A stretch of DNA of 64,000 nt from Candidatus Doudnabacteria bacterium. Its GTDB lineage: Bacteria; Patescibacteriota; Doudnabacteria; UBA920. Positions within the stretch are counted from its first letter, which is position 1; each line of letters starts with the position of its first letter. The stretch lies in the NCBI GenBank assembly GCA_031291995.1, contig JARLHZ010000025.1, positions 156,266-220,265 of the forward strand, given 5' to 3'. The position numbers were made by a program, and so were the translations under genes. Of the stretch, positions 1 through 64,000 are shown piece after piece. The notes under the pieces were generated by a model. The model searched no databases. It had not been told where the DNA came from and saw nothing but the letters and a program-made list of their open reading frames with translations.

Positions 1-466
1 TGGCCAGCTTGCCTTCCAGAATTTTATTTACTATGTCTTCCGGCTTGCCCTTTCCGCCGGAGGCGGATCCGCCTTTGGCGGAAACCTGTTCCTTGTAAAT
101 TTCCTTTTCTTTTTCCACAACTTCGGCGGGAATTTGGTCGGGGCTGACGTACAGCGGGTTTGCTCCGGCAATATGCAGGGCCAATTCCTTAGCCAGGGTT
201 TTAAAGTCCTGCGTGCGGGCCACAAAATCGGTTTCGCAGTTTATTTCGACCAAAACCCCCACGCGGCCGCCCGGATGAATATAAGCTTCCACAATGCCTT
301 CGTTGGCCACGCGGTCGGCTTTTTTACCGGCCTTGAGCGCGCCTTTTTTGCGCAAAATTTCCACGGCTTTGTCCTTGTTGTTGCCGGACTCATTAAGCGC
401 GTTTTTAATTTCCAGCATACCGGCTCCGGTTAATTCCCGGAGTTCTTTTAAGAGATCGTGTGTCAT
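1..466 (-). CDS. tsf: Elongation factor Ts, partial (runs off window start)
   Basis: Reverse translation from the ATG (rc of 464-466) gives [42 protein letters not shown]...[12 protein letters not shown], the EF-Ts N-terminal UBA-like region and a conserved core motif. It sits directly downstream of rpsB, the conserved rpsB-tsf arrangement. It is not in the ORF track because there is no stop inside the window. Confidence 0.85.
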
Positions 467-483
467 AAATATTTTACTGTAGT

Positions 484-566
484 TTACGAAGTACGAAGTT
501 TTACGAACTTACGAAGTTTTAGTGCACAAACTTTCGTAAGTTCGTACCCGTTCGTACTTCGTAAAA
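484..566. repeat. Hairpin repeat family 1, copy 1 (tttacgaagtacgaa...ttcgtacttcgtaaa), in the rpsB-tsf intergenic spacer
   Basis: Nested inverted repeat: tacgaagtacgaa/ttcgtacttcgta and tacgaacttacgaa/ttcgtaagttcgta. A near-identical copy lies at 3231-3288. Confidence 0.8.
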
Positions 567-584
567 TCTCGTAATATCGTTTAA

Positions 585-1325
585 TTATTTGGTTTCAATG
601 ACTTTCTCGGCCACTTTGTCTACGGCCTTTATTGTCGGCACCGTTTGCCGGCCTTCAATAACGGCCCCGGAAATGACCGAACACATAAGTTCAATAACTT
701 TGGTGGCGTCGTCGTTGCTGGGAATAACGTAATCTATGCCGGCGGGGCTGCAATTGGTGTCCACCAAGCCGATAATTTTGACTTTGCTTTTCTGGCTTTC
801 CTTAACGGCAATGTCGTCGTGCTTGACGTCTGTAATAAACACGGCGTCGGGCAGCTTTTTAAGGTTTTGAATGCCTTCAAAAAGTTTTTTCAGCTTTTCG
901 ATTTCGCGCTCAACCATTAAACGTTCCTTTTTGGTGTAGCGGCTTTCCAGTTCCCCGGACGCTTTCATGCTTTCCAGTTTTTCCATTTTGCGGATGGTCC
1001 GCTGAATGGTCTTAAAGTTGGTAAAGGTGCCGCCGAGCCAGCGGACGTTTACATAGGGCATGGAGCAGGCCACGGCGGCCTGTTTAAGGATTTCCTTGCT
1101 TTGGCGCTTGGTGCCCACGAATAAAATCGTACCGCCCTTGCCGGCGAGTTCCTTGGCGAATTTAGCCGCTTCCATTAAGCCCTTTTTAGTCTGCTCCAAA
1201 TCCAAAATATGGATGTCGTTGCGCGACGTAAAAATATAGGGCTTCATTTTGGGGTTCCACCGCGAGGTGGTATGCCCAAAATGCGCGCCGCTTTTGAGCA
1301 ACTCCAATAAACTGACGTCTCTCAT
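585..1325 (-). CDS. rpsB: 30S ribosomal protein S2
   Basis: 246-aa ORF; the MRDVSLLELLKSGAHFGHTTSRWNPKMKPYIF N-terminus is the S2 signature. Confidence 0.95.
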   Translation of the reverse strand: MRDVSLLELLKSGAHFGHTTSRWNPKMKPYIFTSRNDIHILDLEQTKKGLMEAAKFAKELAGKGGTILFVGTKRQSKEILKQAAVACSMPYVNVRWLGGTFTNFKTIQRTIRKMEKLESMKASGELESRYTKKERLMVEREIEKLKKLFEGIQNLKKLPDAVFITDVKHDDIAVKESQKSKVKIIGLVDTNCSPAGIDYVIPSNDDATKVIELMCSVISGAVIEGRQTVPTIKAVDKVAEKVIETK

Positions 1326-1520
1326 GATCTTAACCTTTCTCCCGGTACCAGTCGTCGCAATAAGTTGCGGCTCCGGTACGGGACATGCTTCTACCCCGCG
1401 GGATTCTGATATTAAGCCCTCAGGCTTATCAGAACAGGAAGAATTTCCCCGCGCCCGAAAATGGCGCAGAGTATGCGGGATATGCTTGATTAGTTTATAA
1501 CCCGCTAATTATAGCAGGAC

Positions 1521-1549
1521 TTGACGAAATTGGCAAGAGAAGGTACAAT
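1521..1549 (+). promoter_or_regulatory. Sigma70-like promoter upstream of rpmE (TTGACG-17 nt-TACAAT)
   Basis: ttgacg at 1521-1526, a 17-nt spacer, tacaat at 1544-1549, about 100 nt upstream of the rpmE ATG. Additional TTGACA-like boxes lie in the leader at 1553, 1571, 1580 and (inverted) 1617. Confidence 0.45.
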
Positions 1550-1651
1550 GAATTGACATAATTTAAATAATTGACAAAATTGACAAAAATATCGTGCAGC
1601 AAATTTTGCTCATTTATGTCAATTTTACTTAATTTTTCTCAATAAATTATT

Positions 1652-1912
1652 ATGAAACCCAACATTCACCCCCAATTTTACACCAGCGCCGTTGTGACCT
1701 GTGCTTGCGGCAATAGTTTTACAACCGGATCTACGGTTGAAAAACTGCATACCGAAGTTTGCAGCCAATGCCACCCGTTTTATACCGGCAAGCAAAAACT
1801 GCTCGACACCATGGGCCGCGTAGACAAGTTCAAGCGCAGCATTACCGCCGCAACCAGCATCAAAGCAACCATCAAACCCAAAAAAGAACGCAAAGCCAGA
1901 GCCAAGAAGTAA
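1652..1912 (+). CDS. rpmE: 50S ribosomal protein L31 (with a lysine-rich C-terminal tail)
   Basis: [10 protein letters not shown]...CxC...CSQC zinc-ribbon pattern typical of L31; 86 aa. Confidence 0.9.
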
Positions 1913-2021
1913 CAATAACCATAACAATAACCATAACCGCTCCAGTTGGCGCGGTTTTGTGTTAGAATATTGTTAGTGAAAAGAGATATGAGAATAGCGA
2001 ATAGGATAATACCTTAGCAGT

Positions 2022-2134
2022 GTGTCATTCCGGGCAGTAGCAGCCGAGTCGAGGAATCCCTTAAATTAATTAACTATCGAATGTTAAGGGATCCCTCCAC
2101 TCCCTCAGATGCATTCGGTCGGTCGGGATGACAC
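2022..2134. repeat. TIR repeat family 3 copy (gtgtcattccgg ... ccgggatgacac), immediately upstream of prfA
   Basis: Terminal inverted repeats gtgtcattccgggc / gtcgggatgacac, with an internal gagtcgaggaatccctta...taagggatccctcc palindrome. Related copies at 13575-13637, 13951-14026 and 44255-44395. Confidence 0.75.
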
Positions 2135-2144
2135 GAGGAATTAT

Positions 2145-3215
2145 ATGGAAGTTGGATTTAAAAAGATTTTGGACGAGTACGACTCTATTACCACCGAAAT
2201 GTCTTCCGGCGGGTCTTTTGACATGCAGAAGCTGGGCAAAAGGCAGGCTGAGCTGGCGCCTATTGTCGGGAGAATTAGCGAACTGGAAAAATTGGAGAAA
2301 GAGCTGGCCGAGAACCAAAAGCTATTAAGTGACAGTGATCCGGAAATAAAATCTATGGCCCTGGATGAGGGGCGGCGTTTGGAGTCGCGAGTCCTTGATT
2401 TGAAATCCGAGGTTGAAGAAGCCCTTTTGCCTAAAGACGCTAACGATAATAAAAATGTCATTGTGGAAATCCGCGCCGGGGCCGGCGGGGACGAAGCGAC
2501 ATTATTTGTTGCTGAGATGTTTAGGGCTTACGGAAAATTTGCCGAAGAGCTGGGGTTTACGCCGCACATCGTGTCGTCTTCCAAGTCAGACGCCGGCGGG
2601 TTTAAGGAGGTTATCTTTGAAATCCATGGCAGAGTCTCGGCGCAAAAGCACCCTTATCAGATGTTTAAATATGAATCCGGTGTTCACCGGGTGCAAAGAG
2701 TTCCGGAAACGGAAAAAAGCGGACGCGTGCATACCTCCACAGTCACGGTGGCGGTTTTGCCGATTTTAGAAGAGAAAGATTATGCCATTGCCGATAAAGA
2801 TTTAAAAATAGAAGCGACAACTTCGTCCGGACACGGCGGACAGTCGGTAAACACTACATATAGCGCCGTAAGGATCCTTCATATCCCTACCGGTATTACG
2901 GCCCAGTGCCAGGACGAGCGCAGTTTTATGCAAAACAAGGAAAAAGCCCTGGAAGTCATCCGCGCTCGCGTGGCTCAGCATTACGAAGACATCGAGAACA
3001 AAAAAGTTCGTGATCTGACAAAATCACAAATCGGTACCGGCGACCGTTCCGAAAAAATCCGCACCTATAATTTCCCCCAGGACCGCGTAACCGACCATCG
3101 GATTAACCAAAACTTCAACCAGATAAACCTTATAATGGAAGGCAAACTCTCCCAAATTTCTGAAGCTTTGCAAAAGGCAGACTTGGAAATGAAGAAGGAA
3201 GCATTAAAGAAATAA
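2145..3215 (+). CDS. prfA: Peptide chain release factor 1
   Basis: GGQ motif (SSGHGGQSVNTT) and RF1 domain order. Start moved from the track's 2109 to the ATG at 2145 (MEVGFKKILDEY), after a GAGGAA Shine-Dalgarno at 2135-2140. The upstream in-frame portion lies inside the family-3 repeat. Confidence 0.9.
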   Translation: MEVGFKKILDEYDSITTEMSSGGSFDMQKLGKRQAELAPIVGRISELEKLEKELAENQKLLSDSDPEIKSMALDEGRRLESRVLDLKSEVEEALLPKDANDNKNVIVEIRAGAGGDEATLFVAEMFRAYGKFAEELGFTPHIVSSSKSDAGGFKEVIFEIHGRVSAQKHPYQMFKYESGVHRVQRVPETEKSGRVHTSTVTVAVLPILEEKDYAIADKDLKIEATTSSGHGGQSVNTTYSAVRILHIPTGITAQCQDERSFMQNKEKALEVIRARVAQHYEDIENKKVRDLTKSQIGTGDRSEKIRTYNFPQDRVTDHRINQNFNQINLIMEGKLSQISEALQKADLEMKKEALKK

Positions 3216-3230
3216 TTAGGTTTACGAAGT

Positions 3231-3288
3231 ACGAAGTTTTACGAACTTACGAAGTTCGTAAGTTCGTATTTGTTCGTACTTCGTAAAA
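3231..3288. repeat. Hairpin repeat family 1, copy 2, between prfA and prmC
   Basis: Same arms as 484-566 but lacks the central 15-nt ttagtgcacaaactt segment. Confidence 0.8.
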
Positions 3289-3291
3289 TAT

Positions 3292-4203
3292 ATGCGCATA
3301 AACGAAGCGCTAAAAAAGTATCATAAAATCGAAATAGAACTCCTGCTGGCGCATGTGTTAAGAAAGCCTAGGGAGTTCGTTTTTATGAATGCGGGGGTTA
3401 GCTTGCCAGCTATTCAGCTAATCAGGCTATCAGCCTTGGCAAGGCGCAGGCAAAAGGGCGAGCCGCTGGCTTATATTTTGGGTTATAAGGATTTTTACGG
3501 AATGCGGTTTAAGGTCAATCGCTACGTGCTAATCCCCCGCCCGGAGACGGAAATAATTGTGGACCGGGTTATAAATGTAGTGCAGGCCCGTGGCCTGCCC
3601 TCCAGTAATAAAAAGCAGGGCAAGGCCCTGCACTACAAGCCCCCGGTGAGAATTCTCGACATCGGCACCGGCAGTGGCTGCATAGCTGTTTCGCTGGCGA
3701 AACAATTTCAAATTTCAAATATCAAATTTCAAATTACAGCGTCCGATAATTCACAAGACGCACTTAACGTGGCCAAACAAAACGCTAGAATACTTTTGGG
3801 CAAAAAGTCCAATAGTATAAACTATGCTACTTTTTCCAAAATTAAATTTGTACAAAGCGATTTGCTAACGAATATTCAAAATCGCTTTGATATAATCGTG
3901 GCCAATCTCCCCTACGGCTGGAACGAGTGGAAGAATAATACTTCAGCCGACAGCGCCGGCTTGAAATTTGAGCCAAGCCAGGCTTTGTATACAGCCGATC
4001 ATGGTCTCTATCAGATAAAACGATTATTAATGCAAATCTCTGCTAGGCAAATCAAACCCAAGCTGGTTTATTTGGAATTTGACCCGCGCCAAAAAAAGGA
4101 ATTATCATTTGCAATAAAAAAAATCCTGCCTTCCGCAGAACTTAATTTTTTCAAAGATTATGCCGGCCTGTGGCGCTACGCGGAAATTAAATTCGCATCG
4201 TAA
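3292..4203 (+). CDS. prmC: Release factor glutamine N5-methyltransferase (HemK/PrmC family)
   Basis: SAM-binding motif ILDIGTGSGCIAV and an NLPYG variant of the NPPY catalytic motif. The position right after prfA is the conserved pairing. Confidence 0.75.
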   Translation: MRINEALKKYHKIEIELLLAHVLRKPREFVFMNAGVSLPAIQLIRLSALARRRQKGEPLAYILGYKDFYGMRFKVNRYVLIPRPETEIIVDRVINVVQARGLPSSNKKQGKALHYKPPVRILDIGTGSGCIAVSLAKQFQISNIKFQITASDNSQDALNVAKQNARILLGKKSNSINYATFSKIKFVQSDLLTNIQNRFDIIVANLPYGWNEWKNNTSADSAGLKFEPSQALYTADHGLYQIKRLLMQISARQIKPKLVYLEFDPRQKKELSFAIKKILPSAELNFFKDYAGLWRYAEIKFAS

Positions 4204-4210
4204 AAATGGA

Positions 4211-4254
4211 TTTTGGTAGACAAAACGTGCGGCCGCACGTTTTGTCTACCAAAA
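4211..4254. terminator. Perfect 44-bp palindrome: bidirectional intrinsic terminator between convergent prmC and the deacetylase gene
   Basis: ttttggtagacaaaacgtgcggccgcacgttttgtctaccaaaa. The GC-rich stem is flanked by T-runs on both strands. Confidence 0.8.
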
Positions 4255-5193
4255 TTATCGGGGACGCGTTAGTTTTGCTGGGGTGGTGGTGGAAGATTCT
4301 GTCCTGTGAAGAAGAACATCTTCAAATCTCCGCAAAGTCTCGGCTCCATGCACGCGGACGCGCGGGATGCGCATCAAATCGTCCAGGTTTACAATATCCC
4401 CTTCGTGAACCGTTATGCCCATAACGTATCCGGCCTTTTTGGCTTCGACAATGTAAGTTGGGGTGTAATGCCCGTACGGGTATATTAATATGTTTGTCGT
4501 TATGTCCAAGCGGTTTTTAATGTCGGCCATGGATCCGCTAAGTTCCCCATAAATATATCCGGCTGTATATTTTGGGTTAGAACCGTCAAAATGTGTTTGG
4601 GTGTGGGAAACAACTTCTTCGCCATTCATATAAGCTGCTGCGATGTCGCCCCACGGAGCATAAAAATTAAGTCCGGCCGAGGTGCCGGGTTTTTTGGTAA
4701 TAATGCCGAAGCTGCCGCTGAAACCGTACTTTTTTAAAATCGGTACCGCGTTTTGGAATACGTCTTCGTAACCGTCGTCAAAAGTAAACACAACCGGTTT
4801 TTTGGGCAATACAAATTTGCCCAAACTGGCCAGGTAGATATCGTTCAAACTGACGCTTTGGTACCCGTTTTCCTTTAGCCATTTGGCCTGCGCCTCAAAC
4901 GAGACTGAGCGTACGGTTAAATCGGCCTGAATTTTGTCCGCGCCCGCAGGCAGGCTACCTACGTGGTGATACATTAATATTGGCAGAGCTATCGCGCGGC
5001 CTTTTTGCACGGCTTCGGGCGGTACGGCCAAAGGTTGGAAGTCCCCGGATTTGCTGATGTTTACGGCATCCAGGGAATTTGCTTTCGCCGCGGCCGGTTT
5101 TTTGGAGTAATAAAAATACGCGGCGCCGAAAATCGATGCCACAGCCAGTAACATAGCAATGCCTAAAAAATAAATTTTATTTCCGCGGCTCAT
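4255..5193 (-). CDS. Polysaccharide deacetylase (NodB-homology domain), N-terminal membrane anchor
   Basis: TFDDGY and MYHHVGS motifs of NodB/PgdA-type deacetylases; N-terminal hydrophobic segment. Confidence 0.8.
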   Translation of the reverse strand: MSRGNKIYFLGIAMLLAVASIFGAAYFYYSKKPAAAKANSLDAVNISKSGDFQPLAVPPEAVQKGRAIALPILMYHHVGSLPAGADKIQADLTVRSVSFEAQAKWLKENGYQSVSLNDIYLASLGKFVLPKKPVVFTFDDGYEDVFQNAVPILKKYGFSGSFGIITKKPGTSAGLNFYAPWGDIAAAYMNGEEVVSHTQTHFDGSNPKYTAGYIYGELSGSMADIKNRLDITTNILIYPYGHYTPTYIVEAKKAGYVMGITVHEGDIVNLDDLMRIPRVRVHGAETLRRFEDVLLHRTESSTTTPAKLTRPR

Positions 5194-5226
5194 ATACGCT
5201 CAAGTATAACAACAATTATTGAAAAC

Positions 5227-5257
5227 AAAATCCCGATCCGTCGCGGACCGGGATTTT
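5227..5257. terminator. Hairpin terminator downstream of rplY
   Basis: aaaatcccg-atccgtcgcggac-cgggatttt. Confidence 0.6.
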
Positions 5258-5276
5258 AAAGTTAAAAAGTCTTAAA

Positions 5277-5987
5277 TTACTTTTTGTCTTCCCCGGATTT
5301 AGCCGGTTTGTCTTCTTTGGCGGCTTTGTCCCCGGAGGCGGCCGGCGTGGCGGCATCGGGTTTAATTTCCGCGGCACCTTCAACTTTGCTGACATCTTCC
5401 ACAACCGGCGCAGCCAATTCGGCTTCAACGTCCCGCGGCGGCTGGACTTTAATCACCATTTCGTCGGCGGGCGTTAAAATCTTAACTTTGGCCGGTACCT
5501 TCAAATCCTTAACGTGCAAGTTGTCCTGCAAAGTTTTTAAACCTTCCAGCGCGACAACTATATTGTGAGGCAAGTCGGACGGCAGACATTCCACTTCAAC
5601 TTCGTTCAAAATTTTAACCAAAACTCCGCCCAAAGTTTTGACGGCCGGCGCTTCGCCCGTAAACTCCAGGGCAACCATGGCTTTTAGTTTTTGCGTCAGG
5701 CTGATTTCGTAAAAATCCACATGCGTCGGGACGCTGCTCAAATAGTGGATCTGCACGTCGTGAATCAGAACCGGATGGGTTTTCCCGTCTTCCGTAAGCA
5801 GTTCTACGATTGTGCTCTCACCGGCTTTTTTTAAAATTTTGTCAAATTCCCTGGCGTCCAAGGTCAGGTTTTGGTTGGGTACTTTATTGCCGTAAAGTAC
5901 GGCCGGCAGTTTTCCGGCCCGGCGCAGTTTTTCCGGAATTGATTTTTTTAAATCTCTGGCCGTTGACTTGATTTGGAGCTTGTCCAT
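5277..5987 (-). CDS. rplY: 50S ribosomal protein L25 / general stress protein Ctc family, with a low-complexity Ala/Lys/Glu-rich C-terminal tail
   Basis: KLPAVLYGN...HDVQIHYLS...VDFYEI pattern of L25/Ctc. Start moved to the internal ATG (MDKLQIKST) at 5987. Confidence 0.8.
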   Translation of the reverse strand: MDKLQIKSTARDLKKSIPEKLRRAGKLPAVLYGNKVPNQNLTLDAREFDKILKKAGESTIVELLTEDGKTHPVLIHDVQIHYLSSVPTHVDFYEISLTQKLKAMVALEFTGEAPAVKTLGGVLVKILNEVEVECLPSDLPHNIVVALEGLKTLQDNLHVKDLKVPAKVKILTPADEMVIKVQPPRDVEAELAAPVVEDVSKVEGAAEIKPDAATPAASGDKAAKEDKPAKSGEDKK

Positions 5988-6099
5988 TGCTTTCCTTGTA
6001 TGATTTTGCCCATCCCCTTCGGCTACGCTCAGGGTACTCACAAAATCTTAATGTTTGATGATTATAACAAAAAGCCCGGATTATGTCCAGGCATGTTGG

Positions 6100-6375
6100 T
6101 GTATCAGTTGGTGTATCAGTTCACAATCTTGAGCAGAACAAACCCGGAGGCCGGAAATACTGGCGATTTTATGCAGCGAGGATTGGAAGGCGTTGTGATA
6201 TCCGCCGAAGGCGGATGAACGAGGAGCCCCGCAGCAAATAAAATCGGCAGGATTTTCGGCCTCACTCAGGCTTGTGAACTGTTATATGTTGGTAAGGTAT
6301 CCTGTTGGTAAAGTATCAGTTCACAATCTCGAACAGGATTTCCGGCCTTACTCAGGCTCGCGAACCGTTGCTAAT
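6100..6375. repeat. Repeat-rich noncoding block (units cagttcacaatctYgaRcag and caggatttYcggccYYactcaggctYgYgaac in direct and inverted orientation)
   Basis: Unit V at 6106 and 6322; unit U at 6249 and 6340. V and rc(U) are mutually complementary over about 45 nt. Small tandem duplications ggtgtatcagtt x2 and gttggtaaRgtatc x2. Confidence 0.6.
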
Positions 6376-6398
6376 GAAAATATAATGAACGGTAAAGG

Positions 6399-6797
6399 CT
6401 ACTTTGTCGCGCCTTTTGTAAATCCGCTTATAAAATCTCCCTTAAAACTCCGAATAGCCTGGTGGATGCCTAAAACTTCGTTGGCTTTTATGGGGCCAAG
6501 TTTGTTGAATTTTGAGCTATCCTGCGCGGTTAAGTCCGTGACCATGCCGACAGAAAATACTTCGGGCCCGCGGATTTCGACATTGAACATCACGGAACTT
6601 TTGCACTTTTGGCAATCGGAATGTATGAGAATTCTGGCTTCATTAAACACCGTATCCTGTTCGCTTTCTAAAACTTTAGTTTTTTCCAGGTTATATTTGT
6701 GGCTGCATATCGGACAGCGCAACAAAAAGCCCAGCCATTCCATAATCTTTTTTAAATCATAATTTTTGCCGTCTCCGCCCGGTGTGTTGTTTTTCAT
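6399..6797 (-). CDS. Hypothetical C4 zinc-ribbon protein
   Basis: CPICSH...DCQKC cysteine pairs. The start is taken at the internal ATG (MKNNTPGG) because the track's upstream start lies inside the family-2 repeat. Confidence 0.45.
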   Translation of the reverse strand: MKNNTPGGDGKNYDLKKIMEWLGFLLRCPICSHKYNLEKTKVLESEQDTVFNEARILIHSDCQKCKSSVMFNVEIRGPEVFSVGMVTDLTAQDSSKFNKLGPIKANEVLGIHQAIRSFKGDFISGFTKGATK

Positions 6798-6801
6798 AGG
6801 T

Positions 6802-6930
6802 AGTAATCGCGAAAATACGAATATTTTATAATATACGAAACCGTTCACTGTCAGCTGTCTTTTCCATTAAAGATAAGCTGACAACTAACGGTTTTGTATA
6901 TTAATTTAGATTTGTATATTTGCGACTACT
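6802..6930. repeat. MITE-like repeat family 2, copy A (degenerate)
   Basis: About 40-bp terminal inverted repeats agtaatcgcgaaaatacgaatatttt... / ...tttgtatatttgcgactact. The internal cactgtcagc...gctgacaact inverted repeat is shared with copies at 9053-9180 and 31141-31270. Confidence 0.8.
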
Positions 6931-6949
6931 ATTATGGTAGCATAATTTT

Positions 6950-8050
6950 CTAGAACCGCAAAGCTTTTGACTGCAAGCTGACATTCTGCGCCACGCCGAG
7001 GCATAATAAACTGATAACCAGGGAGCTTCCCCCGGCGCTGACAAAGGGCAAAGGAATGCCCGTTACCGGCAATAAGCCGATATTCATGCCGACGTTAATT
7101 AAAACATGGAAAAAAAAGAAAAACATGACGCCGGCGGCAATATACATGCCCAAATCGTCCTTGGCGTTTTTTAAAATTTTCATGAGCCGGTAAAGTAAAA
7201 AGAAATACAACCCCAGAAGTGTGAACAATCCCGCGAAGCCGATTTCTTCGCCGGCCGCGGAAAAAATAAAATCCGTCTGGCGTTCCGGCAGGAATTTTTG
7301 CTGGCTTTGTATGCCTTTGCCCAGTCCCCGCCCGAATAGCTCGCCCCCGCCCACCGCAATAGAAGCCTGGCGGACGTTATATCCCCGGCCTTTGGGGTCG
7401 AGCGAAGGATTCAGGAAAATCATAATCCGGTCTTTTTGGAACGGCTTTAAGTAAAATTTCCAGGCGCCGCCGCAAATTATGGCTAACGCCAGGAATAAAA
7501 TCGCCAGATATTTTTTCTTTATCCGGCTAAGAAAGATTATCCCCACCCACAAACTCAAAATGACCAGTGCGGACCCGAGATCAGGCTCGACGGCCACCAA
7601 CACGGCCGGGATAACAGCGTAAAAAAATGACCACAAAAATGTCCCGAAAGAATTAATTTCGCCGCGTTTTAAATAAAGCAGGCGCGCCAGACCCAATATA
7701 ACCGCCAGCTTAGCCAGTTCGGCCGGCTGGAAACCTAAAAAAGCGATGTTCAGCCAGCGCTTGCCGCCTTTTACCAGTGTCCCGAACACCAAAAGGTAAA
7801 CGAGAACGCCGACGCAAAAAACATAAATTATCCGGTTGAGTTTGGCCAGGCGGTGAAAATCAAAAAAACTTAAAAACAAAAAACCGACCAGGCCCACCCC
7901 CAAAAAAGCCATCTGGCGGTAAAAAAGGATTTTACTGTCCGAGGGCAGGGCGGTCGCGTAGAGGATGGCGGCTCCGGCCAGTATTAGCAGGAGCATGGCC
8001 AAAAGCAGCGGGATGTCAAGATATTTAAAGCGGTTGAAAAAATTGGTCAT
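6950..8050 (-). CDS. SEDS-family peptidoglycan polymerase (FtsW/RodA)
   Basis: 366-aa polytopic membrane protein with the typical FtsW/RodA/SpoVE profile. Confidence 0.8.
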   Translation of the reverse strand: MTNFFNRFKYLDIPLLLAMLLLILAGAAILYATALPSDSKILFYRQMAFLGVGLVGFLFLSFFDFHRLAKLNRIIYVFCVGVLVYLLVFGTLVKGGKRWLNIAFLGFQPAELAKLAVILGLARLLYLKRGEINSFGTFLWSFFYAVIPAVLVAVEPDLGSALVILSLWVGIIFLSRIKKKYLAILFLALAIICGGAWKFYLKPFQKDRIMIFLNPSLDPKGRGYNVRQASIAVGGGELFGRGLGKGIQSQQKFLPERQTDFIFSAAGEEIGFAGLFTLLGLYFFLLYRLMKILKNAKDDLGMYIAAGVMFFFFFHVLINVGMNIGLLPVTGIPLPFVSAGGSSLVISLLCLGVAQNVSLQSKALRF

Positions 8051-8117
8051 TAATCGTTATCTTTAACCCCCAATCGTTAAAGGTTAAATCCGCTTTTGAC
8101 GGAAACGATTAAGGGAG

Positions 8118-8990
8118 TTACTGTCCGGTTTTGGGGCGGCTGAGATCGGCCGCGGATGACGAACCGATTGCCGGAGCCGAAAGGTTAGTCGGATCCAGAA
8201 CGTCGGTGTCCGCCGTAACTTCCACTCGCGAAAGGTTGGGCACGGTCGCGTTGGGCCACAGTTGTTTATAGGCCCGCCGTTCAAACGGGGCGACAGTGGA
8301 TTCGACGCGAAGGCTGGAGCCGATTATTTGGCCGCTCGAATTGTATAAAATAAAAGTCAGCCTGACCTTGTTTAAAGTATAAGGGCTGTTGTTGAGAAAA
8401 TCCCCCTGGACAACGAATGCCGGCGGCGATTGCTGGTTGAAGTGTGAAGGCAACGAGGGTTCCAAATCCACCGCGGGGATTTGCAGGCGTTTTTGCCAGG
8501 GCAGATTCGGGGGCAGCGTGAGCCGCGCGGAACTGATTTGTTCATTGCTGGAAAAAGTCGGTATTGTCAAATATTTGGTCTGGTTGGGCAGTAAAAAAAA
8601 GGTGCCGGGGTAGCTGTAAACCTGCTGTCCGGCGGCGTTAAAAAAATCCAGGGTATAAGCAATATTGTCCAGCGACAAATCCAAATTGGGATTGGCGATT
8701 TTGACTACTGCCGAGAACTGTCCGGCTCCGAGCGTGTCTATGCTTGCCGGAGATATAGTTATGTTCTGCGGGGTTAAAAAACTCTGTTTGGCCGCGACCG
8801 CGCCCTGTTCGTATCTGGCAAGCCAGATTTTATAAGACGATGATTTGGCAATAAAGTAACCGGGAATGTACGTTAATATAATTAGCGCGCCTATCCAAAT
8901 AAATATAGGCGGTATTCCCGAGACGATTTTTTGCGTATCGAGTTCGGCCTCCTGTATGCCAATCTCGACTTTGTCGGTAAATAGACTCAT
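8118..8990 (-). CDS. Hypothetical membrane-anchored protein
   Basis: Long ORF with a single N-terminal transmembrane segment, co-oriented with the downstream SEDS gene; no recognisable family. Confidence 0.5.
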   Translation of the reverse strand: MSLFTDKVEIGIQEAELDTQKIVSGIPPIFIWIGALIILTYIPGYFIAKSSSYKIWLARYEQGAVAAKQSFLTPQNITISPASIDTLGAGQFSAVVKIANPNLDLSLDNIAYTLDFFNAAGQQVYSYPGTFFLLPNQTKYLTIPTFSSNEQISSARLTLPPNLPWQKRLQIPAVDLEPSLPSHFNQQSPPAFVVQGDFLNNSPYTLNKVRLTFILYNSSGQIIGSSLRVESTVAPFERRAYKQLWPNATVPNLSRVEVTADTDVLDPTNLSAPAIGSSSAADLSRPKTGQ

Positions 8991-9052
8991 TTTGGTTGTT
9001 GTTTTGTTATAGGTTTATTATAGCAAAGATATTGGATTTTTGGTATATTTAG

Positions 9053-9180
9053 AGTAATCGCTAATATACGAATCATTTATAATATACGAAGCGGTCCACT
9101 GTAAGCCGCCTGTTCTACGAAGTAATGCCTACAACTGACGGCTTCGTATATTAATTTTGATTCGTATATTCGCGATTACT
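9053..9180. repeat. MITE-like repeat family 2, copy B (best-preserved TIRs)
   Basis: agtaatcgctaatatacgaatcatttataatatacgaagcgg ... ccgtcttcgtatattaattttgattcgtatattcgcgattact, a near-perfect 40-bp TIR pair, immediately upstream of dnaE. Confidence 0.85.
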
Positions 9181-9199
9181 ATCGTGATTGCAAAAAACT

Positions 9200-12100
9200 A
9201 TGAGTTTTACCCATCTTCACTGTCATTCTCATTATTCGCTTTTGGACGGCTTGTCAAAAATTGAGCCGCTGGTTTTGCGCGCCAAGGAACTGGGAATGGC
9301 CAGTCTGGCTTTAACCGACCACGGGGTTATGTACGGAGCGGTGGAATTTTATAATGAGTGCAAAGGCGCGGGGATAAAACCGATTATCGGCATGGAAGCT
9401 TACATTGCCCCGCGCACCATGGCCGATAAAGAAGGCAAGATTGACGCCGACTACCATCATCTTATTTTATTGGCGCAAAATCAGGCCGGTTACCATAATT
9501 TAATGAAGCTTTCGACCCAGTCGCATCTTGAGGGTTTTTATTATAAGCCCAGGATAGATTTGGCTTTGCTAAAACAATATGGCGAAGGCCTGGTGTGCCT
9601 GTCCGGCTGCCAGCGCGGCGAAATCGCGCGCGCTCTTATGAACCGCGAGAGCGGTGAGGCGCAAAAAGTTTTGGATAAATATTTGGATATATTCGGGCCG
9701 GAAAGGCTGTTTATAGAAATCCAGCGTAACGCCAAAACCGAAGCCGCGCGCGAGGAAATGCTTAACGGCAAACTCATCGCGCTGGCTAATGCCAATAATT
9801 TGAGCGTGGTCGCCACTGCCGATTGCCATTATATTTATCCTGAAGATGCCGAAGCCCAGGATGTTATGGTTTGCATCGGCACGGGCCGCACGGTTAACGA
9901 TACCGACCGCTTAGATATGCGCGAATATGATTTGTCGCTTAAGTCGCCCGAAAAAATGCGGGAACTGTTTGCCGATGTTCCCGAAGCAGTGGCCAACACG
10001 CAAAAAGTCGCCGATTTGTGCGAGCTCGAGATTGAGCTTGACCAGCGCTATTTTCCCAACGTGGAAATCCCGGACGGCAAAACCGCGGAGCAGTACGTAA
10101 AAGAAATTACCAATGAAAAAGCGTTGATTTTGTACGGAAAAGATGGTGCGTTGCCCCAGCAGGTTAAAGAGCGCATAGATTATGAGATGGAAATAATCTG
10201 CAAAAAAAACTTCGTCACTTATTTTCTAATGGTGGCCGATGTGGTGGAGGGCGCCCACAAAATCGGGGCTATTACGAATACCAGGGGCTCGGCGGCCGGC
10301 AGCATAGTGGGCAGGATTTTGGGCATTACCAATATTGATCCGCTATTTTACGAACTTCCCTTTGAGCGGTTTTTGACTATGCACCGGCCGACACCGCCCG
10401 ATATAGATTTGGACATTGCCGATAACCGCCGCGACGAGGTAGTCGCGTATATTACGCAGAAGTACGGCCGGGATAAAGTCGCGCAAATTATTACCTTTGG
10501 AACCATGATGGCGCGGGCCGCCGTGCGCGATGTCGGCCGGGCTTTGGGCGTAACTTATTCCAAATGCGACCAGATTGCCAAAATGATTCCCCTCGGCAAG
10601 CAGGGTTTCCACATGACTCTGGATAAGGCGCTGGAAATGAGCCCGGAACTTAAGGAAATTTACGCGCGCGACCCCGAAACCAGGCGCATACTGGATATTG
10701 CCAAAAAAATGGAAGGCTGCGCCCGCCACGCTTCGGTACACGCGGCCGGTATTGTCATTACCCCGACCGAGCTGACTGATTATACTCCCCTGCAAAAAGA
10801 GCCGGACGGCGAAAAAATTATTACCCAGTACGATATGTATTCGCTCGACGTTAACACCAGCGGTCCAAAAGCCGTCGGCGTGGTGAAACTGGACTTATTG
10901 GGCATACGCAACCTGTCGATTTTGGAAACAGCGGTTACTCTGGCCCAAAACCGGCATAATATTTCCATTGACATCTATAATTTGCCGAGCCAGGATGCCA
11001 AAACTTTCAAACTGTTGTCCGACGGTTTAACTTTCGGTGTGTTCCAGCTTGGCTCTTCGGGCATGACTAGGAATTTGCGCGAACTGCGGCCGACCAATAT
11101 TTTTGATATTTCGGCGATGGTCGCTTTATACCGGCCGGGCCCGATGAGTATTATTCCGGACTATGTGGCCAGGAAAAACGGCCGGGCCAAAATTGAATAT
11201 TTCGACCCAAGGATGAAAAGTTATTTGGAAAAATCTTTGGGGCTTTTGGTGTACCAGGAAGATGTACTGCTGACGGCCATCCATATTGCCGGTTATAGCT
11301 GGGAGGAAGCGGACAAACTTCGAAAAGCCATGGGGAAAAAAATACCGGCCGAAATGGCCAAACAAAAATTTAAGTTTACCGAAGGCTGCGTTAAAAACGG
11401 CATGCCCCGCGTCAGGGCCGAGGAACTGTTCGGCTTAATCGAGCCGTTTGCCGCTTACGGTTTCGGCAAAGCCCACGCGGCATCGTATGCCATGGTTTCC
11501 TACCAGACCGCCTACATGAAGGCGAATTTTCCGGTGGAATTTATGGCCGCGCTTATGACCGCGGAATCCGGGGACGAAGACAAAATATATGAGGCCGTGG
11601 AAGAATGCGGACATATGGGGATTACGGTTTTGCCGCCGGACGTCAACGAGTCGCTTGGCGATTTTACCGTCGTGGACGACAAAACTATCCGGTTCGGTTT
11701 GAACGCGATTAAAAATTTGGGAAGCGATGTGATTGAGAAGGTTATACAGATTAGGGTTGAAGGTACAGGGTTCAGGGAAGATAATCCGGAAAATCACCCC
11801 TCACCCCTCACCCCTCACCCCTTTTCATCCCTTGAAGATTTTTTGATAAAATCACATACCAAGAATTTAAACAAAAAATCCTGGGAGGCTTTGGCCAAAG
11901 CCGGGGCGCTGGATTCTTTTGGCGAGCGCGGCCAGTTGCTGGCCAATACTGAAGACGTTCTTGATTTTGTGCGCCAGCATTTTAAGGACGAAAACAGCGG
12001 GCAGAATTCCCTATTCGGAAAAAGTCTTCAAAGGGGACGCTTGAAATTACGCGCGGCCGCCCCTGCTACCAAAGAGGAAATGCTGGTTTGGGAAAAAGAA

Positions 12101-12709
12101 CATTTGGGGATGTATGTGTCCGCGCACCCGCTGGACGTTTACCGCAAGGTTCTTTCTACCTTAAGGTCGGTTAAGAGCCTGTCATTAAACGAATTGGGGG
12201 CCAATGTGGTCATGGGTGGAATAATCTCGCGCCTAAAAAAAACCCTCACACGGAAAAACGATCCGATGGCCTTTTTTACCCTGGAAGACACAACCGGCAG
12301 TTTGGAAGTCCTTGTGTTTCCAAAGGTTATGGAAAAAGTCGTTCCCCTATTGGCCGACGACCGGATTGTCCAGGTAACGGGCCGGCTGTCCGATAAAGAT
12401 GAAGAGCTGAAACTAATTGCCGAAGACATTAAAGACTTACCCAACGACGAAGTCTACGGCATGGCGCTGTCGGAGATGGAAAAAAATAAGAGCGTTGTCT
12501 TGCATATGGAGCGTTTGGCCGGCATGGAAATATTAAACATCATCAAAGAAATTTTGCAAAAACACCCGGGCAATGTCCAAGTCTATTTGTCCGTCGGCAC
12601 CGGCCAATCTTCCAAAAAAATAAAAACCCAGTCGCTCGTCGCGATGAGTAATAAATTAATGGCGGAATTGAGGACGGTGCCGGAGATTGATATGGTAGAC
12701 GTGGACTGA
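9200..12709 (+). CDS. dnaE: DNA polymerase III alpha subunit
   Basis: PHP-domain N-terminus (HLHCHSHYSLLDG), polymerase core and C-terminal OB domain. Start moved from the track's TTG at 9188 to the in-frame ATG at 9200. Confidence 0.95.
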   Translation: MSFTHLHCHSHYSLLDGLSKIEPLVLRAKELGMASLALTDHGVMYGAVEFYNECKGAGIKPIIGMEAYIAPRTMADKEGKIDADYHHLILLAQNQAGYHNLMKLSTQSHLEGFYYKPRIDLALLKQYGEGLVCLSGCQRGEIARALMNRESGEAQKVLDKYLDIFGPERLFIEIQRNAKTEAAREEMLNGKLIALANANNLSVVATADCHYIYPEDAEAQDVMVCIGTGRTVNDTDRLDMREYDLSLKSPEKMRELFADVPEAVANTQKVADLCELEIELDQRYFPNVEIPDGKTAEQYVKEITNEKALILYGKDGALPQQVKERIDYEMEIICKKNFVTYFLMVADVVEGAHKIGAITNTRGSAAGSIVGRILGITNIDPLFYELPFERFLTMHRPTPPDIDLDIADNRRDEVVAYITQKYGRDKVAQIITFGTMMARAAVRDVGRALGVTYSKCDQIAKMIPLGKQGFHMTLDKALEMSPELKEIYARDPETRRILDIAKKMEGCARHASVHAAGIVITPTELTDYTPLQKEPDGEKIITQYDMYSLDVNTSGPKAVGVVKLDLLGIRNLSILETAVTLAQNRHNISIDIYNLPSQDAKTFKLLSDGLTFGVFQLGSSGMTRNLRELRPTNIFDISAMVALYRPGPMSIIPDYVARKNGRAKIEYFDPRMKSYLEKSLGLLVYQEDVLLTAIHIAGYSWEEADKLRKAMGKKIPAEMAKQKFKFTEGCVKNGMPRVRAEELFGLIEPFAAYGFGKAHAASYAMVSYQTAYMKANFPVEFMAALMTAESGDEDKIYEAVEECGHMGITVLPPDVNESLGDFTVVDDKTIRFGLNAIKNLGSDVIEKVIQIRVEGTGFREDNPENHPSPLTPHPFSSLEDFLIKSHTKNLNKKSWEALAKAGALDSFGERGQLLANTEDVLDFVRQHFKDENSGQNSLFGKSLQRGRLKLRAAAPATKEEMLVWEKEHLGMYVSAHPLDVYRKVLSTLRSVKSLSLNELGANVVMGGIISRLKKTLTRKNDPMAFFTLEDTTGSLEVLVFPKVMEKVVPLLADDRIVQVTGRLSDKDEELKLIAEDIKDLPNDEVYGMALSEMEKNKSVVLHMERLAGMEILNIIKEILQKHPGNVQVYLSVGTGQSSKKIKTQSLVAMSNKLMAELRTVPEIDMVDVD

Positions 12710-12725
12710 CCGCGGATACGCGGAT
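12708..12725. repeat. 18-bp direct repeat, left copy (gaccgcggatacgcggat), overlapping the dnaE TGA stop
   Basis: Identical 18/18 to 13515-13532. Confidence 0.8.
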
Positions 12726-12972
12726 GTTGGCATCAATAACGCAATGTGATAAATTTAACGCCGAGAGAAGTGTTGGGCTTCGTCTCGGCGTTTGGATACC
12801 GGGTCAGGCGGTTACCTCCAGCGACGCTTGTGGGCGTCGGCATGGGTGACTAAATAAATCAGCCCCACGATACGTGGGAAGAGAATGCCAATTACTGTCA
12901 GCCACGCTTTTGCCGGCGTGTTGTGAAACTCGACTTTTATATCCCGATCCGGGATATTTTGGAGATATGCGA

Positions 12973-13158
12973 TTAGCAATCGCACGCTTTTTCCTCCTGC
13001 GGCGGTTTTGCCGAGCGTTTGCCCGGCACGTGAAATAAATACACGTAGACCAGTAGAGCGAGGTCTGCCACCAGGCAGATTGAGCCGGGCAAGATATAGC
13101 CCATCGCCCATAACACCCCGCAGGACACAGCCAAAACGGTTACTATCAACATAATCAA
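12973..13158 (-). CDS. Possible small two-TM membrane protein (61 aa) inside the DR-bounded segment
   Basis: Two clear hydrophobic helices (IMLIVTVLAVSCGVLWAMGYIL, ICLVADLALLVYVYLF) and a charged tail. No homology assignable; it may be part of a frameshifted longer gene. Confidence 0.25.
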   Translation of the reverse strand: MIMLIVTVLAVSCGVLWAMGYILPGSICLVADLALLVYVYLFHVPGKRSAKPPQEEKACDC

Positions 13159-13514
13159 AATCTATTCCAATTAAGTGGTTTTTGCAAGCTGTCGGAATGT
13201 TTGTTTGGAAATCCTCTAAAATTATTGCCATAAATGCTTGTGGACAACGCTGTGTGGACAACGCTGTTGCGCCCTTTCCCAGAATTTGATATATTGTATG
13301 CAGTTCTTCAAACAGCGATCCGGCTACCAACCGGGGAGTTTGAGACAAATTGCAATAAATCTGTTATGTTCTAGAGCCATAACGGATGAAAAGTCTTTTG
13401 ATATCAAAATCAAAAGAATTCTGGGACGGAAACGTTCTGCGTAGCAGGGCCCCAGGTTTGAGTTATCAAGTAAATGATATCTCAACCTTGGGGCTTTTAC
13501 GTTTTATTTACAGA

Positions 13515-13532
13515 GACCGCGGATACGCGGAT
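13515..13532. repeat. 18-bp direct repeat, right copy (gaccgcggatacgcggat)
   Basis: Identical to 12708-12725. Preceded by a + strand hairpin with a T-run (ccccaggtttgag...ctcaaccttgggg cttttacgtttt, about 13455-13505). Confidence 0.8.
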
Positions 13533-13574
13533 CGGCCCGTATTGAAGGACGAAATCAATAAATGGCGCTTCCGT

Positions 13575-13637
13575 GTGTCATCCCGACCGAGGTTCGTCAA
13601 TGGAATTTAATGGACGGACGGAGCGGAGGGATCCCTT
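13575..13637. repeat. Family 3 repeat, partial copy (left TIR gtgtcatcccgaccgag + ggagggatccctta core)
   Basis: Shares the left TIR and central core with 13951-14026 and 2022-2134; the right TIR is missing. Confidence 0.65.
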
Positions 13638-13650
13638 ATCCTTCTAAATT

Positions 13651-13941
13651 ATGCAAGACAGCCAGTATTTTGTATACATAATGTCCAGCGTCAGCGGAAC
13701 CTTTTATATAGGAGTAACCAATGATTTATATAAAAGAGTTTACCAACATAAAAGTAATATAATCGAAGGTTTTACGAAAAAGTACGAATGCCATAAACTG
13801 ATATATTTTGAAGAGACTTCCGATATAGAGAGCGCAATTTTAAGAGAAAAGCAGTTAAAAAATTGGAATCGCAAGAAAAAAGAATTTTTAATCGCGACAA
13901 AGAACGCAATCTGGAAAGATTTAAGTTTAGATTGGAAATAA
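13651..13941 (+). CDS. Small GIY-YIG nuclease-domain protein
   Basis: YFVYIM...GTFYIGVTNDLYKRVYQHK is the GIY-YIG motif; 96 aa. Flanked by family-3 repeat copies. Confidence 0.75.
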   Translation: MQDSQYFVYIMSSVSGTFYIGVTNDLYKRVYQHKSNIIEGFTKKYECHKLIYFEETSDIESAILREKQLKNWNRKKKEFLIATKNAIWKDLSLDWK

Positions 13942-13950
13942 ATTATTAGT

Positions 13951-14026
13951 GTGTCATCCCGAGCGAGTGCAGCCGAGTCGAGGGATCCCTCCGCTCGTCG
14001 GCTGCACTCCGCGGTCGGGATGACAC
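13951..14026. repeat. Family 3 repeat, 76-bp imperfect palindrome (gtgtcatcccgagcgagtgcagccgagtcgagggatccctcc...gtcgggatgacac)
   Basis: Blocks gtgtcatcccga / gtgcagccga / gggatcc are mirrored on both arms. It lies between the GIY-YIG gene and the thrS start. Confidence 0.8.
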
Positions 14027-14043
14027 ATAATGGAGATACGGGT

Positions 14044-15798
14044 ATGGATATAAATCAGCAATTACAAAACAAACGCCATTCGCTAGCGCACCTTTTGGCC
14101 GCGGCGGTAATTAAGTTGTATCCCGGGACTAAAAGAACCATCGGACCCGCGATTGATAACGGATTTTATTATGATTTTGAGTTTAAGGAGCCGATAACCG
14201 AAAAGGATTTGCCGAAAATCGAGAAAGAAATGAAAAAGCTCCAGAAAACCTGGTCGGCTTTCGAGCGCCGGGAAATAACGGCGGACGAGGCGCGCGATAT
14301 TTTTAAAGACAACCCTTATAAGTTGGAACTCATCGACGAATTTTCCAAAGAAGGCCAGACTTTGACCATGTATAAGTCCAGCCAGTACTTTGAAGATTTA
14401 TGCCGGGGCGGCCATGCCGAGGATATGTCTAAAATAGACCCCGAGTCTTTTAAGCTGTCCAAAGTTGCCGGGGCTTACTGGCGCGGTGACGAAAAAAATA
14501 AAATGCTGACCAGAATTTACGGTCTGGCCTTTGAAACTAAAGAGGATCTGGATAAATATTTAAACATGCTGGACGAAGCGGAAAAAAGGGATCATAAAAA
14601 ATTAGGCCCCGCCTTGGATTTATTTGTGTTTTCAGATTTGGTCGGCGCCGGCTTGCCGCTGTGGACGCCCAAAGGAACGCTGGTGCGCAATTTGCTGGAT
14701 GATTATGTATGGAGCCTGCGCAAAAGTATTGGTTATGAAAAAGTGGAAATTCCCCATATTACCAAAAAGGAATTGTACGAAAAAAGCGGCCATTGGGATA
14801 AATTTAAGAACGAGCTGTTCAGGATTACCACGCGCGAAGGCCATGAATTCGCCATGAAGCCGATGAATTGCCCCCACCACACGCAGATTTATGCAAGAAA
14901 ACTATTTAGTTATCGCGAGCTTCCCCAAAAATATTCCAACACGACAACATGCTATCGCGACGAGCAGACCGGCGAACTTTCCGGCCTTTCCCGTGTGCGG
15001 GCCTTTGCCCAGGATGATGCCCATGAATTTTGCCGCTTTGGCCAGGTAAAGCAAGACTTGGGCGATATTTGGGATAAAGTGGTTGAACCATTTTACGGCT
15101 CGTTCGGCTTTAAATTAAAATTGCGTTTATCGTTGCACGACCCGGCCCAGCCGGAAAAATATTTGGGCGGCCAGGAGCGCTGGCAACAGGCCGAAAGCAT
15201 ACTTCGGGAGTTGGCAAAAGAAAGACATGTAGAGTTTGTTGAAGCTCCCGGGGAAGCGGCTTTTTACGGGCCAAAGCTGGATTTTATGGCCATGGATTCA
15301 TTAGGCCGGGAGTGGCAAGTGGCAACTATCCAGCTCGATATGAATATGCCGGAACGTTTTGATTTATATTGTATTGACGAACAGGGCCAGCATGAGCGAA
15401 TTGTCATGCTGCATGCGGCTATTATGGGCTCAATTGAAAGATTCTTGTCTATATTAATTGAACACACAGCGGGCACTTTCCCGCTTTGGCTGTCCCCTGT
15501 CCAGGTGGCGGTATTGCCGATTGGCGATAAGCAGATTGAGTATGCTAGAGATACAATTAACAATTTACGATTAACAATTAACACGTTAAGGATTGAATTG
15601 GACGACCGGGCGGAATCCATAGGCAAAAAAATCCGCGAAGCCACTTTGCAAAAAATTCCTTACCAGTTAATAATCGGCGAAAAGGAAACCGAAGCCGGCA
15701 AAGTCGCTGTCCGCTTGCGCGACGGCACCAATTTGGGTCAAATTACCGTAAAGGAGCTGGCCGATAAAATAGAGTCGGAAATTGCAAATAAATTATAA
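14044..15798 (+). CDS. thrS: Threonyl-tRNA synthetase (lacks the N-terminal TGS domain; starts at the editing domain)
   Basis: HSLAHLLAAAVIKLYPGTKRTIGPAIDNGFYYDF matches the ThrRS N2 editing domain; class II catalytic core and C-terminal anticodon-binding domain follow. Start taken at ATG 14044 (MDINQ), downstream of the palindrome that the track ORF runs through. Confidence 0.9.
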   Translation: MDINQQLQNKRHSLAHLLAAAVIKLYPGTKRTIGPAIDNGFYYDFEFKEPITEKDLPKIEKEMKKLQKTWSAFERREITADEARDIFKDNPYKLELIDEFSKEGQTLTMYKSSQYFEDLCRGGHAEDMSKIDPESFKLSKVAGAYWRGDEKNKMLTRIYGLAFETKEDLDKYLNMLDEAEKRDHKKLGPALDLFVFSDLVGAGLPLWTPKGTLVRNLLDDYVWSLRKSIGYEKVEIPHITKKELYEKSGHWDKFKNELFRITTREGHEFAMKPMNCPHHTQIYARKLFSYRELPQKYSNTTTCYRDEQTGELSGLSRVRAFAQDDAHEFCRFGQVKQDLGDIWDKVVEPFYGSFGFKLKLRLSLHDPAQPEKYLGGQERWQQAESILRELAKERHVEFVEAPGEAAFYGPKLDFMAMDSLGREWQVATIQLDMNMPERFDLYCIDEQGQHERIVMLHAAIMGSIERFLSILIEHTAGTFPLWLSPVQVAVLPIGDKQIEYARDTINNLRLTINTLRIELDDRAESIGKKIREATLQKIPYQLIIGEKETEAGKVAVRLRDGTNLGQITVKELADKIESEIANKL

Positions 15799-15804
15799 AT
15801 TTTA

Positions 15805-15930
15805 TGGATGCCGCGAAAATTAATAAAACCATAAATAAACTGGCCGATATCTTGGACGCGGAAGCCGATGCTATTGAGCGGGAGCTTTTATCGGAAACTC
15901 TTAAAGTGCCCGAAAAAAAGCGGCCATGAA
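15805..15930 (+). CDS. Possible 41-aa micro-ORF (MDAAKINKTINKLADILDAEADAIERELLSETLKVPEKKRP) translationally coupled by ATGA to the next gene
   Basis: The ATG at 15805 and the TGA at 15928-15930 overlap the ATG (15926) of the following 469-aa ORF. It is below the ORF-track length cutoff. Confidence 0.3.
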
Positions 15931-17335
15931 GCAATTGCGCGAAAATGGACCACAGGAGCCAGATCCTGAGCGGCCAAACCGTTTTCAAGAACCGGAGCAA
16001 ATTAAACCGGCCGCCGCCGAATCAAAGCCGGCGTCTTTGGAATTTTTAGACACTGGTTCTGAGAAGCTTGCGGCAATTTACGACAGGGCGAAGGATTTAT
16101 TGGGCAAGGTTAATTCCGCTCCGATCACGCCGGAACGGAAAACGGAATTAAAAAGCAAAGTCGGCGGTTATATTTTTCGCGCCGCAAAACTAATGCGCGT
16201 CGCGGCAATGATTATGTGCCTGGGCGCTATGCATGAGCTGGGAGAGCGGGAAATTAACAACATCGATATGGAAACCGACCATGTCCTTAAAGTTTTTTCG
16301 GGGATGGAAGGGCTGACCAACGAGGATAAAGAAATCGTTTTAAGAAACGCGCTGCGCGGACAATTGGCATCGGCCATAAGCTTTTATGATGAATATGGCC
16401 CGAGTGCAAAGGATCCGGAAATCCATAAAGTTTTTGTCGAAGCCGAATCGAAAGATAAGGAGAGCTTAACAAACATTAACGAGATGGATATTCAAAAAAT
16501 ATTTGGTTTGCTGGCGCGCGAAACGACTAGCCCGGAAAAAGTTCCGGTAGATGAAACTTTGGCCGAATTTAAGGCCGGGCGAATAAATTACGATGAAGAA
16601 TTGGAACGAATATTCGAAACCAGAGTGGGGAAACTGGAAACCGACAAATCAAGCAAGCCCGCCAAGTATTATTCGGCCCTCAAGGAATTATTGAATGAAT
16701 GTGGCCGCCCGAAACTCAGATTTAGGTTAAAAGAAAATAATTACCAGCCAAATCCCGGAGAAGACGAGCGGAGTTTTTTCAAACAAAATCAATTTACGGC
16801 TTTTCTTGATATACCGGTTGACAATTATTCATCCGGTGCTCTTGTGGCGGAATTGGCTCACGCTAAGCAGTGGGATGCTTTTCCGGACACCTCCGACCGG
16901 CAATTTGCGCGTGATGCTGCGTCGGTTTCGCGCATGAGTAAGGCTAGCGGGCAGAGTTATCGGAAAACTTACGACAAAACTATGTACAATAGCCAGGGCA
17001 GCGTTGAATATCAGGCCCATAAATTAATTGAGCCGGAGTTAAAAAAACGCCTAAAAAATTTACAAGCGGGCACAGCCAAGCCGCCGGTTGAAATTCAAAA
17101 TGCCGACTTGTTATTTCGACAGCGTTTGGATGAAATGGAAAATAAATTGTTTCGTCAGATTGTTGAAAATTCACAAGACTACACAAATAAGTTTAAATAT
17201 GCGACCAGTGATTTGGAAAAACGGCAATTGGAGCGTTCGCATAAATCAAAAAGTGCAGCAATCGAGGTGGAATACGAAAAAAACAGGAAAAATTTTCAGG
17301 AACAATTTTGGCGTGATTACAAGATGAAAAAATAA
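15926..17335 (+). CDS. Hypothetical charged/helical protein, 469 aa
   Basis: Long uninterrupted ORF with codon usage like its neighbours; no recognisable motifs. Confidence 0.6.
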   Translation: MKQLRENGPQEPDPERPNRFQEPEQIKPAAAESKPASLEFLDTGSEKLAAIYDRAKDLLGKVNSAPITPERKTELKSKVGGYIFRAAKLMRVAAMIMCLGAMHELGEREINNIDMETDHVLKVFSGMEGLTNEDKEIVLRNALRGQLASAISFYDEYGPSAKDPEIHKVFVEAESKDKESLTNINEMDIQKIFGLLARETTSPEKVPVDETLAEFKAGRINYDEELERIFETRVGKLETDKSSKPAKYYSALKELLNECGRPKLRFRLKENNYQPNPGEDERSFFKQNQFTAFLDIPVDNYSSGALVAELAHAKQWDAFPDTSDRQFARDAASVSRMSKASGQSYRKTYDKTMYNSQGSVEYQAHKLIEPELKKRLKNLQAGTAKPPVEIQNADLLFRQRLDEMENKLFRQIVENSQDYTNKFKYATSDLEKRQLERSHKSKSAAIEVEYEKNRKNFQEQFWRDYKMKK

Positions 17336-17353
17336 AGCGCCGTGGAGCGCTTT
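17334..17353. terminator. Short hairpin (aaagcgc-cgtgga-gcgcttt) between convergent genes
   Basis: Inverted repeat overlapping the stop codon of the 469-aa gene, 2 nt from the map stop. Confidence 0.5.
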
Positions 17354-17354
17354 A

Positions 17355-18116
17355 TTAAGTTAATATCCTTGCCCCATTTTTAGTTATGGCAACCGTGTGC
17401 TCAAAGTGGGCGGAAAGTCCGCCGTCGCGGGTGGAGATGGTCCAGCCGTCGTTTTCCATAACGATAAAATATTCGTGTTCGCAGAGCATGGGCTCTATGG
17501 CAATAACCAACCCTTCGGCCAGCTTCATTCCCTGGCCTTTTTTGCCGTAGTTAGGCACGGCCGGGTCTTCGTGGACTTCGTAGCCGACACCGTGGCCGAC
17601 CAAATCACGCACTACGGAAAAGCCGGCGTTTTCGGCGATTTTTTGGGTGGCATAGGCAATATCGCCGATGGTGTTGCCAGGGCGCGCCTCGGCAATGGCC
17701 GCGTTTAGGGATTTTTTAGTCGCGTCGACGAGTTTTTGGGCTTTGGCTGAAATTTTTCCCACCGGTACGGTTATGGCGGTGTCGGTATATAAGCCTTTAT
17801 ATTCCATGCCAATATCGAGGCCGACAATATCGCCTTCCTTTAAAACCGCCTGCCGGGAAGGGATGCCGTGGACAATTACCGAGTTAATGGACGTGCAAAG
17901 ACCAGCCGGAAAGGGGTTGCTTTTGTCGCCGTAGTTTTTAAAGCTCGGCCGGCCGCCGGCATTTTTAATTTCTTTTTCCGCGAACTGATTCAGGTCCCAG
18001 GTGGAGATTCCTGGTCTGACCATGCCGGCCGCCGCATAAAGAACGTCACGCAAAAGCCGCCCGCCTTCGGCGATAATCTCAATTTCTTCGGCAGTTTTAA
18101 TTAGCCCGCGTTTCAT
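17355..18116 (-). CDS. map: Methionine aminopeptidase type I
   Basis: MetAP fold motifs (HGIPS...GDIVGLD...GHGVG...HE). Start taken at the internal ATG (MKRGLIKTAEEIE). Confidence 0.9.
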   Translation of the reverse strand: MKRGLIKTAEEIEIIAEGGRLLRDVLYAAAGMVRPGISTWDLNQFAEKEIKNAGGRPSFKNYGDKSNPFPAGLCTSINSVIVHGIPSRQAVLKEGDIVGLDIGMEYKGLYTDTAITVPVGKISAKAQKLVDATKKSLNAAIAEARPGNTIGDIAYATQKIAENAGFSVVRDLVGHGVGYEVHEDPAVPNYGKKGQGMKLAEGLVIAIEPMLCEHEYFIVMENDGWTISTRDGGLSAHFEHTVAITKNGARILT

Positions 18117-18720
18117 AGGTATTGAGTTTGGCAATTAATCTAGTTCGCGCCTGCGGTATGGTGCCCAGAGTTGATATATTTATAAAAGGGTAAAGTTTTT
18201 GAAAATAAGCCACAACATCCGTAATATTTTTTTTGTAATATGCGATCCGATTTTTTAAAGCCTTGTCGTTGTCGTCGGGCCGTTTGGAAAATTTGCCGCG
18301 AAAGTAAGTTTTGCGGGCGGTCATGCGGCTAATAGTTTCAGCAAGAGGAATAGACAAGTATATAAAAAGCACCTCCTGGCGTTTTTCCTGTTTGAGCCAT
18401 TTGGCGACCAATTTGGCTTCGCCCAGCATTTTTGGAGTTCCGTTGAACAAAATTCCCGTAGTCCTTTTGGTGGAGTGAATTTTGTCGTGAAGCAAATTCC
18501 GGACAAGTCCGGTCGGAGTGAGCTTGCCGCTGTCCAGGGTTTTGTCGAGACGGTATTTTTTTCGGAGTTTCGGGTTGTGTTCAAGCGATCTTAATTCCCG
18601 GCCCATATCTAAATCGTAAAGCTTAAACTTTTTCGCTAAAAAAGCGCCATGCGTGGCCTTGCCCGCGGCAGGATCTCCAAGAAGAATAATATTTAGCGGT
18701 TGGTTATTTTTCATCTTCAC
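18097..18720 (-). CDS. Adenylate-kinase-family nucleoside monophosphate kinase (second, divergent paralog)
   Basis: P-loop IILLGDPAAGKATHG; an NMP-binding segment; RPDDNDKALKNRIAYYKK matches the Adk RxDDNxETIxKRL motif. No LID insertion. Confidence 0.7.
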   Translation of the reverse strand: MKMKNNQPLNIILLGDPAAGKATHGAFLAKKFKLYDLDMGRELRSLEHNPKLRKKYRLDKTLDSGKLTPTGLVRNLLHDKIHSTKRTTGILFNGTPKMLGEAKLVAKWLKQEKRQEVLFIYLSIPLAETISRMTARKTYFRGKFSKRPDDNDKALKNRIAYYKKNITDVVAYFQKLYPFINISTLGTIPQARTRLIAKLNTYETRAN

Positions 18721-18919
18721 GCTTCATTTTTTGCTTAGCTTCCAGTTCATTCGCAAACTTTTCTAAGGCTATTACCGCTGCCTGGTCAAAAGTGATGCCT
18801 TCTTTTGCGAGTAATCCGCCCAATCTTCTAAACAACGTTCTATCTAACTCTATGCGAAGGTCGGTCTTTTGAATTCTTCCGATTTGTTCTGGCCCTAAGC
18901 CGGTGTCAAATTTTGACAT
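18704..18919 (-). CDS. Small ribbon-helix-helix-like protein (71 aa)
   Basis: The pattern LRIELDRTLFRRL (beta strand) plus GITFDQAAVIALEKFANELE (helices) resembles CopG/RHH DNA-binding proteins. It overlaps the downstream kinase gene by 17 nt. Confidence 0.4.
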   Translation of the reverse strand: MSKFDTGLGPEQIGRIQKTDLRIELDRTLFRRLGGLLAKEGITFDQAAVIALEKFANELEAKQKMKREDEK

Positions 18920-18928
18920 ATTTTTAGG

Positions 18929-19501
18929 CTAAAGCGATAAGGCTTTATTAATTATATTATTTACTTCTTCAACAGTTGGCTGCCCGTCAATTTCAAAAAA
19001 CATCGAGTGTCGTCTCAAATAATCCAAAACCGGCAAGGTATCATTTTCGTACTGCTGAAGACGGAACTCAATTTTTTCCCTCGTGTCGTCGGCTCGCTTT
19101 TCGATTTCCGCGCGCTTTAACAATCGAGCTACCGATTCTTCCTTGGGCAAATTAACAAACAGCGTTACAAAATTTTTCCGTCCCTGTCCTTGTAGAAATT
19201 CCATTAAATGTTCGGCCTGGGGCACCCGCCTGGGAATGCCGTCAAAAATTACACCTTGGTCCGGGGCAATCTCGCCAAGCCGGCTGTCTACGACTTCGTA
19301 AAGCTGTTCGTCGGTCAGCAGGATGCCGGAGTCAATCAGCTTTTTTACTTTTTGGCCTAATTCCGAAGGGCTGGCCGCGACTTGCCGAAGCAGGCCGCCC
19401 ATTTCCCAATAAAAAAAATTCAGGCGTTTGGCCAAAATCTTTGCTTGCGTCCCTTTGCCGCTGCCTTGCGGTCCGATAAAAAATATTGTATTAAGTTTCA
19501 T
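18929..19501 (-). CDS. adk: Adenylate kinase (short form, no zinc lid)
   Basis: IFFIGPQGSGKGTQA P-loop; DGIPRRVPQA; RADDTREKIEFRLQQYE. Start at the internal ATG (MKLNTIFF). Confidence 0.9.
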   Translation of the reverse strand: MKLNTIFFIGPQGSGKGTQAKILAKRLNFFYWEMGGLLRQVAASPSELGQKVKKLIDSGILLTDEQLYEVVDSRLGEIAPDQGVIFDGIPRRVPQAEHLMEFLQGQGRKNFVTLFVNLPKEESVARLLKRAEIEKRADDTREKIEFRLQQYENDTLPVLDYLRRHSMFFEIDGQPTVEEVNNIINKALSL

Positions 19502-19581
19502 ACCTGCTGCTATTTTAGCGGATTTTTGAAATTTTATCAAGTTATGTTATAATAATCGCAAACAAGACGATTAGAAACAAA

Positions 19582-21285
19582 ATGGATCACAGTTTATTTT
19601 ATCAGCTGACTTTTGTCCTGCTTGTGGCCGGACTTATCGCGCTTTTAGTCAGCCTGCTCAAGCAACCTTCGGTTATCGCGTTTATATTAACCGGCGTGCT
19701 GGTGGGCTCTTTGGGCTATTCCCAAATACACCAGGTGTCCATTTTTTCCGATCTTGGCGAAATTGGCATCACCCTGCTTTTATTTATGGTCGGTTTGGAA
19801 TTGGATATGCGCCGTTTGCGGGAGCTGGGTAAAGTGGTTATTTATACCACTCTGGGGCACGCGGTTTTAGCTTCGGTCTTGGCATTTTTTTTGGCGCGTG
19901 TTCTGGGTTTTAACGCGGTAGCTTCGGTTTACACCGCGATTGCCCTGACTTTTTCTTCGACGATAATTGTTGTTAAAATTTTGGGTGAAAAAGGGCAGCT
20001 GCAAAGTTTGGCCGCAAGAGTAGCCATCGGCTGCAGCATAGTTGAAGATTTTATGGCCCTGGTGATTTTATTGTTTGTCGGCGGTTCTTCGACTGGAAAT
20101 TTTTTACCGCAATCCCTTCCGGGATGGCAAATCGGAATTATCACACTGGTCCGGGCGCTTATTTTTCTTTTGATCCTGGCTTTTGTCAGCAAAAAAATTC
20201 TTCCCTGGCTGTTAAAGTACTTGGGGCGCAGCGACGAATTGCTTTTGTCATTTTCTCTGGCCTGGGCTTTGGGATTGGCCGCCTTTGCTTCGCTTCCGTG
20301 GGTTGGTTTTAGTTTTGCCATTGGCGGATTTTTGGCGGGTTTGGCCCTGGCCAACTCCGAAGTTCACTGGGAAATTGCCGCGCGCGTCAAATCTATACGC
20401 GATTTTTTTATTATTATATTTTTTATTGTTTTTGGATCCCAACTGGCTTTGGGCAACATTGGCCGGCAGCTGCCGACGGTTATCGTGTTATCGTTATTTA
20501 TGATTGTGATTAATCCCCTCATAATTTTGCTGTTGCTCGGCCGGCAGGGATATAAGCCCAAAACTTCTTTTTTGGTTGGCGTCACCACCATCCCGATGTC
20601 GGAATTCAGTTTTATTCTGGTCGCTTTGGGAAACCGGGCAGGCCAACTCGACGGCGCGGCGGCCGGTGTATTGACGATTGTCGGGATAGTTAGCATTGGT
20701 CTTTCATCTTACGCAATTGCCGGCGGCGACCGGCTTTATATTTGGTTAAAGCCGGTGCTGCGAATATTTGACCGGCACTTGCCCGATGTGGAAAAGACCA
20801 GCGACGAAGTTGTGTTAAAAAATCATATTGTCCTTGTGGGCGCTCACCGCATGGGACAGCACATTATCCGAAGCCTGGAAAAATTGGACCAACCTTTGGT
20901 TTTGGTAGATATAAACCCTGAAATAGTGAGCCGGTATTTAACCGAGGGTTTTAACGCGGTTTGCGGCGATATTACCGAGAGCTATATACAGGACCAGGTT
21001 AATTTGCAGGGAGCGCGGGTAGTTATTTCCACGGTGCCGAACCTGGAGGAAAATTTGGCGCTGCTTGAAGCGATTAAGCGCAAGAGCGGTAAAACCAAGC
21101 CCAAGCTGATTTTTTCGGCGCAAAATGAAACCGAAGCCAAAAAACTTTATGACCAGGAAATTGATTACGCCCTGTCGCCGCACTTTATTGGCGGCCAGCA
21201 CCTGGCCAAAATCTTGGAAGGCAACCATAACTTCACCGGCTTGAAGCAACTTCGCAAGGAACATTTAAAAATTATCAATACTTAG
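19582..21285 (+). CDS. Monovalent cation:proton antiporter (CPA2/KefB-like) with C-terminal RCK/TrkA-N domain
   Basis: Polytopic N-terminal region with Na+/H+ exchanger family features, then the Rossmann segment IVLVGAHRMGQHIIRSL...VLVDINPE. Confidence 0.8.
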   Translation: MDHSLFYQLTFVLLVAGLIALLVSLLKQPSVIAFILTGVLVGSLGYSQIHQVSIFSDLGEIGITLLLFMVGLELDMRRLRELGKVVIYTTLGHAVLASVLAFFLARVLGFNAVASVYTAIALTFSSTIIVVKILGEKGQLQSLAARVAIGCSIVEDFMALVILLFVGGSSTGNFLPQSLPGWQIGIITLVRALIFLLILAFVSKKILPWLLKYLGRSDELLLSFSLAWALGLAAFASLPWVGFSFAIGGFLAGLALANSEVHWEIAARVKSIRDFFIIIFFIVFGSQLALGNIGRQLPTVIVLSLFMIVINPLIILLLLGRQGYKPKTSFLVGVTTIPMSEFSFILVALGNRAGQLDGAAAGVLTIVGIVSIGLSSYAIAGGDRLYIWLKPVLRIFDRHLPDVEKTSDEVVLKNHIVLVGAHRMGQHIIRSLEKLDQPLVLVDINPEIVSRYLTEGFNAVCGDITESYIQDQVNLQGARVVISTVPNLEENLALLEAIKRKSGKTKPKLIFSAQNETEAKKLYDQEIDYALSPHFIGGQHLAKILEGNHNFTGLKQLRKEHLKIINT

Positions 21286-21315
21286 CCTTTGATGCCCTAG
21301 AGCACGCCTGCCAAT

Positions 21316-21352
21316 CGGACCGATTTTCTCGGCCGAGAAAATCGGTCCGATA
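21316..21352. repeat. Perfect 37-bp palindrome (tcggaccgattttctcggccgagaaaatcggtccga), family 4 copy 1
   Basis: Shares the outer atcggac and core ttttctcggccgagaaaa with 21896-21932; the middle triplets differ with compensatory changes. Confidence 0.8.
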
Positions 21353-21360
21353 CCAATTTT

Positions 21361-21885
21361 ATGGGCGTGCCAAGAAAAAATCTGCTGACCGCATTAATTT
21401 TGCAATTGTTCGACCCCGACACTCCCCTTCTTCCCGTGGAGTCGACTTACGATTTTATAAAAAGGAAGAGGGATTGCCGCCGGCCGCAATATCGCGATTG
21501 TTTGAAAGGCTTGCGCCGACGCGGGGTAATTGAGATTGTCAAAAAACGCCAGCGGGAATTCGCAAAACTTACCAAGAAAGGTTCGCTAAAAATTTTGTTG
21601 GAAAAAGCGGAAATTAAAACGGTTCAACCTTGGGACGGCAAATGGAGATTGGCAATATTCGATATTCCGGAAAGATTTAACAACTCCCGCGACAATTTTC
21701 GCCATCTTTTGAAGCAGAACGGTTTTGTGAAATTGCAAGCCAGCGTATTTATCAGTCCATACCCAATTTCACGAGCAGCGCTAACATACCTAAAGGAAGT
21801 TGGCCTTGATCATTTTGTACGAATCTTAAAAATTGAGGAGTTGGATAATGATTCCGCATTAAAAAAGAAATTTGGACTTAAATAG
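21361..21885 (+). CDS. PaaX-family-like transcriptional regulator
   Basis: The C-terminal WDGKWRLAIFDIPERFNNSRDNFRHLLKQNGFVKLQASVFISP matches the PaaX_C signature (W-G-W...iPE...R...L...GF..L...SVWisP). The N-terminal region is a winged-helix-like basic segment. Confidence 0.55.
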   Translation: MGVPRKNLLTALILQLFDPDTPLLPVESTYDFIKRKRDCRRPQYRDCLKGLRRRGVIEIVKKRQREFAKLTKKGSLKILLEKAEIKTVQPWDGKWRLAIFDIPERFNNSRDNFRHLLKQNGFVKLQASVFISPYPISRAALTYLKEVGLDHFVRILKIEELDNDSALKKKFGLK

Positions 21886-21895
21886 CTTTTTACCA

Positions 21896-21932
21896 TCGGA
21901 CTCTTTTTCTCGGCCGAGAAAAAGAGTCCGAT
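21896..21932. repeat. Perfect 37-bp palindrome (tcggactctttttctcggccgagaaaaagagtccga), family 4 copy 2
   Basis: See 21316-21352. Confidence 0.8.
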
Positions 21933-22073
21933 ATGTTTTTTAATGATTATGGAAGATAACGAGGCTGGTTATCGGTTCGGAAATTAATGCTTCCAAGCTA
22001 GCTGTTCGCAAAAAAGGTTTTGGGGCGTTAGACAAATTACATTCATTTTAAAATTTTATGGTACAATAACTTT

Positions 22074-23387
22074 ATGCTCAAACTTTATAATACGCTTTCA
22101 AAAAAGCTCGAAGTAATCGAGAAAAAGAACCATATAAACCTCTATACTTGCGGGCCGACGGTTTATAATTACGCGCATATCGGGAATTTGCGCAGTTATA
22201 TTATGGCGGATTTGCTTTACCGCGCTTTAAAATACGAGGGTTATAAGCCGCGATGGGTCATGAACATTACCGACATAGACGATAAAACCATCAAAGGCGC
22301 AATTGCCAAATTCGGTTCCGCGGCCACCGTGGAAAATTTACGAGAATTTACCAAATTTTATCTGGATGAGTTTTTGAAGGATTTGGGCGAGGTCAATGTT
22401 TCCAAGGACGAAATTACTTTTATCCGCGTGACCGATGTTATGGCGCAAATCCAGCAATTTATTATGGATTTAATAGACAAGGGGTACGCTTATAAAGCCG
22501 ACGATGGCAGCACTTATTTTTCCATTGAAAAATACCAAAAAGATTTTGGCGATTACGGCGTTTTGGTCGGTGAAAAATTTATTGAGGGCAAAAAAGTCGG
22601 CGCCCGCGTGGCCGTAGATGAATACGAGAAAGAAAATTTGTCCGATTTCGCTTTATGGAAATCTCATTCTTTAAATGACGCGAATATTTTTTGGGACCAC
22701 CCGGTTTTGGGCAAGGGGCGTCCCGGCTGGCACATTGAATGTTCTGTTATCAACAAAATCGGTTTTAAAGGCGAACCCACCGACATCCACACCGGCGGAG
22801 TCGATTTAATATTCCCTCATCACACAAACGAAATTGCACAGTCGCAGGCGCTTATCGGCAAAGGCAATTTTGTCCATCACTGGTTCCATTCCGAGCATTT
22901 ATTGGTCGATGGTAAAAAAATGGCCAAAAGCGCGGGGAATTTTTTTGTCTTAAAAGATTTAAAACATCCATTTGCCGCGTGGTCTTTAAGATACGCGTTT
23001 TTGCAAAGCCATTATCGCAGCCAGCAAAATTTTACCAAAGATTCGCTAGATGCTTCGGGAAACAGAATTGCCGGGTTGATAAATTATATGAAAGAACCTC
23101 ATAATAGCGAGTTTGTCGCGGATACAAAAAGTTTGGACGAGGATTTAAACGTCCCCAAGGCGATATCCGGAAGCAACGAGGCGTTTGTTTTTTCGGAACT
23201 GCTGGGCGCCAAACTTCCCGACTTGGAAGAAATTCCGGAAGAAATAGACCGGCTAATTAAGTTGAGGCTGGCGGCTCGCAATGAAAAGGATTTTAAGAAA
23301 TCGGATGAATTAAGAAAACAAATTGAGGCGCTTGGGTATGAATTGATGGACACGCCTGACGGGCAAAAGGTCAGGAAAAAGATGTAA
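22074..23387 (+). CDS. cysS: Cysteinyl-tRNA synthetase (short form)
   Basis: HIGN (AHIGNLRSY) and KMSKS (KMAKSAGN) class I motifs; CysRS-type zinc-binding residues. Confidence 0.9.
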   Translation: MLKLYNTLSKKLEVIEKKNHINLYTCGPTVYNYAHIGNLRSYIMADLLYRALKYEGYKPRWVMNITDIDDKTIKGAIAKFGSAATVENLREFTKFYLDEFLKDLGEVNVSKDEITFIRVTDVMAQIQQFIMDLIDKGYAYKADDGSTYFSIEKYQKDFGDYGVLVGEKFIEGKKVGARVAVDEYEKENLSDFALWKSHSLNDANIFWDHPVLGKGRPGWHIECSVINKIGFKGEPTDIHTGGVDLIFPHHTNEIAQSQALIGKGNFVHHWFHSEHLLVDGKKMAKSAGNFFVLKDLKHPFAAWSLRYAFLQSHYRSQQNFTKDSLDASGNRIAGLINYMKEPHNSEFVADTKSLDEDLNVPKAISGSNEAFVFSELLGAKLPDLEEIPEEIDRLIKLRLAARNEKDFKKSDELRKQIEALGYELMDTPDGQKVRKKM

Positions 23388-23423
23388 ATTGGCTATACAC
23401 CTATATTCCCCATCATATGCACA

Positions 23424-23448
23424 AAATAGGCCAAAAAGGCCTATTTTT
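23424..23448. terminator. Hairpin terminator after cysS (aaataggcc-aaaaa-ggcctattttt)
   Basis: GC stem plus T-run. Confidence 0.6.
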
Positions 23449-23580
23449 GCTCTTGGAAGCCTTTAAGAAAAGGGCTATAATGGGATGACTGGCATTGATG
23501 ACTAATTCTGGATCCGGGAAATTTTTTGCGGTTTAAGATGTGCGTCAACGCAAAAAATTCCGGTTCAACACCGCGAATTT

Positions 23581-24981
23581 ATGGACCAAACATCAGCAAT
23601 TCAACGCATTCCTCCGCAGAGCCTGGAAGCCGAAATGTCGGTTTTGGGGTGTTTAATGCTGGACAAGGACGCGTTTATAAAAATCGGCGACGTCGTGACG
23701 GCTGAGGATTTTTACGATCCGCGCCACACCATGATATTTGAAGCCGCACTGGCGCTTTACGGCAGTAATGTGTCCATCGACATTTTAACCATGACCAACT
23801 GGCTCCAGGAACACCAGCAGCTGGAAAAAGTGGGAGGAGCAAGTTATTTAACCGAACTCGTGGCCAACGTACCATCCGCGGCGCACATCAGCCATTATGC
23901 TTTCATTGTGCGCAAAAAAGGCACGCTTCGGAAACTTATCCGAGCCTCCGGCGAAATCAACAATTTGGCTTTTGGCGAGTCCGGCGAGATTGAGGATATT
24001 TTAGACGAAGCCGAACAAAAATTATTCCAAATTTCCCAAAAGCACCTCAAACAAAATTTTATTTCCATCAGCAACATTTTGCACGCCACGTTTGAGCGTA
24101 TTGACGAGCTTCACCGCGAAAAAGGCAAGTTACGAGGTCTGCCGACCGGTTATGTGGATTTGGACAGCCTGCTCGGCGGTTTGCAAAAGTCCGATTTGGT
24201 AATTTTGGCCGCGCGCCCCAGTATGGGTAAAACGTCCCTAGCTTTGGATATTATGCGGCATGTGGCCGTGGATTTAAAACAACCCGTGGGAATTTTTTCT
24301 TTGGAAATGAGCAAGGATCAGTTGGTAGACCGTTTACTGTCGTCGCAAAGTGACGTGAACCTTTGGAAAATTCGCACCGGTCATTTGAACGACGAGGATT
24401 TTGAAAAAATCGGCCAGGCCATGGGCGAGCTGTCCGAGTCCCCCATCTTTATAGACGACGCGGCCGGCAGCAATATTATGGAAATCCGCACCAAAGCCCG
24501 CCGGTTGCAATCGGAACACGGCGTGGGTTTAATAGTAGTTGACTATTTACAGCTTATGGAAGGACGTAACCAGGAAAATCGCGTGCAGGAAGTTTCGGAA
24601 ATTTCCAGAGCCTTAAAATTGTTGGCTCGCGAGTTAAACGTTCCCGTACTCGCGCTGTCGCAATTGTCGCGCGGCGTGGAAAATCGGCCGGACAAAGTGC
24701 CCCAGCTGGCTGACTTGCGCGAATCCGGATCCATTGAACAGGACGCGGATGTGGTCATGTTTATTTATCGTGAAGAAATGTATAAAGGGAAAGACTCCAA
24801 ACGGCCGCACATTGCCGAAATCCACATCAAAAAGCATCGCAACGGCCCGACCGGTGAAATAGACTTGTTCTTTGACGCGGATAAAACTTCGTTTAAAAAT
24901 CTTGACCGTTCTTTTGATGTTAGCCCGCAAACCGTAATGCAAAGCATGGCCGTTGGCGCGGGAGAGGAAGAGCCGGTTTAA
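23581..24981 (+). CDS. dnaB: Replicative DNA helicase DnaB
   Basis: N-terminal PPQSLEAEMSVLGCLM; Walker A ARPSMGKTSLAL; RecA-like core. Confidence 0.95.
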   Translation: MDQTSAIQRIPPQSLEAEMSVLGCLMLDKDAFIKIGDVVTAEDFYDPRHTMIFEAALALYGSNVSIDILTMTNWLQEHQQLEKVGGASYLTELVANVPSAAHISHYAFIVRKKGTLRKLIRASGEINNLAFGESGEIEDILDEAEQKLFQISQKHLKQNFISISNILHATFERIDELHREKGKLRGLPTGYVDLDSLLGGLQKSDLVILAARPSMGKTSLALDIMRHVAVDLKQPVGIFSLEMSKDQLVDRLLSSQSDVNLWKIRTGHLNDEDFEKIGQAMGELSESPIFIDDAAGSNIMEIRTKARRLQSEHGVGLIVVDYLQLMEGRNQENRVQEVSEISRALKLLARELNVPVLALSQLSRGVENRPDKVPQLADLRESGSIEQDADVVMFIYREEMYKGKDSKRPHIAEIHIKKHRNGPTGEIDLFFDADKTSFKNLDRSFDVSPQTVMQSMAVGAGEEEPV

Positions 24982-24991
24982 TTGGCTAAAA

Positions 24992-25636
24992 ATGACCAAA
25001 TTACCAACCAGTTTACAGAAATTAATCAATGAGCTTGGCAAACTGCCCGGCATTGGGCCAAAGACCGCCCAACGGCTGGCTTTTTATTTGTTCAGACAGG
25101 ATAAAATTGATTTGGACAACCTGGCTCAGACCGTTGCAAAAGTTAAAGACGGTATTGTGTTTTGTTCGGTTTGCCATAACATGGGGGAGTTTGACCCTTG
25201 CGCCACCTGCAAAGATGATCGGCGCGACCATTCCCTGGTTTGCGTGGTCGAAGAACCGCTGGACGCGCAGGCTATAGACAAGTCCGGGCAATTTAACGGA
25301 GTTTTCCATGTGCTGGGCGGGGTCCTTAACCCATTGGAAGGTATTGGCCCGGAAAATTTGGAAGTACAATCATTGCTTGATAGAATTGCCAGCGTAGGGA
25401 CGGGTCTAGACCTGTCTCTACCGGAAAACGGCCAACGCGTGAAAGAAGTTATTATTGCGACCAATCCGTCTTTGGAAGGAGAAACTACGGCTATGCATTT
25501 GTCAAAAGTCATCAGAAGCGCCAATTCAACCATCAAAATTACCCGCATAGCCCGCGGCCTCCCCATGGGCGGCGATTTAGAATACGCCGACGACATAACC
25601 CTAATGAGGGCCATGGAAGGAAGAAGGGACTATTAA
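24992..25636 (+). CDS. recR: Recombination protein RecR
   Basis: HhH (LPGIGPKTAQRLAFYL), C4 zinc finger (CSVCHN...CATC) and Toprim domain. Start taken at ATG 24992 to avoid overlap with dnaB. Confidence 0.9.
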   Translation: MTKLPTSLQKLINELGKLPGIGPKTAQRLAFYLFRQDKIDLDNLAQTVAKVKDGIVFCSVCHNMGEFDPCATCKDDRRDHSLVCVVEEPLDAQAIDKSGQFNGVFHVLGGVLNPLEGIGPENLEVQSLLDRIASVGTGLDLSLPENGQRVKEVIIATNPSLEGETTAMHLSKVIRSANSTIKITRIARGLPMGGDLEYADDITLMRAMEGRRDY

Positions 25637-25640
25637 ATTT

Positions 25641-25665
25641 AAAACCACCCTCGCGGGTGGTTTTT
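25641..25665. terminator. Bidirectional terminator between recR (+) and rplU (-)
   Basis: aaaaccaccctcgcgggtggttttt. Confidence 0.7.
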
Positions 25666-25712
25666 ACGTTCAGCGGTAATATCAGCGTACTTATCAGCGT
25701 CAGTTCAGCGTC

Positions 25713-26006
25713 CTAGGCTTTGATTATTTCAACTTCCGTGTATGCCTGGCGGTGGCCGATTTTCCGGCGGTATTTGCTTTTGGGGCGGTACTTAAGGACG
25801 TGAACTTTGGCTCCCCTGCCTTGCTTTAGGACTTTGCCGGTTACGGCGGCTCCGGAAATATAAGGTTTGCCCACGGTTCCGTCCTGGAACAAGACTTTAT
25901 CAAAAGTTACGGTTTTGCCAGCTTCGGTAACCAGGGTTTCAACCTGGATTTTGTCGCCGTTTTTAACCAAATATTGTTTTCCGCCGGATTCGATGATTGA
26001 TAACAT
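25713..26006 (-). CDS. rplU: 50S ribosomal protein L21
   Basis: MLSIIESGGKQYLVKNGDKI... is the L21 signature. No adjacent rpmA (L27). Confidence 0.9.
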   Translation of the reverse strand: MLSIIESGGKQYLVKNGDKIQVETLVTEAGKTVTFDKVLFQDGTVGKPYISGAAVTGKVLKQGRGAKVHVLKYRPKSKYRRKIGHRQAYTEVEIIKA

Positions 26007-26053
26007 GGTCGTATGTTGTAAGTTGGTAAGTTATAAGTTACTGATAAAGTCTA

Positions 26054-27178
26054 TCAAACTTTGGGTTTTTCGTCAACGCCCTGATTTGCGGCAAAATCAA
26101 AGAGATCCGGCACGTGCGGGTGCTGTTTTTTGTATAGAATTACCGTGGTTAAAGCGATTATGACCATAAGCGCGAATAAAATTACCAGTGCGATGAGCTT
26201 GCCGTAGCTTTGCAGGAATATGGCCACGCCGCCAAAAATGGCGGAGATGGCGTACAGAGCCAAAACGGCCTGGCGCTGGCTTAGCCCTATATCAAGCAGC
26301 CGAAAATGCAAATGATGACGATCGCCTTTGAACGGGCTGCGGTTATATATAACTCGCCGTAAAATTGCCCAGGCCACATCTAAAATCGGGATACCCATTA
26401 CCAGGAGCGCCGTAGCTATTTTGGCGCCCAAAATTATAGATAGAACTCCCAACATAAAGCCGATAAGCGTACTGCCGCCTTCCCCGAGGAATATTGAAGC
26501 CGGGTTAAAATTGTAAATTAAAAAACCCAAAAGCGCGCCGGCAAAAATAATCGCAATACTGGCCGTTATTGGCTGATTGACTTTCGGAGTCAGCGATAGG
26601 GCGAACATGGTTAAAGAACCGATAAGACCGACGCCGCCGCAAAGTCCGTCCAGGCCATCCAAAAGTTTAGTTGTAAAAATCATGCCCATCATCCATAGCC
26701 AGACGAGAATGGCAGGCAGTGAATAGTGAATAATGAATAGTGAAAAGGAGTAGCCGATAAAGATTGGTGATCCGAACGGGTTGCTAATTTGAGTAATGCC
26801 GACGCCGATTCCCGACCAAACAATAATTAGCGAAGCCAGCGCCGGAAACAGCCATAAAATTTTTGGCGGTAAATTAAATTTGTCATCAGCCGCGCCGCCC
26901 ATAATTAAAACAAGGCCGCCCAAAATAATACCCCAAAAAAATCGCATTGGTACAATATTAAAGTCCGGATGGCCGAAGTTAAAATATAGCGCGAAGGATA
27001 TCAGCAGGCTTAAGTAGACGGAAATTCCTCCCAAAAGAGGAGTCGGATACAAATGGAGTTTGCGGGTTTGGTCCGGTAAATCCAAAATACGAAACTTAAA
27101 AGCGAGCCGTTTTATGGCGGGTGTAACCAACGCGGAGAGAATTAGCGCGATGGTAAAAAAAATAACAAAATTGAGCAT
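26054..27178 (-). CDS. Polyprenyl-phosphate sugar-1-phosphate transferase (MraY/WecA family)
   Basis: Multi-TM protein with the DDxxN (GGAADDKFNL) and LLDGLDGL motifs of the MraY/WecA phosphotransferase family. Start at the internal ATG (MLNFVIFF). Confidence 0.75.
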   Translation of the reverse strand: MLNFVIFFTIALILSALVTPAIKRLAFKFRILDLPDQTRKLHLYPTPLLGGISVYLSLLISFALYFNFGHPDFNIVPMRFFWGIILGGLVLIMGGAADDKFNLPPKILWLFPALASLIIVWSGIGVGITQISNPFGSPIFIGYSFSLFIIHYSLPAILVWLWMMGMIFTTKLLDGLDGLCGGVGLIGSLTMFALSLTPKVNQPITASIAIIFAGALLGFLIYNFNPASIFLGEGGSTLIGFMLGVLSIILGAKIATALLVMGIPILDVAWAILRRVIYNRSPFKGDRHHLHFRLLDIGLSQRQAVLALYAISAIFGGVAIFLQSYGKLIALVILFALMVIIALTTVILYKKQHPHVPDLFDFAANQGVDEKPKV

Positions 27179-27182
27179 AAAG

Positions 27183-29465
27183 TTAAATTTCTCCCCCGGT
27201 TTTTGCCGACTTTTTGTTTTGCCAAAAATATAATGACAGCCATAATAAAGCCGCGGCCATTGATAGCTTCCAACCATAACCGTAGCCAAAGTCTTTCGGG
27301 TGGTAGCGGATAGATAAACCGTTTTGTCCGGCCGCGGGAACCTCAACGGCTCTCAATCCCATGGCATTTTGCATGGGTATGACGGCAGTTCCCCATTCCT
27401 CGGACCAGCCGGGGTAATAATTGTCCGTGGTAACTAAATAGCTGCCCATTGGGGCGTTATAAACTATATTTTCACTGCCGTCCTCTAATATGGTAAACCC
27501 AACCGCCGGCGTAATCAAATTCAGATTTTTTCCCTGTTGGATGTCCGCCAGTTTATTATCCAAGTCCGCTAAACTTCCCGCTTGTATTGTAAAAGCCCTA
27601 GGCAAAGGATTGTTGAGTTTTAAAACCGAATAATTGTTATCCTTAAAGGCCAGGCTGACATCGGTAGGATGGGCTTTTAAAAAGTCCAGACCTTGCGCGG
27701 CCGGATACAACAGATATCCGGCGCTCAAAAAACGCAATGCGTTTAAATTCGGGTCGCTGAATGTGTATTCCGGAGAGTAATTGTAATTACCAATCGCCGA
27801 TTTAAGCTTTTTGTTACTGGTCAAATAAATCGTGTCGTGGTCATTGAGCTCGTCAATGTGATACCATGTGCCGATGTTGGGCAACAAATTATCCCCATAG
27901 GTAAATACGCGGTAAAAGTTTTGGGAATATTGATTTTGTAAGTATGTTAATGCCGGCTGTTGCGGGTAAAAATTTTGCGGCCGCGCGGTTTTCATAAAAA
28001 TCATGCCGTGAATGGCGGTTTCCAGACAAACCAGGGTAAACAGTAAAATTATGGCCGATTTGTTTGACAGTCGTTTTAAAATCAGGTACGCGATTATCAG
28101 GTTCGCAAAAAATGCGGCAATCAGCGCGTCCTGCCACAAACTGACTGTATGCCAGTCCAGATTGTGGGCAAACTGCCAACCATGAGTGGCAAGACGATTG
28201 GCTAATATCAGCATGATGGAAAACGCGAGAAATCCGCCAAACGACCAATTTAATCGTTTTCGACTGACTTTTTCATTCAAAATATTTTCCAAACCAAACG
28301 ACGCAAACACGGAAGCGAAAAATGCCCACAAATAGAGCAGGCGGTTATTGTAGTTTAAATTGAATCCGGGAAGCTTATTTATGAGCGAGTAAATAACCGG
28401 GGCATGGTATACCAATGCCAGGCTAAGCAACGCGGCCGCTATAAAAAACCAAATTTGTTTTTTCATTGTCCGCCCAAACGCGCAAAGCCCCAAAAGCAAT
28501 CCGGTAATTCCGATATAACCCAAAGCCAGTTCGCCATAGTTTGGCACCAAAAGATAGCTAAAGTTTTTTACACCGGTATTTCCGTAAAAATCCGGAATTA
28601 AATTGGCCAAAAACATCAGCGGCTGGAGATAAAAAGGGTTTTCCGCGAACCCGGCCCGGTAATTCAAATTGGCGCTCAGTTTTAAATATTCCAAAAACGG
28701 CAATACGGCAACCAGGGAAATGGCAAAGCCGAGAAAATATATCGCGGATAATAAGATTACCCGCACTGTCCCCTGCTTTAAACTAAAACCGGAGCTAAAG
28801 GCTTTGAAAATAGTGTATCCGTAAATCGCGCAAAAAATATAAAAGAACGTTTGCGGGTGTCCGGCAAACAAGCCGAGGGCCGTAACCGGAGCCAGCCATA
28901 GCGCGTACTTTAAGTCAGCGCTGTTAAAGTATTTTTCAATGAGATAAAAGGACAGCGGCAATATCAAAATTACCGAAGTTAGCGGCCACAAAAACCAGAT
29001 GGCGTTGCTGTTGCAAAAGGCGAATAAAATAGCCCCGAGCAGGCTGGAAGAATGCCTGAGTTTGAGTTCCCGTAAATAAAGATAGGTAAACATACCCATT
29101 AGGAATAATTTCACAAACGCGTAAGCGCCGAGTGCGAATCGGATATTGAAAAAATAAAACAGCCAGGTCAGCGGAAAAAATACCGCGGACTGCATGTTGG
29201 CCATAAGAGGCAAGCCGTTGCCCGAAAAAACGTTCCAAAACGGAAAATGCCCGGACCGGATTATTTCGCGGGACAAATTCCACCAAGGCAGCATTTGCGT
29301 GGTAATATCCAAATAAGGAGCCACAAAATGCGCGGTGTCCACCGGCGCTAAAAATCTGCCCTGGAAAAACGACGGCGAAATAAAAATCAAAACCAGAAAA
29401 GCCAGAACTGCGGCCGCCGCGGCGGTCGGATGTCGAGAAATTTTTAAGAAAATTTTATCCAACAT
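27183..29465 (-). CDS. YfhO-family large polytopic membrane protein (putative glycosyl/polymer transferase)
   Basis: 760 aa with many TM helices. The N-terminal region (G..P.WN...G.PL.AN.QSA.FFP) resembles YfhO. Confidence 0.55.
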   Translation of the reverse strand: MLDKIFLKISRHPTAAAAAVLAFLVLIFISPSFFQGRFLAPVDTAHFVAPYLDITTQMLPWWNLSREIIRSGHFPFWNVFSGNGLPLMANMQSAVFFPLTWLFYFFNIRFALGAYAFVKLFLMGMFTYLYLRELKLRHSSSLLGAILFAFCNSNAIWFLWPLTSVILILPLSFYLIEKYFNSADLKYALWLAPVTALGLFAGHPQTFFYIFCAIYGYTIFKAFSSGFSLKQGTVRVILLSAIYFLGFAISLVAVLPFLEYLKLSANLNYRAGFAENPFYLQPLMFLANLIPDFYGNTGVKNFSYLLVPNYGELALGYIGITGLLLGLCAFGRTMKKQIWFFIAAALLSLALVYHAPVIYSLINKLPGFNLNYNNRLLYLWAFFASVFASFGLENILNEKVSRKRLNWSFGGFLAFSIMLILANRLATHGWQFAHNLDWHTVSLWQDALIAAFFANLIIAYLILKRLSNKSAIILLFTLVCLETAIHGMIFMKTARPQNFYPQQPALTYLQNQYSQNFYRVFTYGDNLLPNIGTWYHIDELNDHDTIYLTSNKKLKSAIGNYNYSPEYTFSDPNLNALRFLSAGYLLYPAAQGLDFLKAHPTDVSLAFKDNNYSVLKLNNPLPRAFTIQAGSLADLDNKLADIQQGKNLNLITPAVGFTILEDGSENIVYNAPMGSYLVTTDNYYPGWSEEWGTAVIPMQNAMGLRAVEVPAAGQNGLSIRYHPKDFGYGYGWKLSMAAALLWLSLYFWQNKKSAKTGGEI

Positions 29466-29474
29466 GGATTATTA

Positions 29475-31130
29475 CTATTTAATGTCGCGCATCTCCCGCA
29501 TGCTACGCCCGGTGTTTTCGCCTTTTCGGGCTTTGGGAGTAACCCAGAATTCAAGATACTGGCCGAACATAAGGCGGGTTTGGGCTTCCACCGCGGGAAG
29601 GCTGCCAAAAATTACCGAAACTATCGGGACAAATACCCATTGTAAATACATCATAATGCTCCGCCAGACGCTGTATTTTTTCGGCCGGGGCGGCAGCAAA
29701 ACCAGGTTAACATAAACGCTGAAAATCAAAAAAATCAGCGCCGTATTTAAAAGGATAACGGTTATTTTTGGCAAGTTATATCCGACCACGCTCTGGTTGA
29801 ACGCGTCCCCGCCCAAATACAAGGGAAGACGGCCCAAAATGACAATTAAAATGCTGGCCGTGGCCCAATTAAAATTTCCTTCCACATATTGGTACAGCTT
29901 GTAAATTTTATCCCATAACGGGGCGCCGCTTTTTAGCAATTTGGGGATTAATTGGGGGTAGTATTCCACATTGTAAGCCCAGCGGCGTTTTTGCTTATAT
30001 TGGTTGACCATGGTCTGCCAGGTGCTGTCGGCCAGGCATGTGTCCAGGGAAATTGGAATAAATAGCGGGGATACGCGGTAGTCGCCGTTATAACGCAGGT
30101 AGCATTGCCAAAAAATATAACCGTCTTCATTTACAATATCTTTTTTCCATAATCCGACCTCAAGAAGGGCTTTTAAAGTCATGGTATGCGACGAAAATGT
30201 GCGCAAACGATCCGGGCGGCTGCTTTCGGTAAATTGCCAAAAAGAATTGGAGACCGAAACTACGCGGATGATGGCGGGGCTGTCCCAAATATTGTTATTA
30301 TATACCGCGACCGGCTGGTAGCTTTGCCGGTAAGGTTTTTCCGCCAGAAGAAATTCATACATGACCCGCGAGAAGTATTCCGGATGGACAATGGTGTCAG
30401 AATCAAAATTCGAAACCAAAACCTGGGGAACCGAAATATTCAGTTTTTCCAGTTCGGGAAGGATTTGGTTAATGGCATAACTCGCGTTGGCGCTTTTCCC
30501 TTTTATTTCACCCGGCAAACCATCCGGATGGCAAGTAACGAAAAACCGGAAGAAGCGCGGTCCATATTTTTCCTTTAGTCGGCCTTCCGCCTGCCGTGAC
30601 GCCTCGCCCGCGCGCTGTTCCCCGGCTAAAACCAGAAGCATTTTTTCTTTCGGATAGTCGCTATCGGACAAAGCTTGAAAAGTCGAATCCAAAACCTCAA
30701 AACTTTCGTCGCTAAATGGGATGAGTATTAAATGATAGTATGGCGAGTTGTCCAGCGTGAGACGGCCGCCGAGAATTTTCGCGTTGACGGCCTTTATTTC
30801 GGCCTTAAAAAAGTGCCGGGAGGTGAGCGTATTGGCCGCGGCTTTTTTATCGGACAAAAATTTCTCAAATGCGGGCAGGTCTTTAAGCCTCTCCACATAA
30901 TCGCCCCAGTTAATGGTTACGCAAAATCGGAATTTTTTGTAGGCGGCTATCAGGTGGCTTGCCGTATTAACGGCTTTCATGACCCAGTATAAATCAAAGC
31001 AAATAATAAACAGAGCGGCCCAGACCGGGCGGTAATAAGACAACCAAATACTACCAAAAAAAACTACCCAGAACTGCAGTCCCGGTAGAATTTCCCAAAA
31101 TCGTTCCTGTTTTGTTCGTTTCCTGTACAT
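29475..31130 (-). CDS. Family 2 glycosyltransferase, processive membrane-embedded type
   Basis: DxD-like (NFDSDTIVHP) and QxxRW (QKRRW) motifs. N- and C-terminal TM segments as in cellulose/chitin-synthase-like GT2. Start at the internal ATG 31130, which abuts the family-2 repeat. Confidence 0.75.
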   Translation of the reverse strand: MYRKRTKQERFWEILPGLQFWVVFFGSIWLSYYRPVWAALFIICFDLYWVMKAVNTASHLIAAYKKFRFCVTINWGDYVERLKDLPAFEKFLSDKKAAANTLTSRHFFKAEIKAVNAKILGGRLTLDNSPYYHLILIPFSDESFEVLDSTFQALSDSDYPKEKMLLVLAGEQRAGEASRQAEGRLKEKYGPRFFRFFVTCHPDGLPGEIKGKSANASYAINQILPELEKLNISVPQVLVSNFDSDTIVHPEYFSRVMYEFLLAEKPYRQSYQPVAVYNNNIWDSPAIIRVVSVSNSFWQFTESSRPDRLRTFSSHTMTLKALLEVGLWKKDIVNEDGYIFWQCYLRYNGDYRVSPLFIPISLDTCLADSTWQTMVNQYKQKRRWAYNVEYYPQLIPKLLKSGAPLWDKIYKLYQYVEGNFNWATASILIVILGRLPLYLGGDAFNQSVVGYNLPKITVILLNTALIFLIFSVYVNLVLLPPRPKKYSVWRSIMMYLQWVFVPIVSVIFGSLPAVEAQTRLMFGQYLEFWVTPKARKGENTGRSMREMRDIK

Positions 31131-31140
31131 AAATGGCAGA

Positions 31141-31270
31141 AGTAATCGCGAATATACAAATTTATTATTAATATACGAAGCGGTACACTGTAAGTTAATT
31201 TTTCTATTTTGATCGGCAGACAACTCTTGGTTTCGTATATTAATTTAAGATTCGTATATTCGCGATTACT
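31141..31270. repeat. MITE-like repeat family 2, copy C
   Basis: agtaatcgcgaatatacaaatttattattaatatacgaagcgg ... ggtttcgtatattaatttaagattcgtatattcgcgattact. It fills exactly the spacer between two minus-strand genes. Confidence 0.85.
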
Positions 31271-31619
31271 AGTTGACCCTGGTTAAAAACAGTACCGCGG
31301 AAAGTAAAATAAACTCCACAAAAAAACTTACCAGCGCGCTTAACGCGGCCAAAAAATCCTGCCTATTCTTAATTGCTCGAAAAAGAGTGAAATTAACAAT
31401 TAAGATTGCCATTCCAATAGCCGGAATAAAGTAGAGGTTCCGACCCGGCCCATACCATAAAACCCCGACTAATACGTTATAATGAAGCGCAAGAGGGCTT
31501 TGACCGGGTTTGATTTTGAAATAAAGGAACAAAAATGTTATAATGTTAAGCGTTAAGGATAACGCCCAAAGAAACCAAACATTTCTGAAATAGTTTTTTA
31601 TAATCGAAATAAAATCCAT
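31269..31619 (-). CDS. Small multi-TM membrane protein (possibly GtrA-like)
   Basis: Three to four hydrophobic helices. Start placed at the internal ATG to avoid overlap with the divergent GT39 gene; start uncertain. Confidence 0.4.
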   Translation of the reverse strand: MDFISIIKNYFRNVWFLWALSLTLNIITFLFLYFKIKPGQSPLALHYNVLVGVLWYGPGRNLYFIPAIGMAILIVNFTLFRAIKNRQDFLAALSALVSFFVEFILLSAVLFLTRVN

Positions 31620-31716
31620 AAATATAATAGCGGAAAATCGCTTGATTAAGCGAAACTGGTTTAAATTATACCATATTTTCCATTTTGGCGCTATTAAAAT
31701 TCCATAATTATAAATC

Positions 31717-33528
31717 ATGAGTCTAAAACAAAAACTATTTTTACTGGTCATTATATTACTGGCGATTTTTTTTCGCTTCGCGCAAATAAAATCCATGCCG
31801 GGCGGCTTATTTCCCGACGAAGCCGCCAACGGCCTGGATATAAATTTAATGCAGTCCGGTCATCTCCAGCCTTTTTATGAAAGAGGTAACGGTAGAGAAG
31901 CCCTGTTTTTCTATATGGAATGGGCCAGCACCGCTATTTTCGGCAAAGGCCAATGGCAAATGCACGTTACTTCGGCTTTAATCGGGGTATTGTCGGTACT
32001 TATGGTTTATCTGGTTTCTTACCGTCTTTTTTTATTGGACGCGGGACCGCCCAGCACCGATTACTTGGATGATGAATACCGGCGGAAAAAAAGCCGGGCT
32101 GTTAACGTAGCGCTTTTGGCTTCATTTTTGATGGCGGTTTCAACTTGGCATGTCGTTTTATCCAGAACGGCGCTTCGGGCAAATTTAACGCCGTTATTAG
32201 GCGCGCTTACTTTGTATTTTTTGCTGAGAGTTTACCAGGCGGCGAGCCAAAAGTCTAAAATTTGGTTCGGGTTACTTACCGGACTCGCCTTCGCGCTGGG
32301 TTTTTACACATATATCGCGTTCCGGATAATGGCGCCGATTTTGTTTATGATTATTGTCTGGCCCATGCTGGCCGCGATTATGCGGCGGGAATTTTGGAAA
32401 ACAATTAATGTTTACAAAAAGGCATTTATCGGATTTTTTGCGGCTTTTCTGCTGTCGGTCTCCTGGATAGCCGTATATTTTTACCATAATTTTGACTTTT
32501 TTATCGGTCGCAGCGGACAGGTCAGCATTTTTAATCAAAGCCTTTACACGGTTAACGGCCTTCAGCTCGTCAACAAGCCACCATTGCTTGTCGTGTTAAG
32601 TGTTTTTTGGGAAGTTACGAAGACAGCCGTAATGGGTTTTTTTACCCATGGTGATTTAAATTGGCGGCAAAATATATCGGGTTTTCCCCTTCTGTCACCC
32701 TTAATTAGTCCGTTTTTTGGCGTAGGACTTGCCGTAATTTGCGTATTAGGTGTGTGGTATTTTTTTGCGCCGAATAAGCGAGCTTCTTATTGGAAATATT
32801 TCTTGCTCACCGGCTGGTTTTGGGGCATGATGCTTCCCGAACTGGCCACGGCTGAAGGTATTCCCCACGGTCTGCGATCCGCCGGCGCAATCGCTCCCGT
32901 GTTCATAATCGCGGCCTGGGGACTATTCGAATTCGCGGGGTTGGTTTATAAGCTTCACAAGAGGCTATGGCAGCGGTCGCTTTGGCGGGCGGGCGATCCC
33001 GCATGGATTAAAGACGCGGCGCTGACTCCTCCGGGAATGAGAATCGTAAACTTGTCTTTAAAAATTTTAGTCGTTTGTTTTTCTTTGGCGCTCATTTTGC
33101 AGACTTATTTTTTGTATTTTGTTTACGCGGCCAACAGCCCGGAATATTTTTATTCGTTTCGGGCCGACCTGACCCCAGTGAGCCAATATCTGGTAGATCA
33201 CTGCGATCAATCCCTCGTTGCCGGCGACGGTTCGACTAAAGACCGGACGTTTTTAATTATTGATACATATTCCGAACAGACAACCGAATACTTAACTTCC
33301 GATCCCAAAGGCAATTTTGGCCAGCCCTGCAATGTCCCTTATAAAATTGTCGATCCGGCACACGCCTGGGAATTGCCGCCGCTTGAATCCGGACAGCAGG
33401 TGGTGTTTACCCAAAGCACGATTTACGATACATTTAAATTTAAACAACATCATCCCGAAGCGCATTTGTATATTGAAGTTCGTAATCAGTTTAACCAGGC
33501 GGTTATGGCCGTCTACAGGAGCGAATAA
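31717..33528 (+). CDS. ArnT/PMT-like glycosyltransferase (GT39/GT83 fold), copy 1
   Basis: N-terminal GLFPDEAANGL acidic-loop motif after TM1 (as in PMT_2/ArnT), about 12 TM helices, large C-terminal periplasmic domain. Confidence 0.7.
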   Translation: MSLKQKLFLLVIILLAIFFRFAQIKSMPGGLFPDEAANGLDINLMQSGHLQPFYERGNGREALFFYMEWASTAIFGKGQWQMHVTSALIGVLSVLMVYLVSYRLFLLDAGPPSTDYLDDEYRRKKSRAVNVALLASFLMAVSTWHVVLSRTALRANLTPLLGALTLYFLLRVYQAASQKSKIWFGLLTGLAFALGFYTYIAFRIMAPILFMIIVWPMLAAIMRREFWKTINVYKKAFIGFFAAFLLSVSWIAVYFYHNFDFFIGRSGQVSIFNQSLYTVNGLQLVNKPPLLVVLSVFWEVTKTAVMGFFTHGDLNWRQNISGFPLLSPLISPFFGVGLAVICVLGVWYFFAPNKRASYWKYFLLTGWFWGMMLPELATAEGIPHGLRSAGAIAPVFIIAAWGLFEFAGLVYKLHKRLWQRSLWRAGDPAWIKDAALTPPGMRIVNLSLKILVVCFSLALILQTYFLYFVYAANSPEYFYSFRADLTPVSQYLVDHCDQSLVAGDGSTKDRTFLIIDTYSEQTTEYLTSDPKGNFGQPCNVPYKIVDPAHAWELPPLESGQQVVFTQSTIYDTFKFKQHHPEAHLYIEVRNQFNQAVMAVYRSE

Positions 33529-35153
33529 TGAATATACTAAAAAAATATTGGCCGATTATTGTAATAACTTTAATCGGCTTGGGCTTCCGACTCAGTCACA
33601 ATATCGGTATTTCCATTTGGCACGACGAGGCGTTTTCCGCGCTGATGATCCGTTACGGCTGGGGGGAAATGTTCCAAAGGCTGGCTATGGACGTTCATCC
33701 CCCGATGTATTATATCGCGTTGCGAATTTGGCATTACGCCTTTGGTGACGGTATGTGGTCGCTTCGCGGTTTTTCGGTATTATTTGGAACTCTTACGATT
33801 CCGGCTGTATATTTATTTGTCAAAGAGTCCTTTAAAAACGGGAAAATGGCACTATGGGCCGCCGGTTTAGCCGCAATTAACCCTTTCGGGCTGCAATTTT
33901 CCACGGAAGCCAGAATGTATACTTTTGGCGCGTTTTTTGCCCTTATGGCATCTTACTTTCTGGTTAAAGCTCTGCGGGAGCAAAAGAAAGTTTTTGATGA
34001 CGATCAATTAAATATGCCGAACTTGCCCCAGGATATCAGGCTGAAAAAAGAGTTGGTCTGGAATTATTTGGGATTTGTGGTTTGCTCGACCATTATTGTG
34101 TTAACGCACTATTATTTGTTGTTTACAGCTGCGGCAATCATGCTGTACGGTCTGATTTACTGCGTGCGATATTATCGGAAAAATTACCGGCAATACCTGT
34201 GGCTTATTGCTTCTAGTCTTTTGGTTGTCGTCGGTTTTTTGCCCTGGCTCAGGCAGTTTTTGGGCCAGCTGCGTTCCGTGGGCGGCAGTTATTGGATCCC
34301 CGACATGACATGGTGGAGCATTCCTTCAACCCTGTGGACAATTCTGCTTGGGTTTGCAAACGATACCACAAAATCATCAACACAACTTTGGCTTGTAATT
34401 TTAACCCTGTTCAGCGGGTATTTTTTCTGGCGTTTTGTCAAAAAAACCGATCAATTTGAAAAGTGGCTGGTTATTCTGGCGGTTGTTATGCCTTTTGTCG
34501 GTTCCGTCCTATTTTATTTAAAAAGTATTTCCTGCGGCCATACCGGAGTTAATGGTTCGCTCGTTTGCCATGGGCGTTCACTTTACCAGGATCGTTACTT
34601 TTTGTTTGCCGCCGTTTTTTACACAATCGCGTTCTCGGCCTTTTTGTCCGAATTAAAAAACCGAGTCTGGGCCCGGGTTTTACTGGCCGGTTACATTCTG
34701 CTTAATCTGGTAGCCATAAAAAATTATTGGGCGGAGTTAAATTTGTCCGCAAAACCGGGCATGAACGGCGCGGCGCGGTATTTGGGGACCAATGTTGAAC
34801 CCGGTCAGCGTGTATTTTTGGGAACCAGCTTTGAATTTTTTAATTACAAATATTATGAGCAGACTTACTACCATGTCCCAACTCCCCCGCTTCTCTACAC
34901 CGGCGGCCGCGCCGATGTCAGCAAAATGTCTTCGGTTGAGGGGTCGGCTCTTTTAAGTAACTCCGATTTGGCTCCCAGTTACGCCCAATATGCCCATTCC
35001 GGCGATACTGAATGGGTCGTTTGGACTTATGCATTTGGCGGCAACCCGCCCGATGTCCCGGGAACGTGGAATAAAATTTCCGAAAAAACTTTTGACGATG
35101 TCCGCCCCTATTTGGGCACCACTATATATGTGGATGAGTACAAAGTTAATTAG
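33528..35153 (+). CDS. ArnT/PMT-like glycosyltransferase (GT39/GT83 fold), copy 2
   Basis: WHDEAFSA motif after TM1. ATGA overlap with the preceding paralog. Confidence 0.7.
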   Translation: MNILKKYWPIIVITLIGLGFRLSHNIGISIWHDEAFSALMIRYGWGEMFQRLAMDVHPPMYYIALRIWHYAFGDGMWSLRGFSVLFGTLTIPAVYLFVKESFKNGKMALWAAGLAAINPFGLQFSTEARMYTFGAFFALMASYFLVKALREQKKVFDDDQLNMPNLPQDIRLKKELVWNYLGFVVCSTIIVLTHYYLLFTAAAIMLYGLIYCVRYYRKNYRQYLWLIASSLLVVVGFLPWLRQFLGQLRSVGGSYWIPDMTWWSIPSTLWTILLGFANDTTKSSTQLWLVILTLFSGYFFWRFVKKTDQFEKWLVILAVVMPFVGSVLFYLKSISCGHTGVNGSLVCHGRSLYQDRYFLFAAVFYTIAFSAFLSELKNRVWARVLLAGYILLNLVAIKNYWAELNLSAKPGMNGAARYLGTNVEPGQRVFLGTSFEFFNYKYYEQTYYHVPTPPLLYTGGRADVSKMSSVEGSALLSNSDLAPSYAQYAHSGDTEWVVWTYAFGGNPPDVPGTWNKISEKTFDDVRPYLGTTIYVDEYKVN

Positions 35154-35360
35154 AATATAAAACTGATTTCATACACGAAATTGGTTAATTAAAAACAAAC
35201 AAAAAAGCCTGTATTAACAGGCTCATTTGTATTGTAGCACCAACCAATTTAGTTACCAGTCTCATAAAAATATCCTTCCGCAAGGAGGGATTTTTTATAT
35301 TCAAGGCGGGACGGGTAGTCATGCCAAGGCCGGCGTCTCGGCGTTGGCATTTAATAGAAT

Positions 35361-36044
35361 TTATCCTATTACCGTGCCTTGAAAAGAATCACCGTTTAAT
35401 ATATTTTGCAGATTTTTTAAGTTTTTTCCATTGGCGATAATCACTTTAAGCTTTAAACTCTGGGCCAGTTTGGCGGCCGTTGGATCAAACGGCAAGTTTT
35501 TGCCCGGATCCCATTTATTGCCGACAATTTTTCGGAAATCAGTCCAGTTGATTGCCTCTATCTTTTTCGCGTCTTTAAATTTGCGAGGGTCTTTGGTATA
35601 GGCATAATCCTGATCGAATAAATTTATAATGTAACCCGCGCTATAAGTTTTTGCCAGACGCACGGCGTCATCGTCTGTACTCCTGCCCGGGATCCATCCG
35701 CCTCCGACCAACACCGGGCGGATAACCGGCAGCTTTTTATTCGGGTCCACGACAATTTCTATATGGGCCAGTTTCCCAAAAATTAGTTTGATGAATTCAG
35801 CGTTCAGTCTGGTAGCTGCTATCCCCATCCAGTCAAGCTGATTGGAGCTGATATTAGAATCCAGTTTTTTTAAAGCGCCCAAATATTCCCTGGCCGGCCG
35901 GCCTCCGCCAGTAATTATTATAAATCGGTGCCCCTTTTTTATTTGGGACATCACCATTTTTCGAAAATCTTTTAGGAAATTGGTATCAATCGACCCCGGG
36001 TTAATTATTGACCCGCCTAATGAAATTACAAATGTTTTGCGCAT
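35361..36044 (-). CDS. pyrH: UMP kinase, archaeal-type (amino-acid-kinase fold)
   Basis: ISLGGSII, ITGGGRPAREYL and VLVGGGWIPGRSTDDDAV align with archaeal PyrH. Start at the internal ATG (MRKTFVISLGGS). Confidence 0.7.
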   Translation of the reverse strand: MRKTFVISLGGSIINPGSIDTNFLKDFRKMVMSQIKKGHRFIIITGGGRPAREYLGALKKLDSNISSNQLDWMGIAATRLNAEFIKLIFGKLAHIEIVVDPNKKLPVIRPVLVGGGWIPGRSTDDDAVRLAKTYSAGYIINLFDQDYAYTKDPRKFKDAKKIEAINWTDFRKIVGNKWDPGKNLPFDPTAAKLAQSLKLKVIIANGKNLKNLQNILNGDSFQGTVIG

Positions 36045-36094
36045 GGTCGTTAGCTCTATAATAATCCGCATCCGCGGATTATTATAACGGATGT

Positions 36095-37063
36095 TTAATT
36101 ATTACTGTTAGGGGTTGATGTAGTTGAGTTATTCGGCACCGGAATAGAATTTACACAAGGCGCGGATTTACTGCATGTATAAGCCCTGTCTTTAAAACGC
36201 ATGTCAACGTAGTAGAGATTCTTTAAGTCGCCCGGGGACATTTGCGACAACAGCAGGTTCAGGCGATTAATCATTTCGTCCGAATCAAAATCCAGATTGA
36301 ATTTTACCAGATAACCCGCCTTTAAGTAAACGTCTATATCCCCGCTTTCCAAATTCGGGAGTTCGTAATAGTCGATTGGGCTTTTGGCTATCCCGGGAAG
36401 TTTTTGCTGAAGACTGCCAAGAAACTGGCTTTCATCCGCGGTAAATAATTTTTGGCCCACGGGAATATAAGGATTATTATCCAATTTAATTATTGCGAGA
36501 TTTGAAGGCAAAGTCCCGGAGGCGTTAAGTTCTGCTTCTCCGGTAACCAGGCCGTCGGTGGACAGGGTAAAATTGCTAGAGCTGGCGGTTATTAGAAGGT
36601 ACTCGTCGGTTCGCGGCGTAAAACTTACGAGTAAAGTGTCGGGTAATTTTTTGGTAATTTTATCGACTGAAAGTATCTGCTGGTCCTGAGCTAATAAATA
36701 ATTTTGCAATCCGATTTTTGACATAAGCAGTAAATTTTTTTGCGGCCAGGGAGTTTTTTTGTCCAGGTATAGGTTTGTCAGAGTCTCAGCGCGTCCCCCG
36801 TCGGCCCCGGAAATCCGAACATTTTTTATAAAGAAAAGATTCGGAATAAATACTAAATAAATTAGAAAAATCAGAACCGCGCCGGTAATTATCCGGCTTA
36901 TCCAGGAGCCCAAGCCGATTTTAGCCAAAAAAACACCCCCGGCGGTCGGCGGTTTTGCTTTGGCCGGTCTTTTGTATCCCCGGGCGCGCTTCAGCTGGCT
37001 GCGGAACCGGGGGTTTTGCCAGCGGATTTTAGAGTCGGTTTTGTTCTTTGTTTGTCCGAACAT
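36095..37063 (-). CDS. FtsQ/DivIB-like cell-division protein (POTRA domain)
   Basis: Basic cytoplasmic N-terminus, one TM, then a POTRA-like region (IKNVRISGA...LPDTLLVSFTPR). Confidence 0.5.
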   Translation of the reverse strand: MFGQTKNKTDSKIRWQNPRFRSQLKRARGYKRPAKAKPPTAGGVFLAKIGLGSWISRIITGAVLIFLIYLVFIPNLFFIKNVRISGADGGRAETLTNLYLDKKTPWPQKNLLLMSKIGLQNYLLAQDQQILSVDKITKKLPDTLLVSFTPRTDEYLLITASSSNFTLSTDGLVTGEAELNASGTLPSNLAIIKLDNNPYIPVGQKLFTADESQFLGSLQQKLPGIAKSPIDYYELPNLESGDIDVYLKAGYLVKFNLDFDSDEMINRLNLLLSQMSPGDLKNLYYVDMRFKDRAYTCSKSAPCVNSIPVPNNSTTSTPNSNN

Positions 37064-37064
37064 A

Positions 37065-37160
37065 AAAATTTGAAATTACAAATTTCAAATGCATGTCAAA
37101 TATTGGAATATTGGCATTTGAAATTGTTCGAAATTTGTAATTTGAATTTGATATTATGGT
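37065..37160. repeat. AT-rich inverted repeat (tttgaaattacaaatttcaaatgc ... gcatttgaaattgttcgaaatttgtaatttgaa) between serS and ftsQ-like gene
   Basis: Roughly 24-bp arms; probably a terminator or attenuator for serS. Confidence 0.55.
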
Positions 37161-38536
37161 TTGGGCTTTATGACGTCTATTCCTACAAAAGGCCGCAAGA
37201 CCTCCGGCACTATTACGCTTCCGTCTTTTTGCTGGTAATTTTCCAGTATGGCAATTAAAATCCTCGGACTGGCAATGACCGTGTTATTTAGCGTGTAAAC
37301 GTATTTGGTTTTTCCATCCGCCGTTTTATATTTTAAGTTCAAGCGGCGCGCTTGCCAGTCGGTAAGGTTAGAGTCCGAATGGGTTTCGCCAAATTCATTT
37401 TTGGAGGGCATCCAGGTTTCAACGTCGTACATTTTATATTTGCCCGCTCCCATATCTCCTGTGCATATATTAAGCACGCGATACGGTAGTTTTAAGTCCT
37501 GCAGCACACCTTCCGCGATTTCCCGCATGCCTTCCAGCCACTTATCGCTTTCCACAATGTCGGCCTTGCACAGTACAACCTGCTCGACTTTCATAAATTC
37601 ATGCACTCGATAAACTCCTTTGGCATCTTTGCCATAACTGCCAATTTCACTGCGGTAACAGGAAGACACGCCGCACATTTTTACCGGCAAGTCTTTTTCG
37701 GTTAAAGTCTTGTCGGCATAATAAGCAAGCAATGCGGGCTCGGATGTACCGGCTAAAAACGTTTCCTGCCTGTTGGCTTCTGGATCCACAAAATTCCCGG
37801 CAGGAGTCGGCACCGCAATATGCCTTGATTCTTCCACCTGGTAAATTTCTTCCCGGCCGCTCGGGAAATGGCCGCTGCCAAACAATGCCTCTTCCCGCAC
37901 CAAAGCGGGAGGAACCATTAAAGTAAACCCCTGGCTCTGCATTTTTTTTAAGCAATACCAGATTAGGCCGTATTGTATTAATACCGCCTCGTTTTTTAAA
38001 TAGTAACCCCGAAAACCGGATGTCTTTACCCCGGCCTCGGTGTCTATTAGGTCTAATTTTTTTCCAAGGCTAATGTGGTCCTGGGGAGTAAAATCGAATT
38101 TTGTCGGCACATCCTTGACTTTATTGGCCTCTTTAGTTGGGTCAACCAAACCCATTTGCGCGTTCCAGTAGCGCCAGGGAACATTTGCCGAAGAGTCCGG
38201 ACCAATGGGAGTTTCGGGGCTTGGAATGTTTGGGACTAAAGCCATCAGCCTTTCAAAAGTCTCCACAAAAGAACCAAGTTCGGATTTAAGCGCGTCGCTT
38301 TTCTCGCTGACTTCTTTCATTTCCAACAATTTAGCCTTTTTTTCCGCGTCCTGGAGTTTTGGAATTTCTTTGGAGGCCTGGTTTTTGACGGCCTGCAAAC
38401 TTTCCAGCTGGGTCAATAAATCACGTCTTTTAGCGTCGGCATCCAAGAGCATATCCAAGTTTAAATCGATTCGTTTGTCGGCGATGGCTTTTTTTACTTT
38501 GTCCGCGTTATCGCGGATGAATTTTATGTCGAGCAT
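37154..38536 (-). CDS. serS: Seryl-tRNA synthetase
   Basis: N-terminal coiled-coil MLDIKFIRDN..., class II motifs, 460 aa. Confidence 0.95.
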   Translation of the reverse strand: MLDIKFIRDNADKVKKAIADKRIDLNLDMLLDADAKRRDLLTQLESLQAVKNQASKEIPKLQDAEKKAKLLEMKEVSEKSDALKSELGSFVETFERLMALVPNIPSPETPIGPDSSANVPWRYWNAQMGLVDPTKEANKVKDVPTKFDFTPQDHISLGKKLDLIDTEAGVKTSGFRGYYLKNEAVLIQYGLIWYCLKKMQSQGFTLMVPPALVREEALFGSGHFPSGREEIYQVEESRHIAVPTPAGNFVDPEANRQETFLAGTSEPALLAYYADKTLTEKDLPVKMCGVSSCYRSEIGSYGKDAKGVYRVHEFMKVEQVVLCKADIVESDKWLEGMREIAEGVLQDLKLPYRVLNICTGDMGAGKYKMYDVETWMPSKNEFGETHSDSNLTDWQARRLNLKYKTADGKTKYVYTLNNTVIASPRILIAILENYQQKDGSVIVPEVLRPFVGIDVIKPKP

Positions 38537-38568
38537 GGGGTTAGTATTTAGTAGTTAGAATATAGCAT

Positions 38569-38994
38569 TTAGGTCAGGGCCATTTGGGACATTTCGTAGA
38601 CTTTGGGAAGTGTGTCCAGGGATTTAATTTCTTCAATAGCAAAAAATTTGATGTCGCCGGTATTATGTTCGGGTTTTGGCGTAGGAATGCCACTGATAAT
38701 TTTACATTCGTAAGAGATAATCAAAATTTGCTGCTTGCTTCCGTCGAAAAATTCCCAAATGTTACTGATAATCTTCGGCAATAATCGGACAACTTTAACT
38801 TCTATCCCCGCTTCCTCCATGGCTTCCCGAATTACCGCCTGCTCCGGCTTTTCACCGAATTCTATCCCCCCGCCAACAAATTCCCACTTGCCATGAGTAT
38901 GCGCGGACTCCGGTTCGTAGCGTTTGGCTAACAAAATTTCTTGTTTGTCGTTGGTAACTATTGCGACCGCAATGGTATGTTGCTCTGGCTCCAT
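38569..38994 (-). CDS. NUDIX hydrolase
   Basis: Nudix box GGGIEFGEKPEQAVIREAMEEAGI. Confidence 0.85.
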   Translation of the reverse strand: MEPEQHTIAVAIVTNDKQEILLAKRYEPESAHTHGKWEFVGGGIEFGEKPEQAVIREAMEEAGIEVKVVRLLPKIISNIWEFFDGSKQQILIISYECKIISGIPTPKPEHNTGDIKFFAIEEIKSLDTLPKVYEMSQMALT

Positions 38995-38999
38995 AATTC

Positions 39000-40487
39000 C
39001 TAATTCCTAATTCCTAATTCAGTTTTCTTGTTTTCGTTTTTCATCGGCGGGAAAATTACGGTTTCGCGGATGGAACGGTCAGAAAGTATAGCAAAGAGTC
39101 TTTCCGAGACTCCGAAGCCGGCGGCCGGCGGCATGCCGTATTCCATGGCTTCCACATAGTCCTCGTCGAGCATTTGGGCTTCATCGTCTCCTGCCGTTCG
39201 CAGTTTCATCTGATCTTCAAAACGGGCGCGCTGGTCGAGCGGGTCGTTTAACTCACCAAAACCTTTGCCCAGCTCCGTGCCATAGGCCAAAATTTGCATT
39301 CTTTGGACTAATTTGGGGTTGTTCGGGTCGCGTTTGGCTAACGGTTCAAGCTCAACCGGCTGGTCCACCAAAAAGACCGGTTTGTTTGTTGGAATATGTT
39401 CGCGTACTTTTTTAAAAATTAAATCTATTAACCGGCCGCGGCCGGAAAAGTCTTCATACTTAATATGATTTTTGTCGCAATATTCCTTTAGCTGATTGTC
39501 CGTAGCTACCATTAAGTCGATATTTGTATGTTTTTTGAAAATTTCGACGTAGCTAACTTTTTCCCAGTCGCCGCTCCAATCGACTTTTTGGCCTCGCGAG
39601 CTGATTTCCAGAGTGCCAAAAGTTTCCCTGATGACAAATTGGTACATCTTCTGGCAAAATATCATCAGTTTTTCAAAATCGCCATACGCCCAATAAAATT
39701 CCAGTTGGGTATAATCCTGCAAATGTTCGGTATCTATGCCCTCATTGCGAAAAATACGGCCGATTTCAAAAACTTTTTCATACCCGGCCACCAACATTTT
39801 TTTTAGCGGCAGTTCGAGGCTTATGCGCAAATAAAAATCGCGATCAAGGGCGTTATGATGCGTAATAAAAGGCTTGGCTTCGGCACCGCCGACTGTGGCT
39901 TCCAAAACAGGCATCTCTACTTCCAAAAAACTTTTTTCCAAAAGATAACGGCGGAAGGAATTCCAAAATGTCGCCTTTTTAATGAACAGCTCCTTTGATT
40001 CTGGATTTGTTAAGATATCAAGATATCTTTTGCGCAGACGGATCTCTTCGTCCTGAATGCCGAAATGTTCGGAAGGCAAAGGCCTGAGGCTTTTGGCTAA
40101 CAACCGGAAACTCGCGGCCTGTAAAGTTTTTTCGCCTGTTTTGGTTTTAAAAAGTTTTCCGGTAGCTTCCACAAAGTCTCCGCTGTCAAAATTGGCCAAA
40201 AAAAACTTAAACTGCTCTTGTCCGACTTCGTCCGCTTTCAATAACATCTGAACTTTGGCCGTGCCATCGTCAATATGCGCGAATATAATCTTCCCCATAT
40301 CACGAAAGCTTCTAATCCTGCCGGCCAAGGAAATGCTTTTATCGGCTAGGCTGTCAAAATCATCAAGAGCTTCTTTGTTCGTGTTGGTTCTGCTGCTGGT
40401 GGTCGGATACGGATCAACCCCGGACTGCCTGATATTGTCCAGTTTTTGTTTACGGTTTTTGATTATGTCTTCTAAACGATCAGCCAT
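39000..40487 (-). CDS. lysS: Lysyl-tRNA synthetase, class II
   Basis: N-terminal OB anticodon-binding domain plus class II core; 495 aa. Its stop is only 5 nt from the NUDIX start. Confidence 0.95.
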   Translation of the reverse strand: MADRLEDIIKNRKQKLDNIRQSGVDPYPTTSSRTNTNKEALDDFDSLADKSISLAGRIRSFRDMGKIIFAHIDDGTAKVQMLLKADEVGQEQFKFFLANFDSGDFVEATGKLFKTKTGEKTLQAASFRLLAKSLRPLPSEHFGIQDEEIRLRKRYLDILTNPESKELFIKKATFWNSFRRYLLEKSFLEVEMPVLEATVGGAEAKPFITHHNALDRDFYLRISLELPLKKMLVAGYEKVFEIGRIFRNEGIDTEHLQDYTQLEFYWAYGDFEKLMIFCQKMYQFVIRETFGTLEISSRGQKVDWSGDWEKVSYVEIFKKHTNIDLMVATDNQLKEYCDKNHIKYEDFSGRGRLIDLIFKKVREHIPTNKPVFLVDQPVELEPLAKRDPNNPKLVQRMQILAYGTELGKGFGELNDPLDQRARFEDQMKLRTAGDDEAQMLDEDYVEAMEYGMPPAAGFGVSERLFAILSDRSIRETVIFPPMKNENKKTELGIRN

Positions 40488-40628
40488 AGAAAAGATACAA
40501 ATATAAGGAAAATACTGATGATACCGGCAATACTAACCCAAATTATAACAAAATTGCCCGCTTTTGACAAAAACACGGGTATACGTAGTGTATATCCGTG
40601 TTAATCTGTAATTTTTCGGGTCAATCTG

Positions 40629-41093
40629 TTACTCTATTGAGACTATCTCGTAATCCATTTCTCCGGCCGGGGTGGAGACTTTAAATTTATCTCCCGCTTT
40701 GTGGCCAAGCAAAGCCTTGCCTACGGTTGATTCGTTGGAAATTTTACCTTCCTTGGGATTGGCTTCATTGGAGCCGACAATGGTGTATTTTCGGTCCTGG
40801 CTGTTGGCTTTTATAGCTACCGTGGAGCCGATGGTTACCGTGTTATGGTGTCCGCCGTTGGTGGAAATGATTTCGGCGTTTTTGACAATATCTTCAATTT
40901 CCATAACGCGGCCTTCAATAAAGCTTTGTTCTTCGCGGGCCTGTGCGTAGTCGGCGTTTTCCGACAAATCACCGTGGCTGGCCGCTTCGCGGATCCGCTC
41001 AATGACGTCGGGACGCTTCTTGGTAATAAGTTCCTTGAGTTCTTCGTTAAGCTTGGTCAATCCTTCTTGGGTGAGGAGATATTTTTTGGACAT
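40629..41093 (-). CDS. greA: Transcription elongation factor GreA
   Basis: MSKKYLLTQEGLTKLNEELKEL... coiled-coil with acidic tip, plus the FKBP-like C-terminal domain. Confidence 0.95.
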   Translation of the reverse strand: MSKKYLLTQEGLTKLNEELKELITKKRPDVIERIREAASHGDLSENADYAQAREEQSFIEGRVMEIEDIVKNAEIISTNGGHHNTVTIGSTVAIKANSQDRKYTIVGSNEANPKEGKISNESTVGKALLGHKAGDKFKVSTPAGEMDYEIVSIE

Positions 41094-41108
41094 TTATTAT
41101 TGGAATAC

Positions 41109-41160
41109 GTAGCGTGCCGATTTATCGGCGATCACGTCCGCCCATAAATGGGCACGCTAC
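41109..41160 (-). promoter_or_regulatory. Structured element in the greA 5' leader
   Basis: Outer stem gtagcgtgcc/ggcacgctac encloses the palindromic hairpins gccgatttatcggc and gcccataaatgggc. It lies between the predicted promoter and the greA ATG. Confidence 0.5.
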
Positions 41161-41191
41161 ACATTGATTATTTTATAAATAGGCTGCGTAT

Positions 41192-41220
41192 ATGATACTT
41201 GAAATCTATTTTTGTGTCAA
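41192..41220 (-). promoter_or_regulatory. Sigma70-like promoter for greA (TTGACA-17 nt-TATCAT on the minus strand)
   Basis: rc of 41215-41220 = ttgaca; rc of 41192-41197 = tatcat; the spacer is exactly 17 nt. It directly abuts the gyrB stop codon. Confidence 0.55.
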
Positions 41221-43504
<2,284 letters not shown>

Positions 43505-43666
43505 CTCCGCTCTCGCACGAGCTTATTGTCGCTCGGTAACTCCCATCTCGCCTTTTTTATTATATTGTGCCCCCTCACTCAATAATTCGCCCGACATAAT
43601 ATCTTGGCTCCTTCTTAACTCTGGCGGGATATCTGAATTTTTATAAGCCATAGTTATTTACCTTTC

Positions 43667-43698
43667 AAAAAGCAGGGACTTTTAAATCTCTGCTTTTT
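43667..43698. terminator. Bidirectional terminator (aaaaagcag-ggacttttaaatct-ctgcttttt)
   Basis: Stem plus flanking A- and T-runs. Confidence 0.65.
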
Positions 43699-43709
43699 GC
43701 TAATTTGTG

Positions 43710-44033
43710 TCAACTTAGGTGCAAAGCAATCTTCATTTCCGACATATCTGTTTCCAATTTTTCTACCCGTTGTTGCAAGTCGATCCTGCCGTTGAGTTTC
43801 CTAAACTGTACTTCCATTGGTATCGCTACAGTTTTGGAAATAATGCGAGCCAAAGCATCTGTTTGTTCTTCCGCAAACTGTTTAAGTTCTTTGGTTTGGT
43901 TTTGTAAATCAAACTTTGTAACAAAATCTTTTAAGTCATTTTTTGTGGCAAAGTTTTTTAAATCGACTTTCGTTGCGACATTCGCCAGCCTTTTGTCTAA
44001 AACCTGCTCTAAATCCTTTTTTGTCAGTTCCAT
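43710..44033 (-). CDS. Hypothetical coiled-coil protein with internal K-[VN]-DLK-[ND]-F-[AV]-TK repeats
   Basis: The ORF is intact on the minus strand (start taken at MELTKKDLEQ). The repetitive, lysine- and leucine-rich sequence suggests a helical protein. Confidence 0.45.
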   Translation of the reverse strand: MELTKKDLEQVLDKRLANVATKVDLKNFATKNDLKDFVTKFDLQNQTKELKQFAEEQTDALARIISKTVAIPMEVQFRKLNGRIDLQQRVEKLETDMSEMKIALHLS

Positions 44034-44190
44034 ATGGTTTGTTTTAATAATATTACCAGCCGGCAATCAAACGGTGCCTCAAGGACCTTTACAGCCAAAA
44101 GATGATTTTGGGGGTTAGTTTCTAAGTAAAATGTTCGATTACTAGCTACCTAAATATTAACACATTTGGCATAATAATACCAGTAACATA

Positions 44191-44223
44191 AAAAAAATAC
44201 CCCTTTTAATTAAGAGGGGTATT
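44191..44223 (-). terminator. Intrinsic terminator of pheS (taccccttttaattaagaggggta + A/T runs)
   Basis: On the minus strand the hairpin is followed by tttttttt. Confidence 0.75.
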
Positions 44224-44254
44224 GGCAAATAAAGTTATCAACAATTTTTAAATT

Positions 44255-44395
44255 TTGTCATTCCGGCCAAGCAGAATTTAAGCAGTATTTTTCGAGTCGA
44301 GAAATCAATTAAATTTTGTGATTTTCTTCGTTAAGGGATCGCTCCATGCGGCCCGATACTGATGTTCTAATGGCGGGTCTTGGTCGGGATGACAC
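44255..44395. repeat. TIR repeat family 3 copy (ttgtcattccggcc ... gtcgggatgacac)
   Basis: Collinear with the 2022-2134 copy: shared blocks gtcattccgg, cgagtcgag, ttaagggatc.ctcc and ggtcgggatgacac. Confidence 0.75.
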
Positions 44396-44425
44396 CTTTT
44401 TGCTACAAGTAGTCTTAAAAATAAA

Positions 44426-45565
44426 CTATCGTAATTGAGCGTCGTATTGAACTTTGGTCTGCTCATAGAGTTTATTTTGCAGCGGTTCCACTTCTTCGGT
44501 TTTCAGTGTTCTTTCGGGACTGCGATAAACCACCCGATAAGTGTAACTGACTTTGCCCGGGCCGAATTTTTTTTCATTTTCAAATTTGTCCAGGAGTTCC
44601 ACCTGCTCCACGAGATCTCCGCCGATATCGCGGATTAAATCAAAATAGTTGTTTGGTATAAAGGAGTTGTTGACGATAAAAGAAATGTCCCTGGTTATGG
44701 GAGGAAATTTGCTGACTTCAACGAACTTTTGTCCCAAATGAAGCTGCTTTTTAACGCGATCATCATCACTCCATAACAGCCTTATGTCCGGAAGATCCAT
44801 ACTCAGGATAGCGAGACGCTCCAAACCAAAGCCAAAAGCCCAGCCGGTCCATTTTGAACTGTCTATGCCGAATTTTTCCAAAACACTGCCCTTAACCACT
44901 CCGCAACCGTTGCCTTCCACCCATTTGCCGTACATTTCAATTTCCATTTCCAGACTGGGGTCGGTATAGGGAAAGGTGTCAGGGTTGAAGCGGTAATTTA
45001 CTTCCGGTCCGAAGACCGCCTTGGCAATATCGGATAATACTTTTCTCAAATCGGCTTCGCCAATAACCTGCTTTTCTTTTGGCGCCAAGTACCAGCCGTC
45101 AATTTGATGGAAAACATTCATATGGCGCCGGTCGATTTCATCTTTCCGGTATACTTTGCCAAAACTAAAACCACCCACCGGTTCGCATTCGGCCATGCGT
45201 TTTTTTACCGATTCATCGAGCATGTGATAATACCACATGACTGTCGTATGCGTGCGGAGTATATTTTTATCGTCGACGTAGTAAGTGTCCGATTTGCTGC
45301 GCGCCGGGTGGTTTTGGGGAAAATCAAACAGGTCAAAGCTTATGCCAGCCGGAACGATTTCGGGAGTCTGGATAATGTCAAAGTTTTTAAAATCGGGAAT
45401 GGCGAGAATATCGCGGACCATTTCGTTAATCGGGCTACCGGGCGATCTGGCCAAATCCGGCATGGCCAAATAGCGTCTAATGCGCGCCGCTTCGGCATCG
45501 GTCCTTTTTTCCAACTCTTTTTTTAGACGGGTTTCTTCCTCGGTCGAAATAACAATATTTTGCAT
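44426..45565 (-). CDS. pheS: Phenylalanyl-tRNA synthetase alpha subunit
   Basis: Class II core motifs (FGFGLERLAIL); 379 aa. Confidence 0.9.
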   Translation of the reverse strand: MQNIVISTEEETRLKKELEKRTDAEAARIRRYLAMPDLARSPGSPINEMVRDILAIPDFKNFDIIQTPEIVPAGISFDLFDFPQNHPARSKSDTYYVDDKNILRTHTTVMWYYHMLDESVKKRMAECEPVGGFSFGKVYRKDEIDRRHMNVFHQIDGWYLAPKEKQVIGEADLRKVLSDIAKAVFGPEVNYRFNPDTFPYTDPSLEMEIEMYGKWVEGNGCGVVKGSVLEKFGIDSSKWTGWAFGFGLERLAILSMDLPDIRLLWSDDDRVKKQLHLGQKFVEVSKFPPITRDISFIVNNSFIPNNYFDLIRDIGGDLVEQVELLDKFENEKKFGPGKVSYTYRVVYRSPERTLKTEEVEPLQNKLYEQTKVQYDAQLR

Positions 45566-45573
45566 ATAAAAAA

Positions 45574-45654
45574 GATATTAACGGATATTCGTTGATATTG
45601 AGATATTAATTATCCGCTAATATCTATAAATATCCATTAATATCAACTAATATC
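45574..45654. promoter_or_regulatory. Phased hexamer array: 4x GATATT (10/10/8-bp spacing) followed by 4x AATATC (exact 10-bp spacing)
   Basis: GATATT at 45574, 45584, 45594, 45602; AATATC at 45619, 45629, 45639, 45649. The whole 92-bp spacer between the tRNA-binding-domain gene and pheS is built from this dyad-symmetric array. Confidence 0.5.
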
Positions 45655-45657
45655 TAC

Positions 45658-46140
45658 CTATTGTACCATCCCGGAATTAAATTGGCTACCCGGGGTAATA
45701 TCACTTTTGAGTATCATAATCCCCTGACCCGGCTCGTTTGCCAGGCCCAGTTCAAAGGCCGCGCAAATCATGCCCTGGCTTTCCACGCCGCGGATTTTGG
45801 CTTTGCCAAGGACAAAAGGCTCATGCGTCTCGGAGTGAATATTTTGGGCAATGCTTGCGCCGGGCAAAGCCAGGGCGACCATGGCGCCGGCCTCAAAATT
45901 GTTCGCGCCGCAAACAACCGGTTCGAGCATATTTCCGCCAACATCAAGCTTAACAATCCTTAACCGATCGGCATTGGGGTGCTTTTGAACTTCGACAACC
46001 TTCGCGGCAATAATACCAGGGAATCCGCGGAGATTACTTGCTTCGTTCGGATGAAAAACCGGCGCAACGTTTGACGTTGGCGCCCTGCGGCCGAAAATTT
46101 TTGTCAAAAAGTCGAAATTTATTTTCATAATTTTAATCAA
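45658..46140 (-). CDS. Stand-alone tRNA-binding domain protein (Myf/CsaA/PheT-N-terminal-type OB fold)
   Basis: KHPNADRLRIVKLDVGG...VVCGANN...ALPGA is the tRNA_bind domain signature; 160 aa. Confidence 0.7.
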   Translation of the reverse strand: MIKIMKINFDFLTKIFGRRAPTSNVAPVFHPNEASNLRGFPGIIAAKVVEVQKHPNADRLRIVKLDVGGNMLEPVVCGANNFEAGAMVALALPGASIAQNIHSETHEPFVLGKAKIRGVESQGMICAAFELGLANEPGQGIMILKSDITPGSQFNSGMVQ

Positions 46141-46187
46141 AAAGCGTCCGCGTCGTTCCGCGTTGGTTTCCGCGATTATCCGCGGGG

Positions 46188-47690
46188 TTAATAATTTTGG
46201 CAGCTATCCTGGTCGCAAACGTAACCGGTTGTGCCCGCCGGGGGGTCATCAAGAACGGTTTTGAGGGTAAAAGAACTAAAATTACCGGAAACCTGGTAAG
46301 TGTAATCCATTCCCGTCTTCGGGTCCGTGGGGATTTGGTTTAAATATTTGGGAACTATTGCCGTCTTAAATTTATCGACCGTTGGGAATACGTAAGTCTG
46401 GCTGCCCGCGATATTGTCGTTGGAATAAAGAAGTAGCGATGTGCGCAGGCTTTGCAAATCCGTTTCCCTTTGGCTGTCGTAAATGTCGGCCTGCTCTGTA
46501 TTCACATCTTTTTGCGCCGCTGCCGCGTTTTTAGTTATTAACTGGCTCTGGGTTTCGCTGTAGAATGAAAGATTAAAATCAGTCGAAGTGCCGTTCTGCG
46601 TGGCCATATAACTATAGACAAACGGCGGTTTATTAATCGGGTCAATGGGATCGGTGGCGATTTTCATATACGGTTTAATGTCCGCCACCATTGAGGTAAA
46701 ATTATTGTCCTGGGGATAGAGCTTATTGTCTCCGAAATATTTTACCAGGGCAATTTCAATATTCCTGATGGTGTTGGTTCGTTGGGCGTCGCGCCCCTGT
46801 TTTGCCGCCGCGGATTCATCAATGCCGGAAACTATAGTTGAGCTGGCCGTAGTTGGCGTAGTCGAAGCGGAAGGCGTTTGGTCGCCTATTGCCTGCTGGG
46901 TAAAACCGTAAAGTGTGTTTAAAATATTACCTAATGTGGTTATAGTCGGCTGGTGTAAACCGAATGTCTGCATTTTTTTGCCGATATCGGCAATTTGGGC
47001 CGACGTTAATTTGGTGTTGGTGGTTATATTAAATCCGCCCTTAAAAAAATCGGCGTCGTTGAATTTGGCGATTTTTCCCGTGTGGGCGTTTAGCGGATCC
47101 GTACCAAACACGTGAACTTCGTCCCCATCCGAAAGTCCGTCCTGGTCGGAATCGGGATTGTTGGGGTCGGTATGCAAATTATATTCTTCCAAATTAGTAA
47201 GGCCGTCATGGTCGGCATCCGCGTCATCTCCGCATTGCGTTTTATCCGTACAGCCCGGAAAATAGCGATCGCGCCAGCTTTGGGGCGTGGTAAAATCAGG
47301 CGCTCCCGTAGGCGGAGTCGTACCCGATTTCACCACGGGTTTTTTTGTAGTGTTTGAACCGACAGTAGCGGCCGCGGGGTCTTGGAACGAACTTTGTCCC
47401 AGTTTATTGGCCACTACGTAAACAATCGAACCGCCAATTAAAACAATTATGGCCAATATTATATAGAGCTTATACTTCCCAAGCTTTTTAAGCCGACTTT
47501 CCGCGGGCTGAGTTTTTGTGCCGTCCGGTTCCGGCTTAGTTTCTTCGATTTTAATTTGAGCCTGGACCAATTCCCCCGCCGCTTTTGGCATTACATTAAA
47601 AAATAGCCTGTCATCGGCCGGAGAATTTTGCGCCGAACCGGCCGGCTTTTGTTCCTCGCCGCCAAGATTGGAAATTTTTTGTTTCTCCAT
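46188..47690 (-). CDS. Membrane-anchored protein with thrombospondin-type-3-like calcium-binding Asp repeats
   Basis: TM helix KYKLYIILAIIVLIGGSIVYVVA; DxDxDG-type repeats (DADADHDGLTNLEEYNLHTDPNNPDSDQDGLSDGDE). Start uncertain: MEKQK at 47690, or the further upstream start at 47759 listed in the ORF track. Confidence 0.55.
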   Translation of the reverse strand: MEKQKISNLGGEEQKPAGSAQNSPADDRLFFNVMPKAAGELVQAQIKIEETKPEPDGTKTQPAESRLKKLGKYKLYIILAIIVLIGGSIVYVVANKLGQSSFQDPAAATVGSNTTKKPVVKSGTTPPTGAPDFTTPQSWRDRYFPGCTDKTQCGDDADADHDGLTNLEEYNLHTDPNNPDSDQDGLSDGDEVHVFGTDPLNAHTGKIAKFNDADFFKGGFNITTNTKLTSAQIADIGKKMQTFGLHQPTITTLGNILNTLYGFTQQAIGDQTPSASTTPTTASSTIVSGIDESAAAKQGRDAQRTNTIRNIEIALVKYFGDNKLYPQDNNFTSMVADIKPYMKIATDPIDPINKPPFVYSYMATQNGTSTDFNLSFYSETQSQLITKNAAAAQKDVNTEQADIYDSQRETDLQSLRTSLLLYSNDNIAGSQTYVFPTVDKFKTAIVPKYLNQIPTDPKTGMDYTYQVSGNFSSFTLKTVLDDPPAGTTGYVCDQDSCQNY

Positions 47691-47692
47691 TT

Positions 47693-48067
47693 CTATATTT
47701 TTAAGTTTAGAAAAACTTCGATAATAACAAACAATAAAATTAACGTCGCCTCGACCCACCAGAACAGGAGCCGGTCTGCCAGCAGCAAAAATGAAATTGA
47801 TACCAGCAGCGATGCCAGGAAACCCTGCCTAAACGAACTGCCCAAATTTTTTACATAATGCCCCGGCGCGAGCCATTGCCTAATGCTTAATCCGGCTAAT
47901 GTGAATATTCCGAGGAAAAACAGAAACAGGCTGACGTAAAAGAAGCCGAAAGTAATCCATGAGGCCTGAGTCGGATCGGTAAAATTAATAATCGCGGCCA
48001 ATGAAAATAGCGCCAAAAATGTGCTGAATCCGATAATCGATAGTTGTTGTTTTGGTCCGGTAGACAT
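47693..48067 (-). CDS. Hypothetical 4-TM membrane protein
   Basis: 124 aa with four hydrophobic helices. Confidence 0.45.
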   Translation of the reverse strand: MSTGPKQQLSIIGFSTFLALFSLAAIINFTDPTQASWITFGFFYVSLFLFFLGIFTLAGLSIRQWLAPGHYVKNLGSSFRQGFLASLLVSISFLLLADRLLFWWVEATLILLFVIIEVFLNLKI

Positions 48068-48098
48068 AAATATTATATCATAAAAAAGGTCCGCTGTC

Positions 48099-51077
48099 TT
48101 ATGGCAAATTTATAAATTCACAGCGGTGTTCCCGTACCTTTTCGTGCTCTTCCTTAAATAGGTCAAATTTAACGGTATTGGTCACCCGGTCAATTATCGC
48201 CAGAAGCCTGCTTTTTAATTCGCCGATTTGCTCTTTGTTCGCGGATTGTTCCGGCAAGAATTTTCCAGCCTGCAGGTACCAATAGCAAAGTTTGCCGACT
48301 TTTTCACCAAGAAATTCTTCGGCCGCCCACTGGTAAATATGAAGCTGATCCAAATCATTCTTTTCATTTTTAGACGGGATTTTCTCGCTGGTTTTATAAT
48401 CGATAATCTCCAAGCCCGCGTCCGTTATGTCCGCCCGGTCGATTTTTCCGGTAAATTTATAATCGCCGAGCGGAAGGTAAAAAGATTTTTCAAGAAACTT
48501 GGGATTACAAGGGTGAATTTTGGTGTAATCGTAAAAATCCCTAATCAGCCGGAGCCCCCGTTTTTTGTAATCTTCTTTTTGCTTTTTATCGGCATACCAT
48601 TCGTCTATCCAGTTTTGCTCGTAAAGGTCTTCCAGAAATTTTAACCCGCCAAGTTCCGGTACGGACGAAGTTTTGGCAAACAAATCCTGTTGAGCCTGAT
48701 TTTTTCTGGCTTGGTAGTCTTTTAAATATAACTCAAAAACTTTGTGTATGGTCTGTCCAAAACTAAAATAGGGGCTGCCCGGCGAAGGAAGCTTTAAATA
48801 GTATTGGTATTTGTATTGCAGCGGACAAGTCTCAAATGTTTTTAAGGCGGAAAAAGAAAAGGTTTTCGGCAGGTTTTGATACACAACATCTTTTTTAGAA
48901 CTATTGCTAAAAAAGACTTTCCCGGTCGCCTGGCTGGCTACCGGCCCTGGTACCAATTTGGTTTCCTGCAAAAAGACCGACGGCTTTTTGGTTTTGGCCC
49001 CGCCGTAATCCTTGGCCCAGGAAATGTAGAGATGGCTTTTGGCCCGGGTTAAAGCCACATAAAACAGGCGCCTCTCCTCCTGCAAGTGAAAATCTCCCTC
49101 GGGCAATATGTCTTTTATTAATGCGGTCGGGATAGCAATTTGTTCGCCTCGGGCGCGAGTCGGGAAACGTTGGTCAACCATATTCGGAATAAAAACATAT
49201 TCAAATTCCAGACCCTTGGCGGAGTGCACCGTTAAAAGTTTGAGGCTTTCGGGTCCAAGATTTGGATCAAATTTAATTTGTCCTTCGTCACCGGCTTCGG
49301 TTTCCAAATTAAGCAAAAACAAAAAGTTGTGCAGGGATTTATCCGAGTTTTCGGCCACAAATACCTCCATTTTCTTATAGAACTGCTCCAGTAATTCTCG
49401 ATTTTCCGCATTTTCAAGAGTGTCGGAATCTAAAGTCGACTCCAATTTTAAATCGCGGATGATTTCCACAAAGGCTTCGTTGGCGGATTTTTCCAAAGCT
49501 AATTTGGCGTGGCGGTCGAGCAGTAAGGCAATATTAGCGATGGTTTTTTGGCTGGCCTGGCCGATGGTAGACAATGCCGGCGCTCCCAGCAGCATCTCGT
49601 AAAGAGAAAGAGTTTTTTTAACCGAATTAGCCATTAAAGACGCCAAATCCTGGGGAGGAATGGAAAATTGCTTAAAACTCAGCACGCGATAAAGCGCCAG
49701 GGAATCGTGAAAATTATCCAGGGTCGACATGTAAGCAATTAAATCCGCGATGAAAGGTTTTTTATAAAGGCCGGTGTTGGCTACAAAGGTATGGGGGATG
49801 CCGTGCTGCGATAAAATTGGCAAAAGTTCCTGCGCGGCCGAGTTACTCCGGAGCAAAATCGCGAAATCATTCCAGGTACTTTTGGGGTATTTATTTTTAA
49901 GTTCGTTGATTCTTTTGGCAACGAAGCTAAGCTCTTCGCTTAAATCTTTGCCCTCTAAAACTTCAATCGTACATTTAACCGCGCTCTGACTTTTCAGTTT
50001 TTTGTTGATTTTTAATTTTTCTTCCAGACGATCGGGGTTGTTGGCCTGGATAAAATTGTATGCCAAATCCAAAATTTCCTGTCCGCTGCGGTAATTTTCC
50101 ACCAGGGTAATTTGTTTTAATTCCGGAAAATCTCCCTGGAATTGTAATATATTGCTGACGCTCGCGCCTCGAAATTTGTAAATCGATTGGTCGTCGTCCC
50201 CGACCACCGCTAAATTTCGGGTTTTGCCGGCGAGAATTTTTATAAGCTCGTACTGGGCATAGTTGGTATCCTGAAATTCGTCCACCAAAACGTATTTGAA
50301 CTTATTTTGATAGAGCTGTAATATTTTAGGACGCTTGTTAAATAATTGATACGCGCTATTAATCAAGTCTCCAAAATCCAAATAGTTGTTGTCCAGCAAC
50401 AATTTTTGATAGACATGAAAAGCATTGGCAATTTCCTCAATGCGCGAAATTTCAACCTCGTCTGCTTCAGGATCCTCAGTTAATGAAGCACCCTTGGTTG
50501 TTTTTGACTTAGCCCTTAACCCTGCCCCCTTAGCCCTATTAGGCAAATCGGTTCTCAGCCTTAACTCCTCGGCATAAGCCAAATAATCCCGGGGCGTAAT
50601 TAATTCGTCCTTGCAGCGGGAAAAATGTTTTACGAGAGAACTGATAAACTTATTCGGATTTCCCAGAGGCCGGTAGTAATCAAGCTTGAATTTATCCAGA
50701 TTATTATGGACTAAAATCCAGGCGCCGGTTTCGTTTAGCAGTTTAAAATCCGCCGGCAGTCCGACGTCCAGCCCATGCTGTTGCAAAATCCGCTGACAAA
50801 AACTGTGGAAAGTGGAAATCCACATGTCGTGGTAGCCCAAAGGCAAAAGCAAATCCAACCTGTCCTGCATTTCCCCCGCGGCTTTGTCGGTAAAAGTTAG
50901 AGCCAGAATTTCATCAGGTTTTGCCAAATTTTGTTCTATCAAATAGGCAATCCTTCTGGTTATTACGGTTGTCTTGCCGGTACCGGCCCCGGCCACAATT
51001 AAAAGCGGTCCGGCTCCATGCGTGACCGCCGCGATTTGTTCCTTATTTAAATTTTCGAGTAATTTACTCGGTTCCAT
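48099..51077 (-). CDS. UvrD/PcrA-family helicase fused to a C-terminal PD-(D/E)XK (RecB/AddA-like) nuclease domain
   Basis: Walker A GAGTGKTTV; UvrD helicase motifs through about residue 700; C-terminal IDYKTS...E.K-type nuclease motif. Confidence 0.8.
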   Translation of the reverse strand: MEPSKLLENLNKEQIAAVTHGAGPLLIVAGAGTGKTTVITRRIAYLIEQNLAKPDEILALTFTDKAAGEMQDRLDLLLPLGYHDMWISTFHSFCQRILQQHGLDVGLPADFKLLNETGAWILVHNNLDKFKLDYYRPLGNPNKFISSLVKHFSRCKDELITPRDYLAYAEELRLRTDLPNRAKGAGLRAKSKTTKGASLTEDPEADEVEISRIEEIANAFHVYQKLLLDNNYLDFGDLINSAYQLFNKRPKILQLYQNKFKYVLVDEFQDTNYAQYELIKILAGKTRNLAVVGDDDQSIYKFRGASVSNILQFQGDFPELKQITLVENYRSGQEILDLAYNFIQANNPDRLEEKLKINKKLKSQSAVKCTIEVLEGKDLSEELSFVAKRINELKNKYPKSTWNDFAILLRSNSAAQELLPILSQHGIPHTFVANTGLYKKPFIADLIAYMSTLDNFHDSLALYRVLSFKQFSIPPQDLASLMANSVKKTLSLYEMLLGAPALSTIGQASQKTIANIALLLDRHAKLALEKSANEAFVEIIRDLKLESTLDSDTLENAENRELLEQFYKKMEVFVAENSDKSLHNFLFLLNLETEAGDEGQIKFDPNLGPESLKLLTVHSAKGLEFEYVFIPNMVDQRFPTRARGEQIAIPTALIKDILPEGDFHLQEERRLFYVALTRAKSHLYISWAKDYGGAKTKKPSVFLQETKLVPGPVASQATGKVFFSNSSKKDVVYQNLPKTFSFSALKTFETCPLQYKYQYYLKLPSPGSPYFSFGQTIHKVFELYLKDYQARKNQAQQDLFAKTSSVPELGGLKFLEDLYEQNWIDEWYADKKQKEDYKKRGLRLIRDFYDYTKIHPCNPKFLEKSFYLPLGDYKFTGKIDRADITDAGLEIIDYKTSEKIPSKNEKNDLDQLHIYQWAAEEFLGEKVGKLCYWYLQAGKFLPEQSANKEQIGELKSRLLAIIDRVTNTVKFDLFKEEHEKVREHRCEFINLP

Positions 51078-51080
51078 GCT

Positions 51081-51530
51081 TTATGTTTTATGTTTGGTGA
51101 TGTAACCCGTCCACTGTTTCCATAAGTCCATACCCTCATCTTTGTATTCCGCCCAAAATTGCGAAGGGTTGACTATTTTAACCTCCTGATATTTTTCAAG
51201 CGAAAGCAAATCATTGTCCGAAGTTATCAGGTAATCCGCTCCCGCCTCAATGGCGCTTTCGAGTATTTTATTGTCTTCCGGGTCGGACACCACGCGGACT
51301 TGACGGCGATTAACCACCCAATTTACCACGGTATAAAAATTGTCCAGTTGGTTTTTGTATTCGTCATTGTTGATCAACCGGCCGCTTATTAATTTATTTT
51401 CCTGAAGTGTCTGCCGGTTGGCAAAAGCCGCAATCTCCCCGGCGATTACGGCGTCAATAATCTTTTTTTCAAAAGAGTATTCATCTCTAAATCCGTTAAT
51501 TAAAACGTTGGTATCAAGTACAATTTTCAT
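51081..51530 (-). CDS. PIN-domain protein
   Basis: MKIVLDTNVLI and the D..ILE...A.YLITSDNDLL acidic residues of the PIN fold. Only 4 nt from the helicase-nuclease start. Confidence 0.7.
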   Translation of the reverse strand: MKIVLDTNVLINGFRDEYSFEKKIIDAVIAGEIAAFANRQTLQENKLISGRLINNDEYKNQLDNFYTVVNWVVNRRQVRVVSDPEDNKILESAIEAGADYLITSDNDLLSLEKYQEVKIVNPSQFWAEYKDEGMDLWKQWTGYITKHKT

Positions 51531-51574
51531 TAAAATAAATTAACCGGCCTTAACCATATTTAAATTGTTGCTCT

Positions 51575-51919
51575 TCATAAAAACAGTAAATAAGACTTTA
51601 GCCCGGAATTTTTAACCCGAACTTTTCCGGCCTTGCGCAAAGTATTTATCAAGACCCGTAATTCGGAAAATTCCAATGACCTTGAAGTTTTAATTTCAGA
51701 TATCGGAACCATACCCGGGTTGTTCATTTTCATAAAGGAAAATTCTTCCAAAATTTCCGGTGAAAGTCCGCCTGACTCAATCGCAACGCCTTTTGGTTTT
51801 ACCGGCTCAGACTCTGTGGATTCGCTGGCAATATTATCCGCCAATTTTCTAAAATTAACCTGATCGGGATCGTCCCTGTGATATTCGGAGAGCTTGCTTT
51901 TTTTATATATTTCTTCCAT
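51575..51919 (-). CDS. Hypothetical acidic protein (114 aa)
   Basis: ORF only; no motifs. Confidence 0.4.
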   Translation of the reverse strand: MEEIYKKSKLSEYHRDDPDQVNFRKLADNIASESTESEPVKPKGVAIESGGLSPEILEEFSFMKMNNPGMVPISEIKTSRSLEFSELRVLINTLRKAGKVRVKNSGLKSYLLFL

Positions 51920-51933
51920 AAATTTTGATTGGA

Positions 51934-52452
51934 TTATTTTCTGCCGGTTTTAATAGGCATTAAAAATTTACGGGGGTTTTCATCTAAATCGATGAAATAA
52001 TCGGTCAGCAGTTTAATTTTTCCGCTGCATGATTTTCCAAAGGCCAGAGTTTCGGTAAACTGGCCGGACATTTGCAGATATTCCAACAGCGGGGCGTAAT
52101 CGCCGTCGCCGCTGGCCAACACGACAACGTCCAGCTTATTCATCAGCTTAACAATGTCCATGGCAATACCCACGTCCCAATCCCCTTTTTGATGCCCGCC
52201 GGCAAAGGTTTGTAATTCTTTAATTTTCACCTCGAACCCCGCTTTTTCCAGAGCCTCAAAAAAAGTATGCTCTTCGGGCATGTCGGCTTTAACCACGTAG
52301 GCAATGGCGCGAATAAGCTTTCTCCCGGCCACGGCCGCTTCCAAAACCTCGTTAAATTTTACTCTCGCGTTATACATATTGCGCGCGGAATAGTACAAAT
52401 TTTGTATATCCACGAACACGCCAACTCTTTGATCCGGATTTCTTATTGACAT
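51934..52452 (-). CDS. NYN-domain (LabA-like, PIN-fold) protein
   Basis: VGVFVDIQNLYYS ... DWDVGIAMD ... VVLASGDGDYAPL pattern of NYN/LabA nucleases. Confidence 0.65.
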   Translation of the reverse strand: MSIRNPDQRVGVFVDIQNLYYSARNMYNARVKFNEVLEAAVAGRKLIRAIAYVVKADMPEEHTFFEALEKAGFEVKIKELQTFAGGHQKGDWDVGIAMDIVKLMNKLDVVVLASGDGDYAPLLEYLQMSGQFTETLAFGKSCSGKIKLLTDYFIDLDENPRKFLMPIKTGRK

Positions 52453-52476
52453 AAGTTTGTCTTTCGTTTAAGTTTG

Positions 52477-53496
52477 CTATTCCAATAATTTTTGCTGCTC
52501 GATGGCTTTGGCGTCATCAAGTTTTAACGAGGAAGCGTTTGTTATGCTTGTTTTAAGTTTGGCGAAATCGTTAGTTACGGTGCCCATGGTATTGCCCGCA
52601 TTCTTGATATGATTGCCTAAGACATCCAGGTTGCGGCCGAATTTGTCGGACTCTTGCTTAATGCCGGCAATCATCGCCAAAATTTGCTGGGCGGCTTCAT
52701 TAACTTTTTGGCCACGAAGCGAAAGTAAAATTATTTGTAGATGATGATACAAAGTGTTCGGGCTGACAAAATATACCTTTTTTTCGCGGCCGTAGCCTAA
52801 GGTAGCGGTATCATCCAGCACTTCGCTGAACACCCCTTCGCTCGGAATATACATGAGCGCGAAATCAAAGGTATTTTCCTGGGGCAAAATATATTTTTTG
52901 TGAATTTCGTCGGTGCGCTTTTTAACGTCCTTTAAAAAAGTTTTCTTTAAAGCCTCCTTGGCTTCGTCGGTCGTGGCTTCCTTATATAAGCGGAAGTTTT
53001 CCATACTGAATTTGCTGTCGATTGGCAGAATTTTATCGCCAACAAAAATTATGGCGTCCACGACTTCTCCATTTTTAAATTTGTACTGGATTTGGTAACC
53101 GCTCTTAGGCAACGCTTGTGACAACATGTTTTCCAGCATTTCTTCACCAAAGTTCCCCCGTAATTTGGGCGATGCCAAAGTCTCGGTTAGGCGACGAATA
53201 TCCGGCCCGACTTGTGAGATGCCGCCCAACTCTTTAGTTAAAGCCGCAATGACACGCCCGGCATTATCCAGGCGTTCATTAATGGCCTTATTTGTTTCGT
53301 CAATGGATTTTTGCATGCCGACTCTTGTCTGGTCAGTGCCCTGCTTAATCTCCTTCATCCATTCCATCATTACTTTCATGCCCTGGTCATCGGCCGGTTT
53401 TTGAGCCTGTTTTTTTAAATCGAGAATAAAATAAAGGATTACTCCGATACTAACTAACAAAAGCCCAAAAATCGGGTACAAAAGTTCAGTATTCAT
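52477..53496 (-). CDS. rmuC: DNA recombination protein RmuC
   Basis: N-terminal TM, coiled-coil and the RmuC C-terminal region (GNFGEEMLENML...). Confidence 0.8.
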   Translation of the reverse strand: MNTELLYPIFGLLLVSIGVILYFILDLKKQAQKPADDQGMKVMMEWMKEIKQGTDQTRVGMQKSIDETNKAINERLDNAGRVIAALTKELGGISQVGPDIRRLTETLASPKLRGNFGEEMLENMLSQALPKSGYQIQYKFKNGEVVDAIIFVGDKILPIDSKFSMENFRLYKEATTDEAKEALKKTFLKDVKKRTDEIHKKYILPQENTFDFALMYIPSEGVFSEVLDDTATLGYGREKKVYFVSPNTLYHHLQIILLSLRGQKVNEAAQQILAMIAGIKQESDKFGRNLDVLGNHIKNAGNTMGTVTNDFAKLKTSITNASSLKLDDAKAIEQQKLLE

Positions 53497-53649
53497 GTAA
53501 TTATTTTACCATAATAACAGTTAATCGCAAAACTTATAAAAATTTAACTGGTGGCATGTGCATAACTTAATTTACAATAAGGACTGCACTTATTATACTT
53601 ATTTTATAAAAGAGAGCCCAGAGCTAAATTAAATATTTTCGGCAGATTA

Positions 53650-54102
53650 TTGAAGAAAATGAAAATATTGAGGCCAAAAAACCAAAAAGGATTTACTTTA
53701 ATTGAATTATTAGTTGTGATTGCAATTATCGGACTTTTAGCGTCCGTAGTTTTAGTTGCGTTAAACGGAGCAAGAGCCAAATCCAGGGATGCCAAGCGAA
53801 TTGCGGATATAAGGCAGATGGCTTCGGCTATGGAGCTGTTCTATAACGATAATAACTCTTATCCGAGCTACACTAATTATTTGGTGCCAAACTACATTGG
53901 TGTTTGGCCAACTGCACCAACGCCTATTGACCCGCCTTGTACGACCGGGGTTAACAGTAACAACAGTTATACTTTATATCCCGGCTATAATGGAGGCGGT
54001 ACGCCCTCTTCTTCAACCTACGCGATAGTTTTCTGTGTAGGCAACATAACAGGGCAATACAAAGCGGGCCAGCACACGTTAACTCAGGGCGGAATTCAGT
54101 AA
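53650..54102 (+). CDS. Type IV pilin / pseudopilin (prepilin-type N-terminal cleavage/methylation domain)
   Basis: KGFTLIELLVVIAIIGLLASVVLVAL leader plus hydrophobic helix. The C-terminal region is rich in G/T/N/Y. Confidence 0.75.
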   Translation: MKKMKILRPKNQKGFTLIELLVVIAIIGLLASVVLVALNGARAKSRDAKRIADIRQMASAMELFYNDNNSYPSYTNYLVPNYIGVWPTAPTPIDPPCTTGVNSNNSYTLYPGYNGGGTPSSSTYAIVFCVGNITGQYKAGQHTLTQGGIQ

Positions 54103-54193
54103 TCCTTAATAAAAACAGTATTTAACTAACCCTGCAAATAGCGGGGTTTTTAGTTGCATAATTTATCAGTTTAATCTATAATAACCAAGTTAT

Positions 54194-54269
54194 CGCGGGA
54201 TAGAGCAATTGGCAGCTCGCAAGGCTCATAACCTTGAGGTTCCCGGTTCGAGTCCGGGTCCCGCAACCA
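54194..54269 (+). tRNA. Initiator tRNA-fMet (CAT)
   Basis: CGCGGGA...GCTCATAACC...GGTTCGAGTCCGGGTCCCGCAACCA. It has the C1:A72 mismatch and A11:U24 pair characteristic of bacterial initiator tRNA, is strongly collinear with E. coli tRNA-fMet, and carries an encoded CCA. Confidence 0.9.
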
Positions 54270-54393
54270 AGCTAATTTTTGATTCATTTGATGGAAAATT
54301 AACTTGGTTTAAAACCTAAAATCCTAAAATCGTGACAGATTTTAAAGCTTTCTGTCGAAAGTTTTTTTATTTAAGATACCGCAGGTTTTTGTT

Positions 54394-54470
54394 GCCGGGG
54401 TAGCTCAGTTAGTTAGAGCGTGGGACTCATAAGCCCAAGGTCAGAGGTGCAATTCCTCTCCTCGGCACCA
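54394..54470 (+). tRNA. tRNA with CAT anticodon (elongator Met or lysidine-modified Ile2)
   Basis: Acceptor gccgggg/cctcggc; D-arm tagctcagttagttagagc; anticodon loop ctCATaa; encoded CCA. The T-loop is an unusual TGCAATT and there is an A31:G39 mismatch. Confidence 0.7.
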
Positions 54471-54594
54471 CTCGACTCGCTTTGGCTTGCGCCAATACTC
54501 GCTCGTGGTTTCGGCTATTGGGAAGCCTCAACCACCAATTTAATTCGAAGCGACCCGAGTGGTGTCATCTTATACCACTAAATATTAAAAATAT

Positions 54595-54671
54595 GGGACC
54601 GTAGCTCAATTGGTTAGAGCACTCGCCTGTCACGCGAGAGGTTACGGGTTCGAGCCCCGCCGGTCCCGCCA
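54595..54671 (+). tRNA. tRNA-Asp (GTC)
   Basis: Acceptor gggaccg/cggtccc; anticodon stem-loop ctcgc-ctGTCac-gcgag; T-loop ttcgagc; encoded CCA. Confidence 0.85.
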
Positions 54672-54800
54672 CACTTCCATGTTCGAACTTGCAAAATTCC
54701 AAAGGAATTTGATAATTTTGTTCAAATTTATTGAGAATTTGCAATTCGAAGACGGAAGCTTGACAAAAGTCATGCGTCTGATAGTATATAAGTACAAACG

Positions 54801-54834
54801 CCCCACCCAGCCGCAAGGTCCGGTGGGGTTTTGT
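54801..54834 (+). terminator. Intrinsic terminator after the tRNA cluster (ccccacc-cagccgcaaggtcc-ggtgggg tttt)
   Basis: 7-bp GC stem plus T-run, 15 nt upstream of the next ATG. Confidence 0.7.
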
Positions 54835-54848
54835 GTTATAATTAAGCC

Positions 54849-55439
54849 ATGAGGACAATACTTTACATCGACGGCAGGAACACGCTCGGTAAAATGGCCG
54901 CTATTTTTGCATCTGTAGGCAAACCCGTTCCCGCTTGGCATACTTACAACTTTAAAGGTTTATTGGCCAAGGTTTTGGAAGGAATTACCATTGACGAAAT
55001 GGTATTTTATTTTGCCAAAATTAAAGAACATCCCGACACAAAAGAAAAGTCACAAGCCTTAATCCAAGCTCGGCGTTTACTAAAAACCGCATTGGAAAAA
55101 CAAGGCTTCAAAGTTATTCTGGCTGGCGTTGTCCGTGGCAACATTACGAAGGATGCCAGAGGCAAGGAAATTTTAGTCTTTAAGGAAAAAGGTGTGGACG
55201 TAAGTATTGCCGTGGATATGGTAGTCGCTGCCTGCGACGGCAATGTTAAAACCGCAGTCCTTGTCAGTTCCGATTCCGACTTACAGCCAGCCATTCGGGA
55301 AATAACGAAACGAAACGTGGAAAGCATTTACCTCGGCTTTGAGCTACAGCCAAACAAAGGTTTAACCGCAACCACGAGGCGAACAATTTTAATTCGTAAT
55401 TCCGAAGTTTTGGCTTATGTTGAGCCGAGGCTGCTTTAA
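54849..55439 (+). CDS. NYN-domain (LabA-like) protein, second copy
   Basis: ILYIDGRN ... GVDVSIAVDMV ... AVLVSSDSDLQPAI. Confidence 0.65.
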   Translation: MRTILYIDGRNTLGKMAAIFASVGKPVPAWHTYNFKGLLAKVLEGITIDEMVFYFAKIKEHPDTKEKSQALIQARRLLKTALEKQGFKVILAGVVRGNITKDARGKEILVFKEKGVDVSIAVDMVVAACDGNVKTAVLVSSDSDLQPAIREITKRNVESIYLGFELQPNKGLTATTRRTILIRNSEVLAYVEPRLL

Positions 55440-55443
55440 CAAA

Positions 55444-56142
55444 ATGAAAACTATAGCAATTGTCGGAGAATTTACAGAGGATTCAAAATCACAAGTGTTT
55501 TTGAATCAGGCACTAAGCGATATTAAAAAAAGATACGGCTATGATTTTGGTTTTGAATGGGTTAATACAGCAAAGGTTGAAGCGAAAAAAGAAAATTTGT
55601 TAAAAAATTATTCGGGGATATGGAGTGCACCTGGCGGTAAATTTAATAGTTTAGAGGGTGCTTTGCTGGCTATTAGATATGCAAGGGAAAACAACATTCC
55701 CCATTTAGGGACCTGCGGCGGTTTCCAGCTTACGATTTTAGAATTTGCCCGAAATGTTTTGGGTATTAAGGATGCTCAACACGAAGAATATGACCCAAAC
55801 GCTTCAACCTTATTTATTACAAAACTGGCTTGCTCATTGGCTGGCCAACGGCTAAAAATTACGGTCAAAAAAGATACCAGAGCCTTTGCTAGCTACAATA
55901 AAACCGAGGTTGAGGAAGATTATTATTGTAGCTTTGGGATTAACCCAGCCTTTAGAGAGCAACTAAATCGTCCCGACTTAATAATTTCTGGCGTGGATAC
56001 AGACAACGAAATTCGCATTTTTGAGTTGCCAAAGCACAAATTTTTTATGGCAACTTTATTCGTCCCGCAAGCTAATTCTACTTTTGACCAGCCGCATCCG
56101 ATTGTTTTGGAGTTTGTAAAAACCTGTTGCAAAATACCGTGA
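55444..56142 (+). CDS. Stand-alone class I glutamine amidotransferase domain, CTP-synthase (PyrG C-terminal) type
   Basis: [34 protein letters not shown] is closely collinear with the PyrG GATase segment [32 protein letters not shown] (catalytic Cys in GTCGG). Start at ATG 55444 ([10 protein letters not shown]). Confidence 0.65.
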   Translation: [232 protein letters not shown]

Positions 56143-56154
56143 TTTGAAATTTTA

Positions 56155-57849
56155 TCACACTTTAAGTAATTCCTGCCTTAGCGAAGGACGATTTTTGTAT
56201 TTTTCGGAAAATTCTAAAACGAGCTCATCAACTTTTTCCGGGTTTCCCAGTTTTTTCATTTCACGCAAAACCCGGCAGACTTCCTGATAGGTGGCCCGCC
56301 CGCTTGGATAGCCTAAAGTTTTCCGTATTTCTTTCTCATACATTCCATACAAATCGCCCGGAAACCTTGATACCAAATGTTTGTGATATGCCTGAAGCGT
56401 TTGTAGTGAAGGATATCGCTTAATGGATGAAAGTAATTCTTCCCATAGCTCCTCGCGAATATAAAATTCGTGCATGTCAACGCGGTTCGAATCTTTTTTT
56501 AATGCCGCAACAAGCTTATGTCTTTCTTCGGGCCATTCATCTGTTGAGAAGCTCTTTTTAAAATCATTAAAATATTCCCATTTCCCCGACTCCATAAACA
56601 ACGTCCTGCTCATTGCCCTAATGGTATTAGCATCTTTCTCTATTCTCGCTATTTTATACAGCCATTCCTGCCAGTCAATCACCAAACCTAAGCGCTCCTT
56701 ATCTTGTTTAATACCTTGTTCCGCTAAAATTTTAACCTGTTGGTAGTCTTTTTTAACAAACGCCTTTTCAAGCAGTTTTGTCCGGATATTTGGATAAGTC
56801 GCGTATTGTTCCATGAATTCTTGCACTTCTTTCGACCCATCCTGTTTTTCCATAATTTGCAGCTTTATCTCCAAAGCCTTTTCTGCATCCCAGCTGTCAA
56901 TATATTTTTGGCCGGTTTCTTGTTTTTTGGATATGGATTCGAGCACTTTAAATAATTGTTCCCGACTGGGCTTGTCAGCAACTATATCCGCGGCAATGTC
57001 AAGCAAATTCCATTTCCAGTGCCAGCCTTTATGTCTCTTGTCTTGCGCTTCGTCCAACAAATAATCAAATAATTGCAGGCGTTGATTAATATCGGTCAGT
57101 TTTGTCTCGCAAATATGTAATTGCTCAATTGCAGTTTCAATGCCGCCGCTAATATCGCCATTAGAATCATCGGCGCCGTTAATAGCGTCTACCAACTCTT
57201 CTGTGATAACTTCGTAAATGGGGATTGCTTCCGCTACTTTGTTTTTTTCCACCATTTGATTCGCTTTCACAATTAAGTCATCTACCCCTCGCATGGCTTT
57301 TCCCGATCCCCAATAGTCAATAAACTCGTGCCTGTCCATACCTGCGTGTAAAGATTCCTTGACAATCTGCCGGTAGGCGGAACGACTTTCGGGAGATTCC
57401 GGCGAAACCGTCCGGGCCATTAATTCTGCCCGCATTTGTCGGTCACCTAATGCTTGCTCACGAATAAAATCGATCAGTTCGTTTACCGACATGTTACGTA
57501 ATGCCTGTTCAACTTTTTCCGCTACGGTTGGTTTCCTTTTCGCTTTGCCTTTATTAGACTTTAATTTACCGGCTGGCAATCCGGATTTCGTCAAAGCATA
57601 CAAAACAGCAACCACATGCTTGCATACCGGCCCTAAATCGTACGGACAAGTACAGAAATAATTTTTAAGGTTGTCTTTACCACTCTGGATACTCACTTCG
57701 TAAACCTCATTTCCTTCCACCAAAGCATTCCATTTACCTTCCTCAATTTCCTCCAAATCCCGTACTAAACCATCGCGCCAATATTCCTTGCCGCGTTTTA
57801 CTACTACCCCATCAATTTCTTGTTCAAAATTTCTTAAATTTATAGCCAT
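56155..57849 (-). CDS. SWIM zinc-finger domain protein (564 aa)
   Basis: N-terminal CTCPYDLGPVCKHVVAVLYAL (CxC...CxH SWIM motif), then a long helical region. Confidence 0.65.
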   Translation of the reverse strand: MAINLRNFEQEIDGVVVKRGKEYWRDGLVRDLEEIEEGKWNALVEGNEVYEVSIQSGKDNLKNYFCTCPYDLGPVCKHVVAVLYALTKSGLPAGKLKSNKGKAKRKPTVAEKVEQALRNMSVNELIDFIREQALGDRQMRAELMARTVSPESPESRSAYRQIVKESLHAGMDRHEFIDYWGSGKAMRGVDDLIVKANQMVEKNKVAEAIPIYEVITEELVDAINGADDSNGDISGGIETAIEQLHICETKLTDINQRLQLFDYLLDEAQDKRHKGWHWKWNLLDIAADIVADKPSREQLFKVLESISKKQETGQKYIDSWDAEKALEIKLQIMEKQDGSKEVQEFMEQYATYPNIRTKLLEKAFVKKDYQQVKILAEQGIKQDKERLGLVIDWQEWLYKIARIEKDANTIRAMSRTLFMESGKWEYFNDFKKSFSTDEWPEERHKLVAALKKDSNRVDMHEFYIREELWEELLSSIKRYPSLQTLQAYHKHLVSRFPGDLYGMYEKEIRKTLGYPSGRATYQEVCRVLREMKKLGNPEKVDELVLEFSEKYKNRPSLRQELLKV

Positions 57850-58138
57850 AATATGATATTCCTGCTTTAGCTGCCTTTATAATACCATTTGACGAGATTC
57901 CTTTAAAGCCTCTTTCGGCACCTCAAACCACTCCGGGTTTTCTTTGTAAATTATCCTCAATTTCTGTATATAGCCATCAATAGCCCAATACCAGCGGGGC
58001 TTTCGTGGTTCGAACTTCCGGAGGTCTCCACCGCCACACTTCGCTAAAGCTTCGTGTGGCTTTCAGCCACTCACTTGCAAGGTTTAGCGAAGTGTGTCAC
58101 CCATAGCTTAAGCGACGGGTGACAGTAATGAGTTTAGT

Positions 58139-58375
58139 ATGTACTATGTTTATCTGCTAAAACTATCCAGCGGTAAAATCTACACCGGCTCATCGCCCGA
58201 TTTAAAACGCAGAATCCCTGAGCACGAGAAAGGTAAATGTGAGGCCACAAAAAACTTCCGGCCGTTAAAATTATCTTGGTACTGCGCTTTTGAAACCAGG
58301 CTTCTAGCCAGACAGTTTGAAAACTATCTGAAAACCGGTTCAGGGCAAGCATTTAGAAATAAACATTTTGCTTAA
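58139..58375 (+). CDS. Small GIY-YIG nuclease-domain protein, second copy
   Basis: MYYVYLLKLSSGKIYTGSSPDLKRRIPEHE is the GIY-YIG motif; 78 aa. Confidence 0.7.
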   Translation: MYYVYLLKLSSGKIYTGSSPDLKRRIPEHEKGKCEATKNFRPLKLSWYCAFETRLLARQFENYLKTGSGQAFRNKHFA

Positions 58376-58403
58376 AACACCAATATATATTTGGTGGTTT
58401 TTT
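58374..58403 (+). terminator. Terminator hairpin after GIY-YIG gene (aaaacaccaa-tatatat-ttggtggtttttt)
   Basis: Stem plus T6 run. Confidence 0.6.
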
Positions 58404-58560
58404 CTTACACAAAGGGTAGTGCAAAACCAGAAATGATAAAAATTTCGGCCTTTTACCCATTTTAGCCTTGACTTTTCCGGAGTTTTTGTAAATTTCAAGC
58501 CTTGCCAGCGGTGGGCCTCGTTTTTATGGGCGATAAATATGTACAAGGTTTTTAAATAAC

Positions 58561-58591
58561 AAAACCACCCTTAAATTTTGGGGGTGGTTTT
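58561..58591. terminator. Bidirectional terminator hairpin (aaaaccaccc-ttaaatttt-gggggtggtttt)
   Basis: Perfect stem with A/T runs on both sides. Confidence 0.6.
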
Positions 58592-58620
58592 GTCTATTCC
58601 GATTGCTCGGAAAAGCAAAG

Positions 58621-58683
58621 ACTAGCGGCGCTTCTTTTTGGAAGCAACCTTTTTCTTCTTTGCAACTTTCTTTTTCTTAGCCA
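58621..58683 (-). CDS. Candidate 20-aa poly-lysine micro-ORF (MAKKKKVAKKKKVASKKKRR)
   Basis: ATG with an upstream AGGGAG Shine-Dalgarno-like sequence about 9 nt away on the minus strand; TAG stop. Below the ORF-track cutoff; no homology assignable. Confidence 0.3.
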
Positions 58684-58930
58684 TTGGGCTAGTCTCCCTG
58701 GAAGTCGGACTGATTTTGGTCCGGTCTTCCTTAATTTTCTACCCTGGTATCTTGAAACTTTATGTTTCAAGTGGAGTAGTACTTAATTACTTCATCTCTG
58801 ATCTTGACGCTGATGTCTTGAATAAAATTTTGCGGAACCACAACGCGTCCGGCTTTCGTTCGTATTTCGTTTTAATTTCTGAAGAATATTTTACAAGACA
58901 AATTTATTGTATAACTTTTATTTGTTAGTG

Positions 58931-59626
58931 TCAAGTATTTTTTACACTTAACAATAAATTTTTAAAAAGTTTTTTCGCCGCCGCCGTCTTAATTTTATTT
59001 ATTTCGGTCTGCATGCGCGTCGCGGTAATTTTATTGAGTTCGTTTGCGCAGCTTTGGATAACTTTGTAATCGGATGAATCAATTTTAAAACCTAAGATCG
59101 CGGAAAATCTAAGCGCCCGAATTATGCGCAACGGGTCCTCCAATATCCTATTTAATGGTTTGCCAATAAATTTTATGCGGCGATTTTTTAAATCATTTAA
59201 ACCCCGGTGATAATCTAAAATTTTTCCGCTTTTTGGGTTTAAATATAAGGCATTTATGGTAAAATCCCGTCTTTGACTGTCTATTTTGGGTGTCCCGACA
59301 TAGATCACTTTGGGATAGCGGCCGCGACCCGGGACGTCGCGGCGTAAAGTCGCTATCTCAACTGTAAGTTGGTCTTTGCTTGCAACAACAACCCCAAACT
59401 TTTGAAAGGCATCATTATACAAAATACCGGACCTGGCCAAAATATTTTTGACCTGATCCGGCGTGGAAATGCTGGCTATGTCTATGTCGGTTACCGTTTT
59501 TCCCAAAAGCAAATCCCGCACCATGCCACCGACATAAAAAGTTTGCGAAAAGTTTTCCACAAGCAAATTGAAAACTTTATCACCAAATTTTTCCAGTTCT
59601 GTACTCGGCTTGTAGTTTAGTTTCAT
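58931..59626 (-). CDS. cca: tRNA nucleotidyltransferase / poly(A) polymerase head-domain protein (short CCA-adding-enzyme family member)
   Basis: YVGGMVRDLLLG...DIDIA polymerase-beta-type head motifs. Only 231 aa, so no full body/tail domains. Confidence 0.7.
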   Translation of the reverse strand: MKLNYKPSTELEKFGDKVFNLLVENFSQTFYVGGMVRDLLLGKTVTDIDIASISTPDQVKNILARSGILYNDAFQKFGVVVASKDQLTVEIATLRRDVPGRGRYPKVIYVGTPKIDSQRRDFTINALYLNPKSGKILDYHRGLNDLKNRRIKFIGKPLNRILEDPLRIIRALRFSAILGFKIDSSDYKVIQSCANELNKITATRMQTEINKIKTAAAKKLFKNLLLSVKNT

Positions 59627-59632
59627 TTGTTA

Positions 59633-60055
59633 TTAATGTCTTTTCTGCGAGTGCTTGCGCGCGACTCTTATTCGGCTTTGATTTTTATTTAAAATCGAAG
59701 CGATGACCGTGTACTCTTCCGCCGACATTTTCTTTTTGGCCATTTCATTTTTCGCCCGCTCCACGGCTTCCTCTGCTTTCTTAATATCTATATCGTAATG
59801 ATGTTCCGCGGCGTCGGCCAAAGCTATAACTTCGCTGTTTTTGCGCACCTCTATAAAACCACCCGAAACATGGATAAAATCTTCTTTTCCCTGTCTCTTG
59901 GCAATCAATTCACCCGGAACCAGTGTTGCTACAAGCGGAATATGCCCGGGCAAAACAGTAATCTGTCCCATTTCCGTTGGGCAAGACAAACTGTCCAGTT
60001 CTTCGTTAAGAACCGTGCGTTCGGGGGTGACGAGCTGGAAGTGCAATTTTTGCAT
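59633..60055 (-). CDS. atpC: ATP synthase F1 epsilon subunit
   Basis: LVTPERTVLNEE...VSGGFIEV beta-sandwich plus C-terminal helices. Confidence 0.85.
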   Translation of the reverse strand: MQKLHFQLVTPERTVLNEELDSLSCPTEMGQITVLPGHIPLVATLVPGELIAKRQGKEDFIHVSGGFIEVRKNSEVIALADAAEHHYDIDIKKAEEAVERAKNEMAKKKMSAEEYTVIASILNKNQSRIRVARKHSQKRH

Positions 60056-60061
60056 ATGGCT

Positions 60062-60115
60062 TTCTACTAAATACTAAAAGATACTAAAGATACGAAATAC
60101 TAAACTTGAGATACT
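60062..60115. repeat. Left 54-bp terminal inverted repeat of GxxExxY cassette 1 (tctactaaatactaaaagatactaaagatacgaaatactaaacttgagatacta)
   Basis: The reverse complement of 60535-60588 matches it along its whole length, with a few mismatches. It overlaps the stop codon of the enclosed gene. Confidence 0.8.
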
Positions 60116-60501
60116 ATGTTGACTATTCGTTTACATACCACCCCTGTCTTGGTAAAGTTAGCCAGTATGCCAAGTTTGACATGCTCCAATTTGATATAAT
60201 CACTGAGCTGTTTAATATTTTTTATTCCGAAATTTTCGTGTTTCTTGATCTCCAAGATAATTTTGGCTTCGCCAATTTTGATTAGAAAATCCGCATAATA
60301 AATTCCGATAAACTTTCCCTCGTAATATAGCTTGATTGGATGTTGCTCAACAAAATCAATCCCAGCAAGTTTTAGAGCAATTGCAACAGCTTTTTGGTAA
60401 TGTTTTTCCAATAACTCGCCGCCCAGGTCTTTAAAGACCTTTATCAGAATTCCTACGATTTTATAATATTCATCTTTATAAACCAGGTCTTCCCTTAACA
60501 T
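60100..60501 (-). CDS. GxxExxY-family protein (PD-(D/E)XK nuclease-like), cassette 1
   Basis: YKIVGILIKVFKDLGGELLEKHYQKA N-terminus (GxxExxY motif G-E-L-L-E-K-H-Y); 133 aa. Inserted between atpD and atpC. Confidence 0.7.
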   Translation of the reverse strand: MLREDLVYKDEYYKIVGILIKVFKDLGGELLEKHYQKAVAIALKLAGIDFVEQHPIKLYYEGKFIGIYYADFLIKIGEAKIILEIKKHENFGIKNIKQLSDYIKLEHVKLGILANFTKTGVVCKRIVNIVSQV

Positions 60502-60534
60502 TTTCGTCTATTATTTTTATTTTCGCAAATATCT

Positions 60535-60588
60535 GTACTATCTAAGTTTAGTATTTAGTATATTTAGTATTCTTTCGTATTTAGTAGA
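60535..60588. repeat. Right terminal inverted repeat of GxxExxY cassette 1
   Basis: tactatctaagtttagtatttagtatatttagtattctttcgtatttagtagag is the reverse complement of the left TIR. Confidence 0.8.
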
Positions 60589-60593
60589 GAGGA

Positions 60594-62006
<1,413 letters not shown>

Positions 62007-62019
62007 TTATTAATAGATA

Positions 62020-62310
62020 TTATTGCTCCTTATTTTTTTTCTGAGACCGGCCGTACTTATCCGGATTTTCGTGGAATTCCTTAACCAATTCGTCAACTTT
62101 CTTGCCGACATCCGTGCCTAATATTTCAGCGGTGTAACGTTTGACATCATCAATGTCCTCAGCGATGTGGACAATATAATTATGTGGCACCTTTTGCAGT
62201 CTTGGGTCAAGATTTCTCTCGGGCAATCTGTTTGCAAGAAAACCCATTAACGACGCTTGGTACTCTTCTTCCGGGGTAAAATCCGGTAAATAATCCAAAA
62301 ATTCCGACAT
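62020..62310 (-). CDS. Hypothetical 96-aa protein inserted between atpG and atpD
   Basis: Intact ORF tightly packed (9-nt and 16-nt spacers) between the gamma and beta genes; acidic, lysine-rich tail; no recognisable family. Confidence 0.5.
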   Translation of the reverse strand: MSEFLDYLPDFTPEEEYQASLMGFLANRLPERNLDPRLQKVPHNYIVHIAEDIDDVKRYTAEILGTDVGKKVDELVKEFHENPDKYGRSQKKNKEQ

Positions 62311-62319
62311 AATAATATG

Positions 62320-63195
62320 TTATTCTAATGCTATTTTTCCTGCCGTTATTTCGGCTAATTCAGTAGTAATCTTATTTTGCCTTAACTTGTTGTAAGTCAG
62401 CGTTAAGTCGCTTATTAAATCCCCTGCCGCTTCGGTGGCGTTTTTCATCATGACCATGCGGGCGGATTGTTCGGAAGCTTCGGATTCCAGAATTGTTTGG
62501 TATATTTGCGATTCTATTATGCGCGGCAACAAGCTTTTCATAACCTCTTCGGCCGTAGGTTCAAACAAATATTCGGATTTTTCTTTTTCTTCTTCGGTTT
62601 TCGCGTCCACCGCGTGCTCCACCTGCTTTTCAAACGGCAGAAGCTGTTTTACCGTGGGCTTTTGCGCCAGGGTGGAAACAAAATGGTTATAGTAAATAAA
62701 AACTTTTTCGTATTTCCCGGAGTTATATAAATCGGCAATAAATTCCGCAATCGGGGCAATATCGGTCGTGGTTATTACCCGGTCAAACTTTTCAAAATCC
62801 GCCACAACTTCTTTATGGGTTTTAACCATCACATCGCGCCCCTTGCGCCCGTAAGTAATAAAGTCCGTATCTAAACCTCTTTGAGCGGTGCTTTGCAGAA
62901 CCATGTTCAATAAATTAGTGTTGAGGCTTCCGACCATGCCGCGGTTAGACGACAAGACCAATACGGCTACTTTTTTCGCATCGGGATAAGTTTTAAGCAA
63001 ATCGGCCATAACCTGTTCCGTGGAAGACAAGTTTAAAATTAATTCCCAAGCCAAAGTGGAATACGTGCGGCTCTTTAAAGTCGCGTCCTGGCTCTTGCGC
63101 ATCTTAGCCGCGCTCACCATTTGCATAGCCCGCGTCACCTTGCGAGTGCCGCCGATGCTTTTTATTCGAGTTTTTAATTCCTTAATTCCGGGCAT
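62320..63195 (-). CDS. atpG: ATP synthase F1 gamma subunit
   Basis: MPGIKELKTRIKSIGGTRKVTRAMQMVSAAKMRK N-terminus and the C-terminal helix ...ITTELAEITAG. Confidence 0.9.
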   Translation of the reverse strand: MPGIKELKTRIKSIGGTRKVTRAMQMVSAAKMRKSQDATLKSRTYSTLAWELILNLSSTEQVMADLLKTYPDAKKVAVLVLSSNRGMVGSLNTNLLNMVLQSTAQRGLDTDFITYGRKGRDVMVKTHKEVVADFEKFDRVITTTDIAPIAEFIADLYNSGKYEKVFIYYNHFVSTLAQKPTVKQLLPFEKQVEHAVDAKTEEEKEKSEYLFEPTAEEVMKSLLPRIIESQIYQTILESEASEQSARMVMMKNATEAAGDLISDLTLTYNKLRQNKITTELAEITAGKIALE

Positions 63196-63200
63196 ATTTG

Positions 63201-63224
63201 TAGAAGCGAATTTGACGCGAAATT
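63201..63224. repeat. Left TIR of GxxExxY cassette 2 (tagaagcgaatttgacgcgaaatt)
   Basis: Matches the reverse complement of 63690-63713 (tagaagcgaatttgtcgcgaaatc) at 22/24 positions. Confidence 0.75.
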
Positions 63225-63245
63225 ACACGCGACTTTGACGCAAAC

Positions 63246-63659
63246 TTATTTATTCCTTGCTAAATCGTAAATTCTTCTTCTTATTTCCAATTTTTCGGGG
63301 TCAAAGTTTATAAGAAAGCCTAACTTGTAACTTGTGGCTTTAAAATAGTACCAAAATTGTTTCTCATCTGCCTTAGTTATAAATGGTTTGTTTTTTACTT
63401 CAACTAGTATTGCCTCATTCCCCACTTTATCCGGGACGTACGTACCAACCTTAGCGCCTTCAAAATAAATATCTATTCTTTTTTGGGACTCTACCTGTAA
63501 GCCTTGTTTTTCTAATGCGATTGTAAGAGCTTTGTCTACCACCGATTCTTTAAAGGCACCGCCAAACTGTTTATATACTTCACGACATGCGGCAACAATT
63601 TTGTAGCTTTCGTCAGGGTATAATAGATCCTTGTTGCGAATTTCTGGCCGGTTATCCAT
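63246..63659 (-). CDS. GxxExxY-family protein (PD-(D/E)XK nuclease-like), cassette 2
   Basis: YKIVAACREVYKQFGGAFKESVVDKAL N-terminus; 137 aa; paralog of 60100-60501. Inserted between atpA and atpG. Confidence 0.7.
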   Translation of the reverse strand: MDNRPEIRNKDLLYPDESYKIVAACREVYKQFGGAFKESVVDKALTIALEKQGLQVESQKRIDIYFEGAKVGTYVPDKVGNEAILVEVKNKPFITKADEKQFWYYFKATSYKLGFLINFDPEKLEIRRRIYDLARNK

Positions 63660-63689
63660 ATTTTCGCTTCGCGTTAATTTCGCTTAGCA

Positions 63690-63713
63690 GATTTCGCGAC
63701 AAATTCGCTTCTA
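63690..63713. repeat. Right TIR of GxxExxY cassette 2, overlapping the atpA stop codon
   Basis: See 63201-63224. Its last three bases (cta) are the rc TAG stop of atpA. Confidence 0.75.
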
Positions 63714-64000
63714 TTTAATCGTCTGCACAAAGTTTTCAATCGCGGTTTTCAATTTCGCTTCGGTCGATTCTGATAACTCTTTAGTAGTCGCGATTTCCGA
63801 CAACACATCTTTCGCGTTCGTTGCCATATACTGGTGGAACTTTGTTTCGGTCTCGGCCATTTTATCCACGGGAATTTGATTGAAATAACCGTTGTTGACC
63901 GCGTACAAAATAGTCACTTGTTTTTCCAAAGAGAAAGGACGGTACTGTCCCTGTTTTAAAACTTCGGTCATTCTGCGTCCGAGGTCCAGCGTGCGCTGGG
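63711..64000 (-). CDS. atpA: ATP synthase F1 alpha subunit, C-terminal part (gene continues beyond window end)
   Basis: The reverse frame is open to the window edge: ...QRTLDLGRRMTEVLKQGQYRPFSLEKQVTILYAVNNGYF... matches the conserved alpha-subunit C-terminal region (TELLKQGQYSP...). Confidence 0.85.
   Translation of the reverse strand, partial: QRTLDLGRRMTEVLKQGQYRPFSLEKQVTILYAVNNGYFNQIPVDKMAETETKFHQYMATNAKDVLSEIATTKELSESTEAKLKTAIENFVQTIK

What the first reader, a model, noticed from the sequence alone, without database searches (positions are those of the whole stretch)
60062..60588. PD-(D/E)XK (GxxExxY) nuclease gene inside a 54-bp-TIR cassette inserted between atpD and atpC
A 527-bp unit sits exactly in the spacer between the ATP synthase beta and epsilon genes. 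It is bounded by long imperfect terminal inverted repeats (tctactaaatactaaaagatactaaagatacgaaatactaaa... and its reverse complement) and encodes only one 133-aa GxxExxY-family protein. This is the architecture of a miniature transposon- or homing-element-like selfish cassette, not a housekeeping gene. It breaks up a normally contiguous operon whose gene order is universally conserved. It suggests GxxExxY proteins are the mobility or maintenance nuclease of a so-far uncharacterised family of tiny mobile elements.
Basis: partly seen in the sequence, partly recalled or inferred. Interest (0 to 1): 0.8.

Follow-up and report, generated by a model that had tools for sequence, protein, structure and literature searches.

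The report
Tiny hairpin-bounded nuclease cassette in operon
A 526-bp unit carrying one small nuclease gene between long inverted repeats really has been inserted between two ATP synthase genes, and it belongs to a previously undescribed family of tiny repeated elements, mostly gene-less hairpins, scattered through the genomes of Patescibacteria (ultra-small bacteria).

Summary
Window 60063-60588 is a discrete unit, TCTAC...GTAGA. It has ~48-56-nt imperfect inverted arms and one 133-aa GxxExxY/PDDEXK_3 ORF, 5 nt after the atpD stop and 7 nt before the atpC start.

The arms are not low-complexity chance: score 35.5 against at most 18 in 2000 shuffles.

The same ORF lineage (62-92% aa identity) with the same termini sits at five different operon junctions in other Patescibacteria. 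More distant relatives have atpD and atpC directly adjacent.

A scan for the 16-nt terminus found about 40 ORF-less hairpins of 66-145 nt with identical ends. Several occur per genome, 87-95% identical at unrelated sites.

Protein (dN/dS ~0.05) and arms (93-100% identity against ~65% at four-fold sites) are both under purifying selection. Other GxxExxY lineages, including a second cassette between atpA and atpG, carry different arm motifs.

Best reading: a mobile, long-persisting hairpin-element family with a cognate PD-(D/E)XK nuclease. It is organised like REPIN-RAYT systems and built like 23S rRNA intervening sequences. That the nuclease drives mobility is inferred, not shown.

The parts
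60063..60588 (-). Whole cassette (526 bp), ends TCTAC...GTAGA. It lies 5 nt after the atpD stop and 7 nt before the atpC start.
   Evidence: Ends defined by alignment with copies at other loci. Flank distances.
60544..60591 (-). Upstream arm in the direction of transcription. It holds five TAC[T/G]AAA heptamers, including two ~14-nt direct repeats spaced 26 nt apart.
   Evidence: the repeat finder I1 and D3. 93-98% identical to L001 and L129, against ~65% at four-fold sites.
60502..60543 (-). A/T-rich leader between the upstream arm and the ATG. No promoter-like site on the coding strand.
   Evidence: 70-83% identity among orthologous copies.
60100..60501 (-). GxxExxY / PDDEXK_3 ORF, 133 aa. 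Predicted minimal PD-(D/E)XK nuclease with E31, D70, E83 and K85 invariant.
   Evidence: dN/dS ~0.05.
60060..60107 (-). Downstream arm. It overlaps the ORF stop codon.
   Evidence: 95-100% identical to L001 and L129.
60594..62003 (-). atpD (F1 beta), the host gene upstream of the insertion.
59633..60055 (-). atpC (F1 epsilon), the host gene downstream of the insertion.
63201..63713 (-). Second cassette of the same architecture, between atpA and atpG. It has a 137-aa GxxExxY ORF (63246-63659, 33% identical to the first). Its arms, 63201-63246 and 63668-63713, are each two ~23-nt repeats of an unrelated GCGAA-type motif.
   Evidence: 20.5 against at most 14 in shuffles.
471..577 (.). ORF-less hairpin with TACGAAG heptamer arms, filling a stop|start spacer. 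Probably a non-autonomous relative from a different subfamily; the link is tentative.
3221..3287 (.). Second copy of the TACGAAG hairpin, 5 nt after a stop codon and 4 nt before the next start.
38540..38562 (-). Solitary degenerate arm (ACTACTAAATACTAAC) in a 32-nt spacer. Possibly a remnant.

Best explanation
The unit is the gene-bearing member of a family of palindromic hairpin elements in Candidatus Doudnabacteria and related Patescibacteria.

Anatomy (shown):
- Each element has two inverted arms of about 30-55 nt built from 3-5 iterated heptamers (here TAC[T/G]AAA).
- The ends are sharp: TCTAC...GTAGA.
- Most copies are bare hairpins of 66-145 nt.
- About one copy per genome in the MAGs sampled carries, in the hairpin loop, a promoter-less ~130-aa PD-(D/E)XK nuclease gene. 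It is co-oriented with the host operon and presumably read through from it.

Proposed mechanism (inferred):
- The nuclease, probably a dimer, recognises the heptamer arrays of its own arm type, both in cis and on the gene-less copies.
- It cuts at or near the termini.
- Host replication or repair then copies or re-inserts the element. Gene-less hairpins are therefore mobilised in trans, as in REPIN-RAYT or MITE-plus-autonomous-element pairs.

Why the insertion is tolerated (inferred):
- The arms pair in the polycistronic mRNA, as in a 23S rRNA intervening sequence.
- The atpD stop and the atpC start are then only about 12 nt apart across the base of the stem, similar to the 2-16-nt spacers at empty sites.

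Shown: element boundaries, multiple insertion sites, gene-less copies, lineage-specific arms, and selection on both protein and arms. Inferred: binding, cleavage, the mobilisation pathway and RNA-level neutrality.
For: 1. Same lineage, same termini, five junctions:
- atpD|atpC: window, L001/L002, L129, L023.
- DUF8128|traG: L003-L005.
- pilB|pilC: L006-L008.
- x|thrS: L029.
- purN|purD: L084.

2. State of the atpD|atpC junction in relatives:
- Empty in L132 (atpC 62% identical, 16-nt spacer) and L133 (50%, 2-nt spacer).
- Holds a different IR-flanked cassette (23S_rRNA_IVP) in L131.
- Holds a GerE-like ORF in L130.

4. Dispersed copies inside one genome:
- Copies are 87-95% identical while their flanks are unrelated: WARV01 (L067, L091, L125) and the 1.2-Mb CAYYWQ01 contig, which has one ORF cassette plus at least 5 hairpins.
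- Arm interiors are more alike within a genome than between genomes. Hairpin-hairpin p = 4e-8; cassette-hairpin p = 0.01.

5. Purifying selection:
- dN/dS about 0.05.
- Arms 93-100% identical against 64-69% at four-fold sites, including conserved non-complementary positions.

6. Arm motif tracks protein lineage. I examined 24 GxxExxY genes; 18 are clearly IR-flanked and two more (Prevotella, Gemmatirosa) are partial or adjacent. Motifs seen:
- TACKAAA at 62% aa identity or more.
- TCTACGAAC at 56%.
- TACGAAT at 48%.
- CACGAAT in Flavobacterium, 36%.
- GCGAA, ACGCTG and ACGCCG in lineage 2.
- ACAGAT in a third lineage.

7. Orientation: in 19 of the 20 cassettes whose neighbours were recorded, both adjacent genes run the same way as the ORF. 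The exception is L150, whose downstream neighbour converges. No own promoter was found.

9. Dimer hint: many ~265-aa tandem-fused family members.
Against: - No biochemical evidence, and no closely related filled/empty pair with alignable flanks.
- PD-(D/E)XK enzymes hydrolyse DNA but are not known to carry out strand transfer, so 'paste' needs another activity.
- No target-site duplication.
- The same architecture encloses 23S_rRNA_IVP (four-helix bundle, no known catalysis) and GIY-YIG genes. The cargo may therefore be a passenger, and the hairpin may be the mobile or targeted part.
- The atpD|atpC copy is old (dS 0.7-1.0) and looks vertically inherited.
- Four GxxExxY genes outside Patescibacteria or on plasmid or viral contigs lack flanking IRs: L143, L144, L145, L151.
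Confidence: 0.6

Rival explanations
1. RNA-level element. The arms exist to form a long double-stranded RNA stem in the operon transcript. The stem would be an RNase III processing or stability signal, as in 23S rRNA intervening sequences. The hairpins serve, or are neutral to, host mRNA metabolism, and the GxxExxY gene is a passenger lodged in the loop.
For: - The architecture matches the Coxiella IVS: 428 nt, 28-bp stem, heptamer repeats, one small ORF, excised by RNase III (PMC4990558).
- The elements lie inside transcription units, 2-15 nt from the neighbouring stop and start codons.
- The predicted stem closes the ORF.
- 23S_rRNA_IVP cassettes share the design, and one sits at atpD|atpC.
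- CPR rRNA genes carry non-intron insertions that encode IVP, GIY-YIG or nothing (PMC11270868).
Against: - The sense strand does not fold better than the antisense strand: 13 against 21 elements, p = 0.16.
- T/G alternation inside the heptamers is not compensated across the arms, and the mismatches are conserved. Sequence motif is being kept, not pairing.
- Arm motif tracks protein lineage.
- This reading does not explain dispersed, near-identical copies at unrelated sites.
- It is compatible with, rather than exclusive of, the best explanation.
Confidence: 0.2
2. Free-standing homing endonuclease gene. The nuclease cuts the uninterrupted atpD|atpC junction in genomes that lack it, and the cassette is copied in by homologous repair. 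The hairpins are scars or immunity sites.
For: - It is a nuclease gene between conserved genes, co-oriented and without a promoter.
- Empty alleles exist.
- The atpD|atpC junction is occupied in four diverged lineages, and by an unrelated cassette in L131.
- pilB|pilC is hit independently by two GxxExxY lineages, L006 and L148.
Against: - One protein lineage (62-92% identity) occupies five unrelated junctions with no shared target sequence beyond YY|..|RRA.
- Homing genes do not need, and normally lack, long terminal inverted repeats.
- Homing does not predict dozens of gene-less hairpins with conserved ends at unrelated sites.
Confidence: 0.1
3. Domesticated host function. GxxExxY is a housekeeping nucleic-acid enzyme, for example for repair or RNA processing. 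Its gene merely sits among repeats that arise for other reasons.
For: - Strong purifying selection, and slower evolution than atpC (89% against 82% identity in L129).
- Long residence at one site.
- Very large family: 21,966 clusters at 50% identity.
Against: - Patchy presence at any given junction, including empty sites.
- Several divergent paralogues per genome, each with private arms.
- Positions that split otherwise universal operons: atp, nusG-rplK, pilB-pilC.
- No match to any named functional family.
Confidence: 0.08
4. Chance: generic AT-rich low-complexity spacers that happen to be self-complementary.
For: The arms are AT-rich and built from short repeats. This genome has several other hairpin families.
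Against: - Shuffle controls: 0 of 2000 shuffles reach the observed score.
- The control gene set.
- Identical 16-nt ends at unrelated loci in about 20 genomes.
- Arms far better conserved than synonymous sites.
Confidence: 0.01

Closest known systems
REPIN-RAYT systems (REP doublets plus a REP-associated tyrosine transposase)
   Same: - A low-copy gene flanked by inverted copies of the same repeat that occurs many times, gene-less, as hairpin-forming doublets in intergenic DNA.
- Each protein lineage has its own repeat type.
- Several systems can share one genome.
- Long vertical persistence under purifying selection (PMC3116915 and PMC5581495, listed).
   Different: - The protein is a ~130-aa PD-(D/E)XK nuclease, not an HUH/Y1 transposase. 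Pfam finds only PF13366.
- The arms are heptamer arrays of 30-55 nt rather than a ~20-nt REP.
- The host is Patescibacteria.
- The gene-bearing copy sits at different loci in different genomes.
23S rRNA intervening sequences with an S23p / 23S_rRNA_IVP ORF (Coxiella, Leptospira)
   Same: - Size of about 430-530 nt.
- Terminal inverted repeats that form a 28-50-bp stem.
- Tandem heptamers in the arms.
- A single small ORF in the loop.
- Short ORF-less forms also exist.
- Origin and mobility are unresolved (PMC4990558).
- IVP cassettes of this design occur beside the GxxExxY ones, and one is at atpD|atpC.
   Different: - It lies in spacers of protein-coding operons, not in helix 25 or 45 of the 23S rRNA.
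- The ORF is a nuclease.
- RNase III excision is untested here.
Bacterial MITEs: Correia/NEMIS, ERIC, RUP
   Same: - Units of 70-150 bp bounded by terminal inverted repeats.
- Found in intergenic regions and co-transcribed with neighbouring genes.
- Many copies per genome.
(From established knowledge.)
   Different: - Those have target-site duplications (TA for Correia), and a cognate enzyme is either unknown or a DDE transposase.
- Here there is no duplication, and a candidate cognate nuclease lies inside a full-length copy.
Free-standing homing endonuclease genes (T4 seg and mob genes; GIY-YIG, HNH, PD-(D/E)XK)
   Same: - A small nuclease gene without a promoter, wedged between conserved genes.
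- Presence or absence varies among relatives.
   Different: Homing genes have no terminal inverted repeats, one cognate site each, and no gene-less repeat population.
Hjc-type Holliday junction resolvases and Cas4 / SSO0001 nucleases
   Same: - A minimal PD-(D/E)XK core of similar size to Hjc.
   Different: - No detectable sequence similarity.
- No Cas4 Fe-S cysteines.
- No CRISPR context.

Membership tests
GxxExxY protein family (TIGR04256 / Pfam PF13366 PDDEXK_3) | Score above the curated HMM cut-off | tested here: met
   83.4 bits against a cut-off of 35; 89.4 bits against 22.
GxxExxY protein family (TIGR04256 / Pfam PF13366 PDDEXK_3) | PD-(D/E)XK catalytic residues (helix-1 E, D, E-x-K) and the fold | tested here: met
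   [not shown]
REPIN-RAYT system | The associated protein is an HUH/Y1 (IS200-like) transposase | tested here: not met
   Only PF13366 was found. The fold is PD-(D/E)XK.
REPIN-RAYT system | The gene is flanked by inverted copies of a repeat that also occurs as many gene-less palindromic doublets in the same genome | tested here: met
   CAYYWQ01 has one cassette plus at least 5 hairpins. L003 has one cassette plus 2 hairpins in 8 kb.
REPIN-RAYT system | Single copy per repeat type, vertically inherited | tested here: inconclusive
   The atpD|atpC copy is shared by four lineages at dS 0.7-1. But the same lineage is at four other sites, and no complete genome could be scanned.
23S rRNA intervening sequence (IVS) | Inserted in a 23S rRNA helix | tested here: not met
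   It lies between atpD and atpC. There is no rRNA in the window.
23S rRNA intervening sequence (IVS) | Terminal complementary sequences form a long stem around an optional small ORF | tested here: met
23S rRNA intervening sequence (IVS) | Excised from the transcript by RNase III | not testable with these tools
Classical TIR transposon / MITE | Terminal inverted repeats and multiple dispersed copies | tested here: met
Classical TIR transposon / MITE | Target-site duplication | tested here: not met
   36 of 39 elements have no abutting direct repeat.
Classical TIR transposon / MITE | A transposase of a known class (DDE, serine, tyrosine, HUH) | tested here: not met
   The only ORF is PDDEXK_3.
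Free-standing homing endonuclease gene | One cognate target site, equal to the uninterrupted insertion site | tested here: not met
   Five unrelated junctions for one lineage. The only shared flank feature is YY|..|RRA.
Free-standing homing endonuclease gene | Empty alleles in relatives | tested here: met
   L132 and L133, but only at 50-62% atpC identity.

The most novel reading that the evidence does not exclude
GxxExxY proteins are the enzymes of a new class of prokaryotic mobile DNA.
- The class would consist of hairpin elements of about 70-150 bp, mobilised in trans by a ~130-aa PD-(D/E)XK nuclease.
- The nuclease gene sits inside a 470-540-bp full-length copy. That would make it the smallest autonomous element known in bacteria.
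- The 23S rRNA intervening sequences and the non-intron rRNA insertions of CPR bacteria would belong to the same broad class of hairpin-bounded cassettes, which have alternative cargos (GxxExxY, 23S_rRNA_IVP, GIY-YIG).
Probability: 0.35. Interest if true: 0.9.

Novelty: new variant of a known kind. Interest (0 to 1): 0.8.

Why it matters
- **A function for an unknown family.** PF13366/TIGR04256 is listed as function unknown (PMC3424549), and a full-text search found no functional study of it. It comprises about 22,000 clusters at 50% identity. A reproducible link between these genes, lineage-specific inverted heptamer arrays and populations of gene-less hairpins gives the family its first testable functional hypothesis.
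- **A second REPIN-RAYT-like system.** It would be a non-homologous example of that kind of long-term repeat-enzyme partnership, in the reduced genomes of Patescibacteria, where selfish repeats are unexpected.
- **A route into the IVS question.** The origin of 23S rRNA intervening sequences has been unexplained for more than 30 years. This offers a concrete way to study it.
- **Tolerance of insertions.** Universally conserved operons (atp, nusG-rplK, pilB-pilC, pur) accept insertions when these are packaged as self-pairing stem-loops placed exactly between a stop codon and the next start codon.

Tried and rejected
- **Target-site duplication.** I looked for one; 36 of 39 elements have none. 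The single 5-bp match in L001 is not shared by its orthologues.
- **Shine-Dalgarno donation.** I tested whether the element end supplies a Shine-Dalgarno sequence to the downstream gene. Rejected: only 6 of 58 window genes have any such motif.
- **RNA-strand asymmetry.** I tested for extra G-U pairing on the sense strand. There is no bias.
- **Co-oriented neighbours as a sign of targeting.** 34 of 39 elements lie between co-oriented genes, but the base rate is 74%, so this is weak evidence. The orientation of the ORF itself is the stronger signal.
- **Known RNA families.** Rfam found nothing except three tRNAs elsewhere in the window.
- **Defence or phage origin.** No credible PADLOC or PHROGs match.
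- **Solved structures by sequence.** None.
- **Terminators and promoters.** No T-tract follows the hairpins, and there is no promoter on the coding strand.
- **Integron attC cassette.** Rejected: the arms flank the ORF on both sides, the cassettes are solitary inside operons, and none of the genes called next to the cassettes carries an integrase domain. The only recombinase seen is a large serine recombinase two genes upstream in L140.
- **Viral contigs.** The scan gave one distant homologue without inverted repeats.
- **Plasmids.** Four distant homologues: two without inverted repeats, one partial (Prevotella), one with an adjacent heptamer hairpin (Gemmatirosa).
- **Closely related empty site.** I could not find one. 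The metagenome scan returned only five atpC relatives.

Full report
**1. What is in the window**

The ATP synthase operon runs on the minus strand:
- the 3' end of atpA (63711-63971);
- atpG (62320-63195);
- a 96-aa ORF with no family match (62020-62310);
- atpD (60594-62003);
- atpC (59633-60055).

Between atpD and atpC lies a 133-aa ORF (60100-60501). It scores well above the curated cut-offs of TIGR04256 (GxxExxY) and PF13366 (PDDEXK_3).

The ORF is enclosed by inverted arms at 60060-60107 and 60544-60591: 48 nt, 88% complementary, about 56 nt if gaps are allowed. Each arm is an array of five TAC[T/G]AAA heptamers.

Comparison with copies at other loci places the ends at 60063 and 60588 (TCTACTAAATAC...GTATTTAGTAGA). 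That is 5 nt after the atpD stop and 7 nt before the atpC start.

**2. The repeat is not chance**

- Dinucleotide-preserving shuffles of the two flanks never approached the observed score: 35.5 against a maximum of 18 in 2000.
- Among 361 genes from Patescibacteria loci, the flank-IR score has a median of 8.5, and the top ranks are almost all GxxExxY genes.
- The transcript is predicted to close the whole ORF in one long stem (z = -6).

**3. The arms travel with the gene**

Close homologues of the protein (62-92% identity), all carrying the same TCTAC...GTAGA termini, sit at five different junctions:

| Junction | Loci |
|---|---|
| atpD\|atpC | window, L001/L002, L129, L023 |
| DUF8128\|traG-like | L003-L005 |
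| pilB\|pilC | L006-L008 |
| upstream of thrS | L029 |
| purN\|purD | L084 |

In 19 of the 20 cassettes whose neighbours were recorded, both adjacent genes run the same way as the ORF. The exception is L150, where the downstream neighbour converges. No promoter-like site is seen on the coding strand. This fits expression by read-through from the host operon.

**4. Empty sites exist**

Five atpC relatives were found in metagenomes:

| Locus | atpC identity | State of atpD\|atpC |
|---|---|---|
| L129 | 82% | same cassette |
| L130 | 79% | GerE-like 101-aa ORF, no IR |
| L131 | 55% | a different IR-flanked cassette encoding a 23S_rRNA_IVP protein |
| L132 | 62% | empty, 16-nt spacer |
| L133 | 50% | empty, 2-nt spacer |

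The junction is thus occupied, differently occupied or empty in different lineages. The empty sites are too diverged to give a base-precise boundary.

**5. Gene-less copies are the majority**

Apart from chance hits in AT-rich genomes, it returned about 40 hairpins of 66-145 nt. These have the same ends and the same heptamer arms but no ORF. They come from about 20 Doudnabacteria and other Patescibacteria MAGs.

- They fill stop|start spacers, 2-15 nt from each codon.
- They have no target-site duplication (36 of 39).
- In the direction of transcription their flanks read YY|element|RRA.
- Copies within one genome are 87-95% identical while their flanks are unrelated. Examples are three copies in MAG WARV01 and two in the 1.2-Mb contig CAYYWQ01. 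That contig also holds one ORF-bearing cassette and at least three further hairpins.
- Beyond the 16 nt used for ascertainment, arm interiors are more similar within a genome than between genomes. This holds for hairpin pairs (p = 4e-8) and for cassette-hairpin pairs (p = 0.01).
- For example, the L003 cassette and its two neighbouring hairpins share the unusual AGCGAAATACTAAAC variant.

**6. Both parts are under selection**

Between the orthologous atpD|atpC copies, dS is 0.7-1.0 and dN/dS is about 0.05. Synonymous sites are saturated in comparisons with the other sites.

The arms are 93-100% identical where four-fold sites are 64-69% and the leader is 70-83% identical. The positions where the two arms do not pair are also conserved. 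Combined with the uncompensated T/G alternation in the heptamers, this shows that sequence motif is maintained, not only pairing.

The sense strand shows no folding advantage over the antisense strand.

**7. The protein**

- The AlphaFold model is confident: pLDDT 95.3.
- E31, D70, E83 and K85 are invariant.
- There is no solved structure by sequence and no match in defence or phage libraries.
- The family has about 22,000 clusters at 50% identity. Many are tandem fusions of about 265 aa, which suggests a dimeric working unit.

**8. Generality**

A second cassette lies between atpA and atpG (63201-63713). Its protein is 33% identical to the first. Its arms are two 23-nt repeats of a GCGAA-type motif.

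Relatives of that second protein, each with their own arm motif:

| Junction | Locus | Arm motif |
|---|---|---|
| pilB\|pilC | L148 | AAACGCTG |
| nusG\|rplK | L153 | ACGCCGTAA |
| after a Wzy gene | L150 | ACGCTGA |

Other lineages carry these motifs:
- ACAGAT: L001 second copy; L023 second copy, between atpG and atpD.
- CTACAAAT/CTACGAAT: L084.
- TCTACGAAC: L140.
- TACGAAT: L136.
- CACGAAT: Flavobacterium fluvii L134.

Arm motif therefore tracks protein lineage.

The rule is not universal. Four genes lack flanking inverted repeats: a viral contig, a Fusobacteria plasmid, Persicobacter and an Elusimicrobia MAG. Prevotella and Gemmatirosa show partial or adjacent heptamer hairpins.

**9. Relation to known systems**

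The organisation is that of REPIN-RAYT systems: one flanked gene plus many gene-less palindromic copies, lineage-specific repeats and long persistence (papers listed). The enzyme, however, is unrelated to RAYTs.

The anatomy is that of 23S rRNA intervening sequences: about 430 nt, a 28-bp terminal stem, heptamer repeats and one small ORF. The origin of those sequences is unresolved (PMC4990558).

In the same genomes, 23S_rRNA_IVP genes and a GIY-YIG gene sit in the same kind of hairpin. CPR rRNA genes are reported to carry non-intron insertions that encode IVP, GIY-YIG or nothing (PMC11270868).

The literature search found no functional or mobility study of GxxExxY/PDDEXK_3. The superfamily survey lists its function as unknown.

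**10. Verdict**

The core of the interpretation, a tiny TIR-bounded selfish cassette, is supported and can be extended to a whole family with gene-less derivatives.

Three things remain inference:
- that the nuclease binds the heptamer arrays;
- that it cuts the termini;
- that the element is tolerated because the arms pair in the mRNA and bring the stop and start codons together.

The main caveats are these:
- There is no biochemistry.
- No base-precise empty site was found.
- No target duplication is present, and no known strand-transfer chemistry exists for this fold.
- Non-nuclease cargos occur in the same architecture.
- The locus set was ascertained on the terminus, so it is enriched by design.

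Noticed in passing
window 63201-63713: A second GxxExxY cassette between atpA and atpG. It has a 137-aa ORF at 63246-63659. Its arms are unrelated in sequence: TAGAAGCGAATTTGACGCGAAAT, twice per arm.
   Followed up: yes
window 62020-62310: A 96-aa ORF between atpG and atpD with no Pfam or NCBIfam match and no flanking inverted repeats. Relatives carry other small ORFs in the atp operon: a GerE-like ORF in L130, a 197-aa ORF in L001, and a GxxExxY cassette at atpG|atpD in L023.
   Followed up: partly
window 13574-14027: A 96-aa GIY-YIG ORF (13651-13941) enclosed by GC-rich inverted repeats: 13574-13592 with 14009-14027, and 13621-13636 with 13981-13996. A second small GIY-YIG ORF at 58139-58375 has no such repeats.
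   Followed up: partly
window 21314-21932: A 174-aa ORF with a PaaX_M (Cas2-like) domain (21361-21885), bracketed by two similar 38-nt perfect palindromes at 21314-21351 and 21895-21932.
   Followed up: partly
window 471-577 and 3221-3287: Two copies of an ORF-less hairpin with TACGAAG/TACGAAC heptamer arms. Each fills a stop|start spacer. No cognate gene is in the window.
   Followed up: partly
window 6801-6923, 9054-9182, 31141-31272: Three copies of a ~125-nt hairpin element: TAGTAATCGCGAATATACGAA...TTCGTATATTCGCGATTACTA. Its CGCGAA/ATACGAA motifs loosely resemble the arms of cassette 2.
   Followed up: no
window 38540-38562 and 38996-39022: A solitary degenerate TCTAC-type arm in a 32-nt spacer, and a (TAATTCC)n run upstream of a NUDIX gene.
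   Followed up: no
window 41104-41165; L033 4964-5210: A GC-rich palindrome (..CCCATAAATGGGCACGCTACAC..) in the window recurs nested inside a 247-nt TCTAC element of another MAG. Short GC-rich palindromes are also nested in several hairpins (L003, L093, L100, L107, L118).
   Followed up: no
whole window: Only 6 of 58 called genes have a Shine-Dalgarno-like motif upstream; leaders are A/T-rich. Three tRNA genes lie at 54194-54668.
   Followed up: partly
L056 3142-3614; L128 7182-7634; L131 1607-2002: 23S_rRNA_IVP (four-helix-bundle) genes enclosed by inverted arms of iterated motifs (GAAATAGAT, AAGATATAA). The L131 copy sits exactly between atpD and atpC.
   Followed up: partly
protein representatives (P0218, P0219, P0221 and others): Many GxxExxY family members are ~265-aa proteins with two tandem GxxExxY domains, which suggests a dimeric functional unit.
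   Followed up: no
L084 (MAG JAJYWK01), 2139-5170: One purine-biosynthesis operon carries two GxxExxY cassettes of different lineages (HAD|purE and purN|purD) plus an ORF-less TCTAC hairpin, all within 3 kb.
   Followed up: partly

Follow-up and report, generated by a model that had tools for sequence, protein, structure and literature searches.

The window analyzed here is a stretch of 64,000 nucleotides (64 kb) from Candidatus Doudnabacteria bacterium (GenBank assembly GCA_031291995.1, contig JARLHZ010000025.1). Several runs gave independent assemblies of the same contig region. Toward its right end, the minus strand carries part of an atp operon, which reads from the 3' end of atpA (alpha subunit, C-terminal domain, PF00306; 63711-64000, running off the window) through atpG (gamma subunit, PF00231, E = 7e-85; 62320-63195), a 96-aa ORF between atpG and atpD (62020-62310), and atpD (60594-62003) to atpC (59633-60055). 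The atpA|atpG junction is occupied by a 513-bp cassette on the same strand (cassette 2; 63201-63713) with one small nuclease gene, which encodes a GxxExxY protein of 137 aa (63246-63659, minus strand). A sister cassette (cassette 1; 60060-60591, minus strand) occupies atpD|atpC and carries a 133-aa GxxExxY ORF (60100-60501, minus strand) that is 34% identical to the cassette-2 protein. These two are the only GxxExxY genes in the window.

Cassette 2 is bounded by an inverted repeat whose outer 23 nt (63201-63223 and 63691-63713) pair at 22 of 23 positions (96% complementary) and are separated by 467 nt. The pairing extends beyond these ends, and the 54-nt leader and 45-nt trailer of the gene together make up an interrupted stem of four helices. 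On the atpA side, the 5' arm (63660-63713, minus strand; TAGAAGCGAATTTGTCGCGAAATCTGCTAAGCGAAATTAACGCGAAGCGAAAAT) contains five GCGAA motifs (63704-08, 63693-97, 63679-83, 63668-72, and 63663-67), and four complementary motifs (63239-43, 63229-33, 63217-21, and 63206-10) are found in the 3' arm on the atpG side (63201-63245, minus strand; GTTTGCGTCAAAGTCGCGTGTAATTTCGCGTCAAATTCGCTTCTA). The outer ends of the cassette read TAGAAGC and GCTTCTA. The first three bases, TAG at 63713-63711, are the stop codon of atpA, while on the coding strand the closing GCTTCTA is followed by CAAAT and then by the ATG of atpG at 63195-63193 (spacer and start codon together, 63193-63200). The start of atpG is thus located 5 nt beyond the 3' arm, and there is no Shine-Dalgarno sequence in those 5 nt. 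The arms of cassette 1 (60060-60107 and 60544-60591) are 48 nt long, 88% complementary, and built from TACTAAA/TACGAAA motifs. In minimum free energy folds of both full cassettes the closing helix is present; the fold of cassette 1 is clearly separated from shuffled sequences (z = -6.0), whereas that of full-length cassette 2 is barely better than its shuffles (z = -1.4), the stem being driven by the arms alone. An Rfam search of 59500-64000 at a permissive E-value returned two chance-level matches only, none of them on the arms. When the cassette-2 repeat was used as a pattern, its two arms were the sole matches in the 64 kb, and none occurred in 100 shuffles. The sequence-only reading had proposed a nuclease cassette inserted between atpA and atpG and bounded by terminal inverted repeats (TIRs), one of which supplies the atpA stop; both parts of this proposal were confirmed, the nuclease by the profile matches given below.

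The 137-aa protein matched PF13366 (PDDEXK_3; E = 5e-27, 95 bits against a cut-off of 22) and TIGR04256 (GxxExxY; E = 2e-26, 92.8 bits against a cut-off of 35), and the cassette-1 ORF likewise scored far above both cut-offs. The PD-(D/E)XK residues, D77, E87, and K89, are invariant among the GxxExxY proteins compared, and the predicted fold, also of this type, is nearest to those of Cas4, restriction enzymes, and Hjc. Compared with Cas4/RecB-like and restriction PD-(D/E)XK nucleases, the cassette protein shares 11 to 18% identity and differs in having no Fe-S cluster domain, no CRISPR context, and no methylase partner. It is a bare nuclease core without a DNA-binding domain and the sole ORF of cassette 2, in which no recognized transposase (DDE, HUH, serine, or tyrosine) was found. 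A PDB sequence search with the protein gave no match, nor did tblastn against 50,697 phage records, and PADLOC and PHROGs models for anti-phage defence and phage families gave no meaningful match. GxxExxY/PDDEXK_3 is a very large family that is annotated but uncharacterized, and none of the mentions of it that we found in the literature concerned its function or genomic context. The homologues show a patchy, horizontal-looking spread, with 60 to 86% identity across phyla and multiple copies in single genomes (the window, L007, L079, and L168). Among orthologues and close paralogues, pS was 0.7 to 0.9, i.e., saturated, and pN was 0.07 to 0.2.

The surroundings of the gene were examined at 80 loci encoding homologues, one genome per GTDB species, by scoring the best inverted repeat formed by the two 200-nt flanks of the gene, with z > 5 as the threshold and 73 ORFs of similar size from the same loci as controls. 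Arms above the threshold were present at 52 of 78 GxxExxY loci in other genomes compared to 5 of 73 control ORFs, and three of these five high-scoring controls turned out to be 23S_rRNA_IVP genes, which encode a four-helix bundle. The arms share one build: an outer TAGAAGC is followed by three to four copies of a motif of about 7 nt (consensus ACGCNGAT) spaced 10 to 12 nt apart, and the opposite side carries the reverse complement and closes with GCTTCTA. Twenty-eight distinct canonical elements had the ends TAGA[AT]GC...GC[AT]TCTA and measured 467 to 534 bp, except for one of 599 bp; arms of the cassette-2 type with motif variants were found in at least 28 distinct elements. Within one element the motif variant is uniform, while it differs between elements, and complementarity between the arms is higher in motif columns (90%) than in spacer columns (74%).

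The cassette-2 arm itself (TAGAAGCGAA..., with four to five GCGAA motifs) recurs with the same ends in L168 and L169, in other operons, and the arm type of cassette 1 is also found in L084, L168, and L007. Cassettes 1 and 2 are thus built on one common architecture. The GCGAA array is kept in the orthologues L004, L164, and L167 as well as in the paralogues L168 and L169, and the comparisons in which synonymous sites are saturated show conservation of the non-coding arm motifs and ends. Since protein and arms are both conserved despite this saturation, both are functional and under purifying selection. These data also decide on the simplest alternative, a chance inverted repeat around an ordinary small gene. 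Apart from the modest z of the full-length cassette-2 fold, nothing speaks for it, and it is refuted by the shuffles, by the conservation of the arms in orthologues, and by the arm pattern with z > 5 across the family; we give it practically no weight. Of the expectations set out beforehand, that other GxxExxY loci would prove to be TIR-bounded was borne out by this census, while the view that each cassette carries private TIRs unrelated to others was not, as the recurrence of both arm types in other genomes shows.

Copies of cassette 2 in unrelated surroundings define its limits. In L168, a 71%-identical protein with TAGAAGCGAA/GCGAA arms is located between NTP_transferase and solute-binding protein (SBP) genes, and in L169 a protein of the same identity with the same arms lies between P-type ATPase and HMA genes. 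Similarity between cassette 2 and these non-syntenic copies begins and ends exactly at the outer ends, and across four elements from different contexts it starts exactly at TAGAAGC; thus, copies exist in different contexts, with similarity stopping at the TIR. At atpA|atpG, cassette 2 is found in four related lineages (the window, L004, L164, and L167) and, among the atp operons compared, is missing only from distant lineages. Cassette 1 is shared by the window and L084 (92% amino acid identity), the nearest JGI relative, whose sequence ends inside atpG, and is absent from L004, which has cassette 2 only. A GxxExxY gene is missing from 79 of the 80 other atp operons fetched with atpD. Presence thus appears to vary among relatives, as had been anticipated from the window alone.

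The elements are placed with high regularity relative to host genes. Of 54 elements, 52 follow a co-directional gene whose end lies at most a few nt from the outer arm end. In 9 of the 28 canonical elements, as in cassette 2, translation of the upstream gene stops in frame at the terminal TAG, and in 7 of 28 the upstream gene reads 14 to 25 nt into the arm, so that its C-terminus is encoded by the arm, e.g., ...VEAK* of atpA in L004, L164, and L167 and ...EIEADKRG* of atpD in L042. In the remaining canonical elements, the upstream gene has its own stop 0 to 5 nt before the element. On the other side, the next start codon follows GCTTCTA by 0 to 10 nt, and in three canonical elements the final A doubles as the A of the downstream ATG. 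No target-site duplication was found in the flanks of the 28 elements. A model of insertion at the TA within a stop codon, with TA being duplicated, was considered and rejected, given that the predicted A/G past the right end was present in only three of nine in-frame cases. No rRNA context was detected near 20 other loci with Rfam at the gathering threshold, where the only hit was a tRNA.

These features can be set against a minimal cut-and-paste DNA transposon, in which GxxExxY would act as the transposase, the motif arrays would be binding sites like those of Tn7 or Mu, and the stem in the RNA would be incidental. The motifs lie at 10 to 12 nt, on one helix face, and are better conserved than the spacers; their variant is uniform within an element and different between elements; and the elements have sharp ends, many contexts, and solo derivatives resembling MITEs, all of which suit a transposon. 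However, target-site duplications were not found and the TA model fits three of nine cases only, the protein is a bare nuclease core lacking a DNA-binding domain, and the near-absolute co-orientation with host genes is not required of a transposon with symmetric TIRs. Furthermore, array-type arms also flank the unrelated four-helix-bundle cargo 23S_rRNA_IVP, and because of this the arms are not tied to the GxxExxY protein. A cut-and-paste transposon is, in our judgment, a rather unlikely explanation.

Arm-like palindromes without a gene, here called solo hairpins, were also found in the window. One, at 3221-3287, has four TACGAAG motifs per arm and is located between a stop codon at 3213-3215 and an ATG at 3292; a near-identical copy lies at 471-577, and a third, of a GATATT motif family, at 45574-45654. 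Their folds gave z values of -9.6 (3221-3287), -8.5 (471-577), and -5.5 (45574-45654), and all three are without an ORF and sit between the stop and the next start of co-directional genes. Solos of the TACGAA type thus co-occur in the window with cassette 1 and its TACTAAA/TACGAAA arms. In L071, a solo has the same ends as the resident GxxExxY element and a nearly identical right arm. This comparison covered genome fragments, which for the genome of the window means 64 kb.

An enzyme gene bracketed by an inverted repeat that also occurs as intergenic hairpins is reminiscent of REPIN/RAYT systems, in which an enzyme gene reportedly is bracketed by inverted repeats that are also scattered as hairpin doublets. 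By analogy, a domesticated single-copy nuclease gene might disperse palindromic solos in trans while sitting between two of them. The flanking repeat that is also solo in L071 and the TACGAA-type solos beside cassette 1 fit this picture. On the other hand, unlike the HUH Y1 transposases of REPIN/RAYT, the cassette enzyme is a PD-(D/E)XK nuclease, the gene occurs in several copies per genome with a patchy, apparently horizontal distribution, and the cassettes are positioned exactly at stop/start junctions. We regard a domesticated system of this kind as highly improbable.

Solo hairpins also bear on a role for the host. In cassette-free atp operons of L004, L081, L086, L096, L120, and L130, solos were found at atpA|atpG, atpG|atpD, or atpD|atpC, and one could propose that such hairpins tune the stoichiometry of alpha3-beta3 versus gamma-epsilon through mRNA stability or attenuation, with GxxExxY as a passenger that settled in the loop of an older host hairpin or as a host-recruited RNA-processing nuclease. 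In line with this, many cassette-free CPR atp operons have ORF-less hairpins at atpA|atpG and atpD|atpC, and both cassettes of the window come after the two high-stoichiometry genes. Several observations do not agree with it. The arms travel with the gene, and the same ends and motifs are found in unrelated operons and phyla; the junction spacers of most relatives are short, down to 1 to 30 nt, and too small for a hairpin; and the motifs at one junction differ among close relatives (GTATAA in L004 compared to TACTAAA in the window and L084). A complete motif difference between close relatives has the look of inserts that come and go, not of a signal conserved by the host. A host-owned regulatory module is therefore quite unlikely, in our assessment. 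The idea that the arms are, in general, the halves of a split ancestral host hairpin was rejected, as operons that are unrelated share identical arm types and many empty atpA|atpG junctions leave too little room for a hairpin.

Several features of the arms bear on whether they pair as RNA. In six related elements, the arms fold into a common four-helix "beads on a string" stem, and the spacing of the motifs is mirrored between the arms. In the terminal helix, position 9 is G-C in 17 elements and A-U in 9, with 2 exceptions, and position 8 occurs as all four Watson-Crick pair types. Such covariation could arise just as well if both arms carry one protein-binding motif and their arrays evolve in concert, or through gene conversion from one arm to the other, and the periodic motifs at helical-turn spacing also have the look of an array of DNA-binding sites. 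Among the mismatches between arms, read as sense RNA, G.U was more frequent than A.C (78 versus 49, p = 0.013), an excess for which the composition of the strand (G+T = 0.50) does not account. As a sign of RNA pairing this excess is suggestive only, and it could instead stem from a transcription-linked C-to-T deamination bias on the sense strand.

We compared the cassettes with known inserts of similar anatomy. In Coxiella, the intervening sequence (IVS) of the rRNA measures 428 to 444 nt; its terminal stem of 28 bp contains a single mismatch, its ORF encodes S23p, and RNase III excises it (PMC4990558). The rRNA IVSs of Coxiella, Leptospira, and Salmonella resemble cassette 2 in size (428 to 444 nt versus 513), in their complementary termini with a stem of 23 to 28 bp and one mismatch, and in a single small ORF in the loop. 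Both are sporadic in distribution, and rRNA IVSs are co-transcribed with their host RNA, as cassette 2 presumably is. Moreover, in CPR relatives 23S_rRNA_IVP genes occupy array-armed carriers like that of cassette 2, namely, in L102 (at atpA|atpG), L080, L083, L053, and L005. There are also clear differences. rRNA IVSs lie in a helix of 16S or 23S rRNA, whereas cassette 2 lies in an mRNA operon, between the stop codon of atpA and the start codon of atpG; their cargo is the four-helix bundle S23p/23S_rRNA_IVP, whereas cassette 2 carries a PDDEXK_3 nuclease; and the arms of cassette 2, unlike theirs, consist of motifs arrayed at regular intervals and have TAGAAGC as a conserved end.

Other mobile inserts are less similar. 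Correia elements (CREE/NEMIS) generate a TA duplication, while none was seen in the flanks of the 28 elements studied here. Like other MITEs, these are small intergenic inserts that are bounded by TIRs and transcribed together with their neighbors, and the solos of the window look alike; however, Correia elements have no ORF and one fixed TIR, in contrast to the motif-array arms and the many nuclease-bearing copies described here. The hairpin RNA of Correia elements binds RNase III or is cleaved by it (PMC2649163). The free-standing homing endonucleases of T4-like phages, such as seg and mob, offer another comparison. Their genes are not known to have terminal inverted repeats and target one specific locus. 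The cassettes share with them a small nuclease gene that is co-directional between conserved essential genes and appears to vary in presence among relatives, but differ in having terminal inverted repeats and many loci.

Together, these comparisons led us to read cassette 2 as belonging to a widespread family of compact (approximately 470 to 530 bp), selfish, IVS-like cassettes, a reading to which we assign a probability of about 0.6. The family has defined ends, mirrored motif arrays, insertion between stop and start codons, members in many unrelated operons and in many phyla, both within the CPR and beyond it, and ORF-less derivatives. We call it IVS-like because the anatomy matches that of rRNA IVSs and because IVS-protein genes use the same type of carrier. 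A broader proposition is that GxxExxY genes and 23S-rRNA-IVS-protein genes are two cargoes of one previously unrecognized class of mobile hairpins, which would insert at operon stop/start junctions and in rRNA helices, escape the notice of the host because a periodic four-helix stem either loops them out of the transcript, bringing upstream stop and downstream start together, or is removed by RNase III, and home into cognate ORF-less palindromes by means of the nuclease; this we put forward tentatively, as a possibility that falls short of being probable.

For the IVS-like cassette, the following mechanism could be envisaged. Cassette 2 would have no promoter of its own and would be transcribed by read-through within the atp polycistron. 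In the mRNA, the arms would pair as the four-helix stem, looping out the ORF and placing the stop codon of atpA next to the start codon of atpG. RNase III probably cuts this stem, by analogy with rRNA IVSs and Correia elements, which would leave atpA and atpG as separate mRNAs, each still translatable. Alternatively, termination and reinitiation across the base of the stem could keep atpG expressed, and by either route the operon would be left almost unaffected by the insertion. At the DNA level, the PD-(D/E)XK nuclease, whose D-E-K site is intact, may sustain the element, most likely by cutting cognate ORF-less palindromes or empty sites, after which repair would copy in the ORF-bearing version, i.e., homing without target-site duplication. 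The lack of target duplications, the arm-matched solos, and the conserved nuclease favor copying by repair over classical transposition. Homing driven by the nuclease is the least certain part of this mechanism.

A description of this element architecture was not found in the literature searched. The present data place most members of one large GxxExxY subfamily in a defined element whose ends are conserved and whose insertion follows a strict geometry, and link this element to rRNA IVSs, whose origin and mobility have remained questions since the 1990s. If both cargoes do belong to one class, this would provide a mechanism for rRNA IVSs, which have been known for decades, and would show them to be part of a much wider family. 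The cassettes also show how inserts within an essential operon can be accommodated by a CPR genome that is streamlined and dense in genes. For annotation, C-terminal extensions and odd stops of housekeeping genes are explained as being encoded by the arm of an element. The mechanism makes testable predictions, namely, that RNase III cleaves the stem, that the downstream gene depends on the stem for its translation, and that the nuclease acts on arm palindromes.

Read-through would also explain the co-orientation with host genes and why promoter and terminator signals are not above chance. On the coding strand within cassette 2 there were no terminator-like sites; the ORF of cassette 1 contained one weak site (60275-60263), and across the region the numbers of promoter-like and terminator-like sites did not depart from chance. 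The sequence-only reading had argued that such inserts must be neutral in promoters and terminators to keep the operon expressed, and had suggested either a hotspot or a preference for operon junctions. The neutrality and the junction preference agree with what was observed, the latter in the co-directional upstream genes and the nearby downstream ATG across the census. The hotspot found weak support. The flanking genes across the census were varied, including PilC, LemA, RF-1, NusG, a tRNA synthetase, and others, which argues against it. In its favor, both F1 junctions have been hit independently by different subfamilies: the atpA|atpG junction of L081 holds a different GxxExxY gene (49% identical), and a cassette-2-type element is found at atpD|atpC in L042.

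GxxExxY elements of the cassette-1 type (like that between atpD and atpC) and of the cassette-2 type (like that between atpA and atpG) were located at most 3.5 kb apart, at neighbouring gene junctions, in three different genomes, i.e., in the window (60060-63713) and at the fetched loci L007 (1244-3427) and L168 (1637-3463). The small ORFs at the atpG|atpD junction also varied, with a 96-aa orphan in the window (62020-62310), a 92-aa orphan in L004 (4440-4718), and a 197-aa, sigma70-region-4-like protein in L084 (612-1205). Further CPR atp operons carried atpA|atpG inserts of other kinds: a frame-shifted 23S_rRNA_IVP gene (the four-helix-bundle gene of rRNA intervening sequences) in array arms (L102, 793-1259), a 215-aa ORF, putatively ORF6N/KilA-N-like as judged by eye (L130, 1959-2606), and a 206-aa protein, putatively membrane-associated from its look (L093, 1963-2583).

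On the Omnitrophota contig JBAZGN010000001.1, two copies (L054 and L055) were 100% identical over >3.4 kb, starting at the left end of the element (TAGAAGC), while their upstream genes differed; the breakpoint of this duplication coincides exactly with the element terminus. At eight loci (L017, L033, L034, L047, L050, L051, L059, and L064), the GxxExxY frame lacked a stop codon and extended beyond the 3' arm for another 0.4 to 1.1 kb. It seems to continue in the frame of the gene that follows, an arrangement that could reflect fusion or read-through. At two other loci, L031 and L032, the elements had identical geometry and arms, and the ORFs on either side were of identical size, although L031 is binned in a Helarchaeota (archaeal) MAG and L032 in a gammaproteobacterial one. 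This likeness points to a shared, mis-binned contig.

The window also contains three ORF-less hairpins with four short motifs per arm, two of them built from TACGAAG (471-577 and 3221-3287) and one from GATATT (45574-45654). All three form very stable folds (z of -5.5 to -9.6) and are placed between the stop codon of one gene and the start codon of the next, the neighbouring genes being co-directional. Another repeat of 130 to 160 bp, which has no ORF and looks MITE-like, is present in two copies (9037-9196 and 31141-31270) with the TIRs AGTAATCGCGAATATAC...GTATATTCGCGATTACT.

Two further genes in the window are bracketed by repeats. A 174-aa PaaX-like ORF (21361-21885, within 21314-21932) is enclosed by two related perfect palindromes of 38 nt each (21314-21351 and 21895-21932). 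A 96-aa GIY-YIG nuclease gene (13651-13941, within 13574-14027), with thrS immediately downstream, lies inside a 19-nt inverted repeat (13574-13592/14009-14027). A second small GIY-YIG gene (58139-58375) adjoins the atp operon, and these GIY-YIG genes may represent a further nuclease-cassette family.
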